A program made the position numbers and the translations under genes. A model generated the notes under the pieces. It saw nothing but the letters and a program-made list of their open reading frames with translations. It was not told the origin of the DNA and did not search any database. From positions 1,184,001 to 1,248,000 of the forward strand of contig CAVSGM010000002.1 of assembly GCA_963727485.1 (NCBI GenBank): a stretch of 64,000 nt of DNA, given 5' to 3'. Positions 1 through 64,000 of the stretch are shown piece by piece. The stretch's first letter is position 1. Each line of letters opens with the position of its first letter. This DNA is from an uncultured delta proteobacterium (GTDB taxonomy: Bacteria; Myxococcota; Myxococcia; SLRQ01).

Positions 1-1
1 G

Positions 2-169
2 GCGGACGAGGTTGGCCACGTCGGGGCCGAGGACCACGCCGGTGGCCAGGAGCAGCACGATGCCCGGCAGCCGCAGGTGCCGGGCGACGGCCTGGGCCAC
101 GATCCCGGCGGCGAGCGCCAGGGCGACGGTGAGGGCGGGGTGGCCGAGGGCGGCCGGGGCGTGCTCCAT
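2..169 (-). CDS. Cation:proton antiporter (CPA1/NhaP-like), 5' part; runs off the window start
   Basis: Not in the ORF track. Reverse complement from ATG at 169 reads MEHAPAALGHPALTVALALAAGIVAQAVARHLRLPGIVLLLATGVVLGPDVANLVR, the typical NhaP N-terminus (A..LRLP.IVLLL..G..LGP). Confidence 0.8.
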   Translation of the reverse strand, partial: MEHAPAALGHPALTVALALAAGIVAQAVARHLRLPGIVLLLATGVVLGPDVANLVR

Positions 170-220
170 CCCCTGCAAGGTAGGCCGCCCGGGGCGCCGG
201 GGCAGCCCGGGCGTGCCCGC

Positions 221-562
221 CTAGTGCCGGACCTCGGTCACGTCGAAGTAGAGGTGCAGGTCCGCCTCGCAGCGCAGGCACTCGGCGTGGGCCACCCGGA
301 GGGTGCCGTCGGGGCCCACCACGCTCCCCTCGGACAGGGGCACCAGGGTCCCGCCGCAGTGGCAGCGCACCCCGTGGAGCACCTGGTCGATCTCGTCGAA
401 GCGGGTGACGTGGACCGGGTTCTCCGGGGAGCGGCCCGGGGCGTCCTCCCAGGCCTTCTCCCGGGCCTTGCGGGCGAAGCGCCGGCCGAGGAGGAAGCCT
501 CCGGCGGCGACGGCCGAGAGGACCAACAGGCCCGGGACCACGGGAAGGCGGGACATCGACAT
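221..562 (-). CDS. Small membrane-anchored protein with putative zinc ribbon
   Basis: C-terminal part of ORF 221..1399: MSMSRLPVVPGLLVLSAVAAGGFLLGRR (one TM helix), then CHC...CLRC; GC3-rich codons. Confidence 0.7.
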   Translation of the reverse strand: MSMSRLPVVPGLLVLSAVAAGGFLLGRRFARKAREKAWEDAPGRSPENPVHVTRFDEIDQVLHGVRCHCGGTLVPLSEGSVVGPDGTLRVAHAECLRCEADLHLYFDVTEVRH

Positions 563-573
563 CGCCTGAAAGG

Positions 574-1356
574 TTAGCGCAACGCCCCGGTGAGGGCCAC
601 CCGGGCCGCCTTCAGGGCCCGGCCCACCGCCGGGCGGGCCTCGACCGGGAGGGGATCCTCCGCGGTGAGGGTCGCCTCGTCGAGGATCTCGGCCTGGTAG
701 GCCGCCAGGGCCGGCTGGGGATCCCCGGCGGCGTCCGCCTCGGCGGGGGGCGCGGCGAGGGCGGCGCGGAAGGCCTCGGGGCGCGCCGGCCCCACCCGCG
801 CCTCGCCGAAGGCCCGGCGGAAGGCCTCGTGGGCGATGACCAGCAGGCCCACGGCGATCTCCTCGGCCTCGGGGGGCGCGTCGGCGAGGTGGTCCCGGAC
901 CAGGTCGAGGAGCGCCCCCTGGCGGTTCTCCAGGCGATCCTCGGCCCGGCGGCGCACCTTCTCGTCGCCCTCCACCAGGGTCCGCGCCGCGAAGGTGACA
1001 TAGTCGCCGGGGATCTCGGTCCCGTCGACGGCGCCCTCGGGGGCCTCGGGGAGGGGCCGCGGGCCGGCGGGGGCGTCCTGGAGGACCGGGAGCGCGCCGG
1101 CGGGCCGGGCGGCCACCTGGTCCCAGAGGCCCAGGAGGTTCGCGTAGAGGCGCGAGGCGGCCTCGGCGTCGGGGAAGCGCGGCTCGGTCTCGAAGAGCAG
1201 CGGGAGGATCTCCCCGGCGGCGGTGTCCGGGTCCTCCTCGAGGGCGGCCTCGAACTCGAGACGGACCTCGGCCACGGTGAGCTCGCAGCCGGCGGACGCG
1301 AGGAGCGAGGCGAGGGTCTGGTCGCCCTCGAAGCGATGGGGGAGGTCGCGGCGCAT
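574..1356 (-). CDS. Hypothetical acidic helical protein
   Basis: Protein-like C-terminal part of ORF 574..2793, starting MRRDLPHRFEGDQTLASLL; ATG at 1356. Confidence 0.7.
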   Translation of the reverse strand: MRRDLPHRFEGDQTLASLLASAGCELTVAEVRLEFEAALEEDPDTAAGEILPLLFETEPRFPDAEAASRLYANLLGLWDQVAARPAGALPVLQDAPAGPRPLPEAPEGAVDGTEIPGDYVTFAARTLVEGDEKVRRRAEDRLENRQGALLDLVRDHLADAPPEAEEIAVGLLVIAHEAFRRAFGEARVGPARPEAFRAALAAPPAEADAAGDPQPALAAYQAEILDEATLTAEDPLPVEARPAVGRALKAARVALTGALR

Positions 1357-1404
1357 GGCGTGGGTGGCTATCCTGGTCCCCAGACCCCCGCGGGAGCAAG
1401 TGCC

Positions 1405-1965
1405 ATGGACACGGTGAGCATCGATACCGCCCGGCTCTGGATCTTCGTCTTCCGCGAAGGCGCCCTCTCGCCGGTGGGCCACGACCTGCGCCTCTCGGCG
1501 ACGGGCCTCGAGCTCGAGAGCGACGGGACGCGGTTTCGGGCGGCGGTGGACCTGTCCACCCTGCGGGTCGACGGGGTGATGCGCTCGGGGAAGCTCGACC
1601 CCCTCGGCCTCGACGAGGGGCAGAAGCACCAGGTCCTGGGGAACCTGCGCACCGGCGTGCTCCACCCCGACCAGCACCCCCACGCGGTCTTCGAGGGGGC
1701 GGTGACGAAGCGCGCCGGGGGCTTCGACCTCGCCGGCGACCTCGAGCTCGAGGGGCGGCGCCGGCCCCTGACGGTGCGCGTCCACGGGGGGCGGATCTGG
1801 CGCGGGGAGGTCACCCTCACCCCGAGCCAGTGGGGGGTGCGACCCTACCGGGCGATGCTCGGGGCGCTGCGCACCGCCGACCGGGTGGTGGTGCGCTTCG
1901 AGGTGGAGCCCCCGGCGGCGCTGCGGGCGGTCGCCGAGCCCGAGGCCGCCGCCGAGGCCTCGTAG
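1405..1965 (+). CDS. YceI-like lipid/polyisoprenoid-binding protein
   Basis: MDTVSIDTARLWIFVFREGALSPVGHDL...VLHPDQHPHAVF...AGDLELEG...SQWGVRPYRAMLGALRTADRVVVRFEV matches the YceI pattern. Confidence 0.75.
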   Translation: MDTVSIDTARLWIFVFREGALSPVGHDLRLSATGLELESDGTRFRAAVDLSTLRVDGVMRSGKLDPLGLDEGQKHQVLGNLRTGVLHPDQHPHAVFEGAVTKRAGGFDLAGDLELEGRRRPLTVRVHGGRIWRGEVTLTPSQWGVRPYRAMLGALRTADRVVVRFEVEPPAALRAVAEPEAAAEAS

Positions 1966-3506
1966 GCGGGCGCCCGGGCGGGCACCCGGCCGACCCCGAG
2001 CTCCGAGAGGGCGGCGTCGAGGCGGGGGATCACCGTCTCCCGGGTGTAGCGGACCATGTGGTGGCCCATCACCGCGTGGGCCACCAGGAACGGCAGGTGC
2101 CCGGGCTGCTCGGCGACGACCCGGCGCACCAGGCGCCGGTACCCGGGCCCGGCCCGGCGATCGAGGCCCACCCGGGCGGCCACCCGGAAGAAGGTCGCCA
2201 CGTCCTTGGCCATGGGCCGGCGCCGGCCGGGGACCGGGGGCGCCAGCGCCAGGTGACGCTCGACCCGCGCCCACCAGGCGTCCTCGGTGTAGAGCCCGGC
2301 GAGGAGGTCCCGGTAGCCGGCGATCAGGGTCGCCTCGTCCAGGGCCGGGGTGAAGTTGGGGCGGGCGAAGGCGTCGCCGGTGGCGGTGTCGGCGTCCTCG
2401 CGCAGGCGTCCCTCGGCGGCGAGGCGACGCCAGAGGGCGGTCCCCGGGAGCGCCGTGAGGATCCCCACCATGGCCAGGGGGATCGGCGACGCCTGGATGA
2501 AGCGCCGCTGGGCGGCGAAGACCTCGGGGCCGTCGGTGTCGAAGCCCACGATGAACCCGGACATCACCTCCAGGCCCGCGCGGCTGAGGTGCTCGACGGC
2601 GTCGCCGAGATCGAGGCCGAGGTTCTGGGTCTTGCCCGCGCACTTCAGCGACGCCTCCGACGGGGTCTCCAGGCCCACGAACACCGAGGAGAACCCGGCG
2701 CCGGTCATCGCCCGGAGGAGGGCGTCGTCGCCGGCGAGGTTGATGGTCGCCTCGGTGTAGAGCTCGAAGGGGTAGCCTTTGGCCGCCTGCCACCTGGTGA
2801 GCTCGGGGAGCAGGGCGCGCACCTGGGGCCGGTTGCCGATGAAGTTGTCGTCGACGAAGAACACCGAGCCCCGGTAGCCGGTGGCGTAGAGGGCCGTCAG
2901 CTCGGCGAGGACCTGCGCCGGGCGCTTCACCCGCGGCACCCGGCCGAAGATCTCGATGATGTCGCAGAACTCGCAGCGGTAGGGGCAGCCCCGCGAGTAC
3001 TGGAGGCTCATGGAGGCGTAGCGGCCCGGGACGAGGAGGTCGAAGCGGGGGATGGGGCTGGCGTCGATCCCCGGGTGGCCTTCGCCCTCGAGGCGCGCCG
3101 GGCCGCCTTGGCGCAGGGCGGCCATCAGCTCGGGGATGCGCCCCTCGGCCTCGCCCACGAAGACCACGTCGGCGTCGGCGAAGGCCTCGGGCGCGGTGGT
3201 CACCGCCGGGCCGCCGACGGCGACGCGCCGGCCCGCGGCCTTCGCCCGGGCGACCGCCCGGTGCATCGACGGCGCCTGGATCCGCATCCCCCCGACCAGG
3301 ACCACGTCGGCCCAGGCGAGGTCGGCGTCGGTGAGGGGCTCGGCGTTGAGGTCGACCAGGCGGCAGTCGACCTCCTGGGGGAGGAGCGCCGCCAGGGTGA
3401 GGAGCCCCAGCGGCGGCAGGGAGGCTCGCCGGCCCGCGAGCGGCAGGCCGAGCTGGAACCCCCAGTAGGTCACGGGGAAGGCCGGGTGGATCAGGAGGGC
3501 GCGCAT
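1845..3506 (-). CDS. B12-binding domain radical SAM protein (DUF4070-type)
   Basis: N-terminal PPLGLLTLAALLP cobalamin-binding domain; SRGCPYRCEFC (CxxxCxxC); VDDNFIGN; VFVGLET. The true end may be near 1962 (see findings). Confidence 0.92.
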   Translation of the reverse strand: MRALLIHPAFPVTYWGFQLGLPLAGRRASLPPLGLLTLAALLPQEVDCRLVDLNAEPLTDADLAWADVVLVGGMRIQAPSMHRAVARAKAAGRRVAVGGPAVTTAPEAFADADVVFVGEAEGRIPELMAALRQGGPARLEGEGHPGIDASPIPRFDLLVPGRYASMSLQYSRGCPYRCEFCDIIEIFGRVPRVKRPAQVLAELTALYATGYRGSVFFVDDNFIGNRPQVRALLPELTRWQAAKGYPFELYTEATINLAGDDALLRAMTGAGFSSVFVGLETPSEASLKCAGKTQNLGLDLGDAVEHLSRAGLEVMSGFIVGFDTDGPEVFAAQRRFIQASPIPLAMVGILTALPGTALWRRLAAEGRLREDADTATGDAFARPNFTPALDEATLIAGYRDLLAGLYTEDAWWARVERHLALAPPVPGRRRPMAKDVATFFRVAARVGLDRRAGPGYRRLVRRVVAEQPGHLPFLVAHAVMGHHMVRYTRETVIPRLDAALSELGVGRVPARAPAYEASAAASGSATARSAAGGSTSKRTTTRSAVRSAPSIAR

Positions 3507-3539
3507 GCCCCGAAGATGGATCTCACCCTGGGGCGCGGC

Positions 3540-3557
3540 TCGTCACGGGTCTGTCAT
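3540..3557. promoter_or_regulatory. Possible OmpR/PhoB-family direct-repeat box upstream of the radical SAM gene
   Basis: GTCAC (3542) and GTCAT (3553) repeat at an 11-bp period: tcGTCACgggtCTGTCAT, resembling the Pho box CTGTCAT-N4-CTGTCAY. Confidence 0.3.
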
Positions 3558-3609
3558 CAGGTGAGGACACTGACGCGGCGCGGCATCCCCGAGCCGAGGG
3601 GCCGCCGGT

Positions 3610-7311
<3,702 letters not shown>

Positions 7312-7395
7312 CGAGAGCCTTTCGTGAAGGCCCGCCGCGCGCGACGGACCCCGTGGCCTTGAGAGCCAGGGGATCGGATCGCGGATCGGCCGCGG

Positions 7396-7472
7396 CTCTT
7401 TAGCAGGAACTTCTTCAGCGTCCCCGCTGGGGGGACCCCGCGCCCCTGCAAGCAGCCACAAATCGGCGCGGG
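7396..7472 (-). ncRNA. SAM-II-class riboswitch aptamer in the metH leader
   Basis: Minus strand reads CCCGCGCC-GATTTG-TGGCTGC-TTGCAGG-GGCGCGGG...CCTGCTAAAGAG. P1 is CCCGCGCC/GGCGCGGG; the conserved GAUUU, UUGC and GCUAAA motifs are present; pseudoknot GCAGG/CCTGC. It sits upstream of a methionine gene. Confidence 0.8.
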
Positions 7473-7502
7473 TGTATTCGTCTTGGGACCTACGATAGCG
7501 GG

Positions 7503-8053
7503 ATGCGGTCCCCAGTCAAGGCGGACGGGCCCCCGCCGCCCGGCGAGGCCCCGGGGCGCTGGCGCGGCTGGCGCTTCGGCCTCGCCGTCGCCGCCCTCAC
7601 CGGCGCCGGCCTCTTCCTGCGCCTGGTGTTCCTCGACCAGAACCCCCTCTGGTACGACGAGGCCTACACCTTCTACCTGGCCCACCAGGCGACCCTCGCC
7701 GCGCCGACTACCGGGCCGCGGTGCCGGTCCTCGAGGCGAGGCGCCGCCTCACAGAGCCGGTGCTCGTCTACCCCGGCCACCACCTGCGCCAGCTCGACTT
7801 CTACGGCCCCATCGCCTCGGCGGTGCCCCTGTGGAGCTCCGAGCCCACGCAGGACGCGGCGCGGATCGCCATCCGCCAAGGCGAGGTGCTCTGGCTGTTC
7901 GCCGCCACCGACGACGGGGGCGACCCCCAGGACGCAAAGCGGGTGCTCGAGGTCCTCGAGCGCCGCGCCCGGGTGACCTTCCACCAGGCGTTCTTCCACG
8001 TGACGCTCTACCGGCTGGTGGGCCGCCGCGGGCCGGCGGGATCGGCCGGCTGA
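7503..8053 (+). pseudogene. GT-C (ArnT/PMT, GT39-like) glycosyltransferase with a large internal deletion
   Basis: N-terminal TM plus LRLVFLDQNPLWYDEAYT motif joined out of frame near 7700 to a C-terminal ADYRAAVPVL...VLVYP...LWLF...VTLYRL segment; the multi-TM core is missing. Confidence 0.7.
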
Positions 8054-8353
8054 GGCGGCGGCGAACCCGGCGCCGCGGCCGATGGCGGTGTAGCGCTTGC
8101 AGGCCGCGGTCCCGAGGCTTCCGACCACCACCTCGTCCAGGTGGATCCCCACGCCGATCGACACCGGGCCCACCCCCTCGGGCCGGAAGTCGCGCACCTT
8201 GTCGAGGAGCGCCAGGGCGCAGGCCACCCCGAACTGGAGCTGGGTCGGGAGGACCACCGCCGTCCCCGCCCCGAAGATCGCGACGGCGCGCGCCATGACG
8301 ACCCGGTCGGAGAGCGCCTCCGGGCGCGGGTCGGTGCCGGTCCTGGCCGTCAC
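8054..8353 (-). pseudogene. Class III adenylate/guanylate cyclase fragment
   Basis: ACALALL...VSIGVGIHLDEVVVGSLGTAACKRYTAIG resembles the cyclase core (IGIH.G.VVVG..G...YT.IG). The first catalytic half and the N..ARL motif are absent. Confidence 0.7.
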
Positions 8354-8386
8354 GGTGGACGGCCAGGGTAGGACGGGGCGGGTTGG

Positions 8387-10309
8387 CTACGGACAGGTGC
8401 CGTCGGCGTGCTTGGGCGTGGTCTGCTGCGCGAACCCCGGCGCGGCCTCGATGGTGTTGCCGCTGGTGAAGTCCGGGCCCGAGCTGTCGGAGCTCCAGCC
8501 GCGGACGACCCCATTGCCCCCGGAGGCGACGATCTCCGAGTTCACCAGGATCGACGCGTCGGGGCGCCACCCCTGGATGAGCAGGGCGCCGTCCTCGGGG
8601 TTGCCGTCGTAGCAGTCGTAGCCCTCGGAGCTGCTGTCGCCCCCGGCATAGGCGATGCGCACCCCGGTGAGCAGGTGCGAGCCGAGGGCGGCGTCGTGGA
8701 TGAGCTGCACCCCCACCCAGTCGCCGGGCGCCGGGGCGGCCTCGGCGGAGGTGAGCACCACCTGGCCGGCGCCGCCGTTGACCTGCAGGTGCCCGCCGCC
8801 GGTGTAGCCCACCCGCAGGCGGCTGCCGGCGGGGAACTGGAGCTCGGTCCCCGCCTCCAGGGTGAGGGTGGGCATCGGCCGGGTGGGGTCGATGCCGCGG
8901 TCCACCGAGAGCAGGCTGGTGAGCCGGTAGGGCACCCCGTGATCGGTGAGGGTGAGGCTCTGGTGGAGGCCCTGGTTGGAGTCGATCACGATGGCGTCGG
9001 CGGCGTTGCCGGTGTAGGTGCCGTCGGGGAGGGTGCCGGCGCTCTCGGCATCGATGCGCAGGGGGTACGGCGGCGCCCCGCTGTCGGCGCCGCAGCCGGT
9101 GATGGTGAGGTCGGTGCTGTCGGCGCTGAAGGTGGCGAACGCGCGCACCATCACCCCGTGCCCCGCCGAGTTCCGGACGGTGACGTGGCGGGTGGCGAGG
9201 AGCGGCTCGAGGGGCTCGGCGTCGTCTCCGTCGGCGATGAGGCTCGCCCCGGCGTAGGTGAGGACGTTCTCGCCCCCGCCGTCGAGGGTGGTCCAGTCGA
9301 GGGAGATGGTCCCCGGGCTCTGGGTGCGCACGAAGCCCCAGGGGTCGGCGTCCCCGCGCTCGAAGCGCACCGGCGCCGCCTGGGTGCCCAGGGTGACGAG
9401 GTGGCCGGCCTGGGTGCTGCTGCCGATCTTCAGGGTGACCTTGGCGGGCATCTGCAGGGTGACGCCCGGGCCCAGGGTGAGGGTGGGCGCCGGGCCGCCC
9501 ACGGTGGGCGCCCAGACGAGGAGCGTGCCGCCGGCGGTCCCGACGCGGTAGGGCACGCCGGGATCGTCGAGGCGCAGGTCGGCCTCGAGGGGATCGCTGG
9601 TGACGAGGGCGACGGCGTCCCGGGCGTTTCCGGTGTAGGTGCCCTGCGGCAGGGTGCCGGCGACCTGGACCGGCAGCAGGACCGGGTCGGGGTGGGCGGC
9701 GTCGGTGGCGCCGCTGCCGGTGATGGTCAGGGCGGCGCTGCCTTCGGCGAAGGCGGCGAGGTGGCGCACCATCATCCCGTAGCCGGCGCTGCCGGTGAGG
9801 GTGAGGTGGTCGGCCTTCAGCACCGGGGCCGCCGGCGGGGGCGTGGGGCCGGAGAGGATGAGGGTGGCCCCGGCGTCGCCGCTCTGGCGGCCGCCGCCGC
9901 CCTCGAGGGTCACGTAGGCGAGGCGGGCCCGGCCGGGATCGTCGACCAGGAGGTTCCCCCAGGGGTCGGCGCCGTCCCGGCGGAAGGTGATGGCGTGGTC
10001 GGCGTCGCCCTCGGCGACCAGGGTGGCGCCGGCGCCGTTCACCACCAGGCGCACCCCGGCGGCCAGCCGCACCTCGCTGCACCGCTCCACGGTGAGGGTG
10101 ACCCCGTCACCGAGGGTGAGGTTCCGGGTGATCACATGCGGCGAGGCGGCGGCCTTCCAGGTCTCGCTCGCCGAGAGGGTGCCCCCGTGCTCGGTGGGCC
10201 CGGTGGTGGTCTTGGGGCACGCCCCGGTGACCGGCGGGTTGGGGTTGCTGGTGCAGGCGGCCAGACCGGTCGCCAGGATCAGGGTACACAGGCTCCTCGT
10301 GTGTCGCAT
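8387..10309 (-). CDS. Secreted lipoprotein with three internal beta-helix-like repeats
   Basis: Lipobox GLAAC. Repeated units LVAEG...ITF...DPWG...TLEGGG, TLGT..PVRF...DPWG...TLDGGG and VNG...VVLTS...GDWVG...IAYAGG; also GTLP.GTYTGNA twice. Confidence 0.85.
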   Translation of the reverse strand: MRHTRSLCTLILATGLAACTSNPNPPVTGACPKTTTGPTEHGGTLSASETWKAAASPHVITRNLTLGDGVTLTVERCSEVRLAAGVRLVVNGAGATLVAEGDADHAITFRRDGADPWGNLLVDDPGRARLAYVTLEGGGGRQSGDAGATLILSGPTPPPAAPVLKADHLTLTGSAGYGMMVRHLAAFAEGSAALTITGSGATDAAHPDPVLLPVQVAGTLPQGTYTGNARDAVALVTSDPLEADLRLDDPGVPYRVGTAGGTLLVWAPTVGGPAPTLTLGPGVTLQMPAKVTLKIGSSTQAGHLVTLGTQAAPVRFERGDADPWGFVRTQSPGTISLDWTTLDGGGENVLTYAGASLIADGDDAEPLEPLLATRHVTVRNSAGHGVMVRAFATFSADSTDLTITGCGADSGAPPYPLRIDAESAGTLPDGTYTGNAADAIVIDSNQGLHQSLTLTDHGVPYRLTSLLSVDRGIDPTRPMPTLTLEAGTELQFPAGSRLRVGYTGGGHLQVNGGAGQVVLTSAEAAPAPGDWVGVQLIHDAALGSHLLTGVRIAYAGGDSSSEGYDCYDGNPEDGALLIQGWRPDASILVNSEIVASGGNGVVRGWSSDSSGPDFTSGNTIEAAPGFAQQTTPKHADGTCP

Positions 10310-10381
10310 CGGTTCCTCCCCCGTTGTCCGCGAGGGCGCCGGCAGAGGGTGCGCCGGTGCCGCGGGTGGCCGTCGAGGCAG

Positions 10382-10397
10382 TGCAACCCCCGGGCCG
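10382..10397 (-). promoter_or_regulatory. Putative sigma54 -24/-12 promoter for the 640-aa lipoprotein
   Basis: Minus strand CGGCCCGGGGGTTGCA has GG-N10-GC with TTGCA at -12, about 70 nt upstream of the ATG (RBS GGAGG). Confidence 0.45.
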
Positions 10398-10520
10398 TGC
10401 GCGCCCCACGGTGGATTCCTGGGAGCTTGCAGCCGGGGGCCTGGGGAGGCCCGCGCAAGGGTCGTTCCCCTCGCTTGGGGGGATCCCGCCCCCCACGCAA
10501 ACTCCGCTGCGGGTCCAGTC

Positions 10521-11825
10521 CTAGGGCCGCGCCGGCATCGCCGAGAGCACCTTCGCCGCCAGCTCGGGCGGCAGGTTCACCGTCACCGCGAGCGCCGTCG
10601 GCCCCAGGCGCCGGCTGACCACCTCGGGGTGCGCGGCGTGGGCCGCCGCCAGCAGCCCCGCCACCCGGGCGCCGCTCGCCGCGTCGTCGAAGCGGAGCGA
10701 CCACACCACCCCCGGCGCGCCGTCCCCGTCGCGCAGCACCCGGTACGTGTCGCCGCCCCACCCCGCCCCGGGATCCCCGGTGGGCCCGCCGGCGAGATGG
10801 CCGAGGAACACGTCGAGGCCGAGCTCACCGAGGGTCCCATGGGTCACCTCGCGCCACCCGGCGTCCGTAGCCGCCTTCACCGCCGGCACCGGCACCGCCT
10901 GGCCGCCCTCCCCGGCGAGATACTTGTCCGGGTGGAGGATCTGCTCGGTGGTCGCGGGCGGGTTCGCGAAGGCGTGGTCCACCTCGGCGTAGCCCCCGTG
11001 GTGGTAGAGGGCGTCGATGAAGATCATCCCGTCGACGTAGGCGGACAGGAGCGTGTCCCGCAGGTAGCGCGGCGCCGCCGCCAGGGCCCGGTTCTCCGGC
11101 GAGCGCATCCCCGCCTGCACCTGCCGCTTGATCACCGCGAGATTGGGCAGCTGCCACACGTGGACCGAGGCGGTCCGCGAGAGCATGTCGTCGTACATGG
11201 CGAAGGTGGCGTCGCCCTCGACCAGGGCCTGGTGGGCGTTGCCGCCGTCCTCGGAGAGCGACGGGTCCATGAGCTGCTTCAGGCCGAAGTGCTGGTCCTG
11301 GAGGGCGTGGACCATCTCGTGGAGGAGGAAGACCTGCTGGTCCGGGGAGCCGTCGCCGCCGATGACCAGCAGCGTCCGGTCGCGCCAGTCGTAGAGCCCG
11401 CGGGCCTGCTCGTCCATCACCGAGGTGACCACCTTCTCCAGGTCGACGCCGGGCGCGAGCAACCCGAAGGCCTGGAGCATCGCCGCCTCCTCGGCGAGCT
11501 TGCCGGTGGCGATCTCGTCCCGGAGATCCCGGTGGACGATCCAGGTGACCATCGCCGGCCCGGCCTCGGCGGCGTGCACCGGGTGGAGGAAGGCCAGGTG
11601 GCGCACCGCCGCGGCGCGCTTCGTCACCTCGGCGACCATGGCCGCGTCCTTGCCGGTCAGGGGCCGGCTCGGAGGCCGCGGGGGCAGCGGGGGCAGGGCG
11701 GCGCGCTTGGGCGCCGCGGCGGCCCGGGGCCCCTCGGGGGAGGCGGTGGCGCAGCCGCCGGCGAGGAGGAGCGCCGCGGCGAGGGCGGCGAGGGGCGAGG
11801 AGGCCAGGCGGGCGCGTGCGGGCAT
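10521..11825 (-). CDS. Lipoprotein, putative zinc metallopeptidase (HExxH; Hvo_1808-like)
   Basis: Lipobox LAGGC; HEMVHALQDQHF; ALVEGDA; PPATTEQILHPDKY; GWGGD. Confidence 0.85.
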   Translation of the reverse strand: MPARARLASSPLAALAAALLLAGGCATASPEGPRAAAAPKRAALPPLPPRPPSRPLTGKDAAMVAEVTKRAAAVRHLAFLHPVHAAEAGPAMVTWIVHRDLRDEIATGKLAEEAAMLQAFGLLAPGVDLEKVVTSVMDEQARGLYDWRDRTLLVIGGDGSPDQQVFLLHEMVHALQDQHFGLKQLMDPSLSEDGGNAHQALVEGDATFAMYDDMLSRTASVHVWQLPNLAVIKRQVQAGMRSPENRALAAAPRYLRDTLLSAYVDGMIFIDALYHHGGYAEVDHAFANPPATTEQILHPDKYLAGEGGQAVPVPAVKAATDAGWREVTHGTLGELGLDVFLGHLAGGPTGDPGAGWGGDTYRVLRDGDGAPGVVWSLRFDDAASGARVAGLLAAAHAAHPEVVSRRLGPTALAVTVNLPPELAAKVLSAMPARP

Positions 11826-11998
11826 CACCCGGCGACGCTACCCGTGCCCGCGGCCACGAGGCAATGGCGCGACCGGGGGACGCGCCGCCTCCGGTCGCCG
11901 GACAAGCGACGGGCCGCGACCACCCGGCCACGACCCGCCGTGCGAAGCCCGACCGTGTCCGATCAGGCGCGGGCCCCGACCATCGGGGCCCCGATCTC

Positions 11999-12394
11999 TC
12001 AGGTTCTCGCCCGCGCGTGGGAGAAGGGGCTGTCCGCCCAGCGGGTGATGGCGACCACGGCGAGCAGCGCCATGAGGCCGATGGGCACCAGGGCCATCAC
12101 CGGGTTCCCGCGGAACACATGGGTGTAGATGGCGCCGAGGAGCAGCCCCCCGAGGCCCAGGGCCACGAGGGAGGCGGCGCGGCGCCACATGAGGAACGCG
12201 CCCCCGACCAGCTCGGCCATCCCGACGGCGAGCTGGAAGGCGTGGGAGTAGTCCCAGCCCTGGAAGGTGACGGTCCACTCCTCGATGCCGGCGAGCTTGA
12301 AGAGCCCGGCGAAGATGAACACCGCGCCCAGGAAGCCGGTGAGGATCTCCAGGGCGCGCTCGGGGCGGGACTTCTCGATCTTGGCGACGGTCAT
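11999..12394 (-). CDS. DoxX family membrane protein
   Basis: FIFAGLFKL...F..W.Y...[10 protein letters not shown]...LLGAIYTH; four TM helices. Confidence 0.85.
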
Positions 12395-12458
12395 GGGGGA
12401 CTCCTCGTTGGGCTTGAAAGCTAGGCACGCCGCCTTGGGGGTGCTAGAGGCAGGACCC

Positions 12459-13037
12459 ATGTTTGGATCCAAGAAGACGCCTCCGCAGCTCCCCGAGGTG
12501 AAGGGCCCCATGCACGCGGTCCTCCACACCACCGAGGGAGACATCAAGATCGAGCTCTTCGCCGACCAGGCCCCGATGACCGTGGGCAACTTCGTCGGCC
12601 TCGCCGAGGGCACCATCCCCTGGGACGACCCCATCACCGGCGAGAAGAAGGAGGGCGTGCCCTTCTACGACGGCATCAAGTTCCACCGGGTGATCCCCGA
12701 CTTCATGGTGCAGGTGGGCGATCCCAAGACCCGCGCCGACCGCCCCGACTGGGGCACCGGCGGCCCGGGCTACCGCTTCGACGACGAGTTCGCGCCGGGG
12801 CTGGCCCACGACGGACCCGGGGTGCTCTCCATGGCCAACGCGGGACCCGGGACCAACGGCTCCCAGTTCTTCATCACCGAGGTGGCCACCCCCTGGCTCG
12901 ACGGCAAGCACGCCATCTTCGGGAAGGTGGCCGAGGGGATGGACGTGGTGCGCAAGATCGCCCACGCCCCCCGGGACGGCCGGGACCGGCCGAACCAGGC
13001 CATCGAGGTCACCAAGGTCGAGATCGTCCGCGGCTGA
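12459..13037 (+). CDS. Cyclophilin-type peptidyl-prolyl cis-trans isomerase
   Basis: [47 protein letters not shown]. Confidence 0.97.
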
Positions 13038-13062
13038 TGGCGCGTGAGGCCGGCGGCGCCCG

Positions 13063-14490
13063 CTAGAGCGCCGTCGGCAGCCCCCACTGGGCCGGGTCGA
13101 GGATCCCGTCGGGATCGAGGAGCCGGTGGAGGCGCATGGCGAGGCGCTGGCTGCCCGGGTGCATCCTGGCCACCACCGTGCGCCCGAGCTCCCGGCTGAA
13201 CCGGTGCGGGAGGAAGCCCAGGGCCAGCACCGCCTCCAGGGCCCTCGCCTGGGCGGCGCGCAGGGGCTCGCGATCGGCGCCCGGGTCGCGGCGGATGGCG
13301 CTGACCGCGTGGAGGATGCCGTAGTGGCCGCCGTGGACCGGGCGCACCAGCACCGTGGGCATGATCCCCGCGGCGACGTAGGCGGCCTCCACCTCGTCGA
13401 CGGCGTCCACCAGCTTGGCGGTGGGCCCGTAGCACCCGAGGATGGACCAGCGCTCGCCCTCGCCCGGGTCCGCCAGGCGCAGGGGGAGATCGTCGAGGGA
13501 CTTGAGGCCCGCGGCGCCGTGGCCCAGGGCGGCGAGGGTCACCGGCTCGTCGAAGCGGCCGCCCCGGCGGGTGGCCCGGGACAGGGCCTGGCCGAGGCGC
13601 AGGCGCTTGTACTCGAGCTCGGGGCGGGTCTCGGCGGTGAGGTCGATGTGGAGGTAGGCCTCCGGCTCGCTCGGGTCCGGGCGCAGGGCCCCGCGGACCC
13701 CGAGGAGCAGCCGCGGCAGCGCCCAGGGGAGCACGCTGGCCTCCTCGAAGAGCCCCTCGCGGGTGGCGCGGATGGCCCCGGCGATGGCCACCCGGCGCGT
13801 CGACGCGGGGATCACCAGGCGCCTTTGGTAGCGCTTGCGCGGCTTGAGCGACAGCGCGATGCGGGTCACCAGGCCGGTGGCCCCGTGCCACCCGAGGAAG
13901 AGCCCGGTGAGGTCCGGCAGCGGTCCCCGGCCCCACCACCCGGTGGTCACCGAGCCCACGCCGGTGCGCACCACGTCGCCGGCGGCGCCCACCGCCTCGA
14001 CGCCGCGGAGGATCCCGGCGAGGGTCCCCTGGCCGAGGCTGGTGCCGGTGCCGATGCCGTCCATGACGATGCTCGACCACACGGTGAGCCGGCCCGGCGT
14101 GGCCAGGGTGGGCAGGGCGAGGTCGCCGCCATCCTCGAGGAGGCGGGCGTCGAGGCGCCGCCAGGTGACCCCGGGCTCGATGACCGCGTAGCGCTCCGAG
14201 TGGTCGACCTCGACCACCCGGTTCATGGGCGTGAGGTCGAGGACGACGCCCCCGCCGGCCGGGGCGGCGAGGCCGGCGGTGTCGAGGTCGCCGGAGCGGG
14301 CCAGCAGCGGCAGGTGCCGGGTGCGGGCGATGGCGAGCACCCCCTGCACCTCCTCGGTGGAGGTGACGCTGGCGACCACCACGTCCTCGAGGGCCTCGTC
14401 GGCCCGGACCCGGTCGGACCCCAAGAGGTCGACCAGGGCGGCGCGGAGCTCGGGGGTGTCGGGGCTACGGCTGCGCGTCTTCGAGGTCAT
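13063..14490 (-). CDS. FAD-binding oxidoreductase (VAO/GlcD-like)
   Basis: VVLDLTPMNRVVEVD...AVIEPGVTW, GVEAV...GDVVRTG, PDLTGLFLG..G.TGLVT, C-terminal LDPDGILDP. Confidence 0.85.
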   Translation of the reverse strand: MTSKTRSRSPDTPELRAALVDLLGSDRVRADEALEDVVVASVTSTEEVQGVLAIARTRHLPLLARSGDLDTAGLAAPAGGGVVLDLTPMNRVVEVDHSERYAVIEPGVTWRRLDARLLEDGGDLALPTLATPGRLTVWSSIVMDGIGTGTSLGQGTLAGILRGVEAVGAAGDVVRTGVGSVTTGWWGRGPLPDLTGLFLGWHGATGLVTRIALSLKPRKRYQRRLVIPASTRRVAIAGAIRATREGLFEEASVLPWALPRLLLGVRGALRPDPSEPEAYLHIDLTAETRPELEYKRLRLGQALSRATRRGGRFDEPVTLAALGHGAAGLKSLDDLPLRLADPGEGERWSILGCYGPTAKLVDAVDEVEAAYVAAGIMPTVLVRPVHGGHYGILHAVSAIRRDPGADREPLRAAQARALEAVLALGFLPHRFSRELGRTVVARMHPGSQRLAMRLHRLLDPDGILDPAQWGLPTAL

Positions 14491-14857
14491 CGTCACCGGC
14501 TTCGGCCTGGAGGAGGGGCAGGGCCCGGGCGAGGAGCAGCGGGTTCCCGGAGACGCGCAGGCGCCCCCGGAGGAGCTGCGTCGCCTTCATCTTGCCCTGG
14601 CAGACGGCGAGGAACGCCGCCAGGGTCCCGCTCCCCCGCACCGTGGCCTCCCGGAGGGGACCCTGGTCGAGGTGGACCCGGCCGCGCTCGAAGCGCATCC
14701 GACTTTCCATCCCCCCGGCCGCCAGCCCCACCGTGCCCTTGAGCTTGTCCGCGCGCTTCTGCCCCGCCGGGGTCCCGAGGCTCTCCTCGAGCCGGTCCCG
14801 GATGAGGAGCGAGAGCAGGTGGAGGTGCTCGGCCGGCTCGGTGGTGAGGCGAACCAT
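14465..14857 (-). CDS. SCP2 sterol/lipid-binding domain protein
   Basis: ATVRGSGTLAAFLAVCQG...LLRGRLRVSGNPLLL resembles the SCP2 C-terminus; overlaps the start of the oxidoreductase. Confidence 0.65.
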   Translation of the reverse strand: MVRLTTEPAEHLHLLSLLIRDRLEESLGTPAGQKRADKLKGTVGLAAGGMESRMRFERGRVHLDQGPLREATVRGSGTLAAFLAVCQGKMKATQLLRGRLRVSGNPLLLARALPLLQAEAGDDDLEDAQP

Positions 14858-14961
14858 CGGCACACGGTTATAGCCTTGGCGTCACGTCCGGGCCACGCCT
14901 TTCCGGTTGCCCGCCTCGGGGGAGGTCGTAGGATGTACGACCCCTGCCCGGGAGCCTCCCC

Positions 14962-15426
14962 ATGCACCGCTTCGACAAGCACGACCTCTCCGGCGCCCCG
15001 ACGAGCCACTTCACCCACGCCGCCCGCGCCCGGTTCCAGGACATCGACGCCGCGGGCATCGTGTTCTACGCGCGGATCCTGGTGTGGTGCCACGACGCCT
15101 GGTTCGCCTTCCTCGAGCACCAGGGCATCGACATGCCCGCGGTGCTGGCGTCGGCGCCGGTGATCTCGCCCATGGCCCACGCCGAGGCCGACTACTTCCG
15201 CCCGGTGCGCTTCGGGGACCGGGTGGCGGTGGAGCTGGTGGCCGCCCACCTCGACGGCGCCGAGCTGGCGCTGGGATTCCGGCTGCGCCGGGCCACGGAC
15301 GCGGGCGACGGGGAGATCATCGCCGTGGCCCAGCAGGCGCACCTCTTCGTGGACCGGGCGCGCTTCGCCCGCACCGACGCCCCGGCCGAGTTCGTGGCGC
15401 ACCTCGGGCCGCTCCTCGGCGGCTGA
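14962..15426 (+). CDS. Acyl-CoA thioesterase (4HBT hot-dog fold)
   Basis: RFQDIDAAGIVFYAR...AEADYFRPVRFGD. Confidence 0.9.
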   Translation: MHRFDKHDLSGAPTSHFTHAARARFQDIDAAGIVFYARILVWCHDAWFAFLEHQGIDMPAVLASAPVISPMAHAEADYFRPVRFGDRVAVELVAAHLDGAELALGFRLRRATDAGDGEIIAVAQQAHLFVDRARFARTDAPAEFVAHLGPLLGG

Positions 15427-15598
15427 CAACGCCGCAGCTCGCGGTCCTCGCCGGCTCACGGCGCGGCCTCCCCGGCCGTGACCGGCGCCGGTGGTGTGCC
15501 CGGTTGTAGGTCCGGGTCCCACAGTGCCCGGTCCCATCGCCTGCCGTAGCGTAGCCGGCAGTGACCGCCGCCGCGGCCCCCGACCCGGAGCGCCCCCG

Positions 15599-16171
15599 AT
15601 GCCCCATCGCCCGTCCATCTTCCCCTGCACCGCCGATCGCTGGGACGACCTGGAGACCCTCTTCGGCCCCCGGGGCGCCTGCGCCGGCTGCTGGTGCATG
15701 TGGTGGCGCGTCGACCGGAAGACCTGGAACGCCGGCAAGGGCGAGGGCAACCGCGCCGCCTTCCGCGCGGTGGTCGAGGGCGGCGCGGTCCCGGGCCTGA
15801 TCGCCTACGACGGAGAGGCGCCGGTGGGCTGGGTGGCGCTCGCGCCCCGGGACGACTACCCGCGCCTCGACCGCTCCCGGAACCTCGCCCGGGTCGACGA
15901 CGCCGAGGTGTGGTCGGTGAGCTGCTTCTTCGTGAAGCGCAGCCACCGGGGCCAGGGCCTCACCGGGCGGCTCCTCGAGGCGGCCCTCGACCACGTGCGC
16001 GAGAACGGCGGGCGCCTGGTGGAGGCCTACCCGGTGGATCCCGCGGGGCGCGCCGGCGACGCCTTCGTCTACACCGGCCTCCTCTCGACCTTCACCCGCG
16101 CCGGGTTCCGGGAGGTGGCGCGGCGGTCGCCGACCCGCCCGGTGATGCGCAAGGAGGTCCGACCCCGGTGA
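15599..16171 (+). CDS. GNAT family N-acetyltransferase
   Basis: RWDDLETLFGPRGACAGCWCMWWR, VWSVSCFFV..SHRGQG, VEAYP, AGFREV. Confidence 0.92.
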   Translation: MPHRPSIFPCTADRWDDLETLFGPRGACAGCWCMWWRVDRKTWNAGKGEGNRAAFRAVVEGGAVPGLIAYDGEAPVGWVALAPRDDYPRLDRSRNLARVDDAEVWSVSCFFVKRSHRGQGLTGRLLEAALDHVRENGGRLVEAYPVDPAGRAGDAFVYTGLLSTFTRAGFREVARRSPTRPVMRKEVRPR

Positions 16172-16190
16172 GCCGGGGACGGAGGCACGG

Positions 16191-16556
16191 ATGCACCGGA
16201 CGCTCCACCTGGGGGTGCCGCTGCTCGCCGCCTCCGCGGCGATCACGACCGCCGCCGTCCTCCTCGCCCCCGGCCTCGCCCACCGCTACCGGGACGCCCG
16301 GATCCGCGCCCACGGCGTCCCGGTCCCGGCGGTGATCACCGCGGTGGCCGACGACGGCACCCGCGTCGACGGGAACCCCGAGCTGCGGATCACCGTCCGC
16401 GTCCTCCGCCCGGACGGCCGGCGGACCCTCGCAAGGCTCCGGGCCGTGGTCCCCACCGCCGTCGCCACCGACCTCGCCGCCGGGGAGGTGCTCCGGGTGC
16501 GCTTCGATGCCGACTACCCCGAGCGCGTGGTTCTCGACCGGCCGCCGGCCCGGTAG
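16191..16556 (+). CDS. Membrane-anchored small beta protein (DUF3592-like)
   Basis: TM helix, then GVPVPAVITAVADDGTRVDGNPEL...GEVLRVRFDADYPERV. Confidence 0.65.
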   Translation: MHRTLHLGVPLLAASAAITTAAVLLAPGLAHRYRDARIRAHGVPVPAVITAVADDGTRVDGNPELRITVRVLRPDGRRTLARLRAVVPTAVATDLAAGEVLRVRFDADYPERVVLDRPPAR

Positions 16557-16565
16557 GATGCGACG

Positions 16566-16847
16566 ATGGCCAAGAAGTCGAAGACGGGGACCTTCGTGAT
16601 CTTCGCGCTCCCCCTGGTGGTCGCGGCGACCGCGGTGGTCAAGGCCATCCACGACACCGGGACCCGGGTGAACGACAACCCCGAGGTCGAGCTCACCCTC
16701 GAGGTGCAGCGCCAGGGCGCCCAGCCCTACACCGCCACGGTCACGACGGTGGTCTCGGTGGTGAACCTCCCGAGCCTCCAGCCGGGGAAGACGGTCAAGG
16801 TGCGGTACGACCCGAAGCACCCGTCCAAGGTCGCCCTCGACGACTAG
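16566..16847 (+). CDS. Paralogue of the preceding DUF3592-like protein
   Basis: IHDTGTRVNDNPEVELTLEV...LQPGKTVKVRYDPKHPSKV. Confidence 0.7.
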   Translation: MAKKSKTGTFVIFALPLVVAATAVVKAIHDTGTRVNDNPEVELTLEVQRQGAQPYTATVTTVVSVVNLPSLQPGKTVKVRYDPKHPSKVALDD

Positions 16848-18210
16848 GGCGCCCCGCCGGGCCCGGGCGGCGTCCCGGGCTCGGGCTCGCCGGCGAGGGC
16901 CGCCACCGCCCTCCGGTCGACCTTCCCCGAGGGGCCGGTGGGCAGCGCGTCGACGAGGCGTACCCGGCGGGGCCGGGCGTGGGGGGCGAGGCGCTCGGCG
17001 GCCCAGGCGAGCAGGGCCTCGGGATTGGGATCCCCGCCGCCGCGGGGCACCACCAGCGCCGCCACCGTCTGGCCCCAGGTGTCGTCGGGGACCCCGAAGA
17101 CGCAGACCGCGGCGACCTGCGGGTGGCCGGCGAGGACCGACTCCACCGCCAGGGGATCGACGTTCTCCCCGCCGGTGACGATGCGGTCCACCCGGCGGCC
17201 GAGGACGTGGAGGTTCCCGGCGGCGTCGAGGCGGCCGTGGTCGCCGGTCTCGAGCCAGCCGTCCTCGGTGAACGGCTCGGGGAAGGCGCCCTCGGGGTAG
17301 TAGCCGCGCATCACCGCCGGGGTCCGCACCTCGATCCGGTCGCCGCCGGCGAGGCGCACCCGGACGCCCGGGAGCGGCGGGCCGGCGCCCACCTCGGCGG
17401 ACGGCGGCGTCCCCACGGGCGCGGTGGTCACCTGGGAGCAGCACTCGGTGAGGCCATAGGTGGTCAGGGCCGGGACCCCGGCCGCCCGGGCGCGGTCGAG
17501 GAGCGCCGGCGGGCACCCGGCGCCCCCGAGGAGCACCGCCCGGAGATGCGCAGGCGGTCGCCACCCGCCGTCGAGGAGGCGGGCGAGCATGGTGGGCACC
17601 AGGCTCGCCAGGGTCGCCCGATGCGCCGCGACGGCCTCGGCGAAGGCGCCGGCGTCGAAGCCCGGCTGGAGGATCACCGGGCGACCGGCGAGGAGGCACC
17701 GGGTGACCACCGAGATCCCGCCCACGTGGGCGAGCGGCATGGCGAGGATCCACCGGTCGTCGTCCGCCCACCCGAGGTTCGCCTGGCTCAGGGCGGCGCT
17801 GGCGAGGAAGGCCTCGCGCCCGAGCATCACCCCCTTGGGCTCGCCGGTGGTGCCCGAGGTAGGGACGATGCAGGCGAGGCCCTCGGGGCACCGCGAGGTC
17901 GCCCCAGCGCTCGAGGAGCGCCGCCGCGGTCGGCCGCGGGCCACCTCGGGTGCAGGGGCACGAAGGGGCTGCGGAAGTGGAGCGCCCGGTGGATCGCGAG
18001 GAAGACCTCGGGGGTGCCCTCGGCGAGGAGCGGGTGGGCGTGGGTGGCGTCGCCCGGGGGCGGGCCCGCGGCGGCGATGCGGGCCGCGAGCTCGGCGAAG
18101 GTCCACCTCGCGCCGTCGGCGAGAAGCGCCAGGGCCGACGGGTCGCGGTCGGCGGCGGCGGCCACGTCGAGGGCCGCGTCCGGGGGCACCTTGATCTCCG
18201 CGGGGTCCAC
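16844..18210 (-). CDS. AMP-binding enzyme, o-succinylbenzoate-CoA ligase-like; frameshift near 17900
   Basis: TSGTTGEPKG, YGLTE, DGWLETGD.G, GGENVDP, GPSGKVDR. The N-terminus (VDPAEI...WTFAEL...FVPLHPRWP) is in another frame. Confidence 0.85.
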
Positions 18211-18286
18211 GGCGCGGGAGCATAACCCGCCCCCGGCCCCGGGCACCCGCTTGCCGACCCGGCCGCCGCGCCGCTAGGCTTCCGCC

Positions 18287-18904
18287 ATGCGCCGCCTCGT
18301 CGCCTATGCCTGCACCGCCTGCCTCGCCCTGGGCCCCCTCGCCCTCACCGGGTGCGGGAGCATGTCGGCGGTCTACGGGGCGTCGACGGACGGGGGCGAC
18401 GGCGGACCGGGCACCCTCGGGGACGGCGGGCCCGGCGACACCGACGGCGGCCCCGTCTTCTTCGACGGAGGCACGAACCCCGACGGCGGCGCGGGCGACG
18501 GCGGCATCCTCGGCGCCACCGACCTCACCTTCTCCATCGCCGAGCCGTCGTGCGCCCCCGACGGCAGCGCCGCCTTCGAGCTCACCCTCACCCCCAAGCA
18601 CCTCGCCTGCCGCGACAAGGCCCAGGCCTCGGGGATGGACCGCGTGGTCCTCGATATCTGGAGCTTCCCCTTCGGCCCCGAGACCGTCCGCTTCGGCCCG
18701 GACCTCCCGGCCAACGGCCAGGGGATCTGGTGCCACGGCCCGAGCCTCGTCTGCGAGACCGCGGTGAGCGGCAAGATCGTCCTCACCGACTGGCCCGGGC
18801 GCCCGGGGCCGGTGGGCAGCTTCCTGTTGACCTTCCAGGACGGGACAAGGCTCGCCGGCGGCTTCGGCGCCGACTGGTGCATGCACCCGGTGCCCTGCCG
18901 CTAG
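18287..18904 (+). CDS. Hypothetical lipoprotein with DGG linker and Cys-rich C-terminal domain
   Basis: Lipobox LTGC; repeated DGG; several Cys; ends [13 protein letters not shown]. Confidence 0.75.
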   Translation: MRRLVAYACTACLALGPLALTGCGSMSAVYGASTDGGDGGPGTLGDGGPGDTDGGPVFFDGGTNPDGGAGDGGILGATDLTFSIAEPSCAPDGSAAFELTLTPKHLACRDKAQASGMDRVVLDIWSFPFGPETVRFGPDLPANGQGIWCHGPSLVCETAVSGKIVLTDWPGRPGPVGSFLLTFQDGTRLAGGFGADWCMHPVPCR

Positions 18905-20700
18905 AGCCAGGCGGGATCGAGCTCGGCGTAGCTGGCGCCGCCCCGGCAGCGCTCGGCGAGCACCGGCACCCGGGGGAGCTCGGTCTCGAACCAGTAGCGG
19001 GCGCCCTGGACGGTCCCCCGGTGACGATCGGCGTCGCCCTGGCCCGCGGCGAGGCACTCGGTGGCGGCGGCGGCCATGGCGAGGTGCTGCCAGGCCACGG
19101 TGACCACCGAGAAGAGCACCAGGAAGTCGGCGCTGGCGCGGAGCATGCCTTCGAGGTCGCCCCCGGCCCCGCGGGCGCCGAGCTCGGCGGTGAGCGCGCC
19201 CACCGTCGCCACGGCCCGGGCGAGCGCCTGGGGGTCGGGGTCGGGGATGCCGGCGGCCTCGGCCCGGGCCACCGTCTCGCCCACCGCCTCGCCGAGGGCC
19301 ATCAGCGCCTGACCGCCCTCGGCGACCACCTTGCGGCCAAGCAGGTCGAGGCCCTGGATCCCGGTGGTCCCCTCGTGGAGGCTGTTGAGCTTCTGGTCCC
19401 GGAGCCAGGCCTCGGGGAGGTACTCGGTGGTGTAGCCGTAGCCGCCGTGGACCTGCACCGCGAGGGTGTTCGCCTCGAAGCCGAACTCGGCGGGGAAGCT
19501 CTTGGCCACCGGGGTGAGCAGGTCGAGCAGGCGCCGCGCCCGGGTGCGCACCGCGTCGTCCTCCGCGTGCTCGGCGAGGTCCGCCTGCAGCGCGGTGGTG
19601 GCGATGAGGCACAGGCCCCCCTCGACGATGGCCTTCTGGCGCAGGAGCATCCGGCGGACGTCGGCGTGGGCGGTGAGCGGCACCGGGGGCGTGGTGGGGT
19701 CGCGCACCCCCAGCGGCCGGCCCTGGGTGCGCTCGGCGGCGTAGGCCACCGACTCGTGGTAGGCCGCCGAGGCGCTGGCCACCCCGCCGGTCCCCACCAG
19801 GAGCCGGGCCTCGTTCATCATCTGGAACATCTGCTTGAGCCCGGCCCCCGCCTCGCCCACGAGGAAGCCGTGGCAGTCGCCGCGCTCCCCGAAGGCGAGC
19901 GCCACGCTGGGCAGCCCCTTCCACCCGATCTTGTGGATGAGGCCGGTGACCGCCACGTCGTTGTCCACCAGGCCGTCGCCCTCGGGGCGGCGCCTCGGGA
20001 CCACGAAGAGGCTGATGCCCTTGGTCCCGGCGGGCGCCCCGTCGATCCGGGCCAGCACCAGGTGGACCACGTTGTCGGTGACGTCCTGGTCGCCGCCGGA
20101 GATGAAGATCTTGGCGCCGCGGATCCGGTAGCCGCCGTCCTCCGCCGGGGTGGCGCCGGTGGTGACGTCGGAAAGCGAGCTGCCCGCCTGGGGCTCGGTG
20201 AGCGCCATGGTCCCGGTCCACTCGCCGGCGTACATCTTGGCCATGTAGGTGCCCTTGAGGGCGTCGCTCCCGAAGCGCTCGATGAGGTGCGCCGCCCCGG
20301 TGGTCAGCCCCAGGTAGCCGGTGACCGCGAGGTTCGCGGCCATGGGGTAGATCGACGCCACGGTGCCCACCACCAGGGGCAGCTGGGCGCCGCCCACCTC
20401 GGCGGGGCGGGTGGCGTTGAGCACCCCGAGGTCGATGAGCTCGGGGAGGAGCTCCCGGAGCAGGGGGTGGACGTGGACCTGGCCGTCCTCGAGGCGCGGG
20501 GGCACGTCGTCGAGGGTGCGGTAGCTGTCGAAGAGCCGGGTCCGGGCGAAGCGCCGCACGGTGGCGAGGTAGCCGTCGAGGGTCTCCCAATCGTGGTCGG
20601 CGAAGTACGGCAGGGCGCAGAGGCGCTCGACCGCGAGGACCTCGTGGAGGACGAAGTCGACGAGGCGGTCGTCGACCAGGGGGTTGGGCCGGTGGTCCAT
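18901..20700 (-). CDS. Acyl-CoA dehydrogenase
   Basis: [55 protein letters not shown]. Confidence 0.96.
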
Positions 20701-20701
20701 G

Positions 20702-22600
20702 TCAGCTCCGCGGGTAGCCGAGGTGGGTGAGGGCGCCGCCGATCTCGTCGAGGGCGGCGGGGTCGTCGATGGTCGCGGGCATCTTCCACTCGGAGCCGTC
20801 GGCGATCTTCTTCATGGTCCCGCGCAGGACCTTCCCCGAGCGGGTCTTGGGCAGGCGGTCGACCACGGTGGCGGTCTTGAAGGCGGCGACGGGCCCGATG
20901 CGGTCGCGGACCATCTTCACCACCTCGGCGACCACCTCCTCGCTCGGGCGGCCGCACCCGGCGTTGAGCACCAGGAAGCCCACGGGCACCTGGCCCTTGA
21001 GGGCGTCGGCGACGCCGATGACCGCGCACTCGGCGACCTCGGGGTGGTCGGCGAGGACCTCCTCCATGGCGCCGGTGGAGAGCCTGTGGCCGGCGACGTT
21101 GATCACGTCGTCGGTGCGGGTCATCACGAACACGTAGCCCTCGTCGTCGATGTACCCGGCGTCGCCGGTCTTGTAGTAGCCGGGGAAGTCGGCGAGGTAG
21201 GCGTCGACGAAGCGCTCCTCGGCGTGCCACAGGGTCGGCAGGGTCCCCGGTGGCAGGGGCAGCTTGGCCACCAGGGCCCCGATGTCACCGGGGGCCACCG
21301 GCTTCTTGTCGAAGCCGAGGACCTCGAGCTGCCACCCGGGGACCGGCTTGGTCGCCGACCCGGGCTTCACCGGCAGCAGGCCCAGGCCCGCGCAGTTGGC
21401 GCAGATGGCCCACCCGGTCTCGGTCTGCCACCAGTGGTCGATGACCGGGACCTCCAGGTGGCGCTCGGCCCAGCCGATGGTGTCGGGGTCGGCGCGCTCG
21501 CCGGCGAGGAAGAGGTACTTCAGCGACGAGAGGTCGTAGTCGGCGAGGAGCTCGCCCTTGGGGTCCTCGCGCTTGATCGCCCGGAACGCGGTGGGCGCGG
21601 TGAACAGGGCCTTCACCTTGTGCTCGGCGATGACCCGCCAGTAGGTCCCGGCGTCGGGCGTCCCCACCGGCTTGCCCTCGAAGAGCACGGTGGTGTTCCC
21701 GTGGAGCAGCGGGCCGTAGACGATGTACGAGTGGCCCACGACCCAGCCCACGTCCGAGGCGGCCCAGTACACCTCGCCCGGGTCGACGCCGTAGACGTGC
21801 TTCATCGACCAGTTCAGGGCCACCATGTGGCCGCCGTGGTCGCGGACGATGCCCTTGGGCTGCCCGGTGGTCCCCGAGGTGTACAGGATGTACAGCGGGT
21901 CGGTGGCGGCGACGGGGACGCAGTCGTGGGGCTCGGCCTTCGCCATGGCCTCCTGCCAGTCGAGGTCCCGGCCGGGCACCAGATCCGCCTCGAGCTCGGG
22001 GCGCTGGAGGACGACGCAGTGGGAGACCTCGTGGCGGGCGAGGGTGAGCGCCGCGTCGAGCAGCGGCTTGTAGGCGACGACACGGCTGGGCTCGACGCCG
22101 CAGGAGGCGCTGACCACCACCTTGGGCCGGGCGTCGTCGACGCGGGTGGCCAGCTCGGCGGCGGCGAAGCCCCCGAAGACCACCGAGTGGATGGCGCCCA
22201 GGCGCGCGCAGGCGAGCATGGCGACGACCGCCTCGGGGACCATGGGCATGTAGACGATGACCCGGTCGCCCTTCGCCACGCCGAGGCCGTGGAGGACCCC
22301 GGCGAAGCGGGCGACCTCGTCGCGCAGGGCCCGGTAGGTGTAGCTGCGCTTGTGGCCGGTGACCGGCGAGTCGTAGATGAGCGCCGGCTGGTCGGCGCGG
22401 CCGCCGTCGACGTGGCGATCGAGGGCGTTGAAGCAGGTGTTGGTGACGCCGCCGGCGAACCACCGGTAGAAGGGCGCCTTGCTGTCGTCGAGGACCCGGT
22501 CCCAGCGCTGGTCCCAGTGGAGCGCCTCGGCGGCCTCGGCCCAGAAGCCGGTGGGGTCCTGGATGGAGCGGGCGTAGACCTCGTCGTAGCGGTTGGGCAT
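20702..22600 (-). CDS. prpE: Propionyl-CoA synthetase
   Basis: LYILYTSGTTGQPKG, DHWWQTETGW, RTDDVINVAGHRLSTG, LPKTRSGK; start MPNRYDEVY. Confidence 0.88.
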   Translation of the reverse strand: MPNRYDEVYARSIQDPTGFWAEAAEALHWDQRWDRVLDDSKAPFYRWFAGGVTNTCFNALDRHVDGGRADQPALIYDSPVTGHKRSYTYRALRDEVARFAGVLHGLGVAKGDRVIVYMPMVPEAVVAMLACARLGAIHSVVFGGFAAAELATRVDDARPKVVVSASCGVEPSRVVAYKPLLDAALTLARHEVSHCVVLQRPELEADLVPGRDLDWQEAMAKAEPHDCVPVAATDPLYILYTSGTTGQPKGIVRDHGGHMVALNWSMKHVYGVDPGEVYWAASDVGWVVGHSYIVYGPLLHGNTTVLFEGKPVGTPDAGTYWRVIAEHKVKALFTAPTAFRAIKREDPKGELLADYDLSSLKYLFLAGERADPDTIGWAERHLEVPVIDHWWQTETGWAICANCAGLGLLPVKPGSATKPVPGWQLEVLGFDKKPVAPGDIGALVAKLPLPPGTLPTLWHAEERFVDAYLADFPGYYKTGDAGYIDDEGYVFVMTRTDDVINVAGHRLSTGAMEEVLADHPEVAECAVIGVADALKGQVPVGFLVLNAGCGRPSEEVVAEVVKMVRDRIGPVAAFKTATVVDRLPKTRSGKVLRGTMKKIADGSEWKMPATIDDPAALDEIGGALTHLGYPRS

Positions 22601-22707
22601 GGCAGTCTCCGGGGGCGTGGGGCGGCGCCGGCCCTCGGCACCTCCCTGCAAGGTTGATCACCGAGAGCCGCCGGGCAACGGCCCGTGGGCCGGGGCCTGC
22701 CGCCGGG

Positions 22708-24348
22708 TCAGTTCTTGCCGAAGCGGAGCACCACGTGGTGGGCGCCGGCCCGGGCCACCTTGCCCGGGGTCTGGGTCTGGCCCCGCTTGGCGACCAGGCG
22801 GTAGTGGCCGACGCCGGCCTGGGCGAGGCGGAACCGGCCGTGGGCGTCGGTCTCGGCGCTGGGGACGTCGGAGAGGGCCATGGCGCTGTCGGGGACGCCG
22901 CCGTCCTGCCGGGTGGCGTAGACCCAGACGCCGGCCACCGGGTGCCCGTCGGCGTCGAGGACCCGGCCGGTGATCGGGTGGGCCCGGGGCATCTTCAGGG
23001 CCACCGGGTGGGCGCCGGGCACCGTCACCTTCACCGGCAGCGGCGGAGGCTGCTGGAGGTTGGTGACCCCCACCAGCCAGGTGCCGGCGGCGAGGCCCAC
23101 CAGGCGGGCGCGGCCGTGGGCGTCGAGGCGGACCGAGCGCGAGGTCAGGCCAGAGCCGTTGCCCAGCTGCACCGCGGTGGCGCGGGTGCCCAGCGCCCGG
23201 CTGGCCCGGGTGACGCCCCGGACCCGGACCACCAGGTCGCCCCCCGCGGGCAGGCGCACGGTGGCCTCGGCGGACGCCTGGGACTTCCCAATCTTCACCG
23301 CGGCGGCGCCCGGGCCGTGGCCCGAGGCGCGCACCGACACCTGCACGGTGGTCCGGGGCACCGAGGCGAAGGTGGCGACGCCATCCTTCCCGCTCTTCGC
23401 GTGGTGACCGGCGGCGGTGGCCTGGGCACCGACCACGGGCTTGCCCTTCGCGTCGAGGACGTGGACCTTCAGCTGCGCCGGATCCACCAGATCGATGATC
23501 ACCGGCTTCGGGTGAGCGCCCCCGGGGAGGGGTGCCTCGCCGAGGGCGTCGCCGTGGCGGGCGTCGAGGGCGCCGTGGGCACCCTTGGGGAGGATGGCGA
23601 GGCCGGTGATGACGAAGTGGCCCTTGGCATCCGTGGTGGCGGCGCGGTGGAAGCGCCCGGCGTCCTCCACGTGGGCGCCGGCGACCGGGTGCCCGCCCTG
23701 GCGCACGGTCCCCGCGACGCTGCGCCCGGGGACCGCCACCAGCCGGTGGTCCTCCCCGGGCTTGAGGGGGTAGGCGTGGAGGGCCTGGGCGGGACCGGCG
23801 ATGTTCGCCAGCCAGGGCAGGCCCTTGGGCGCGGGGACCGTCACCGTGAAGCGCCCGTCGGCGCCGGTGGTCACCTGCGGGAGGTCGAAGCCCGTGGAGC
23901 CCACGGTGATCGCCACCCCGGCGAGGGGGTGGCCGGCGTGGTCGACCACCTGGCCGGTCATGGAGGTCGCCTGGGGCAGGGTCAGGGTCACGGGCCCGTG
24001 GCCCTTGGCGGCGGGGCGCAGGGCACCGATCACCTTGCCGCCGCGGTACACCACCACCAGCAGGTCCGCGCTCGGGTGGATCGCGACGTGGAAGCGCCCC
24101 CGGGCGTCGGTCCTGGCCGCCGCCAGGGTCATGGCCTCCGGACCCGCGCCCTGGAGGCGTTGGGGGAACATCATCGAGGAGAGGCTCCCGGCGGGATCGT
24201 TGTCGAAGACCAGCGTGGCGCCGGCGACCGGGTGGCCCCGGGCGTCGAGGAGGCGCCCGGAGGCCCCGGCGGCGTGGGCGGCGGCCGGCGCGCCGGCGGC
24301 GAGGGCGGCGACGAGGGCGAGGACGGCGAGACGGCGGGGCGCGTTCAT
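22708..24348 (-). CDS. Secreted protein with carboxypeptidase-regulatory-like (CarboxypepD_reg) repeats
   Basis: Signal peptide; repeated G.V.D..GHPVAGA.V...TDA.GRF units. Confidence 0.85.
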   Translation of the reverse strand: MNAPRRLAVLALVAALAAGAPAAAHAAGASGRLLDARGHPVAGATLVFDNDPAGSLSSMMFPQRLQGAGPEAMTLAAARTDARGRFHVAIHPSADLLVVVYRGGKVIGALRPAAKGHGPVTLTLPQATSMTGQVVDHAGHPLAGVAITVGSTGFDLPQVTTGADGRFTVTVPAPKGLPWLANIAGPAQALHAYPLKPGEDHRLVAVPGRSVAGTVRQGGHPVAGAHVEDAGRFHRAATTDAKGHFVITGLAILPKGAHGALDARHGDALGEAPLPGGAHPKPVIIDLVDPAQLKVHVLDAKGKPVVGAQATAAGHHAKSGKDGVATFASVPRTTVQVSVRASGHGPGAAAVKIGKSQASAEATVRLPAGGDLVVRVRGVTRASRALGTRATAVQLGNGSGLTSRSVRLDAHGRARLVGLAAGTWLVGVTNLQQPPPLPVKVTVPGAHPVALKMPRAHPITGRVLDADGHPVAGVWVYATRQDGGVPDSAMALSDVPSAETDAHGRFRLAQAGVGHYRLVAKRGQTQTPGKVARAGAHHVVLRFGKN

Positions 24349-24511
24349 GGAACCTCCCGGGCCGACCCCGGGTCGGCACGCTGGGGACAGACCCTAGCGC
24401 GCCGGAGCTCTGACCGCATCCCCGGGCCGTCAGGGCCCGGCGCCGCAGGCGTCGCACTCGGGCGTCCAGTCGGCCGGCACCCGCACCCCGGCCACGACGG
24501 CCGCGCGCCCG

Positions 24512-26407
24512 CTAGTCACCGGTGTCCACCAGGAGCGTCAGCCCCTTCGCGCCGGCGGTGACCAGCAGCGTCTGGGAGGCCGCCCGGCCCTGGTGCGCCA
24601 CCACCGTGTAGCGGCCGGGGGCGAGGTCGGGGAAGGCGAAGCGGCCCTTCGCGTCGACCCCGGCGCGCCCGGCGTCGCCGACGGCACGGACGGCGTGGCG
24701 TCCGTGGACGACGCGGGTCGCCGTGACCTGGGCGGCGGCCAGGGGGTTGCCGTCGGGGTCGCAGACCACCCCGGAGAGGGTGCGGCCGCCGCCGAGGCGC
24801 AGCACCAGGTGGCGCTTCGGCCCGCGGACGGTGCGGGGACGCGAGGCGCGATGGGGCGGCCGGCCGGCGATCAGCCGGTAGGGTCCCGGGCCCACGCGGC
24901 GCAGCGCGAAGTGGCCGGTGGCGTCGGTGACGGCGCCGTCGCCAGGCAGCAGCGCCTCGTGGTGCGGGGGCAGGCCGCGGGTGATCCGCCGGGCCACCAC
25001 CTGGACGCCGGCGACCCCGTGGCCCGCGCCGTCGACCACCCGGCCGGCCAGCGGCCGCGCCGGGGGCACCGTCAGCGTCAGGGGCCGGCGCCGGGGGAAG
25101 CGCACCACCACGGGGACCGGCTTGGGCTGCATGAGGTTGATGAGCCCCACCAGGTAGCGCCCCGGGCGCAGGCTGCGGACCCGGGCGACGCCCTTGGGAT
25201 CGACGGGCACCTGCCGGGGGACGTCGCCGCGGCCCCACGTCCCCAGCCGGTGCACGGCCACCCGCGCCGAAGCACGATCGCGCGGATCGAGGCCGCGCAC
25301 CTGCACCACCAGGTCGCCTCCGGGCGAGAGGCGCACGGTGACGTCGGTCGCCGCGCCGCGGACGGTCACCTGCTGCACCGCCTCGGCGTGGCCCTCGGCG
25401 TCGACCTGGACCATCGCCGCGCCCTGGACCACGCCGGCCACGGTGGCGATCCCGTCGGCGCCGGTGGAGACGGCGTGCTTGCCCACCCGCACCTGGGCGC
25501 CCCCCACCGGCCGGCCCCGGGCGTCGACCACGTGGACCGTGAGGCCCCCGGGCGCCACCAGGGTGATCACCAGGGGCCGGGTGTCCGAGGGCTTGGGAAA
25601 GGGCACCCCGCCGACGGCGGCGCCGTGGCTGGCGCGGAGGGCAAAGCCAGGAGACCCGGTGTTGGAGAAGCCGCCGAGGGTGAACCGGCCCTTGGCGTCG
25701 GTGTGCGTGGAGATCCCGTAGTAGGGCGGGAAGACGTGGACCTCGGCGCCGGCCACCGGGTGCCCGTCCTCCAGGACCACCCCGCTGACACTGCGGCCCG
25801 AGCTCCCGGTGAGGTGGTTGTCGCCGCCGCGGTGGACGACCACGCGGGGCGAGGTGACGTGGGGACCGTGGGCCCAGGCGAGCCAGGGGAGCGGGAGGTC
25901 GGGGACGGCGACCGTGAAGCGCCCGTCGGCGCCGGTCTTCACCGGCGGCAGGTCGAAGAAGGTGGAGCCGACGAACACCGGGACGCCGGCCAGCGGCGCG
26001 CCCTTGGCGTCGGTGACCCGGCCATTGAGCCGCTTCGTCGGCGCCAGGGTGAGGTCCACCCGGGTGGCCCCGCCCTTGGGGAGCACGGTGACCACGACCC
26101 CCAGCACCCGGCCGCCGCGCCGCGCGACCACCAGCACCCCGCCGGAGACGACCTTGGCGAGGGTGAAGTGACCGTTCGCGTCGGTGGTGGCGGTGGCCAC
26201 GGTGTGGTGCTGCGGCGCGCCGCCGCTCAAGCGGTTGGTGAACAGGACCTTGGAGAACAGGCCCCCGGGATCCGACTCGAAGGCGAGGGTGGCGCCGGCC
26301 ACCGGGTGGCCCTTCGCGTCGGTGAGCCCGCCATCGGCCGCCGGGGCCGCGCCCAGGGTCGCCAGGGCCAGGGCCGCGAGGACCGCCGCGACCGGCCGCG
26401 GCCTCAA
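24512..26407 (-). CDS. Paralogous CarboxypepD_reg repeat protein
   Basis: Same repeat; shares segments GHPVAGATL.F..DP.G and VGST.FDLP.V.TGADGRFTV with the next gene. The TTG start overlaps the upstream stop. Confidence 0.85.
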   Translation of the reverse strand: MRPRPVAAVLAALALATLGAAPAADGGLTDAKGHPVAGATLAFESDPGGLFSKVLFTNRLSGGAPQHHTVATATTDANGHFTLAKVVSGGVLVVARRGGRVLGVVVTVLPKGGATRVDLTLAPTKRLNGRVTDAKGAPLAGVPVFVGSTFFDLPPVKTGADGRFTVAVPDLPLPWLAWAHGPHVTSPRVVVHRGGDNHLTGSSGRSVSGVVLEDGHPVAGAEVHVFPPYYGISTHTDAKGRFTLGGFSNTGSPGFALRASHGAAVGGVPFPKPSDTRPLVITLVAPGGLTVHVVDARGRPVGGAQVRVGKHAVSTGADGIATVAGVVQGAAMVQVDAEGHAEAVQQVTVRGAATDVTVRLSPGGDLVVQVRGLDPRDRASARVAVHRLGTWGRGDVPRQVPVDPKGVARVRSLRPGRYLVGLINLMQPKPVPVVVRFPRRRPLTLTVPPARPLAGRVVDGAGHGVAGVQVVARRITRGLPPHHEALLPGDGAVTDATGHFALRRVGPGPYRLIAGRPPHRASRPRTVRGPKRHLVLRLGGGRTLSGVVCDPDGNPLAAAQVTATRVVHGRHAVRAVGDAGRAGVDAKGRFAFPDLAPGRYTVVAHQGRAASQTLLVTAGAKGLTLLVDTGD

Positions 26408-27120
26408 TGCCGGCCCCGGGGATCGTGGCGCCCGTCGAAGCGCACGACGTTGAGCACCCGGCCGAGGGTCCCGTCGAGCTTGGAGCTGGCCTCGACGAAG
26501 CGCCCGCGGCGCTTATAGACGACGCGGCCCTGGACCTCGCCCACCGGCTTCCACCCGTAGAGGCGCGGGAAGGCGTCGGGACGCGTCGCGATCCCGGTGG
26601 CGTAGCCGCCGCCGTCGCAGTAGGCCGCCGACACGTTCCGGGCGTCGCCCCGGCCCGTCATCACCGACCCGGTGGACAGGGGCCCGGCGCAGAGGGGGAA
26701 GCCGTGGACCCGGGTCGCAGGCTCACGCCGGTCCACCGCGTAGGAGAGGTCGGCGTCGCCCCTGGCCATGTGCCACTTGAGGAACACCCGGACCCGGCGC
26801 AGGTCGGGCTCGGGGCGGGCGAAGGTCATGTCGACGCTGCCGCCGTCCTTGAGCTGGCCCCAGCTGACCTTGGTCCAGCCGGCCTTGCGGGCCCGGGTGG
26901 TGATCTGGCGGATCGCCTTGCGGAAGGCGGCGCCGTCGGCGAGGTGGGTCGTCTGCTGGGGACCGGCGCCCGCGGGCCAGTAGGGAAACGGCGGCGGGTG
27001 GGCGGCGGCGTGGGCCTTCGTACCCGCGGCGGTGGCGGGCCGGAGGACCCCGGCGGGCAGGAGGACGGCGACGGCGGCGACGATGGCGGCGCCTCGAAGG
27101 CGCAACGGCGATGGTCTCAT
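26404..27120 (-). CDS. Hypothetical secreted protein
   Basis: Signal peptide MRPSPLRLRGAAIVAAVAVLL; RBS GGAG; 4-bp overlap with the downstream gene. Confidence 0.65.
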   Translation of the reverse strand: MRPSPLRLRGAAIVAAVAVLLPAGVLRPATAAGTKAHAAAHPPPFPYWPAGAGPQQTTHLADGAAFRKAIRQITTRARKAGWTKVSWGQLKDGGSVDMTFARPEPDLRRVRVFLKWHMARGDADLSYAVDRREPATRVHGFPLCAGPLSTGSVMTGRGDARNVSAAYCDGGGYATGIATRPDAFPRLYGWKPVGEVQGRVVYKRRGRFVEASSKLDGTLGRVLNVVRFDGRHDPRGRH

Positions 27121-27306
27121 GGCATCTCCCCGGCGAGACCCATCCCCCGGGCCTCGTGAGGGAACCCTACCGCCGGGGACCCCGGGCTCCCATCGGGCGG
27201 GCGACCGATGGCCCCACGCGGGAGGCGGCGAACAGACCCCAGGGCCATGCTGCGGTTCTCGAAGAGACCCCGGCGGCCTACAACGAGCTCGCCGCGGGGA
27301 GGGCGC

Positions 27307-28169
27307 ATGACCGGGACCGTGCACATCGACGGCAGCCAGGGTGAGGGCGGCGGGCAGATCGTCCGCACCGCGCTGGCCCTGGCGATGGTCACCGGGCGGC
27401 CGGTGGCGCTCACCCGCGTCCGGGCCGGGCGGGCCAAGCCCGGGCTGATGCGCCAGCACCTCACCGCGGTGCGCGCCGCCTGCGAGATCTGCGGGGGCGA
27501 GGCCCGGGGCGCCGAGCCGCGGAGCCAAGAGCTCACCTTCACCCCGGGGGCGGTGCGGCCCGGCGACTACCACCTCCAGGTGGGCACCGCCGGGAGCACC
27601 ACGCTCGTGCTCCAGACCGTCCTCCCGGCGCTCCTCACCGCCGAGGGCGAGACCCGCCTGATCCTCGAGGGCGGGACCCACAACCCCATGGCCCCGCCCT
27701 TCGAGTTCCTCGCCGAGGCGTTCCTCCCGCTCGTCGCCCGGATGGGGCCGCGGGTGGAGGCGACGCTGGTGCGCCCGGGCTTCTACCCCGCCGGCGGGGG
27801 GCGGGTGGAGGTCAAGGTGCACCCGGCGCCGGGCCGGGCAACGCCCTGCTGGTGACCTTCGAGGCCGAGGCGGTCACCGAGGTCTTCGTGGGCTTCGGCG
27901 AGCGCGGCCGCCGGGCCGAGGCCGTCGCCGAGGCCCCCTGCGACGAGGCCCGGGCCTGGCTCGACGCCGGGGTCCCGGTGGGCCCCCACCTCGCCGACCA
28001 GCTCCTCCTGCCGCTCTCGCTCGCCGGCGGCGGGGCCTTCCGCACGCTCGCGCCCACCGCCCACACCCGCACCAACGCCGAGGTGATCCGGGCGTTCCTC
28101 GAGGTGGACATCACCTTCGAGCAGGCGGCGGACGGCACCTGGATCGTCGCGGTGGGCCGGGCGGGTTAG
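27307..28169 (+). pseudogene. rtcA: RNA 3'-terminal phosphate cyclase with an out-of-frame internal deletion near 27830
   Basis: IDGSQGEGGGQIVRTAL, RAKPGLMRQH, GGTHNPMAPP, GFYPAGGG, then a jump to GPGNALL...HLADQLLLP...HTRTN in another frame. Confidence 0.85.
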
Positions 28170-28178
28170 GATGCCCCC

Positions 28179-28832
28179 GTGCCCCTGTTCAAGAAGAAGC
28201 CCTACAGCCGCACCGAGACCCTCGCCGCCGCCGACACCGCCCGGGGCAAGGGCAAGTGGAAGAAGGCGCTGGCCGGCTACAAGAAGGTCCTGGAGCACGA
28301 CCCCGACGACGCCGGCGTCCACGCCAAGATCGCGCCGCTCTACGCCAAGGCCCGGCAGCGCGAGGCGGCGCTGAAGAGCTTCGAGGCCGCGGCCCAGGGC
28401 CAGATCAAGAAGGGGTTCACCGACCGGGCGGTCGCGGTCTACACCCAGGCGACCACCACCTACCCCGACGAGATGCGCCTCTGGGAGGCCATCGCGGTGC
28501 TCCACATCCAGCGGGCCCGGAACCCCGACGCGGTGGGGGTGCTGGTCAGCGGGGCGCGGGCGCTGGCCAAGGCGAACAAGCGCCCGGACGCGGTGCTGCT
28601 CCTGCGCCGGGCCACCGGCCTCGACCCCCTCCACGTGGAGGGGACGCTGCTGCTGGCAAGGCTCCTGGCGAAGCAGAAGCAGAAGCAGGAGGCGAAGCGG
28701 CTGCTGGCCGATCTCGCCGACCACTCGGGCGGCCGGACCCTGCGCCGGGTGCGGGCGGCGCAGCTGCGCCTGTCGCCGACCCCGGCGGCCCTGTGGCGGT
28801 GGCTGGTGGCGGCGATCCGCGCCCGGAGGTAG
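28179..28832 (+). CDS. Tetratricopeptide repeat protein
   Basis: Helical repeats: ALAGYKKVLEHDPDD, AVAVYTQATTTYPD, LLRRATGLDP. Confidence 0.8.
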   Translation: MPLFKKKPYSRTETLAAADTARGKGKWKKALAGYKKVLEHDPDDAGVHAKIAPLYAKARQREAALKSFEAAAQGQIKKGFTDRAVAVYTQATTTYPDEMRLWEAIAVLHIQRARNPDAVGVLVSGARALAKANKRPDAVLLLRRATGLDPLHVEGTLLLARLLAKQKQKQEAKRLLADLADHSGGRTLRRVRAAQLRLSPTPAALWRWLVAAIRARR

Positions 28833-28887
28833 CGCGCGGGGATCACCGGGTTTCACAATCGGGGCCCGGCGGTGTCCAATGGGTGAG

Positions 28888-30144
28888 ATGCGTCGCGCCC
28901 CCGCCCTCCTCGCCGTGGTCTCGGTGGTCCTCGCCGGTCACGCCGCCCTCGCCGACGGCCCCGCGCCCCCGGCGCCGCCCACCCGGACCGTGGTTCTCTG
29001 GCGCCTGGCGTCGCTGGGCCTCGACGCCACCACCGCCGGCCGGGTCACCGAGGTCCTCCGGGCCCAGCTCGCCGCGGTCCCCGGCTTCACCCTGGTGCCC
29101 CAGGCGAAGGTCGACGCGGTGGCCCGGCAGGACGCGACGCTGGCGAGCTGTACCGCCGCCCCGAAGTGCGCCGCCAAGGTGGGCCAGGCCCTCTCGGCGC
29201 CCCGGGTGGTCACCGGGGTCCTCTCCACCGTGGGCGACGCCCGGTCCCTGGACCTGCGCCTGGTGGACGTGGCCACCGCCACCGTGAAGCGCCGGGTCGC
29301 CGAGAGCTGGACCGGCGGCGCCGACTCGCTCCTGGCGGCGATGCGCACCGCGGCGACCAAGCTGTTGGCCCCGAAGCGCTACCAGGGCCGGGTGGCGCTC
29401 ACGGTGAGCGCCAAGGACGTGAAGGTCTACCTCGACGGCGACTACCTCGGGCGCACGCCGATGAGGCCGTTCCCGGTGTCCCCGGGCAGGCACGCCCTGC
29501 GCCTGGCCGCCGACGGCTACCCGGACTTCCAGCGCTTCGTGGACGTGGCCTTCGGGACCACGGTGCCGGTGAAGGTCTCGCTGAAGCCCCTGGAGGTCGA
29601 CGCCGATCTCGCACCGCGCGCGGCCCGGGGACCTCTGACCGTGGGGGCCTCGGCGGCGCTCCTCTCGAACCTCCGCGCCCTCTCGGGGCCGGGCCTGATG
29701 GTCCGGGCCACCTGGGGCCTCCGGCTCGGGCCCACCCGCCTCGAGCTCGGCCTCGCCGGGGGCGTCTACGGCGGGACGGTCTCGGGCACCGCTCCGGTCG
29801 CCGGCGCCGGCGCCACCCAGGTCGCCGGCCACCTCGCGGTGTACCCGGTGGCCCTCCGGGTGGGCCTCGATCTCCTGCCCCAGCTGCCCTTCTCGCCCTA
29901 CGTCGCCCTCGAGGGCGGGGCCGCCTTCGCCGCCCAGTCGGTGGCCCCGGCGGGCTTCCCCGAGCAGCGCGCCAGTAGCGGCGGGGTCTTCTTCGCCGGC
30001 ACCGCCGGGGTCCTCTGGCGCCTGGGCCCCGGCGCCCTCGATCTCTCGCTCCGCCTCCAGGCCGCGGGCCTCCCCACCTCGGCCCTGGTCCCCGGACCAC
30101 TGGCCGGCCTGGGGGTCACCGCCGGCTACGTCCTCTTCCTCTAG
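28888..30144 (+). CDS. Secreted PEGA-domain protein with a C-terminal outer-membrane beta-barrel
   Basis: Signal peptide; PEGA KVYLDGDYLGRTP...VSPGRHALRL...GY; amphipathic strands (FSPYVALEGG) ending GVTAGYVLFL. Confidence 0.8.
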   Translation: MRRAPALLAVVSVVLAGHAALADGPAPPAPPTRTVVLWRLASLGLDATTAGRVTEVLRAQLAAVPGFTLVPQAKVDAVARQDATLASCTAAPKCAAKVGQALSAPRVVTGVLSTVGDARSLDLRLVDVATATVKRRVAESWTGGADSLLAAMRTAATKLLAPKRYQGRVALTVSAKDVKVYLDGDYLGRTPMRPFPVSPGRHALRLAADGYPDFQRFVDVAFGTTVPVKVSLKPLEVDADLAPRAARGPLTVGASAALLSNLRALSGPGLMVRATWGLRLGPTRLELGLAGGVYGGTVSGTAPVAGAGATQVAGHLAVYPVALRVGLDLLPQLPFSPYVALEGGAAFAAQSVAPAGFPEQRASSGGVFFAGTAGVLWRLGPGALDLSLRLQAAGLPTSALVPGPLAGLGVTAGYVLFL

Positions 30145-30153
30145 GAGCCCGTC

Positions 30154-31717
30154 ATGCGACGCCCGCCGATCCCCGTCGCCCTCGCGGTGGCCCTCCTCGC
30201 CCTCTCCGCCTGCGGCAGCCCCACCCAGTCGACCCCCGAGGTGGACGCGGTGCACCCCGGCGCCGTCGCGATGGGCGCCACCAGCTACGTCACCGTCAGC
30301 GGCTCGGGCTTCGACCCCAGCTTCTCCGTGGACCCGGCCACCGGCCAGCCCGCGGTCGACGACGGCTTCACCGTGACCTTCGCCGGCCAGCAGAGCCCCG
30401 AGGTCAGCTGGCGCTCGCCCACCACCTTGGTCGCCGCGCTGCCCGCGGGGCTGGCGGCGGGGACGGCCACCGTGGGGGTCACCGCCCCCGACGGCGGCCA
30501 CGGGGAGAAGGCGGACGCGCTGTGCGTCGGTGCCCCGGCCACGCGGAGCCGGCTCTCCATCGTCTACCACGGCACCCTGGCCATCCCCACGGCCATCAAC
30601 GTCGAGTCCACCCCGGTGGGCGGCGGCACCGCCACGGTCCTCGCCACCGGCGCCGGCGCCCAGGGCCTCCACCCCTTCGCGGTCTCCCCCGACGGCCGGA
30701 CGGTGGTCTACCTCCACACCCAGCGCGGGACCACGCGCACCGAGCAGCTCATCGCCCTCCACCCCCAGGGCAGCGGCGTCGGCATCCTCCTCCACACCGA
30801 GGTCGCCCAGCAGGGCAAGCAGGTGATGGACGGCTTCGCCTTCAGCCCCGACTCGGGGACCCTGGTCTACGTCATCGACCAGCGGAAGCTGGTGGCCCAG
30901 GACATCCCCACCGACGGCGGGACCGCGAAGGATCCCATGGTCCTCTTCGACCAGGGCCACGCCGGCAGCGACGTCATCGCCGACCCGGCCGTCGCCCCCA
31001 CCGGGAAGACGGTCCTCTTCAGCAAGGTCAGCGACCCCGCCGACAACGGGATGCTGGTGGGCGAGCACCTGGCTCTGTACACGGTGCCGCTTGCCGGGGG
31101 CACGCCCACCTCGCTCCTCGACGAGCGGGACCAGGGGGTGAGCAACGGGCCCGGGGTCTACCTCCCGGACGGCAAGGGGATCCTCTTCGTCTCCGACCGC
31201 ATGGGCCTCATCGTCCCCGCCCACGTCTACGGCAAGGACCTGATGGTCCCGGCCTCGAACCTCTTCATCCTCGACCCGGACACCGGGAAGGTCAAAGCGG
31301 TGTCACCGCCGACGGTGGAGGCCTTCGTGCAGACGCCCCTGGCGGTGTCCCCGGACGGGCGCTGGGCGGCGGCGAGCGGGGTGCTCCTCGACCTCACCAA
31401 GTCCATGGTCGACATCCTCCTCACCGACCTCAAGACCGGGAAGATCTACCGGGCGATCGGCGACGTGCAGGGGCAGCTGCCCACGGTCGACGTGGATCCC
31501 TCGTTCTCGCCGGACGGCAAGACGGTGTACGCCACCGCGGTGACCATCCTCGCGCAGCTCATCACCAAGGTGCAGAGCTACGAGGTGGCGGTGCCCGACG
31601 CGGACCCGGATCCTCTCGACGGCCAACCGCACCCTGCCCTCGGGGGCGGTGACCATGCTCCCGGGGATCCAGGTGTCGCCGGTGGAGGTGGACACCTACG
31701 CCGGCTGCGGCGGCTGA
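30154..31717 (+). CDS. Lipoprotein with an IPT/TIG domain and TolB-like (PD40) beta-propeller; frameshift near 31600
   Basis: Lipobox LSAC; VTVSGSGF; repeats VSPDGR, FSPDSG, VAPTGK, YLPDGK, VSPDGR, FSPDGK. The natural C-terminus TANRTLPSG...YAGCGG* is in a shifted frame with TGA at 31715-31717. Confidence 0.8.
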
Positions 31718-31735
31718 CCCGATTGGGCGGTCTGG

Positions 31736-32767
31736 TCAGTCCCCGGCGTCGTGGGGATCGAGCTCGCCGGCGAGATCCACCTCGACCTGCCGGCGCACCT
31801 CTTCGGGGGGCGTGCCCCGGCCGAGGAGGACGTGGAGCTTGGTGAGGGCCGCCTCGGGGGTCATGTCGTGGCCGCTGACGGCGCCGGCGCGGGCGAGCGC
31901 CGAGCCGGTGGAGTAGAGATCCTGGCGTACCCGGCCGGAGTGGGTCTGGGAGCAGCTGACGACGACCACGCCCCGCTCGGTGGCCTCGCGGACGGCGTCG
32001 AGGAGCTCGGGGTCCTGGCTGGGGAAGTTGCCGGTGCCGTAGGTCTCCAGGACCACCGCCTCGGTGGGCGGGGCCAGCAGCCGCCGGAGGAGCGCCGCGG
32101 AGATCCCGGGGAAGAGCCGCACCGCCGCGACCTCCGGGTGCCGGGTGAGGCCGACGTCCTTGGGGAGCCCCTGGCCCTTCGGCCGCACCAGGCGCCGGTG
32201 CACCCGGATCTCGGCGCCGACGGTGGCCAGCGGCGGGAGGTTCCCGCTCTCGAAGGCCACGAACTCCTCGCTGCGGATCTTCTGGGCCCGGTTCCCGCGC
32301 AGCAGCTGGCTGCCAAAGTAGATGCCCACCTCGGGCAGATCGGCGCGGGCGGCCAGCAGCAGGCTGGTGATCACGTGCTCCCTTCCGTCGGAGCGCACGT
32401 GGGTGAGCGAGAGCTGGGAGCCGGTGAGGATGACCGGTTTGTCGAGACCGGTCAGCAGGAACGAGAGCGCCGAGGCGGTGTAGGCCATGGTGTCGGTGCC
32501 GTGGACGACGACGAAGCCGTCGAACTCGCCGGCGCGGGCGACGATGGCCTCGGCGATGCGCACCCAGTCCCGGGGCCGCAGGTCCGCCGAGTCGAGGAGC
32601 GGCGCCAGGGGGACCACCGTCCACCTTGGCAGATCGTCCCGGCGCAGCTCGGGCATCTGCGCCAGGTAGCCCTCGAGGAAGCCCGCCTGGGGCGTAAGGC
32701 CGGTGTCGGTGCGCACCATCCCGATGGTGCCGCCGACGTGGAGGATGCAGACGTTCGGGCGGGGCAT
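31736..32767 (-). CDS. ansA: L-asparaginase type I
   Basis: HVGGTIGM, HGTDTMAYTAS, VILTGSQ, LETYGTGN, DMTPEAALTKL. Confidence 0.93.
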   Translation of the reverse strand: MPRPNVCILHVGGTIGMVRTDTGLTPQAGFLEGYLAQMPELRRDDLPRWTVVPLAPLLDSADLRPRDWVRIAEAIVARAGEFDGFVVVHGTDTMAYTASALSFLLTGLDKPVILTGSQLSLTHVRSDGREHVITSLLLAARADLPEVGIYFGSQLLRGNRAQKIRSEEFVAFESGNLPPLATVGAEIRVHRRLVRPKGQGLPKDVGLTRHPEVAAVRLFPGISAALLRRLLAPPTEAVVLETYGTGNFPSQDPELLDAVREATERGVVVVSCSQTHSGRVRQDLYSTGSALARAGAVSGHDMTPEAALTKLHVLLGRGTPPEEVRRQVEVDLAGELDPHDAGD

Positions 32768-32834
32768 GGCGCCGGTGTACGCCACCGCGTGCATGGCTTC
32801 AACCGGGCGGGACCGGGCGCCGGGCCGGGTGCGC

Positions 32835-33551
32835 CTACCCCCGCCTGTCGATGGACCCGAGCATCCCCGCGTGGGCGTCCAGGGCGCTGACCGTCCCGGC
32901 CCAGTCGATGCTCCCCACGCCGTTGACCCGGAGCCGCGCCCGGCCCCCACCGAGGGTCAGGTGGGCCGCCCCGGCGCCGTCCACGGTGACCTCGGCGTCG
33001 GTGGCCGTGAGGCCCTCGGCGTCGACGCCGCCGGTCCCGTTGAGGGCCACCGTGAGCCGCGCGGCCTTGCCGGCGAGGACGATGTCCGCGGCGCCGTCGA
33101 GCTCGACCTTCAGCCGGCCGGCGGTGCCCGTGTAGTGCACCGAGCCGGCGCCGTTGACCCGGAGCTTCAGGTCGTGGACCGCCTTGCCGCCGTGGATGGT
33201 CACCTGGGCGGCGGAGTCGATGGTGAGGGCCTCGAGCCGCTTCACCGTGCAGGTGAGGCCGGCGCCCCGGTGGAGGTTCACCCCGTGGTGGGGCCCGATG
33301 ACGGTGAGGGTGCCACCGTCGACCTCGGTCTTCACCAGCGCCTGGAGGTTGTCGTCGACGGTGAGGCTGCAGGCGGTGTGGTCGCCCTCGGTGAAGGTGG
33401 CGTCCACCGGGAAGACCAGGCGCACCCGGGTGAAGTCCGCAACCTTGCGGGCCTCGGTGGTGCGGTGCCCGCTGCCGGTGACCGAGGCGTGGGCGGGCGC
33501 GGCGACGGCGAGGCAGGCGAGGAGGGCGAGACCGAAGAGCGAGCGGGACAT
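32835..33551 (-). CDS. DUF2807 (GIN-domain) beta-helix protein
   Basis: SVTGSGHRTTEARKVADFTRV...VDDNLQALVKTEVDGGTL; GAG repeats. Confidence 0.85.
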   Translation of the reverse strand: MSRSLFGLALLACLAVAAPAHASVTGSGHRTTEARKVADFTRVRLVFPVDATFTEGDHTACSLTVDDNLQALVKTEVDGGTLTVIGPHHGVNLHRGAGLTCTVKRLEALTIDSAAQVTIHGGKAVHDLKLRVNGAGSVHYTGTAGRLKVELDGAADIVLAGKAARLTVALNGTGGVDAEGLTATDAEVTVDGAGAAHLTLGGGRARLRVNGVGSIDWAGTVSALDAHAGMLGSIDRRG

Positions 33552-33617
33552 GGCGAGGCTCCTCCGGGCGGGACGCCCGGGCAGGCGGAAGCAAGCGGGC
33601 CGGCGCGACGCCGGCCG

Positions 33618-34362
33618 TCAGGAACGATGGGTGACCGAGCCGGACCCGGAGACCGAGACGTCCTCGATTCTGGGTGTGCCCGGTCCAGCTGACGTCGCCG
33701 GAGCCCGAGGTGTGGAAGCTCGAGCGGCCGCCCTCGAGGTGGAGGTGCACGTCGCCGGAGCCGGAGGTGGCCACGTCGGCGCCCTTTGCGACGAGGTGCC
33801 CGCCGTCCACGTCCCCGGAGCCGGAGGTGGCGATGGTGAGATGCCCGGCGGCACCGCGGAGGGTGGCGTCGCCGGAGCCCGAGAGGTTCACGTCGAGGTC
33901 GCCTGCGGCGCCGGCGGTGAGATCGAGCGCGCCGCTCCCGGAGCTGGTCAGCGACAACGGCGCGCCCGCGGAGCCCACCTCGACGGTGGCGTCCCCGGAG
34001 CCGCTGGTGACGAGGCCCCGGAGCTTCGGCAGGGTGACGACCGCCTTCGAGCCCCGGGAGAAGCCCAGGCTCCCCTGGCGGGTGCCGAGGACCAGGGTCT
34101 GGCCGTGGACCTCGGCGGTGACGTAGCCCTGGAGGTTCTCGTCGGCGGTCACCTGGCAGGAGAACGCCGGGCCCTCGCGGACGTCGGCGTCGAGGCCGCC
34201 GTCGAGGCGCACCCGGGTGAAGCCCGTCACCTGCCGGGTGGTGGTGGTGAGCTGGCCGTTGCCGGGGATGGCGTTGGCGATGACGATGACGCAGCCGGGG
34301 GTCGCCGAGAGGGCGAGACCGGCGACGGCCACGAGGACGAAGGTGAGGGCCCGGCGGATCAT
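33618..34362 (-). CDS. DUF2807 (GIN-domain) lipoprotein; frameshift near 33680
   Basis: IPGNGQLTTTTRQVTGFTRV...ADENLQ, many SGSGD repeats; C-terminus PRIEDVSVSGSGSVTHRS* is in a shifted frame. Confidence 0.85.
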
Positions 34363-34433
34363 CGGTCACCTCCCGCCTGGTGCCGCCACAGCGGCTTGGA
34401 ATGAAAGGGGAATCCGGATGGGACGCGGCGCAT
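34359..34433 (-). CDS. Putative 24-aa leader ORF (MRRVPSGFPFHSKPLWRHQAGGDR) coupled to the DUF2807 gene
   Basis: RBS AGGAG 7 nt before the ATG; its stop overlaps the next ATG as ATGA. Confidence 0.45.
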   Translation of the reverse strand: MRRVPSGFPFHSKPLWRHQAGGDR

Positions 34434-34457
34434 GGCGAGGCTCCTGTCCCGGTGCCC

Positions 34458-34483
34458 TACGCGCCGGAACCCGGGCCATTTCA
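34458..34483 (-). promoter_or_regulatory. ECF (SigW-like) promoter
   Basis: TGAAAT-N16-CGTA, against the SigW consensus TGAAAC-N16-CGTA; 12 nt upstream of the leader ORF RBS. Confidence 0.6.
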
Positions 34484-34592
34484 CGGCGCCTCGCCCGGGG
34501 CCGGGGGACGCATGAGGGATCCCCCTGCTACCCTGGGGGCCGGCGCCGCCCTATCTCGGGCGCCACGGGCCCGTCCCGGGGGAGGTCACAAG

Positions 34593-36351
34593 ATGGTGCG
34601 GCACGGTCTCATCGGATTGCTCTGCGTGCTCCTGGTCACCGGCTGCGCCACGAGCGTGCCCCCGGCCGCCGGGGACGGAGGCGGCGTGACCGACGCAGGC
34701 CGCCAGGATGGCGGGGTCACCGACGCCGGCGTGACCGACGGCGGGACACCCGACGCGGGCACCCCCGACGCCGGCGTGACCGACGGCGGGGCGACCGACG
34801 CGGGCACTCCCGACGCCGGCGTGACCGACGGCGGGGCGACCGACGCGGGCACCCCCGACGCCGGTGTGACCGACGGCGGGACGACGGACGCAGGCACCCC
34901 CGACGCCGGCGCCCCCGACGGCGGCACGACCGGCGCCGCCACCTCGGTCCTCGAGCACCACAACGACCCGGCGCGCGACGGGGTCTACGTGGTCCAGAGC
35001 CTCACCCACGCCGTCGCCGGCACCCTCCACCTCGACGCCGCCTTCCACGCCACCGTCACAGGGCGACGTCCGGGCCCAGCCCCTCTACCTCACCGCCGCC
35101 AGCGGGAGCGGCGGCCCGGACCTCCTGCTGGTCGCCACCGAGGAGAACGTGGTCTACGGCCTCAACGCCGCCACCGGGACGGTGGTCTGGTCGAAGACCC
35201 TGGGCGCCCCCACCCCGCGCAGCGACCTCCCCTGCGGGAACATCGACCCCCTGGGCGTCACCGGCACCCCCATCGTCGACCCCGCCACCCGGACCCTCTA
35301 CCTCGACGGGATGATCGACGTCTCGGGCGTCCCCCACCACCGGGTCTTCGCCCTCGACGCCGACACCGGCGCCATCCGGGCCGGCTGGCCGGTGGACGTG
35401 GACACCGCGGTCAGCGGCTTCAGCTCCCCGGTCCAGAACGAGCGCGGGGCCCTGGCGCTGCTCGGCGGCGTCGTCTACGTGCCCTACGGCGGCCACTACG
35501 GCGACTGCGGCGACTACCACGGCTGGGTGGTGGGCATCTCCACGAGCGACCCCACCCAGGTCAAGGCCTGGGCCACCCCCGCCCGGGGCGGCGGGATGTG
35601 GGCGGTGGGCGGCATCGCCGTGGGCGGGACGCACCTCTACGCGGCCACCGGCAACACCTTCGGCGTGACCACCTGGTCCGGGGGCGAGGCCATCCTCCGC
35701 CTCGGCGCCGGCCCCACCTTCGGGAACACCGCCGCCGACTACTTCGCCCCCACCAACTGGCACCAGCTCGACTCGGGCGACGTGGACATCGGCGGCTCGG
35801 GCCCGGTGCTCTTCGACGACCCCGCCTCGACCCCCAGCCACCTCACCATCGCCCTGGGGAAGAACGGCGTGGCCTACCTCCTCGACCGGGACGCCCTCGG
35901 GGGCGTCGGCGGCGAGCTCGCCCAGAAGACCGTGGCCAGCGACCAGATCATCCAGGCCGCCACCGCCTACCACACCGCCCAGGGCACCTACGTCGCCTTC
36001 CGGGGCACCGGCGTCGGCTGCCCGGGCGGCCAGTACGGGAGCCTCACGGCCCTGAAGATCGCCTCCGGGAGCCCGCCGTCGTTCAACGTGGCCTGGTGCG
36101 CGCCGTCCGGGGGCCGGGGCTCGCCGATCTTCACCACCACCGGCGGCGGCGCCGATCCCATCGTGTGGATTGTCGGCGCCGAGGGCGACGAGCGCCTCCA
36201 CGGCTACGACGGCGACACCGGCGCGGTGGTCTACGACGGCGGCGGGGCCGGCGACGCCATGGGCACCGTGCACCGGTTCCAGACCCCCATCGTCGCCGGG
36301 GGGCGGATCTACGTGGGGGGCAACGGCGCGGTCTACGCCTTCCGGCCGTGA
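34593..36351 (+). CDS. Lipoprotein with a D(A/G)G repeat linker and PQQ-like beta-propeller; frameshift near 35062
   Basis: Lipobox VTGC; SVLEHHNDPARDG; GDVRAQPLY restored by removing one G; VYGLNAATGTVVW, GVTGTP, QNERGAL, FQTPIVAGGRIYV. Confidence 0.85.
34674..34930 (+). repeat. Coding tandem repeat, 15-bp units with a higher-order 45-bp period
   Basis: gacgccggcgtgacc / gacggcggggcgacc / gacgcgggcaccccc, encoding DAGVT-DGGAT-DAGTP about three to four times. Confidence 0.9.
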
Positions 36352-36394
36352 GCCGGAGGGCGCCCGCGGCCACGGCGGCAAGGGGCGCGGGCGA

Positions 36395-37423
36395 TCACGG
36401 CTGCGGCGGGTCCTGCTTCAGGTAGTCCACCGCCGCGGCGAGCTCGTTGGGCGTGAGGTAGGGGAGCACCGGCATCTTCCAGCCGCCCGGGGGGCCCATC
36501 ATCCCGTGGCCGCCCCTCATGCCCCGGCCGCGGCCCATCATGCCGCGTCCGCCCATCCTCCCCCGGCCGCCCCGGCCCCGGCCGCCGCCCATCCTCCCCG
36601 CCGGGATCCCCGAGCGGACCTTCTCCACCACCTGGCGCAGATCGTAGTCGCGGGCGAAGCTCGCAAGCGACGGCACCCCGCCGCCCATCGCCACCCCGTG
36701 GCCCCCGGGGCCGGTGGCGCCGTGGCAGATGTGGCAGGTGCCCTTCACCAGGTGCTCGCCCACGCGCACCGGGGGCTCGGAGAGGGTCACGGGCATCCGC
36801 GACACCGGCCCCACCAGGCGCTGGAGGTGATCGATGAGGGCGTCGACCTCGGCCTGGTCGAGGTGGGCGAAGGCGGGCATCCGCTTGCCCCCGTCGTGGA
36901 GGCGCTTGACGATGATCGCCCGGGCCTGGTCGGCCATCTGCTGGTACATGGCGTCGGGGAGGGTGTGGCCCGACTTCGCCAGGCGCTGCTTCATCAGCTC
37001 GGGCCGGGTCGCCTCCACCGGGCCGATGAGCGAGTTGATCCCCGCGCCGGGCGCCCCCTTGCCGTCGGGGCCGTGGCAGCCCTGGCAGTCGATCCGGTAG
37101 AGGTCGGCGCCGGTGATCCGGAACGGGCCGGCCAGGGGCTCCCGGGGGGCGACCGCCGCCGGCGGAGGCGCCTCACCGCCCTGGCGGCCCAGCGGGGTGG
37201 TGGCCACGTCCTCCTTCAGGTGCGCCACCCAGCTCGGGCCCTTCGCCGGGGTGACCCCGTCGAGGCCGATCGAGAGGGTCTTGGCCGCCATCCCCGGCAC
37301 CACCTCGGTCTTCGCCGGGGGCGGCGGCACCGTCCCGTGGGCGCCCTCGACCGCCGCCCAGACGATCGCCCCCACCGCCAAGAGCGCCACCCCCGCCACC
37401 GTCGCCCACATCAGCCGCCCCAT
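36395..37423 (-). CDS. Diheme c-type cytochrome, N-terminally anchored
   Basis: CQGCH with MPAF, and CHICH with KMPVL; signal/TM segment; RBS GGAGG before MGRLMW. Confidence 0.88.
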   Translation of the reverse strand: MGRLMWATVAGVALLAVGAIVWAAVEGAHGTVPPPPAKTEVVPGMAAKTLSIGLDGVTPAKGPSWVAHLKEDVATTPLGRQGGEAPPPAAVAPREPLAGPFRITGADLYRIDCQGCHGPDGKGAPGAGINSLIGPVEATRPELMKQRLAKSGHTLPDAMYQQMADQARAIIVKRLHDGGKRMPAFAHLDQAEVDALIDHLQRLVGPVSRMPVTLSEPPVRVGEHLVKGTCHICHGATGPGGHGVAMGGGVPSLASFARDYDLRQVVEKVRSGIPAGRMGGGRGRGGRGRMGGRGMMGRGRGMRGGHGMMGPPGGWKMPVLPYLTPNELAAAVDYLKQDPPQP

Positions 37424-37521
37424 GGGAACCTCCTGCATCGCTCGCACCTCCTCGGGCGCGAACCTAGGCGAGCCGCCGTCCCGGGCAAGCCGACCGGCGG
37501 CCTGTGATAGAGGGAGGAGTC

Positions 37522-38987
37522 ATGGATGTCCTCCGGTTCTTCGTCAATGATCTGCCTGTGGAAGTGCGCGGGCTCTCGCCCAACACCACCCTCCTGGAGT
37601 GGCTGCGGCGCGACGCGAGGCTCACCGGCACCAAGGAGGGCTGCGCCGAGGGGGACTGCGGCGCCTGCACCGTCCTCCTCCTCGACCCGGGCGCCGAGGG
37701 CGGCCCGAAGCTCCGGGCGGTGAACAGCTGCCTGGTGCTCCTGCCCATGGTCGCCGGGCGGCGGATCTGGACCGTGGAGGGCCTCGCCGAGGCCCGGGGC
37801 GACGCCCACCCGGCGCAGCAGGCGATGGTCGAGGCGCTGGGCTCCCAGTGCGGCTACTGCACCCCGGGCGTGGTGATGTCCCTGGCCGAGGCCTGCCACC
37901 GCGACGACCTCGACGCCGAGTGGAAGCTCGAGGACCAGCTCGCGGGGAACCTCTGCCGCTGCACCGGCTACCGGCCCATCCGCGACGCCGCCCAGGAGGT
38001 CGCCGGCACCCGCCCCGACGACGCGTTGGCCCGGGCGCTCGCCGAGGCCCCCGACGACCCCCGCCCCGCCGGCTACCTCGAAGGCGACGACCGCTTCTTC
38101 CTCCCCGAGACCTTCGAGGCCCTCTTCGACCACCTCGAGGCCGACCCCGAGGCGCGCCTGGTCGCCGGCGGCACCGATCTCTCCCTGGAGATCACCAAGG
38201 CCCATCGGCACCTGCCGGCCCTGGTCTCGGTGGAGGCGCTGCCCTCGCTCCGGGAGATCCTGGTCGCCGAGGCCGAGACCCGCTTCGGCGCCGCCCTCCC
38301 GCTCACCGACCTCGAGGCCGCCACCGCCGAGCGCTTCCCCCCATCCACCGGATGCTCCGCTTCTTCGGGGCGCGGCAGATCAAGCACCGGGCGACGATCG
38401 GCGGGAACCTCGCGAACGCCTCGCCCATCGGCGATCTGGCCCCGGTGCTCCTGGCGCTGGGCGCCACCTGTGTGATCCGCGGCCGCGCCGGGCGCCGGGA
38501 GGTGCCCCTGGACCAGTTCTTCCTCGGGTACCGCAAGACCGCCCTCGAGGCCGCCGAGATCCTGGAGGCGGTGCGGGTCCCGACGATCCCCGGCAGCGCC
38601 CGGGCCGCCGCCTACAAGGTGAGCAAGCGCCGGGAGCTCGACATCTCGGCGGTGGCCCTCGGCGCCTACGTGGAGGTGGACGACGCCGGGATCATCACCG
38701 TGGCCCGCCTGGGCTTCGGGGGCCTGGCGGCGACGCCGAAGCGCGCGGCCCACGCCGAGCAGGCCCTGCTGGGGAGCCCCGTCGCCGACCCCGAGAGCTT
38801 CGAGGCCGCCGCCGCGGCCCTGGCCCAGGACTTCGCCCCCATCGACGACCACCGGGCCAGCGCCTGGTACCGGGGCACCGTCGCCGCGAATCTCCTCCGG
38901 GGCTTCGGCCTGGAGATCGCCGAGGCGCGCCTCCCGGAGCTGCCCGGGCGCCCCACGGCCACCGTCCGCCCGGAGGGGATCTCGTGA
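37522..38987 (+). CDS. xdhA: Xanthine dehydrogenase small (2Fe-2S/FAD) subunit; frameshift in a C-run at 38337-38342
   Basis: GTKEGCAEGDCGACTV, SQCGYCTPG, GNLCRCTGYRPI, AGGTDL, ATIGGNLANASPIGD, YKVSKRRELDISAV. Confidence 0.93.
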
Positions 38988-41368
38988 GCCGCAAGACGCC
39001 CCTTGGCGCCGCCCTCACCCACGAGAGCGGCCTCCTCCACGTCACCGGCGCCGCCCGCTACGTCGACGACCTCCCCGAGCCCGCGGGCCTCCTCTTCGGC
39101 CACCCGGTGGTCAGCCCGGTGGCCCACGGGCGCCTCGACGGCGTCGACGCCGCCGCCGCCCTGTCGATGCCCGGGGTCCACGCGGTGCTCACCGCCGCCG
39201 ACGTCCCCGGGGTCAACGACGTCTCCCCCACCTCCGGGGACGAGCCGCTCTTCGCCGAGGACGAGGTCCACTGCGTGGGCCAGGTGGTGGCGCTGGTGGT
39301 CGCCGACTCGCCGGCCCGGGCCCGGGAGGCGGCGGCGGCGGTCGCCCTCTCGATCACCGAGCTGCCGGCGATCCTCGACCTCCCCGCGGCCATCGCCGCC
39401 GGGAGCTTCCTCTGCGATCCCCAGATCATCACCCGGGGCGACCCCGAGGGCGCCCTGGCCCGGGCGCCGGTGGTCGTCGAGGGCGAGCTCGAGACCCCGG
39501 GCCAGGACCACTTCTACCTGGAGACCCAGGCGTCGCTGGTGGTCCCCGGCGAGGGTCGGAGCCTCGAGGTCTTCTCGTCGACCCAGCACCCCTCGGAGGT
39601 CCAGGGCGCGGTCGCCGAGGTCTGTGGCCTCGGCAGGCACCAGGTGGTGTGCACCTGCCCCCGGATGGGCGGGGGCTTCGGGGGCAAGGAGACCCAGGCG
39701 GCGCCCCCGGCGTGCCTTTCGGCCCTGGCCGCCCTCCACACCGGCCGCCCGGTGAAGATCCGCTACGACCGCGACCAGGACATGACCCAGACCGGCGGCC
39801 GCCACCCCTGGTGGTCCCGGTACCGGGCGGGCTTCGACGAGGCGGGCCACCTCCTCGCCCTCGAGGTCCACACGGTGTCCAACGGCGGGTGGAGCGCCGA
39901 CCTCTCCAAGGCGGTCCTCCACCGCTGCCTCTTCCACCTCGACAACGCCTACTACCTCCCCGAGGTCCACCTCGAGGGCCGGGTGGCGCGGACCAACCTG
40001 CGCAGCAACACCGCCTTCCGGGGCTTCGGCGGGCCCCAGGGGATGGCGGTGATCGAGGCGGTGATGAACCGCGCCGCCGAGCGCCTCCAGCTCGACCCCG
40101 CCGAGCTCCGCCGCCGCAACTACTACGGCGCCGCGCCGAGGAACCGCACCCCCTACGGCCAGGAGGTGGTCCTCGCCGACAACCGCCTGGCTCGGATCAC
40201 CGCGCACCTGCTGGAGACCAGCGCCTACGCCGAGCGCCGCGCAAAGGTCGACGCCTTCAACCGCGCCCACCGGTGGACGAGGCGGGGCCTGGGGTTCCAG
40301 CCGGTGAAGTTCGGGATCTCGTTCACCACCAGCTTCCTCAACCAGGCCGGGGCGTACCTGTTGCTCTACGCCGACGGCACCGTGCAGCTCAACCACGGCG
40401 GCACCGAGATGGGCCAGGGGCTCTACACCAAGATGCAGGCGGTGTGCGCCGCGGGCCTGGGGGTGCCGCTTTCGGCCATCCGCCACATGCCCACCGCCAC
40501 CGACAAGGTGCCCAACACCTCGGCGACCGCCGCCTCGAGCGGCGCCGACCTCAACGGCCAGGCGGTGGCCGACGCCGCCGCCAAGCTGCAGGGGCGCCTG
40601 CGCCCGGTGGCCGCCGAGCTGCTCGGGCTCTCGGCCGACGCCGCCGACCGGGTGGTCTTCGAGGACGGCCGGGTCTTCGTCGAGGGCGGCGCCGAGACGA
40701 CCTTCGCCGAGGTCTGCGGGAAGGCGTACCTCGACCAGGTGCCCCTCTCGGCCACCGGCTACTACCGCACCCCGGGCATCCACTACGACGAGGCCGCCGG
40801 CCAGGGCGAACCGTTCCACTACTTCGCCTACGGCGCCGCGGTGATCGAGGTCGAGGTGAGCGGGCTCACCGGCGAGCACCGGCTCCGGCGCGTGGACATC
40901 CTCCACGACGTGGGCGAGAGCCTGGTGCCCACCGTCGACCGGGGGCAGATCGAGGGCGGCTTCGTCCAGGGCCTCGGCTGGCTCACCGTCGAGGAGCTCA
41001 AGTGGGACGACGCCGGGCGCCTGCTCACCCACGGGCCCTCGACCTACAAGGTGCCGGCGGTGGGCGAGGCGCCGCTCGACCTCCGGGTGCAGCTTCTGCC
41101 CCAGGCGGCGCAGCCCGGGGTGATCCACGGGAGCAAGGCGGTGGGCGAGCCGCCGTTCATGCTCGCCCTGGGGGCGGTGACCGCCCTGCGCCACGCGGTG
41201 GGGAGCTTCGGGGCCCCGGGGCAGGAGGTGCCGCTTTCGGTGCCCGCGACCCCGGAGGCGGTGCTCCGGGCGGTGGAGGCGCTGCGCTCGGGGGCCGCCG
41301 ATCGAGCCCCGGGCGAGGGGGTCGACCCGGTCGCTGGCCCGGGCGATGGGGACCAGGTTGGCACATGA
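38984..41368 (+). CDS. xdhB: Xanthine dehydrogenase molybdopterin-binding subunit
   Basis: HESGLLHVTG, QDHFYLETQ, RMGGGFGGKET, AFRGFGGPQG, GGTEMGQGL, SKAVGEPP. Confidence 0.96.
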   Translation: MSRKTPLGAALTHESGLLHVTGAARYVDDLPEPAGLLFGHPVVSPVAHGRLDGVDAAAALSMPGVHAVLTAADVPGVNDVSPTSGDEPLFAEDEVHCVGQVVALVVADSPARAREAAAAVALSITELPAILDLPAAIAAGSFLCDPQIITRGDPEGALARAPVVVEGELETPGQDHFYLETQASLVVPGEGRSLEVFSSTQHPSEVQGAVAEVCGLGRHQVVCTCPRMGGGFGGKETQAAPPACLSALAALHTGRPVKIRYDRDQDMTQTGGRHPWWSRYRAGFDEAGHLLALEVHTVSNGGWSADLSKAVLHRCLFHLDNAYYLPEVHLEGRVARTNLRSNTAFRGFGGPQGMAVIEAVMNRAAERLQLDPAELRRRNYYGAAPRNRTPYGQEVVLADNRLARITAHLLETSAYAERRAKVDAFNRAHRWTRRGLGFQPVKFGISFTTSFLNQAGAYLLLYADGTVQLNHGGTEMGQGLYTKMQAVCAAGLGVPLSAIRHMPTATDKVPNTSATAASSGADLNGQAVADAAAKLQGRLRPVAAELLGLSADAADRVVFEDGRVFVEGGAETTFAEVCGKAYLDQVPLSATGYYRTPGIHYDEAAGQGEPFHYFAYGAAVIEVEVSGLTGEHRLRRVDILHDVGESLVPTVDRGQIEGGFVQGLGWLTVEELKWDDAGRLLTHGPSTYKVPAVGEAPLDLRVQLLPQAAQPGVIHGSKAVGEPPFMLALGAVTALRHAVGSFGAPGQEVPLSVPATPEAVLRAVEALRSGAADRAPGEGVDPVAGPGDGDQVGT

Positions 41369-41396
41369 GTAGCTGGAAAGTGGGTTTCTTGGCTTT

Positions 41397-41437
41397 TTGA
41401 CCACTTCATGGCTGATTTTCAGCCACCCGGTGGTCAA
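41397..41437. promoter_or_regulatory. Nested inverted repeat in an AT-richer intergenic patch (operator or hairpin)
   Basis: TTGACCAC-ttca-TGGCTGA-tt-TCAGCCA-cccg-GTGGTCAA, with a central run of Ts. Confidence 0.55.
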
Positions 41438-41445
41438 CAACAGCC

Positions 41446-41775
41446 ATGGCCCACCGCACCGTCGCCCGGTTGTTGTCGCGACGCCTGGCCCACCTCCTCG
41501 CCCAGGCGCCCGTCGTCGTCCTCACCGGCGCCCGACAGGTCGGGAAGAGCACCCTGGTCCTCGAGACCCCGGAGGGCGAGGTCGCGGGGGTCGAGGTGAA
41601 GGCGGCGGCCACGGTGACCTCGGCGGACTTCAAGGGTCTGCGCTCCCTCGCCGAGGACGTCGGGGACAGACTTCGCGCCGGGATCGTGCTCTACACCGGT
41701 GAAGCGGTCGTGCCCTTCGGCCCCAGGCTCCATGCCGTGCCCCTGTCCCTGCTCTGGGGCGCACCGCCTCCTTGA
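41446..41775 (+). pseudogene. Internally deleted AAA_14-DUF4143 ATPase/nuclease mini-gene (in-frame N+C fusion)
   Basis: PVVVLTGARQVGKSTLV (Walker A) fused directly to LETPEGEVAGVEVKAAATV..ADFKGL...GIVLYTG...PFG..LHAVPLSLLW (DUF4143 C-terminus). Confidence 0.8.
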
Positions 41776-41792
41776 TCCCTAGGGAACCCGCC

Positions 41793-42650
41793 ATGCGCAG
41801 CGGCCGCCCCAGCCAGACCGCGTCGATCATCGCGGTGCTCCGCGCCCTCGCCGACGCCGGGGACATCCCGGTGCCCGGGTTCTCCGATCCCGTGTCCGCC
41901 GGGCTCCTCGGCCCCGGGTGGCGGGGCTTCGGGCGGGTGCTCTCGCGCCGCCTCCGGCGCATGAGGCCGGCGCGGCGGGCAAAGACCCTGGCGCGCCTGT
42001 CGCTGGTGCCCCTGCGGGTGCTCGCCATCGACGCCGAGCTTTTCGAGGCCGTGGCCGCCGGGACCCGCCAGGTGGTGATCCTCGGCGCCGGCCTCGACAC
42101 CCGGGCCTGGCGGATGCCCGCCCTCGATGAGGCCACGGTCTACGAGGTGGACCACCCGGCGAGCCAGCGGTGGAAGCGCGGGCGGGTCGCGCCCCTGGCC
42201 CCCTGCGCCGCGGGCGTGCGCTTCGTCCCCGTGGACTTCGGGACCGATGACCTCGCCACCGCCCTCGACGCCGCCGGCCACGACGCCGCCGCGCCCACCG
42301 TGTGGATCTGGGAGGGCGTGGTCGTCTACCTCAGCGACGCCGCCTTCGACGCGGGCCTCGACGGGATCGCGGCCCGCTCGGCCCCGGGGAGCCGGGCGGT
42401 GATCCAGTACCACGAGCCCGGGCGCCACCGCGGCCAGGACCTGGTGTTCCGGCGGATCATCCTGGGCCTTTTCGGCGAGGCGCAGGTGGGCTTCCGCAGC
42501 CGAAACACCCTGGCCGCCGCCCTCGCCCACCACGGCCTCGAGCTGCTGGGGGACACCGGCGTCGGAGACTGGGCCCGGGCGGTGGGGGCGCCCCCGCCCG
42601 AAGGCGACGAGGCCGAGCGCGCCCGGATCGTCGTCGCCCGGCGCCCCTAG
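41793..42650 (+). CDS. Class I SAM-dependent methyltransferase (LCM/TIGR00027-like)
   Basis: QVVILGAGLDTRAWR, VYEVDHPA, PTVWIWEGVVVYL. Confidence 0.92.
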   Translation: MRSGRPSQTASIIAVLRALADAGDIPVPGFSDPVSAGLLGPGWRGFGRVLSRRLRRMRPARRAKTLARLSLVPLRVLAIDAELFEAVAAGTRQVVILGAGLDTRAWRMPALDEATVYEVDHPASQRWKRGRVAPLAPCAAGVRFVPVDFGTDDLATALDAAGHDAAAPTVWIWEGVVVYLSDAAFDAGLDGIAARSAPGSRAVIQYHEPGRHRGQDLVFRRIILGLFGEAQVGFRSRNTLAAALAHHGLELLGDTGVGDWARAVGAPPPEGDEAERARIVVARRP

Positions 42651-42677
42651 CGGCGGGATCTTCGGTGCCCGGCGCCC

Positions 42678-43874
42678 CTAGACGCCGTAGTCGGGCTCGG
42701 GGAACGGCGGCCCGGGCCGGGCGAAGAGGAAGCCCTGGAAGAGGTCGCACCCGAGGTCGATGAGGACGTCGCGCTCGCCCACCGTCTCGACCCCCTCGGC
42801 GATGATCCGGATCTCCATCTCGCCGCAGAGCTGCACGAAGCTGCGGATCACCTTCTGCTTGGTGGGCGAGGCGTCGACGCCCCGGACCAGCGCCATGTCG
42901 AGCTTCACCACGTCGGGCTCGAGGCTGGAGAAGGTGGTGAGCCCGGCGTAGCCGGCCCCGAGGTCGTCCACGGCGATGCGGTAGCCCATCTCCCGGAGCT
43001 CGGCGACGGTCTCCCGCACCCCGCTGATCCCGTCGAGGCTCGCCCGCTCGGTGATCTCCAGGACCACCCGGTCGGCCCGGGCCGCCAGCGGCGCGACGGG
43101 CGAGAGGAGGTCCGGGTCCTTGAGGTCCTGGCTGTGGAGGTTCACGAAGAGCAGGGGGGCGTCGTCGCCCGTACCCTCGAAGGGCACCGGCGCCTGGTGG
43201 CGCACCGCCCGGCCCAGGTCGCGCATCCGGTGGAGGCGCTCGGCGGCGTCGAGGAGGGCGCCGGGGTGGGGCAGGGTCTCGCTCTTCGAGCGCACCAGGG
43301 CCTCGAAGGCGAAGATCCGCTTCTCCTTCCAGGAGATGATCGGCTGGTAGTGGAGGTGGAGCTTCTCCAGGGCGTCGTCGAAGGAGACCTCGAGGCCCGC
43401 CTGGTCGCCGACGCCGCGGTCCATCTCGCCCAGGAGGCTCAAGGCCTCGCGCTTGAGCCGGGCGATCTTGGAGAGGCGGACCGCCTCCCGGGTGACGTCG
43501 ATGATCTCCTGGGTGCGCACCGGCTTCACCAGGTAGCGAAGCGCCCCGTACTCCACCGCGCGGATCGCCGTCTCCAGGCTCGGCGCCGCGGTGACGAAGA
43601 CCACCGGGACGTCGAGGTCGACCTTGCGGATGGCCTTGAGGAGGTCGACCCCGTCGAGGCCGGGCATGGTGAGATCGGTGAGGACCGCGTCGAAGGGCTG
43701 CTGGGCGAAGAGCTCCGCCGCCTCCACGCCGTCGCGGGCGGTGACGATGTCGTAGCCCTGGGGCTCGAGGACCATCTGGAACACCCGGAGGATCTCCGGC
43801 TCGTCGTCGGCGATGAGCACCCGCGGGACGTCGGGGGATGCCTCTTCCTTGGTCTCCGCCACAGCGTCCGCCAT
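42678..43874 (-). CDS. Response regulator with an EAL c-di-GMP phosphodiesterase domain
   Basis: REC motifs LIADDE, LTDLTMPG, YLVKP; EAL motifs YQPI, FEALVR, FVN, LEITE, AVDDLGAGY, VKLD, AEGVET, QGF. Confidence 0.95.
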   Translation of the reverse strand: MADAVAETKEEASPDVPRVLIADDEPEILRVFQMVLEPQGYDIVTARDGVEAAELFAQQPFDAVLTDLTMPGLDGVDLLKAIRKVDLDVPVVFVTAAPSLETAIRAVEYGALRYLVKPVRTQEIIDVTREAVRLSKIARLKREALSLLGEMDRGVGDQAGLEVSFDDALEKLHLHYQPIISWKEKRIFAFEALVRSKSETLPHPGALLDAAERLHRMRDLGRAVRHQAPVPFEGTGDDAPLLFVNLHSQDLKDPDLLSPVAPLAARADRVVLEITERASLDGISGVRETVAELREMGYRIAVDDLGAGYAGLTTFSSLEPDVVKLDMALVRGVDASPTKQKVIRSFVQLCGEMEIRIIAEGVETVGERDVLIDLGCDLFQGFLFARPGPPFPEPDYGV

Positions 43875-43963
43875 GGAGGCATGATACAGCGGGTCGCCGC
43901 GCCGTTGCACCCACGCCCGCGGCTTTTCCGCGGCCCGGCGCCCGCGGGGCCCGACGTCACGCC

Positions 43964-45139
43964 ATGCGCATCGCCCTCGTCTACTTCTTCCTCTTCGGCG
44001 CGGTGGGCATCCTCCTTCCGTACCTACCCCCGTACCTCAAGGCCCTGGGCTTCTCCGGGTCCGAGGTGGGCGTGGTCGGCGGGATCCCCTCGCTGCTCCA
44101 GATCGGGGTGCCGCTGGTCTGGGGCTTCGTCGCGGATCGGACGCGGCGGCCGGTGCGGGTCCTCCAGGTGGCGGCCTTCGGCGCGGCGCTGTGCTTCGCC
44201 CCGCTCCTCGGCGCCCACGGCTTCGTGGCGGTGGTCGCCGTCATCGCCACCTACGGGCTCTTCTCCTCGACCCTCTCGCCGCTCGCCGACTCGGTGGCGG
44301 TGGTCGCCGCCCGGGAGGCGGGCACCGAGTACGCGCGCCTGCGCCTCTGGGGATCGGTGGGGTTCATCGTCACCACCTACCTCTTCGGCCTCTGGCTCTC
44401 GGGGGCGGGCCACGCCTCCGACGCGGTGCCGGCGACCCTCGGCCTCCTGGCGCTGATGGCCGTGTCCACCCTGCTCCTCACCCCCGGGGTCCCGCCGCCG
44501 ACGGTGCCCGCCCTCGCCGACGCCCGCCGGCTGGTCGCCCGCCCGGGGCTGATGCTCTTCCTGGGCGCCTGCCTCCTCCACTGGGCGGCCCTCGGGCCCT
44601 TCCACGTCCTCTTCGCCATCCACCTCGAGGACCTGGGGGTCCCCGCCCGGGACGTGGGCGCGGGCCTGGCGGGGGCGGTCATCGCCGAGGTGGCGGTGAT
44701 GCGCTTCTTCCACCGGCTCCGGGCCAGGTGGCCGATCTACGGGATCCTCACGGTCGCCTTCCTCGCCAGCGCCCTGCGCTGGTGGCTCACCGCCCACCTC
44801 GGCGCCGGCCCGGCCCTGGTCTGGGTGCAGCTCCTCCACGGCCTGTCCTTCGGCGCCTTCTTCGTCGCCGCCATCCACCACCTGGAGCGCACCGTCCCCG
44901 AGGCGCTCCGGGCCACCGGCCGCGCCCTCTTCGGCGCGGTGGCCTTCGGGGTCGGCGGGGTGATCGGGGCGGTGATGGCCGGGCGCCTCTACGACCTGGG
45001 CGGCGGGCGGCTGGCCTTCGAGGCCGCGGCGGCCCTGGACCTGGTGGCGCCGCTCCTCCTCCTGGCCTCGGCGTGGGCGGACCGGGGTCACGGCGGCGAC
45101 GCGGTGCGCGGCGTGGACGCCGGCCGGGCCCCGGTCTAG
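43964..45139 (+). CDS. MFS transporter (MFS_1_like, HcaT/NHS-type)
   Basis: YFFLFGAVGILLPYLPPYL, WGFVADRT, YARLRLWGSVGF, QLLHGLSFG. Confidence 0.92.
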   Translation: MRIALVYFFLFGAVGILLPYLPPYLKALGFSGSEVGVVGGIPSLLQIGVPLVWGFVADRTRRPVRVLQVAAFGAALCFAPLLGAHGFVAVVAVIATYGLFSSTLSPLADSVAVVAAREAGTEYARLRLWGSVGFIVTTYLFGLWLSGAGHASDAVPATLGLLALMAVSTLLLTPGVPPPTVPALADARRLVARPGLMLFLGACLLHWAALGPFHVLFAIHLEDLGVPARDVGAGLAGAVIAEVAVMRFFHRLRARWPIYGILTVAFLASALRWWLTAHLGAGPALVWVQLLHGLSFGAFFVAAIHHLERTVPEALRATGRALFGAVAFGVGGVIGAVMAGRLYDLGGGRLAFEAAAALDLVAPLLLLASAWADRGHGGDAVRGVDAGRAPV

Positions 45140-45149
45140 AACGGGGGCC

Positions 45150-46211
45150 ATGGAAGCGGTCCGCCTCACGCAGTTCAGCCACGGCGCTGGTTGAGCCTGC
45201 AAGCTCCGCCCCGCGGAGCTGGCGCAGGTGCTGCGTCATCTACCGGCCGTCACCGATGCCGACGTGATCGTGGGAACCGACACCCGCGACGACGCCGCCG
45301 TGTACCGTCTCGACGCCCGGACGGCGCTGGTGGTGACCACCGACTTCTTCACCCCGGTGGTCGACGACGCCTACGACTTCGGGCGCATCGCCGCGGCCAA
45401 CGCCCTGTCCGACGTCTACGCCATGGGCGGCCGGCCGCTCCTGGCCCTGAACCTGGTGGCCTTCCCCCGCTCGCTGCCCATGGGGCTGCTCGGGCGCATC
45501 ATCGAGGGCGGGGCCGCGGTGGCCAGGGAGGCGGGGATCGCCCTGGTCGGCGGCCACTCCATCGACGACCCCGAGCCCAAGTACGGCCTGGCGGTGGTGG
45601 GCACCGTGGCGCCGAGCGCGGTGATGCGCAACGTCGGCGCCCTCCCTGGCGACGTGCTGGTGCTCACCAAGCCGCTCGGGACCGGGGTGGTGAACACCGC
45701 CCTCAAGCGCGGGCTCACCAGCCGCGCCGAGATCCACGAGGTGACCGAGCTGATGGCCACGCTGAACCGCGCCGCCGGCGAGGTCTTCGTGGCCCACCGG
45801 CGCAGCGTCCACGCCCTCACCGACGTCACCGGCTTCGGCCTCCTCGGGCACCTGCTGGCCCTGGTCGAGGGCTCGGGGGTCCGGGCGCGGCTCTCGGCTG
45901 CCGCGGTGCCGCTGCTCGACTCGGCCCGGCGCTACGCCGCCGAGGGGATCTTCCCCGGCGGGTCGGTGGCGAACCTCGAGGCGGTGCGGGACAAGGTCCG
46001 GTTCCAGGGGGCGGCGAAGGGCGACCCGGTGGTGGCCGGCCTCCTCGCCGACGCCCAGACCTCCGGGGGGCTGCTGGCGGCGGTGGCGCCCCGGGCGGCC
46101 GGGCGGATCCTGCGGGCCCTCGAGGACGCCGGGGCCCCGGTGGCCGCGGTCATCGGCGAGGTCGAGGCCTGCGGGCCGAGGGCCCGGGTCCGGATCGTCG
46201 TCGGCGACTGA
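45150..46211 (+). CDS. selD: Selenophosphate synthetase, selenocysteine-containing (UGA at 45192-45194)
   Basis: MEAVRLTQFSHGAG-U-ACKL is in frame with ORF 45228..46211 (DDAAVY, TTDFFTP, ANALSDVYAMGG, GGHS, DVTGFGLLGH, DAQTSGGLL). Confidence 0.95.
45196..45244 (+). other. Candidate bacterial SECIS hairpin
   Basis: Stem TGGCGCAG/CTGCGTCA (45220-45238) with a G-starting GTG loop 33 nt after the UGA; an alternative stem AGCTCCGC/GCGGAGCT lies at 45202-45220. Confidence 0.6.
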
Positions 46212-46310
46212 CCGCGGGGACGGAGCGCGGGGACCAACCGCCGGGGCGGAGCGCGGCGACGGACCTCGGCGACCGGGCGCGGGGCCGCCGCCCCCCGGGT
46301 CGGGCCTTGC

Positions 46311-46339
46311 TTGACATGAAGTTGAGAATAGTTTTCATT
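46311..46339 (+). promoter_or_regulatory. Fur-box-like operator next to a TTGACA -35 element
   Basis: TTGACA at 46311, then GT-TGAGAAT-A-GTTTTCA-TT (7-1-7, versus TGATAAT-N-ATTATCA); an AT-rich island in GC-rich DNA. Confidence 0.75.
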
Positions 46340-46369
46340 CGCTAAACCCTCACGGACCCCGGAGCGCCC

Positions 46370-47110
46370 ATGTCCCCGAGCCGCCTCGCCCCCCTCGCCG
46401 TCGCCGGCCTCCTCGCCGCCGGCCTCACCCCCCGCGCCGCCCACGCCGACCGGCGCACCCTCGTCCGCGCCTACGAGTACGCCACCCAGCCCAGGGGGAA
46501 CCTCGACCTCGAGCTCTGGAACGACGTCGCCAGCCCCCGGGTCGGCGGCCTCGGCGCCGCCACCGTCACCCCGCGCCTCGAGCTCGAGTACGGGATCACC
46601 GACCACTGGGACCTCGCCCTCTACCACGTGTTCCAGCAGGGCCCGGGCGAGGCGTTCCACCTCGACGCCTGGCGCCTGGAGACCCGCTACCGCTTCGCCG
46701 AGCGGGGCCTGTGGCCGGTGGACGTGATGGTCTACCTCGAGGTCGAGCGACCGGCGGACCTCGCCGCGCCCTTCGAGGTCGAGGAGCGCCTGGTGCTCCA
46801 GCGCGACCTCGGGGGCCTGGCCCTGGTGGCGAATGTCTCCGCCGAGCAGCACCTCCTCCGGGGGGATCTCGGCCACCGCTACGAGGTGGACCTCGGCGCC
46901 CGCTACGAGGTGGTGCCGGCGCTGCGGGTGGGCCTCGAGGGCTGGAGCCGGACCGAGGTCGTCGGGTCGAGGGTGACCACCGGCTTCTACCTCGGGCCCG
47001 GGATCTCGGTGGCGACGGACAAGTTCTGGTTCCAGGTGGGTGCCGGCGCCGGCCTGGGCCCAAGCCCCGACGCCCTCTTCGTGCGCTCGGTCCTGGGGAT
47101 CACCCTGTGA
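46370..47110 (+). CDS. Outer-membrane beta-barrel protein (putative porin)
   Basis: Signal peptide ending AHA; YEYATQPRG, LELEYGITDHWDLALY, LETRYRFAERGLWPVD; alternating beta-strands to the C-terminus FVRSVLGITL. Confidence 0.8.
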   Translation: MSPSRLAPLAVAGLLAAGLTPRAAHADRRTLVRAYEYATQPRGNLDLELWNDVASPRVGGLGAATVTPRLELEYGITDHWDLALYHVFQQGPGEAFHLDAWRLETRYRFAERGLWPVDVMVYLEVERPADLAAPFEVEERLVLQRDLGGLALVANVSAEQHLLRGDLGHRYEVDLGARYEVVPALRVGLEGWSRTEVVGSRVTTGFYLGPGISVATDKFWFQVGAGAGLGPSPDALFVRSVLGITL

Positions 47111-47411
47111 GGGGCCTGGGCCTCGGCCGGCGCGCCCGCGCCGCGATCCGCGCCTCGGGCGTCCTCGGCTCGCCTTCGCCCTCCCCGCCTGCGCCGGGCT
47201 GATGCTCGGGGGCCCGGTGACCGAGGGCCACCGCCTCTACCTCGCCAAGTGCACCACCTGCCACCGGGCCTACGAGCCGGCGCGCTTCACCCCGGACCAC
47301 TGGCGCCAGGCGGTGGCGAAGATGACGCGCAAGGGCCGGGTGCACCTCACCGCCGACGAGCGGGCGGCGATCCTCGGGTACCTCACCGGCGCCGAGGTCG
47401 CCGACCGCTAG
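47107..47411 (+). CDS. Small mono-heme cytochrome c lipoprotein; one-base frameshift near 47168
   Basis: GTG start overlaps the upstream TGA (GTGA); lipobox LPAC; GHRLYLAKCTTCH...W...VAKM...LTADERAAILGYL. Confidence 0.8.
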
Positions 47412-48985
47412 AACGCGTCGGGCCGGGCGGCCTCCCACGCCGCCCGCCAGCCCTCGGGCCCGCCGCCGTCGAGGAGCGCCCCGGGCGCCACCTGGGGGTA
47501 GAGCTCGGCGAAGGACCGGACCTCGGTGGGGCTCACCCGGCGGAAGAGCCGGTCGGCGGTGATCTCGCCGGGGTGCGCGAGGCCCGCGGCGCCGGTGAGC
47601 TCCAGCAGGTGGTCCACGGTGTTCTGCTGGAACCGCGCCACCCGCGCCCGCTTCTCGCCGACGACCAGGCCTTGGACCAGGAGCGGGTCCTGGGTGGCGA
47701 CCCCGGTGGGGCAGGTGTTGGCGTTGCACCGCAGCGCCTGGATGCACCCCAGCGAGAACATCATGGCCCGGGCGCTGTTCACCGTGTCGGCGCCAAGCCC
47801 GAGGCGCACCGCCAGGTCGAAGCCGTCGATGGTCCGCCCCGAGGCGATGAGGCGCACCTTCTCGCGCAGTCCCGCGCCCGTGAGGCCCCCGTGGACCAGG
47901 GCCAGGGCGTCGAAGAGGGGCCAGCCCACCGCGTTGGAGAACTCCAGCGGCGCGGCGCCGGTCCCGCCCTCGGCCCCGTCGACGGTGATGAAGTCCGGGG
48001 AGAGGCCGGTCTCCTTCATCGCCTTGAGGATGGCGAAGACCTCCTGGCGCCGGCCCACGCACAGCTTGAAGCCCACCGGCTTGCCGGAGGAGAGCTCCCG
48101 GAGCTTCGTCACGAACTCCAGGAGCCCGGTGGGGCCGTCGAAGGCCGAGTGGGCCGGGGGCGAGATCACCGCCTGGCCCATGGGCACCCCGCGGATCCGC
48201 GCGATCTCCTCGGTGACCTTCACCGCCGGGAGGATGCCCCCGTGGCCGGGCTTGGCGCCCTGGGAGAGCTTCACCTCGATCATCTTCACCGCGTCGTGCT
48301 TTGCCCGGGCGGCGAAGCGCTCGGCGTCGAAGCCGCCCTCGGGGGTCCGGCACCCGAAGTAGCCGGTGCCGATCTGCCACACCAGGTCGCCGCCGGGCTC
48401 GAGGTGGTAGGGCGAGAGGCCGCCCTCGCCGGTGTTGTGGAAGAACCCGCCGTCCCGGGCGCCGCCGTTGAGCGCGCGGATCGCCGCCTTGGACAGCGCC
48501 CCGTAGCTCATCGCCGAGACGTTGAGGAGCGCGGCGTCGTAGGGCTGCTCGCACCGGCCCTCGCCGAAGCGCACCCGGGGCGGCGTCTCGGGCGGCGGCA
48601 CCGGCTTGAGGGAGTGCTCAATCCACTCGACGCCCTCGGCGTAGACGTCGTGGCGGGTGCCGAAGGGGAGCGTGTCCCGATCCTCCTTGGCGCGCTGGTA
48701 GACCACCGAGCGCTGCTCCCGGCTGAAGGGCCGCCCGTTGGTGTCCGACTCGATGAAGTACTGGTGCATCTCCGGGCGGAGGAACTCGAAGAGGAAGCGC
48801 CCGTGGCCGATGACCGGGAAGTTCCGGAGGATGGTGTGGCGGGTCTGGGTGACGTCGTGGATCCCCACGCCCACCAGGCCGAAGACCGGGATCAGGGCCA
48901 TCCACGCCGGGTGCCACTGCCAGGTCCAGACCCCGACCACCGCCACCAGGATCACCGAGCCGATGAGGAAGATGCGTCGCGCCAT
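47408..48985 (-). CDS. FMN-binding glutamate synthase family protein
   Basis: RNFPVIGHGRF, SAMSYGALS, NTGEGG, EVKLSQGAKPGHGG, DGAEGGTGAAP, CIQALRCNANTCPTG. Confidence 0.95.
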   Translation of the reverse strand: MARRIFLIGSVILVAVVGVWTWQWHPAWMALIPVFGLVGVGIHDVTQTRHTILRNFPVIGHGRFLFEFLRPEMHQYFIESDTNGRPFSREQRSVVYQRAKEDRDTLPFGTRHDVYAEGVEWIEHSLKPVPPPETPPRVRFGEGRCEQPYDAALLNVSAMSYGALSKAAIRALNGGARDGGFFHNTGEGGLSPYHLEPGGDLVWQIGTGYFGCRTPEGGFDAERFAARAKHDAVKMIEVKLSQGAKPGHGGILPAVKVTEEIARIRGVPMGQAVISPPAHSAFDGPTGLLEFVTKLRELSSGKPVGFKLCVGRRQEVFAILKAMKETGLSPDFITVDGAEGGTGAAPLEFSNAVGWPLFDALALVHGGLTGAGLREKVRLIASGRTIDGFDLAVRLGLGADTVNSARAMMFSLGCIQALRCNANTCPTGVATQDPLLVQGLVVGEKRARVARFQQNTVDHLLELTGAAGLAHPGEITADRLFRRVSPTEVRSFAELYPQVAPGALLDGGGPEGWRAAWEAARPDAF

Positions 48986-49311
48986 CGGACCAGTGTAGCT
49001 GAGACTGCGGCTCCGGCGTCAGGGGTCGAAGGCGAGCACCTGACCGAAGCGGCCGGGCCAACCTGGACGGTGACCGCCGGAGACCAGCGCTTTGGCATCT
49101 CGTTGGCCGATGGTCCCGCGGAGGAGCATGGGCACTCGCCCGTCTGCGCCGCCGGGCGGCTTCAAAGGAGCCAGCATCATTTCCATATCTACATGAAGAT
49201 CGAGATATCAATACCCAGAACAGGTGAGGTCATTTGGCATGCTGGTGACGTCGTTCCGAAGTCCGACAAAGGAGCATTTTCCTTATGAATCAACGCTGTC
49301 TCGATCTCGTG

Positions 49312-49340
49312 TTGACGAGTCTTCTGGATTTCTCCATCCT
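49312..49340 (+). promoter_or_regulatory. Possible sigma70-type promoter for the 539-aa gene
   Basis: TTGACG-N17-CATCCT within an AT-rich patch. Confidence 0.4.
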
Positions 49341-49486
49341 GCGCCAGCTTCGCTCTCGATCCCGAGCCCGGCCACCGACGACCCAGCCCGCGCTCCCCGG
49401 GTGGCCCCCCGAATCCTCACCGACCGTTCTGCGGTCCGGGCAGGGAGCGGTGTGTTCTCAAGCCCACTCGAAGAGGAAATATTGCG

Positions 49487-51106
49487 ATGTCAGTGAACAC
49501 AAGCGTCACCATCGCCCGCCGCTCCACCATCGTGCCCGGCGACCCGTTCCAGGTCCTCGCCACCCTCTGCGACCAGCTCGGAAACGCGTCGATCGAGGAG
49601 GTCTCCGTCTCGCTCAACGGCCGGCGCGTCTACCCCCCGACCGGGGACCGCTACCACGGCGTCGACGTCGGCCAGTCCGGGCGTCAGCTCCAGCTCTACC
49701 CCCTCACCGTGGATCTCCATCGGCTTCAGGGGATGGACTGGACCGAGGCGCAGATTGACGAGCTCTACCGCGTCACCAACCGGATCCTGGTGGAGTTCGC
49801 GGTCCAGTACACCACCCCGACGACCGGGGGTCCCGCCCAGCGCGTCTCCCGCGCCTTCGCCATGGTGACCGTCGAGCCCGCCAACCGCGAGCCGGTGGTC
49901 ACCATCCGCTTCGAGGACACGTCTTCGGCCCACAACCCCATCCCCCATGGCATCTGGAACGAGGCGTACCGGGTCGTCGCCACCGTGGAGAACGTCGAGA
50001 CCCGGCCCATCGACGTCCAGATCGCCCTCGACGAGGTGCTCACCGGTTCCGGGGACCGTCCCTGGATCGCGGGGCTGCCCGAGCGCCACACCATCCCCGC
50101 CGGCCGCAGCCACGACATCCCCTTCCCCATCGCCGCCAAGGACTGGAACTGGTTCGACACCAACCTCGCCCACGGGCCGTTCTCCCAGGAGTTCGCCTAC
50201 ACCGTCGACGTCTTCGGCCACGACGGCTTCGGCAACCGGCTCGCGCGGCTGACAGCGGAGGTCCCGTTCGAGGTGAAGGTACCGGACGAGAAGAAGAACT
50301 GGGCCATCTCCGCCAGCGTCAACACCGTGTGGGGCGCCTTGGATTTCGTCGTCTCCAAGTTCATCCCCGAGCCGTTTGGCGCCCTCGTCGACCTGATTGG
50401 CAAAGTCCACGACGCCTCCGCCGAGATCAGCGCCCACATCGCCGAGGATCCGCCGCAGCCCGACAAGGCCTTCACCACCCCGGCCAAGCTGAAGCTCCCG
50501 CCGCTCCTCAAGAAGCTGACGGGCAAGCGGCTGCCCCACTTCGAGGCCTGGTCGCGGGCCGCCCTGGAGATCCCGGCGCGCCGCAACCACCTCTACGCCA
50601 TCGAGGCCAAGGTCCTCGGCGCCGTCGAGGCCAAGGACGGGAAGGCCGAGGCGGCGCGGGTCGCCGAGTACCAGGCCCAGATCGCCGAGATGGGCAAGCT
50701 CTACGCCGAGATGGCCGGCTCGGTGGAGCCGGCGATCGCCGAGCTGGCCCAGCACGGCTTCACCCAGGCGCTTCTCGACGGCGAGATCGCGGACCTCCAC
50801 GCGGCCCTCCAGACCACCGACCAGGTCACGGCGTTCCAGGACCGCCTGGCCAAGCAGCCCAAGGACGCCGCGGCCCTCGGGCCCCACCTGGAGACCTTCC
50901 GCCGCCTCGACCCCGAGGCCCTCGACCTCCGGCGCAATCTCCGGAAGATCACCGTGACCCTGGGCCGGGCCCTCAAGGGCACCACCGAGGCGTCCATCCA
51001 GCGCTACCATCAGGTGCAGCCGAGCCGCTTTGGCAAGGACCTGGCGCCGCTGCCACTTCACGTTCCGGTGATCCGGCGGGTCCTGGTCCGGCCCAAGAAG
51101 GGGTGA
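49487..51106 (+). CDS. Hypothetical 539-aa protein (beta-rich N-half, helical C-half)
   Basis: Long ORF with GC3-biased codons and RBS GAGGA; no recognisable family motif and no signal peptide. Confidence 0.8.
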   Translation: MSVNTSVTIARRSTIVPGDPFQVLATLCDQLGNASIEEVSVSLNGRRVYPPTGDRYHGVDVGQSGRQLQLYPLTVDLHRLQGMDWTEAQIDELYRVTNRILVEFAVQYTTPTTGGPAQRVSRAFAMVTVEPANREPVVTIRFEDTSSAHNPIPHGIWNEAYRVVATVENVETRPIDVQIALDEVLTGSGDRPWIAGLPERHTIPAGRSHDIPFPIAAKDWNWFDTNLAHGPFSQEFAYTVDVFGHDGFGNRLARLTAEVPFEVKVPDEKKNWAISASVNTVWGALDFVVSKFIPEPFGALVDLIGKVHDASAEISAHIAEDPPQPDKAFTTPAKLKLPPLLKKLTGKRLPHFEAWSRAALEIPARRNHLYAIEAKVLGAVEAKDGKAEAARVAEYQAQIAEMGKLYAEMAGSVEPAIAELAQHGFTQALLDGEIADLHAALQTTDQVTAFQDRLAKQPKDAAALGPHLETFRRLDPEALDLRRNLRKITVTLGRALKGTTEASIQRYHQVQPSRFGKDLAPLPLHVPVIRRVLVRPKKG

Positions 51107-51194
51107 CCGTCCTCCGCCCGGGCCGGTCCCCGTGGCCGGCCCGGCTGGGGGCACTGGCACGGACGCCGTCGCCGGGCTACCGTGACCCGCTCCG

Positions 51195-52109
51195 ATGCGC
51201 CCCAAGAGCCTCCTCCACCTCGTCCTCCTCGCCTGCATCTGGGGCTCGAGCTACCTGCTGATCAAGGTCGGCCTCCACGGCATGACCCCGATCCAGATCG
51301 TCCTCGGCCGGCTCACCGGCGGGGCCCTGGTGCTCCTGGTCCTCGCCCGGATCCAGGGCAGCGCGCTCCCCCGGGACCCGCGGATCTGGGGCCACTTCGT
51401 GATCCTGGGGATCGTCGGCAACATCCTCCCCTACTTCCTCTTCGGCTTCGGGGAGACCCACATCCCCTCGAGCCTCGCCGGGGTGTTCAACGCCACCACC
51501 CCCCTGTGGACCACGGCCCTGGCGATGCTGGCGCTCCCCGAGGAGCGGCCGACCCTCAAGCGCGTCGCCGGCCTGGTGGTGGGCTTCGGCGGGGTGTTCA
51601 TCCTCGTGGCGCCCTGGCGCACCAACGTCGGCGGCGCCTCGCTCATCGGCGAGCTCGCCTGCCTCGGCGCCGCGGCGAGCTACGGGGTGAGCTTCGTGTG
51701 GATGCGCCGGTTCCTCGCCGGCCGGGGGATCACCTCGACCACGCTGGCCGCCGGGCAGATCACCGTGGCCGCGGCCATGCTCTGGATCGCCGCCCCGGTG
51801 GTCGCCGCCACCCCGATGCGGCTCACGGTGCCGGTCATCGCCGCGGTGGGGGCGCTCGGCGTGGCCAACACCGGCGTCGCCTACATCCTCAACTACAAGC
51901 TGGTGCAGGAGGCCGGCGCCACCCGGGCCTCGCTGGTGACCTACCTGATCCCGGTGGTGGCGGTGTTCCTCGGGGTCACCTTCCTCGCCGAGGCGCTCAC
52001 CTGGAACCTCTTCGCCGGCGCCGCCGTGGTGTTCCTGGCGGTGAGCCTGATGGAGGGGCGGATCCGGGCGCTGATCGCCGCGCTGCGGACCCCCACCACC
52101 GGGAGCTGA
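51195..52109 (+). CDS. DMT/EamA family transporter
   Basis: IWGSSYLLIKVG, SSLAGVFNATTPLWT, SLVTYLIPVVAVFLG; about 10 TM helices. Confidence 0.93.
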   Translation: MRPKSLLHLVLLACIWGSSYLLIKVGLHGMTPIQIVLGRLTGGALVLLVLARIQGSALPRDPRIWGHFVILGIVGNILPYFLFGFGETHIPSSLAGVFNATTPLWTTALAMLALPEERPTLKRVAGLVVGFGGVFILVAPWRTNVGGASLIGELACLGAAASYGVSFVWMRRFLAGRGITSTTLAAGQITVAAAMLWIAAPVVAATPMRLTVPVIAAVGALGVANTGVAYILNYKLVQEAGATRASLVTYLIPVVAVFLGVTFLAEALTWNLFAGAAVVFLAVSLMEGRIRALIAALRTPTTGS

Positions 52110-52113
52110 CGCC

Positions 52114-54086
52114 GTGTTCCAGCTCAAGTCCGTGGCCAAGCACTTCTCGGGGGCGCCGCTCTTCGAGGGGGTGACCTGGGTGCTGGCCGACGACGACCGG
52201 GTGGGCCTGGTGGGCCCCAACGGCATCGGCAAGACCACCCTGATGAAGATCCTCGCCGGGGCCGAGCCGGCCGACGCCGGCGAGGTGGTCCGCCCCAAGG
52301 GCGCCCGGGTCGGCTACCTCGCCCAGGAGATCGCCCGGACCACCGACCAGACCGTCCTCGAGGCGGTGATGGACGGCGCCGAGGACATCCGCGCCGCCGA
52401 GGCCGAGCTTGATGGCCGCCGAGGCCGAGCTCGCCTGGGCCGAGGGCGCCGCCCCGGAGGACGCCGAGGCGCTGGCCCACCGCCACGCCGAGGCCCTCGA
52501 GCGGGTGCAGCTCAAAGGCGGCTTCACCCTCGAGGCGAGGGCCCACGAGATCCTCCGGGGCCTGGGCTTCTCCGAGGAGAAGGCGGTGGCGCCGCTGACC
52601 ACCCTCTCCGGCGGCTGGGTGATGCGGGCCCAGCTGGCGCGCCTGCTCCTCTCGCGCCCCGAGCTCTTGCTCCTCGACGAGCCCACCAACCACCTCGACC
52701 TCGAGTCCATGGCCTGGCTCGAGGGCTTCCTCCGGGACTACCCCGGCGCCTGGGCGGTGGTCAGCCACGACCGGACCTTCCTCAACCACCTGGTCGACCG
52801 GGTCGCCGAGCTCACCCCCGACGGGCTCTTCGTCTACGAGGGCGACTACGACGCCTACGTCGAGGCCCGCGCCGAGCTCGAGGCCCAGCTCGCCAAGGCC
52901 GAGAAGGGCTACGAGAAGCGCCGCCGGGAGATCCAGGCCTTCGTCGACCGCTTCCGGGCCAAGGCCACCAAGGCCCGCCAGGCCCAGAGCCGCCTCAAGC
53001 GCCTGGAGAAGATGGAGGCCGAGGACAAGCCGCCGGCGGCACCCAGGCGCCCCACCCGCACCCTCGCCTTCGACCTCCCCCAGCCCGCCCGCGCCGGGGA
53101 GGTGGTCCTCACCCTCGAGGGGGTCACCAAGGGCTACGGCGCGGTGCCGGTCTACGACGGCCTCGACCTCACCATCCGCCGGGGGGAGCGGGTGGCGCTC
53201 CTCGGCGAGAACGGCGCCGGCAAGTCCACGCTCCTGCGCCTCCTCGCCGGCGATCTGGCCCCCGACGCCGGCCGGCGGGTCGTGGGCCACAAGGCCGAGG
53301 CCTTCTACTTCGCCCAGCACCAGGCCGAGGCCCTCGACGGATCCCTGACCATCCTCGAGACCATGCGGGCGCTCTTGCCCCTGGAGGCCGAGAGCCGGGT
53401 GCGGGGCCTCCTCGGCGCCTTCCTCTTCTCCGGGGAGACGGTGGACAAGCCGGTGCGGGTCCTCTCCGGGGGCGAGAAGAGCCGCCTGGCGCTGGCGAAG
53501 ATGCTCGCCCGGCCGGCGAACGTGCTCCTCCTCGACGAGCCCACCAACCACCTCGACCTCCCCAGCCGCGAGATGCTCGAGTCGGCGCTCGCGGGCTTCG
53601 GCGGGACCTTGGTGTTCATCAGCCACGACCGGTTCTTCATCAACCGGGTGGCGACGCGGGTGGTCGAGATCCAGCCCGGGGGCCGGGTCACCGACTTCCC
53701 CGGCGACTACGACTACTACCTGTGGAAGCGCGCGCGCCTCGCGGCCGAGGCCCGGGGCGCTGAGTCCGGCGGCGCGGGATCGGCGGGCGCGGCGGGCGCG
53801 GCGGCGCACGGCGACGGCGGCCCCCAAGGCCAAGAGCCAGGCGGCCCTCGACCGCGAGCGGCGCAAGGCCGAGGCCCGGGAGGCGGGCAAGCGGGCCAAG
53901 GAGGCGGCGCGCCTGGAGTCGGAGATCGCCGCCGCCGAGGCGCGGATGACCGAGATCGACGCCCTGCTCTGCGAGCCCGGGATCCACGCCGACGGGGAGA
54001 AGACCCGGGCGCTGCTCGCCGAGCGCGAGCAGGTGGCCGCCGGCCTGCCCGGGCTCTACGCGGCCTGGGAGGCCGCCGCCGGCTGA
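52114..54086 (+). CDS. ABC-F family ATPase; frameshifts near 52410 and 53790
   Basis: GPNGIGKT, LSGGW, LLLDEPTNHLD (twice), GENGAGKS, LSGGEKSR. The C-terminal coiled coil RLESEIAAAEAR...LYAAWEAAAG* is in a third frame. Confidence 0.9.
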
Positions 54087-54118
54087 CGAGGCCGGCCGAA
54101 ACGACCAAGGAGGCAGCG

Positions 54119-54859
54119 ATGCAGGTCAGCGAGGACATCCAATTCCCGGCGGCGGACGGCCGCCTGATGCGCGCGGCGCTCGCGGTCCCCGACGGCGAGG
54201 GCCCGTTCCCCGCGGTGCTGGTGGTCCACGAGATCTTCGGCCTCGACGACGACATCCGCCGCATCTGCGGGGTGTTCGCAGAGAAGGGCTACGTGGCCCT
54301 GGCCCCGGATCTCTGGGACCGCCGGGCGCCGAAGATGGTGTGCATCGCCCGGGCGATGCGCAGCCTCAAGCGTGGCGAGGGCGAGTTCTTCGACCACCTC
54401 GCCGCCGCCCAGCGCACCCTCGCCTCCCGGGACGACGTCGACGGCGACCGGGTGGGGGTCATCGGCTTCTGCATGGGCGGCGGCTTCGCCCTGATGTACG
54501 CGGTGCGCCACGACGTGAAGGTCGCCGCGCCCTTCTACGGCGAGGTCCCCGACGCGGCCGAGGACCTCGAGGGCGTGTGCCCGGTCCTCGGGGGCTACGG
54601 CGGCGCGGACAAGACCTTCGGCCCCAAGGGCGCCCGCCTCGAGAAGCACCTCGAAGAGCTCGGCGTCGACCACGACGTGAAGATCTACCCGGGCGCCGGC
54701 CACAGCTTCATGAACCAGCACACCGGGCTGATGGCGAAGCTCACGGGCCTCTCGCCGATGAAGGTCGGCTACGACCCCGAGGCCGCCGAGGACAGCTGGA
54801 AGCGCATCGACGCCTTCTTCGGCCGCTACCTCAAGGGCGCGCCGGCCTCCCCCGCGTAG
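54119..54859 (+). CDS. Dienelactone hydrolase family protein
   Basis: HEIFGL, GFCMGG, YPGAGHSF; RBS AAGGAGG. Confidence 0.95.
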   Translation: MQVSEDIQFPAADGRLMRAALAVPDGEGPFPAVLVVHEIFGLDDDIRRICGVFAEKGYVALAPDLWDRRAPKMVCIARAMRSLKRGEGEFFDHLAAAQRTLASRDDVDGDRVGVIGFCMGGGFALMYAVRHDVKVAAPFYGEVPDAAEDLEGVCPVLGGYGGADKTFGPKGARLEKHLEELGVDHDVKIYPGAGHSFMNQHTGLMAKLTGLSPMKVGYDPEAAEDSWKRIDAFFGRYLKGAPASPA

Positions 54860-54976
54860 GCCCCCGGGCACGACCGGCCGGGACGGACGGCGTCACCCGG
54901 GCGTTCGACGGGGGCCGAGCCCCCTGCTACGGTCGATCCCGGTACCACCGACCCCTCCGCCCCGAAGGGCTGCACC

Positions 54977-56812
54977 ATGCCCGAGCCCCATCGATCCCTC
55001 GCCCGCCGCCTCGGCGGCGCCTTTGCCGCGGCCGTCTTCGCCTCCCTGCTCCTCGCCGGCTGCGGGGGCCACCCCGGCGGACCGGGCGACGGGGGCACGG
55101 GTGACGGCGGCGCGGCGCCCCCACCCCTCGACACCATCGCCGGGGTCGACGCCGCGGCGGTCGCCGAGCCCTACCTCGCCGGCAACACGGTGCAGCACTA
55201 CTGCGACTGCCAGGCGGGCGCCGCGGCGGGCTGCCTCGCCGGGGACGACACCGCCGGCGACGGGACCGAGGCCCACCCCTACCAGACCCTCGACGCCGCC
55301 ATGCAGTGGGTCAACGGCGCCGCCGGCCGCACCGCCGCCCTCTGCCGCGGCGGGTCCTTCGTCCCGGCCTCCGCCGGCCAGTTCGTCTACACCCTCGCGG
55401 TCACCGGCTGCCCGGTGGGCAAGCTGTGCAACGAGGTGCGCGAGTACCCCGTCGGCGGCAGCGACCCCCGGCCGCTCATCACCAACCCGGCGGGCAACCA
55501 CTACCTGTTCACCTCGGCCGGCTACAACCAGGACACCGGGGGCTGGCGGTTCATGAACCTGCGGCTCAAGGGCAGCTGGGACCCGACCAAGAAGGGCAAC
55601 CTCGCCTTCTTCCTCTACGCCAGCCTCGGCCACCACACCCACGACCTCACCATCGAGAACGTGGACATGGACGGCTTCGACCTCGCCATCCAGGACGCCA
55701 ACAACGCCAACGACGCCTTCACCATCCGCGGCAACCACATCACCCACGCCGGCCGCTGGGCGTTCCTCGGGGGCAGCTCCGACCTCGACCTCTCGTACAA
55801 CTCCTTCGTCGACGACGGGTCCGACAACAAGTTCGACCACGCGGTCTACCTCGCCTCGCACGCCCCCGTCTCGAACGTGACCTTCGAGGGCAACTACGTC
55901 ACCGGCTTCAGCACCCAGAGCGGCAACACCAACTGCCAGGGCGCGCCCATCAACGGCCACGGCGCCTTCGACACCCTCCTGGTGCGCGGCAACGTGATGG
56001 TGGAGGACGCCACCGCCGACCCCGGCTGCTGGGGCCTCGCCTTCACCAACATCACCGGCGCCAAGGAGCCCATCTTCCTGCGCCACGCCACCTTCGACGG
56101 CAACGTGGTGGTCAACGGCGGCAACACCTCGCTTCTGGTCGACAACTGCCCCGACTGCCTCATCGAGAACAACCTGGTGATCCAGACCGCGAATTTCGGG
56201 GGCTATGGCCTGGTCTCCCCGGGCCAGCCGGCGCGCACCCTGGCGCAGCTCGAGGCGCTGGGCTGCACCGACTGCACCACCGGCGACGACGTGGAGACCG
56301 GCGCCACCCTGGTGAACAACACCATCTACTTCGGCGCCGGCAGCGCCAACGGGATGAACGCCGGCCTCGGCATCATCGCCGAGGGCCAGGGCTACGTCGC
56401 CGCCAACAACGTGGTCACCTACGTGGCCACCAGCCACGGGAAGAACGCGGTGAGCTGCTTCGCCTACCCGCTTTCGACCTCCGCCTACCAGTTCATCGAC
56501 CACAACCTCTGCCACGTCGCCGACACCCAGGCGCGGTGGCAGAGCTCGGGCTTCCAGTCGCTTTCGGACTGGCAGTCGGCGTCGGGCTTCGACGCCCACT
56601 CGTCCCAGGCGGATCCGGCGTGGCCGTTCACCGCGCCGCTCACGATCCCCGCCTGGGACGACGCCAAGACCGCGGCCGAGCTCTTCGCCCGGTTCTTCAC
56701 GCCGTCGGGGCCGCCCCTCTCGGGCGCCGGCGACGCCAGCCACGCGGCGGCCACCGACATCACCGGGGCCACCCGTCCGGCGCCGCCGAGCATCGGCGCC
56801 TACGAGCCCTGA
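54977..56812 (+). CDS. Secreted lipoprotein with a right-handed parallel beta-helix (polysaccharide lyase-like)
   Basis: Lipobox LAGC; GDGTEAHPYQTL; Asn-ladder repeats (IRGNHI, FEGNYV, IENNLV, LVNNTI); C-terminal DITG..R...SIGAYE. Confidence 0.85.
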   Translation: MPEPHRSLARRLGGAFAAAVFASLLLAGCGGHPGGPGDGGTGDGGAAPPPLDTIAGVDAAAVAEPYLAGNTVQHYCDCQAGAAAGCLAGDDTAGDGTEAHPYQTLDAAMQWVNGAAGRTAALCRGGSFVPASAGQFVYTLAVTGCPVGKLCNEVREYPVGGSDPRPLITNPAGNHYLFTSAGYNQDTGGWRFMNLRLKGSWDPTKKGNLAFFLYASLGHHTHDLTIENVDMDGFDLAIQDANNANDAFTIRGNHITHAGRWAFLGGSSDLDLSYNSFVDDGSDNKFDHAVYLASHAPVSNVTFEGNYVTGFSTQSGNTNCQGAPINGHGAFDTLLVRGNVMVEDATADPGCWGLAFTNITGAKEPIFLRHATFDGNVVVNGGNTSLLVDNCPDCLIENNLVIQTANFGGYGLVSPGQPARTLAQLEALGCTDCTTGDDVETGATLVNNTIYFGAGSANGMNAGLGIIAEGQGYVAANNVVTYVATSHGKNAVSCFAYPLSTSAYQFIDHNLCHVADTQARWQSSGFQSLSDWQSASGFDAHSSQADPAWPFTAPLTIPAWDDAKTAAELFARFFTPSGPPLSGAGDASHAAATDITGATRPAPPSIGAYEP

Positions 56813-56822
56813 TCCCCGCCGG

Positions 56823-57845
56823 GCGGCCCTGGAGACGCCTGGGTGGCGCCATGGATGACCCGCTCACCCTCAAGGTCCCCAACCCCGAGACCGGCGACCG
56901 CCAACCGACGTCTGGAAGATCGTGGCCCTGCTCGCGTTCATCGCCGGTCATGGTGGTCTTCGCCGCCCACCTCGCCGGCCTGGGTCTCGGTGTCACCGGG
57001 GTCCTCGGCGGGGTGGTGCTGGGCCTGGTGCTGTTGGTGACCCTCGCCTACTTCGCCCCGGCGCCGCTGACCCTGCGCCGGGTGGGGCCGCGCATCGAGG
57101 GGCCTCGGAGACCGGGGCCCTGCCCGCCCGCGCCGGCCGGGTGGTGGTGCGCCGCTACGAGGACATGATGCAGGCCGAGCCTGCCGATGTTCGTCTACGA
57201 GCGTGATCGACGAGGGGCCGGCGCGCAACACGCAGCTGGTCCGGCACGCGCCCCGGGTCTCCCGGGTGCGCGCGTTTGCCGAGGGGCTCTGCCGCATCGG
57301 CGGCTACGAGATGGTCTGGCGCGATCCCGAGGGCGACGAGTGCGCGGCCCTGGAGGCCTTGCGCCATGGATGACCCGCTCACCCTCAAGGTCCCCAACCC
57401 CGAGACCGGCGACCGCAACCACTGGAAGATCGTGGCCCTGCTCGCGTTCATCGCCGTCATGGTGGTCTTCGCCGCCCACCTCGCCGGCCTGGGTCTCGGT
57501 GTCACCGGGGTCCTCGGCGGGGTGGTGCTGGGCCTGGTGCTGTTGGTGACCCTCGCCTACTTCGCCCCGGCGCCGCTGACCCTGCGCCGGGTGGGGCCGC
57601 GCATCGAGGGCCTCGAGACCGGGGCCCTGCCCGCCCGCGCCGGCCGGGTGGTGGTGCGCCGCTACGAGGACATGATGCAGGCCGACCTGCCGATGTTCGT
57701 CTACGAGGTGATCCACGAGGGGCCGGCGCGCAACACGCAGCTGGTCCGGCACGCGCCCCGGGTCTCCCGGGTGCGCGCGTTTGCCGAGGGGCTCTGCCGC
57801 ATCGGCGGCTACGAGATGGTCTGGCGCGATCCCGAGGGCGACGAG
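56823..57845 (+). repeat. ~500-bp direct tandem duplication (copy 1 about 56823-57340, copy 2 about 57343-57845)
   Basis: Both copies run gcgccATGgatgacccgctc...cccgagggcgacgag; copy 1 carries about 10 extra bases as scattered small insertions. Confidence 0.95.
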
Positions 57846-58420
57846 ATCCGCGCGCGGGTGGAGCTCGACACCCCCTGGTGGACCGCCTGCGCGCGGGCCT
57901 CGACGGGGACGACGGGCACCTCCAGGCCGAGCCGGTGCCCACCCGGCCGGTGGCGGGAGGCGGCGTCGAGGTCTCGAGCCGACCGCTGGGCGCGGCGATG
58001 TTCCTCCTGGTCATCCTGGTGCCCGTGATCGTCGTCGGCGCCGTGGCCCTGGTCTCCCACGACAACGGGTGGAAGCTGGACCCGAAGACCCTCGCCCTGG
58101 GAGCCGGGGTGGTCCTCGCCATCGCCGCCACGATGTTCCTGGTGGACCGGCTGGTGACCCAGCCCATCGTCGTCACCCCCGAGGCGGTGCGGCTGGTGTG
58201 GCGGGTGGCGGGGGCGACCCTGCGCGACCGGCGCCTCGACCCGGCGCGCCTCGAGAGCCTCTACCTCGAGGCGGACCGGGCGGGCACCTGGCATCTGGTC
58301 TTCGCCGGGGACGGGATCCACCGCGCCGCCGGCCGCTACCCGCGCCTCGGCGAGGCGGTGGCGGCGCGGCGGGCGATCATCGACGGCCTCCTCGGCCGGT
58401 TCCCGGAGGGCAGGGGGTGA
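57366..58420 (+). CDS. Hypothetical membrane protein (two TM-hairpin plus beta modules); frameshift in a C-run near 57873
   Basis: MDDPLTLKVPNPETG...; adding one C gives ELDTPLVDRLRAG, continuing into ORF 57878..58420. Confidence 0.7.
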
Positions 58421-58977
58421 GCGACGACCTCGTGACCCCGGTCGACCGGAACCGGGCGCGCCTCTCGGACCCCCGGGCCGGGGGCCGGCAGAGCATCGTC
58501 AGGATGCATCTCCAGCCACCCCGGCCGATCGTGGTCTCGCCGTCGCGGCTCACCCTCGGCGGGCTGGGCACGGCCCTGGGCGTTCCCCTGGTCATGGCGC
58601 TGCTGGTGGCGCACTTCGGCGACCTCCATCACCTCCACATGGGGTGGCTGCTGGGGGGCATGGCCCTGCTGATGCTCCTGAGCATCTCCTTCTCCACGTC
58701 GCTCACCTTCGAGCACGGCGAGGTGCACCTTCGCACCCGGCTGCTGGGCGTCCTGGTGCGCGATCGGCCGCTGATGTCGGAGAGGGTGCTGGAGCGCATC
58801 GTCGTGCGCGCCATCCCCTCCCTCCAGCTCGGGGCCCGCGACAGCAGCCAGTACCAGCTGCTGCTCGTGGGCGACGGCGACCCCCAGGTCGTGGGGCCCT
58901 TCGCGAGCAAGCGGCAGGCGTCCGAGGCGCGGCTGGCGATCCTCTCGGGGCTGGCGGCGTCGCGCATGTCCTCGTAG
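58417..58977 (+). CDS. Hypothetical membrane protein
   Basis: GTG start overlaps the upstream TGA; two TM helices, then a beta-rich domain like the modules of the preceding gene. Confidence 0.7.
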   Translation: MSDDLVTPVDRNRARLSDPRAGGRQSIVRMHLQPPRPIVVSPSRLTLGGLGTALGVPLVMALLVAHFGDLHHLHMGWLLGGMALLMLLSISFSTSLTFEHGEVHLRTRLLGVLVRDRPLMSERVLERIVVRAIPSLQLGARDSSQYQLLLVGDGDPQVVGPFASKRQASEARLAILSGLAASRMSS

Positions 58978-59000
58978 ACGGCAATGCTGGGCGCCGGGGC

Positions 59001-59732
59001 TCACCGCCGCGCCAGGATCTCCCCGCGCCGAAACGTCCTCGTGCCGAAGTAGAGCAGCACCCCGCACCCCACCCAGCACCCCGCGCCCAGCGCCAGCACC
59101 ATCCCGAGCCCGAGGTGGACCACGCCCTCGGCCTCGGCGACCATCAGCGCCACCAGCGGCAGCACCGCAAGCCCCGCGCGCTGCCAGGCCGCCTGGAAGG
59201 TGCGCACCCGGCTGCTCACCAGCACCGTGACCCCGAGGCCGAGGCCCGCCACCGCCGGGGCCACGAAGACCACCAGCACCCCCCAGGTGGGGTCCGGGAG
59301 CACCGGCCGTCCGAGGATTGGCCAGGCGACCAGGTCGGCGATCCCGGCGTAGAGGACGAAGCCCACCCCCGCCACCGCCACCGCCGGGAGCCAGGCCACC
59401 AGGACCTTGGCGAGGAGGAGCTCGGCGTCGGTGGTCGGGGTGTAGAGGACCGCCTCCAGGGTGCCGCGCTCGCGCTCGCCGGCGAAGGCGTCGGCGGCGA
59501 TCACCGTGGCCACCAGGAGCGGGACCACCAGGTAGACGGGGACCATGAGCTCCCGGAGCGCCAGGAGCACGAAGGTCTGGGTGGGGTCGAGGCCACGCAC
59601 CAGGGCCAGGAGCAGCGGGATCGCCACCAGCACCCCCACCGGCACCCCCACCAGCGGGATCACCACCGCCCGGCTGCGCGTGACCGTGAGCAGGTCCCGG
59701 CGCACCAGGGCGCGCACCGACCGGGAGTTCAC
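59001..59732 (-). CDS. ABC-2 type transporter permease
   Basis: AADAFAGERERGTLEAVLYTP...ELLLAKV. Confidence 0.9.
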   Translation of the reverse strand: MNSRSVRALVRRDLLTVTRSRAVVIPLVGVPVGVLVAIPLLLALVRGLDPTQTFVLLALRELMVPVYLVVPLLVATVIAADAFAGERERGTLEAVLYTPTTDAELLLAKVLVAWLPAVAVAGVGFVLYAGIADLVAWPILGRPVLPDPTWGVLVVFVAPAVAGLGLGVTVLVSSRVRTFQAAWQRAGLAVLPLVALMVAEAEGVVHLGLGMVLALGAGCWVGCGVLLYFGTRTFRRGEILARR

Positions 59733-60709
59733 CGCCGGCCCCCCGACGGCGCCTCCACGCGCTCGCCAGCCCTGGGCCCGTCGTGGAGCGCCAGGTACAC
59801 GTCGGCGAGCGACGCCTCCACCGGGCTCGCCCGGTACACCGGCACCCCGGCGACCAGGAGCGCCCGGAGGAGCACCGGCACCCGCGCCCGCGCCGCGCCC
59901 TTGACCAGGAGCACCCCCGGGGCGCCCTCCTCGGCGGTGAGGCCGTCGAGCTGGGCGAGGGCCATCCGTGCCGAGGCGATGCGCCGGGGGTCCACCTCGA
60001 GCTCCAGCCGCGCCCCGTGGCCCAGCGCCGCCGCCAGCTCCCTCGGCGCCCCCAGCGCCACCAGCCGCCCCCGCTCCATCACCCCCACCCGGTCGCAGAG
60101 CGCCGCCGCCTCCACCAGGTCGTGGGTGCAGAGGAAGACGGTGCACGCAGTCTCCTGGGCCAGGCGCCGGAGGAGGGGGTGGACCTCCCGCTGCCCCGCC
60201 GGGTCGAGGCCGCCGGTGGGCTCGTCGAGGAAGAGGATCTCCGGGCGGTGGAGGAGCGCCCGGGCCAGCGCCAGGCGCAGGCGCATCCCCGGGGAGAAGC
60301 GGCCGGCCACCTCCGAGCCGTGCCCCTCGAGACCCATGAGCGCCAGGACCTCGTCGACCCGGGCCCGGAGCGCCGGCCGCGGGATGCCGTAGAGGGCGCC
60401 GTGGAGCTCGAGCCCGGTCCGCGCCTCGAGGCGCAGGTCCAGGGACGGGGACCCGGTGAGCACCCCGGTGCGCTGGCGGAGCAGGACCCCGTCGCTCGAC
60501 GGCGAGAGCCCCAGGACCCAGGCCGTGCCGGCGCTCGCCCCCAGCACCCCGTTGAGGAGGCGCACGGTGGTGGTCTTGCCGGCGCCGGGGTGACCGAGGA
60601 AGCCGAAGACCTCGCCCCGGTGGATCTCGAGGTCGAGGTCGTCGACGGCGACGGTGTCCCCGAAGCGCCGGGTGAGATGCTCGGTGAGGATGACCGGGGC
60701 GCCCGTCAT
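59729..60709 (-). CDS. ABC transporter ATP-binding protein
   Basis: GHPGAGKTT, FSPGMR, LFLDEPT, THDL. Confidence 0.92.
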   Translation of the reverse strand: MTGAPVILTEHLTRRFGDTVAVDDLDLEIHRGEVFGFLGHPGAGKTTTVRLLNGVLGASAGTAWVLGLSPSSDGVLLRQRTGVLTGSPSLDLRLEARTGLELHGALYGIPRPALRARVDEVLALMGLEGHGSEVAGRFSPGMRLRLALARALLHRPEILFLDEPTGGLDPAGQREVHPLLRRLAQETACTVFLCTHDLVEAAALCDRVGVMERGRLVALGAPRELAAALGHGARLELEVDPRRIASARMALAQLDGLTAEEGAPGVLLVKGAARARVPVLLRALLVAGVPVYRASPVEASLADVYLALHDGPRAGERVEAPSGGRR

Positions 60710-60848
60710 GGTCTGCTCCACGCGCAACCGGCCGCGGCCACCCGGGCCACGCGCCGGCTCCACCGGATCGTTAGACCCTCGCCGGGGGGCGCGCTACCGG
60801 GGTCGGGCCCCCTTGCCCCGGCCCCGGCGCCGGCCCACCGTGCGACTC

Positions 60849-61727
60849 ATGAGCTGGCACCCCGCCCGCGTCGTCCAGGCCCGACCCCGTCCCCTCACCG
60901 CGGACCTCACCGTCCGGCGGCTCCTCCCGGCGGCGGGGGCCCGCACCGTGGGGCCCTTCGTGTTCCTCGACCACCTGGGGCCGGCGGGCTTCGACCCCGG
61001 CGCCGGCCTGGACGTCCCGCCCCACCCCCACATCGGCCTGGCGACGGTGACCTATCTGTTCGAGGGCGAGCTCCTCCACCGGGACAGCCTGGGGTCGCGG
61101 CAGGTGATCCGCCCCGGGGCGATCAACTGGATGACCGCCGGCCGGGGCATCGTCCACTCGGAGCGCACGCCGGCCGAGATCCGGCCGCACGGGCACGTCC
61201 TCCACGGGATCCAGCTGTGGGTGGGGCTCCCGACCGCCCATGAGGACGACGCCCCAAGCTTCGCCCACTTCTCCGCCGGGGCCCTGCCCTGGCTCGAGGG
61301 CGAGGGGCGCCGGGTCCGGGTGCTCGTCGGCGAGGCCTACGGCGAGGCGTCGCCGGTGCCGGTGCGCTCGCAGACCGGGTACGTCGACGCCGAGCTCGCC
61401 GCCGGCGTCCCCCTGGAGATCCCCGGGCGCTGGCCCGAGACCGCCGTCTACGTGGCCGCCGGTGCCGTGACCCTGGGCGATCAGAGGTTGGCCGAGGGCG
61501 AGCTCGCCGTCCTCGGCCCGGAGGCCGCCCCGGTGATCCGCGCCGAGGCCGCCAGCCGGGTGCTCCTCCTCGGCGGCGCGCCCCTCGACGGCGGGCCCCG
61601 GCACCTGTGGTGGAACTTCGTCCACAGCGACCGGGCCCGCATCGAGGCGGCGAAGGACGACTGGCGTGAGGGCCGCTACCCGGTGGTCCGAGGCGACGAG
61701 GCCGAGCGGGTACCGCTGCCGGCGTAG
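60849..61727 (+). CDS. Pirin family protein
   Basis: GPFVFLDH, HPHIGLATVTYL, HRDSLG, WMTAGRGIVHSE, WWNFV. Confidence 0.95.
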   Translation: MSWHPARVVQARPRPLTADLTVRRLLPAAGARTVGPFVFLDHLGPAGFDPGAGLDVPPHPHIGLATVTYLFEGELLHRDSLGSRQVIRPGAINWMTAGRGIVHSERTPAEIRPHGHVLHGIQLWVGLPTAHEDDAPSFAHFSAGALPWLEGEGRRVRVLVGEAYGEASPVPVRSQTGYVDAELAAGVPLEIPGRWPETAVYVAAGAVTLGDQRLAEGELAVLGPEAAPVIRAEAASRVLLLGGAPLDGGPRHLWWNFVHSDRARIEAAKDDWREGRYPVVRGDEAERVPLPA

Positions 61728-64000
61728 CGCCGCCGCTTGAGCACCGCCGCGCCGAGGGCGAGGAGCGCCAGGCCCGCGAGCCCGCCATTCCCGGTCCCCG
61801 TCGCCGCGCACCCGCAGCCCCCGGCGGGCGTGGTGTTCCCGCCGCCCGCCTGCGCCGCCTTCACGGTGAAGCTGTGGGTCTTCGCCGGCGCCGTCGCCGG
61901 ATTGTGCGAGGTGTTCTGGGCATCCGACCCGTCCACCGCCTCCAGGTAGTACTCCACCGCCGGCGCCTGGATCACCGAGCCCGGCAGGGTCGCGGTGTAG
62001 GTCTTCCCGTCGGTCCCGGCGGTCAGCGCCGTGGAGAGGAACGCCCCGGTGCCCTGCTCCCGGAAGTACACCCGCACCTCGGCGACCCCCGAGGGGTCGG
62101 TGACCGTGGCGGTGATCTTCAGGTCCTTGCCCGCGGGCTGGCCGTCGGCGATGGGCGTGTGGTCGATGGTGGGCCCGGTGCCGTCGGGGGCCTGGACCTG
62201 GAGCACGAAGGGCGAGGCATCGGCCGCCTGCGGGAGGTCCGAGACGTTCGCCGCCGGCGATCCGTCCACCGCCTCCAGGTAGTAGGCGATCTGCGGGGCC
62301 ACCACCGCCGAGGCGGGGATCGTCGCCGCGTACCCGTCGCCGCCGGTGGACGCCATGGCCAGGGGCGTGAACGCCCCGCTGGCGCCCGACTGGACGTAGA
62401 GGGTCACGCTCGCCACCCCCGAGCCGTCGGTCACCGTGGCGGTGACGTCGATGGCCTGCCCGGCGGGCACCGGCCCGGCCACCGGCTGGTGGGTGATCTG
62501 GGGGCCGGCGGTGTCCCCGGTGCCCACGGTGAACTGGTAGGGCGAAGACGCCCCGCCCGCGGGATCGGTGGCCTGGTTCGCCGCCGCCGAGGCGTCCTCG
62601 GCGAGCAGGTAGTAGTCGACGCCGGCGACGGTCACCGCCGAGGCGGGGATCACGCCGGTCCAGGTGTCGCCGGCGCCCTGGGTCATCGCCGTGGAGACGA
62701 AGCCCCCGGCGCCGGTGGCCCGGTAGAAGAGCGTCACCGAGGCGACGCCGCTGGCGTCGGTCACCACCGCGCTCACCGTCACCGGCTGACCGGCGGGCTG
62801 GCCGTCGGCGACCTTGGTGTGGGTCACCGAAGGCGGCGTGGTGTCGGCGACGACCCCGCAGCCGTCGTTCACCGCGCCGGGCGTCCCGTGGTCGCCGTCG
62901 GCGAGCGGCGTGGTGGCCAGGCACCAGTTGGCGCCGTCGTCGTTGGCGGTGGCGTCGAGGGAGCCGGGGTCGAGCGACATCGACGAGCCCTCGACGTCGG
63001 GGAAGGTGGCGCCGTTGTCCCAGGCCACCTCGTCGATCACCGTGGTCCCGCTCTTGATGATGATCTCATCCGAGGCGTTGGACAGCTGCATCCCGTTGTA
63101 GACGTAGTCGACGTTCACCCCGCCGTTGAGGGTGGTGTCGGCGCTGCGCCCGAAGACCAGGTACCCCCCGGCGGCGATCATCAGGGGCGACCCGTTGTTC
63201 ACCGTGAAGGTGTCGCTCCCGGTGTCCGAGAAGGTCAGCCCGTTCACGTCGATGGGCGCCTGGGTGGTGTTGTGGATCTCGAACCACTCCCGGTCGCTCT
63301 CGGTCCCGGTGGGGTTGTTGAGGATCTCGTCGACGATGAGGTCGCCGGCGAGGATCGTCGAGGGCTGACCCACGGTGAAGCTCGAGAAGCTCGAGGGCGC
63401 CCCGGCGGGCGCGGTGCCGGTGTTCGAAGGCGAGGCGGTGTCGGTGGCCTCGACGTAGTAGTCGACCCCGGGCACGGCGACGGCGGCGGCGGGGACGTCG
63501 GCGGTGTAGTCCGAGCCCGAAGCGGCGCTCATGGCCACCGACGCGAACGAGCCGCCACCACCGGAGGTCCGGTAGTAGAGGGTCACCGCGCCCACCCCGG
63601 TGGCGTCGGTCACCTGGGCGGTCACGGTCACCGGCTGCGCCGCGGTCTGCCCATCGGCCACCGGCGTCACGGTGATCGTCGGCGCCGCGGTGTCGGCGGC
63701 GGTGACGGTGAAGGCGCGGACCGCCGCCGGCGCCGTCGCCGGATCGGTGCCGGTGTTCGGCGTCGCCGCGGTGTCGGTGGCGTCGAGGTAGTAGTCCATC
63801 CCCGGCGACTTCACCGCGCTCCCGGGGATGGTGGCGGTGTAGGTCCCCGAGGCGCCGGTCATGGGCACCGCGGTGAAGGTCGTGCCCCCGGTGACCCGGT
63901 AGTAGAGGTTCACCGAGGCGACGCCGGTGGCGTCGGTGACCCCGGCGCTCACCGTCACCGGCTGGCCGGCGGGCTGGCCGTCGGCGACCGGCGTGAGGGT
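61676..64000 (-). CDS. Large surface protein with Ig-like repeats, a lamin-tail domain and a MYXO-CTERM sorting signal (5' end outside the window)
   Basis: Repeats TV.A.VTD..GV..V.LYYR...Y.A.IP...V....DYYL.A.D; LTD motif DEILNNP...EWFEIHN...GTPG; tail GGCGC...GLALLALGAAVLKRRR. Confidence 0.9.
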   Translation of the reverse strand, partial: TLTPVADGQPAGQPVTVSAGVTDATGVASVNLYYRVTGGTTFTAVPMTGASGTYTATIPGSAVKSPGMDYYLDATDTAATPNTGTDPATAPAAVRAFTVTAADTAAPTITVTPVADGQTAAQPVTVTAQVTDATGVGAVTLYYRTSGGGGSFASVAMSAASGSDYTADVPAAAVAVPGVDYYVEATDTASPSNTGTAPAGAPSSFSSFTVGQPSTILAGDLIVDEILNNPTGTESDREWFEIHNTTQAPIDVNGLTFSDTGSDTFTVNNGSPLMIAAGGYLVFGRSADTTLNGGVNVDYVYNGMQLSNASDEIIIKSGTTVIDEVAWDNGATFPDVEGSSMSLDPGSLDATANDDGANWCLATTPLADGDHGTPGAVNDGCGVVADTTPPSVTHTKVADGQPAGQPVTVSAVVTDASGVASVTLFYRATGAGGFVSTAMTQGAGDTWTGVIPASAVTVAGVDYYLLAEDASAAANQATDPAGGASSPYQFTVGTGDTAGPQITHQPVAGPVPAGQAIDVTATVTDGSGVASVTLYVQSGASGAFTPLAMASTGGDGYAATIPASAVVAPQIAYYLEAVDGSPAANVSDLPQAADASPFVLQVQAPDGTGPTIDHTPIADGQPAGKDLKITATVTDPSGVAEVRVYFREQGTGAFLSTALTAGTDGKTYTATLPGSVIQAPAVEYYLEAVDGSDAQNTSHNPATAPAKTHSFTVKAAQAGGGNTTPAGGCGCAATGTGNGGLAGLALLALGAAVLKRRRYAGSGTRSASSPRTTG

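Follow-up and report, generated by a model that had tools for sequence, protein, structure and literature searches.

A SAM-II-type aptamer with a hairpin-bearing L3 loop upstream of metH in a myxobacteria-like genome, and its relatives missed by Rfam

The SAM-II riboswitch, or metA motif (RF00521, SAM_alpha; Corbino 2005, PMC1273637), is described in the accessible text of that paper as an OFF switch located before Met/SAM genes, with the promoter just before P1. The available part of PMC3764141 gives the structure of the metX representative (2QWY) and a list of the conserved nucleotides of its SAM pocket. The closest families extend this architecture: in the accessible supplementary alignment of the SAM-II long loops (RF01726; PMC2864571), L3 has optional inserts of 30-50 nt, and many rows contain a contiguous UUGCAA/UUGCUAA helix.

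Here we describe a SAM-II-type pseudoknot aptamer at positions 7392-7472 (minus strand) of the window, that is, of the whole 64,000-nt stretch of DNA analysed. The aptamer follows a sigma-70-like promoter and precedes a full-length metH. As an overall reading, we consider it rather likely that a SAM-binding aptamer turns metH off, most likely via translation initiation, and that its L3 hairpin is a tolerated insert. The element thus likely provides feedback control of methionine synthase in this genome, which standard annotation misses.

The aptamer, its gene and its lineage

The features of the locus are collected in Table 1. The hallmarks listed in the initial annotation (P1, GAUUU, UUGC, GCUAAA and the pseudoknot GCAGG/CCUGC) all map to the minus strand, with UUGC at 7451-7448, GCUAAA at 7404-7399 and the pseudoknot pairing GCAGG 7449-7445 with CCUGC 7407-7403. 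P2b is formed by UUGCAGG (7451-7445) and CCUGC-(U)-AA (7407-7400), with U7402 bulged, and P2a (GUGGCU/AGCCGC) offers 6 possible pairs. P2a passes the boundary drawn earlier at 7396, and the aptamer therefore spans about 7392-7472: the end at 7472 stands, the other end moves to the 3' strand of P2a. L3 comprises 30 nt (7436-7407), consisting of a hairpin followed by GAAGAAG, which may dock in the minor groove of P1 as the A-rich L3 of SAM-II does. The assignment as a SAM-II-type aptamer with a long, hairpin-bearing loop in the metH leader is upheld, and the genome is myxobacteria-like, with 28 MYXO-CTERM matches versus none in 14 control genomes.

Table 1. Features of the metH leader and gene, in window coordinates.
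Feature	Position	Strand	Basis or remark
Sigma-70-like promoter TTGACT-16 nt-TATCGT	7492..7519	(-)	1 site; shuffles mean 0.0
P1 5' strand CCCGCGCC	7465..7472	(-)	motif mapping; P1 covariation in relatives
L1 GAUUU = G8, A9, U10, U11, U12 (metX numbering), triplex third strand	7460..7464	(-)	
P2a 5' strand GUGGCU	7454..7459	(-)	pairs with 7397-7392; P2a covariation in relatives
P2b 5' strand UUGCAGG = U20, U21, G22, C23 + A, G, G	7445..7451	(-)	
P1 3' strand GGCGCGGG	7437..7444	(-)	motif mapping; P1 = 8 bp
L3 insert hairpin (P3) GUCCCC-CCAGC-GGGGAC	7420..7436	(-)	energies; strain variants fall in loop
Purine-rich L3 linker GCUGAAGAAGUU	7408..7419	(-)	A-rich linker at same place in relatives
P2b 3' strand CCUGC-U44-AAA-G = G42, C43, U44, A45, A46, A47	7398..7407	(-)	
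P2a 3' strand AGCCGC	7392..7397	(-)	sequence; SAM_alpha consensus shows GCUAAAgAGGCC here
Long GC-rich hairpin of expression platform, no U tract	7340..7383	(-)	fold prediction
Hairpin GGGCCUU/AAGGCUC over putative Shine-Dalgarno GAAAGG (7323-7318)	7315..7333	(-)	predicted, 7 bp
metH, cobalamin-dependent methionine synthase, 1233 aa, ATG 7311	3610..7311	(-)	PRK09490, TIGR02082 above cut-off

All pocket nucleotides are present, namely G8, U10, U11, U12, U20, U21, G22 and C23 on the 5' side and G42, C43, U44, A45, A46 and A47 on the 3' side; they comprise the ten nucleotides reported as completely conserved in L1 and P2b of SAM-II, plus G8 and G22. By eye, the core closely tracks the RF00521 consensus (GAUUUG...GCUUGCAg...GCUAAAgAGGCC). 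A descriptor that combines the core motifs with a P1 of at least 5 bp matches the 5.55 Mb genome once, at this element, and 110 Mb of third-order Markov sequence yields 0 chance matches. In an unconstrained fold, a long P2-plus-P3 helix takes the place of P1. Judged by its sequence, the SAM-II-type aptamer in the metH leader is real, and it very probably binds SAM.

The gene downstream had been named metH, which its product confirms with 1646 bits against NCBIfam TIGR02082 (cut-off 1011). The start codon at 7311, about 80 nt beyond the aptamer, agrees with the MetH N-terminus of a second genome of the same family (G003). The promoter-like site suggests a transcription start near 7485; the promoter is thus located just upstream of P1 in the 5' leader of a Met/SAM gene, as is typical of SAM-II. 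G003 has a promoter-like site (TTGACG-16-CATACT) at the same position and with the same spacing. At the leader of metK of the genome under study (G000:C2 near 948120) no SAM-II-type motif was found.

Two further observations concern the neighbouring genes. A gene for a B12-binding radical SAM protein with DUF4070 (1845-3506, minus strand) begins 103 nt past the metH stop; it may be co-transcribed with metH and hence be under the same switch. On the plus strand, two short frames at 7503-8053 of the window diverge from metH and overlap its promoter. They have no Pfam or NCBIfam match; we take them to read like an N-terminal and a C-terminal fragment of a gene resembling those of membrane glycosyltransferases, possibly a deleted remnant.

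metH is present in all four other genomes of the family. The G003 copy (L108:1489-1577) shares the core but has another L3 hairpin, together with G10, U47 and a U-tailed hairpin downstream, and G001 carries a canonical short-loop SAM-II before metH (30.7 bits, below the RF00521 cut-off). A search of G002 and G004 with the R1 model, which is built from relatives of the element (see below), gave no SAM-II-type match. We note that the G003 copy has changed at two reported pocket positions (U10G and A47U), yet has kept promoter, stems and terminator; this genome also carries a SAM-I (L305). The MetH proteins of the family are 51-68% identical to each other and 63% identical to a MetH from Burkholderiales (L133), whereas most MetH proteins of the class are about 40% identical to them. 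They are of a different type, perhaps acquired together with the leader.

Across the class, RF00521 matches 9 of 151 genomes (6 above cut-off) and SAM-I matches 14 of 151 (6 above cut-off). With these counts and a canonical SAM-II in G001, the strong surprise that the initial annotation saw in the lineage fades: the matches indicate that SAM-II is sporadic but established in the class, the lineage being unusual and not unique. Judged by their motifs, the genes that follow the 18 SAM-II-type loci examined in the class are presumably threonine synthase-like (11), homoserine dehydrogenase-like (3) and metH (3), and one has none of these motifs. Most matches of a loose pattern run on the phylum were at control level, and those in families f1 and f3 alone were examined further. 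A literature search, covering few subscription papers and excluding the supplement of PMC2864571 on SAM-II expansions, which may bear on novelty, found no description of SAM-II in Myxococcota or of the UUGCAG/CUGCUAA subtype discussed below.

Expression platform and output

If the structures of SAM-II and SAM-V are a guide, SAM would be bound in the major-groove triplex of P2b, its adenine at U44 (7402), its sulfonium at U11 and U21 (7461 and 7450) and its amino acid at A47 (7399). Binding would stabilise the triplex as well as P2a and so lock 7407-7392 into the pseudoknot. The putative Shine-Dalgarno sequence is found about 70 nt beyond P2a, and the AGAGCC strand is complementary to two downstream copies of GGCUCU. 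In the absence of SAM, the freed AGAGCC (7399-7394) might conceivably pair with a downstream GGCUCU and loosen the hairpin over the Shine-Dalgarno sequence; with SAM, this hairpin might stay shut.

The predicted cost of opening the ribosome binding site, bound minus free and for three 3' ends, is +2.7, +1.1 and +0.6 kcal/mol with Turner 2004, -1.8, -0.5 and 0.0 kcal/mol with Turner 1999, and +0.1, -0.4 and -0.1 kcal/mol with the Andronescu set. The relay model was therefore rejected as not robust, the direction of the cost differing among parameter sets, and since the cost rises under Turner 2004 only, the coupling step is a guess. The analogy with described SAM-II switches makes it probable that SAM switches metH off; translation is the preferred output, at roughly even odds.

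The same SAM-binding aptamer might also act on transcription, by Rho-dependent termination or by pausing at the GC-rich hairpins, which we regard as possible but somewhat unlikely. Most SAM-II are transcriptional according to the accessible text of PMC6061858, the AUG is located about 80 nt past the aptamer, unlike in SAM-V, and folding gives no robust switch at the ribosome binding site. Furthermore, the metH leaders of G003 and of the Burkholderiales locus L133 end in U-tailed hairpins. In folds computed with Turner 2004 only, the hairpin before metH in G003 is present in the free and the bound state alike, and no antiterminator is predicted; in L133, the bound mimic contains the terminator and the free fold disrupts it. 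Against a transcriptional output, a search of 7200-7700 found no intrinsic terminator, neither hairpin of the window being followed by a U tract, and the putative Shine-Dalgarno sequence is covered by a hairpin.

It is improbable that the aptamer folds, and may bind SAM, yet is uncoupled from metH as a relic that has lost the terminator seen in G003. The missing terminator and the missing parameter-robust switch would agree with such a relic, as would the two of four family relatives (G002 and G004) that have no such element at metH. However, neither the pocket nucleotides nor the two helices are damaged, G003 retains the promoter spacing, and the listed changes inside the aptamer in three strain contigs are confined to the loop of P3, with none in the core. 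A working OFF switch, with translation initiation as its most likely target, remains the preferred reading.

The L3 insert and the Rfam models

The initial annotation had drawn the L3 insert as a GNRA tetraloop hairpin, CAGCG-GGGA-CGCUG. These letters are present at 7429-7416 (minus strand) and overlap the GUCCCC/GGGGAC stem at 7436-7420, so that the two stems are mutually exclusive. The latter is preferred by all four energy parameter sets: the GNRA stem has -8.4 versus -11.6 kcal/mol with Turner 2004 (GNRA probability 0.002), -8.6 versus -10.1 kcal/mol with the Andronescu set (0.03) and -8.4 versus -12.6 kcal/mol with the Langdon set (0.00). Turner 1999, a set that rewards GGGA, brings it within 0.3 kcal/mol of the alternative (-11.2 versus -11.5 kcal/mol, probability 0.22). 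The favoured stem begins directly after P1, as does the hairpin of G003, which is unrelated in sequence.

Contigs from close strains point in the same direction. Three of them span the hairpin (X2, X3 and X5; X1 and X4 do not span it, and X6 and X8 give no cover). In X3 and X5, which come from two studies, base 7426 is missing; X2 has a change at 7427 and one added base. All three break a pair of the GNRA stem and keep GUCCCC/GGGGAC, altering its loop alone, and none has a listed difference in P1, L1 or P2. The spanning contigs are single, with depths of 3.4-5.2, and each alone could be an error; the 7426 deletion is common to two studies and hence unlikely to be one.

The relatives described in the next section show how variable this loop is. 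Their L3 was analysed in 86 sequences, one incomplete sequence having been dropped, and among the matches listed its length varies from 8 to 41 nt, with 73 of the 86 reaching at least 20 nt. All 73 fold a hairpin (dG <= -3), and 57 of them beat 95% of shuffles; loops are not conserved, and the hairpin sequences are unrelated among the matches listed. A GNRA loop occurs in only 7 of these 73 (again among the matches listed), and the other 13 of the 86 have a short L3 with no hairpin. It is thus quite improbable that the insert forms a GNRA tetraloop hairpin which, by docking on a receptor, is a functional part of the switch; by the fold models, the GNRA hairpin was probably mis-drawn. The extra hairpin is, to judge from these comparisons, likely a tolerated, sequence-variable L3 insert and not a new device, and a hairpin in L3 is no new principle, being already known from P3 of SAM-V and from RF01726.

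None of the Rfam families matches the window at its gathering cut-off, and a scan of 7,900 down to 6,900 (6900-7900) at E <= 10 gave 8 weak matches to unrelated families, none of them a SAM family. Genome-wide at E <= 10, there is no match to RF00521 (SAM_alpha; its gathering cut-off of 36 bits is not reached), RF01726 (SAM-II long loops; 44 bits) or RF01826 (SAM-V; 41 bits). RF00162 (SAM-I), also searched genome-wide, finds nothing at the element, its best match (19.5 bits, E 0.26) being on another contig. The element is therefore not filed under RF00521 or any other Rfam family.

The extra L3 hairpin likely explains why standard RNA family models miss the element. For example, one locus is shared by G198 (L153) and G201 (L154) of family f3, its L3 having a 26-nt insert in G198 and none in G201, and Rfam matches only the short-L3 version of G201, not the hairpin-bearing one of G198. 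The insert alone can hence hide a SAM-II from Rfam. The gene downstream at this locus is, we assume, homoserine dehydrogenase-like. In 20 metagenome loci of the subtype, some with a short L3, the subtype motif was matched in none, and the sole SAM match by Rfam was to a separate tandem aptamer. As Rfam is silent on short-L3 loci too, the change to G10 and the altered core also hide the subtype.

The wider subtype and comparison with known classes

By its motifs, the element belongs to a UUGCAG/CUGCUAA subtype that Rfam misses and that is common before metK in Burkholderiales. That the Rfam SAM models miss a common SAM-II subtype is more interesting than the extra hairpin or the lineage. In its accessible part, an Rfam-profile survey reports SAM_alpha only in Rhizobiales and Rhodobacterales and states that metK is not under the control of SAH riboswitches (PMC4239095); the subtype could therefore fill a gap in betaproteobacterial metK regulation.

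A pattern made from the window and G003 copies found 8 loci among genome contigs, two of them real: the metK leader of Variovorax paradoxus (L131) and a metH leader from Burkholderiales (L133). The other six were rejected as chance or coding matches, and a scan of viral contigs gave 72 loci with no distinct match that had a P1 above 5 bp or looked real. With a relaxed pattern, at least 118 metagenome loci were obtained, and together with 4 genome loci 122 were examined. The strict motif is present in 99 of the 122, and in 90 of these the N-terminus of MetK or MetH is encoded within 500 nt (among the matches listed); of the 9 that have no Met gene, 4 had less than 50 nt of downstream sequence. 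Among the matches listed there are 95 distinct sequences, which combine metK with G10 (83) or U10 (1), metH with U10 (2) or G10 (1), or have no such gene (8). Where P2b has an extra G, CUGC is preceded by a C in 3 of 3 sequences, versus 3 of 83 where the G is absent (among the matches listed).

For 60 of the 86 sequences, with the window and G003 left out, an alignment (A1) was made in which 88.4% of cells pair. Its covariation score of 0.193 is reached by 0 of 500 shuffles, which give 0.089, although related sequences can beat shuffles without any structure, and all slid controls score lower. Two-sided changes occur in 4 of 8 pairs of P1 and 2 of 4 pairs of P2a, so that both helices covary among the relatives. 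P2b is invariant in A1 and fixed by the search pattern, and A1 hence says nothing for it. In the genome under study, the top match of the R1 model, built from the same 60 sequences, is the element (30.8 bits, E 6.3e-5; the next-best match has E 2), but the model is only partly independent because its members were found with the pattern from window and G003. The lack of a covariance-model hit, which had been named as grounds for refutation, is thus true of the Rfam models and not of R1.

R1 matches 7 of the 151 class genomes, with 5 real on inspection. Matches in G013, G196 (two), G131 and G099 were rejected, three being in reading frames and the others having no core motifs. In Burkholderiales, 74 of 121 genomes are matched, a count that includes canonical SAM-II and the unpublished genome G428; among the best 12 loci, 9 have MetK downstream within 600 nt.

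Several of these loci have a layout of their own. In L272, two aptamers form a tandem: a canonical SAM_alpha-like one with a U-tailed hairpin (92-165, 28.1 bits) and, about 130 nt further on, one of the UUGCAG type before metK (292-360). Paired R1 matches about 100-200 nt apart on one strand are also found in G519, G468, G407, G461, G484 and G508, which suggests that Burkholderiales commonly carry SAM-II-type aptamers in tandem. Two U10-type copies (L200:692-768 and L233:691-767) run from the 3' strand straight into GGAG, with ATG 14 nt after the core. This layout is SAM-V-like and translational; the downstream genes have no Met motif.

A more far-reaching view, tentative and rather improbable, is that the element represents an outlying myxobacterial copy of a widespread, unpublished subtype with a re-tuned pocket, which controls metK across Burkholderiales. 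If true, the U10/A47 copy of the window and the G10/U47 copy of G003 would be a natural pair for a shift in affinity or ligand, for example SAH tolerance. That the subtype senses a ligand other than SAM, such as SAH, or SAH together with SAM, or that its affinity is much altered, appears very improbable. It is true that 83 of the 87 distinct members linked to a Met gene are metK leaders with G10 (among the matches listed), and that G003 has U10G and A47U at positions which the accessible text of PMC3764141 reports as conserved in the pocket. However, the window copy has the canonical U10, U11, U21, U44 and A47, and the genes concerned, metK and metH, point to SAM feedback. Two further alternatives can largely be dismissed, namely that the motifs arose by chance and that metH has an N-terminal coding extension beginning at the in-frame TTG at 7461. 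An open frame does lead from 7461 to metH, but the simulated 110 Mb contain no match, the metH profile match begins at residue 5 after ATG 7311, and two single-base insertions in strain contig X2 would shift the frame.

The element closely resembles SAM-II. Both have an H-type pseudoknot with P1 and P2a/P2b, the motifs GAUUU, UUGC and GCUAAA, the pocket, the promoter and a Met/SAM gene. In contrast to SAM-II, where L3 has about 11 nt, the 30-nt L3 of the window copy carries a hairpin; the leader has no intrinsic terminator, and the model gives no match. Its lower P2b is a contiguous UUGCAGG/CCUGC with no unpaired base between the U of the 3' strand and GC, whereas the RF00521 consensus reads UCGCUAAA.

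The SAM-II long loops (RF01726; Weinberg 2010, PMC2864571, as far as its text is accessible) have the same core, and UUGCAG/CUGCUAA is the G-C counterpart of their UUGCAA/UUGCUAA helix. They differ in that they come from Bacteroidetes and marine samples, are AU-rich with a very short L1, and have no match in this genome. SAM-V (RF01826; Huang and Lilley 2018, PMC6061858, in its available sections) likewise has a P3 stem-loop directly after the 3' strand of P1, a P2 duplex in which the SAM-pairing U alone is bulged, and the same triplex pocket. Its Shine-Dalgarno sequence is inside P2a, whereas the AUG of the window is about 80 nt downstream; its P1 has 4 bp versus 8 bp here, and its model has no match. 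The betaproteobacterial metK leaders share the arrangement CGCC-GA[G/U]UU ... UUGCAG-GGCG ... optional hairpin ... CUGCUAAAG with the element. They are mostly of the G10 type and linked to metK, whereas the window copy has U10, an extra G-C pair in P2b, metH as its gene and a myxobacterial lineage.
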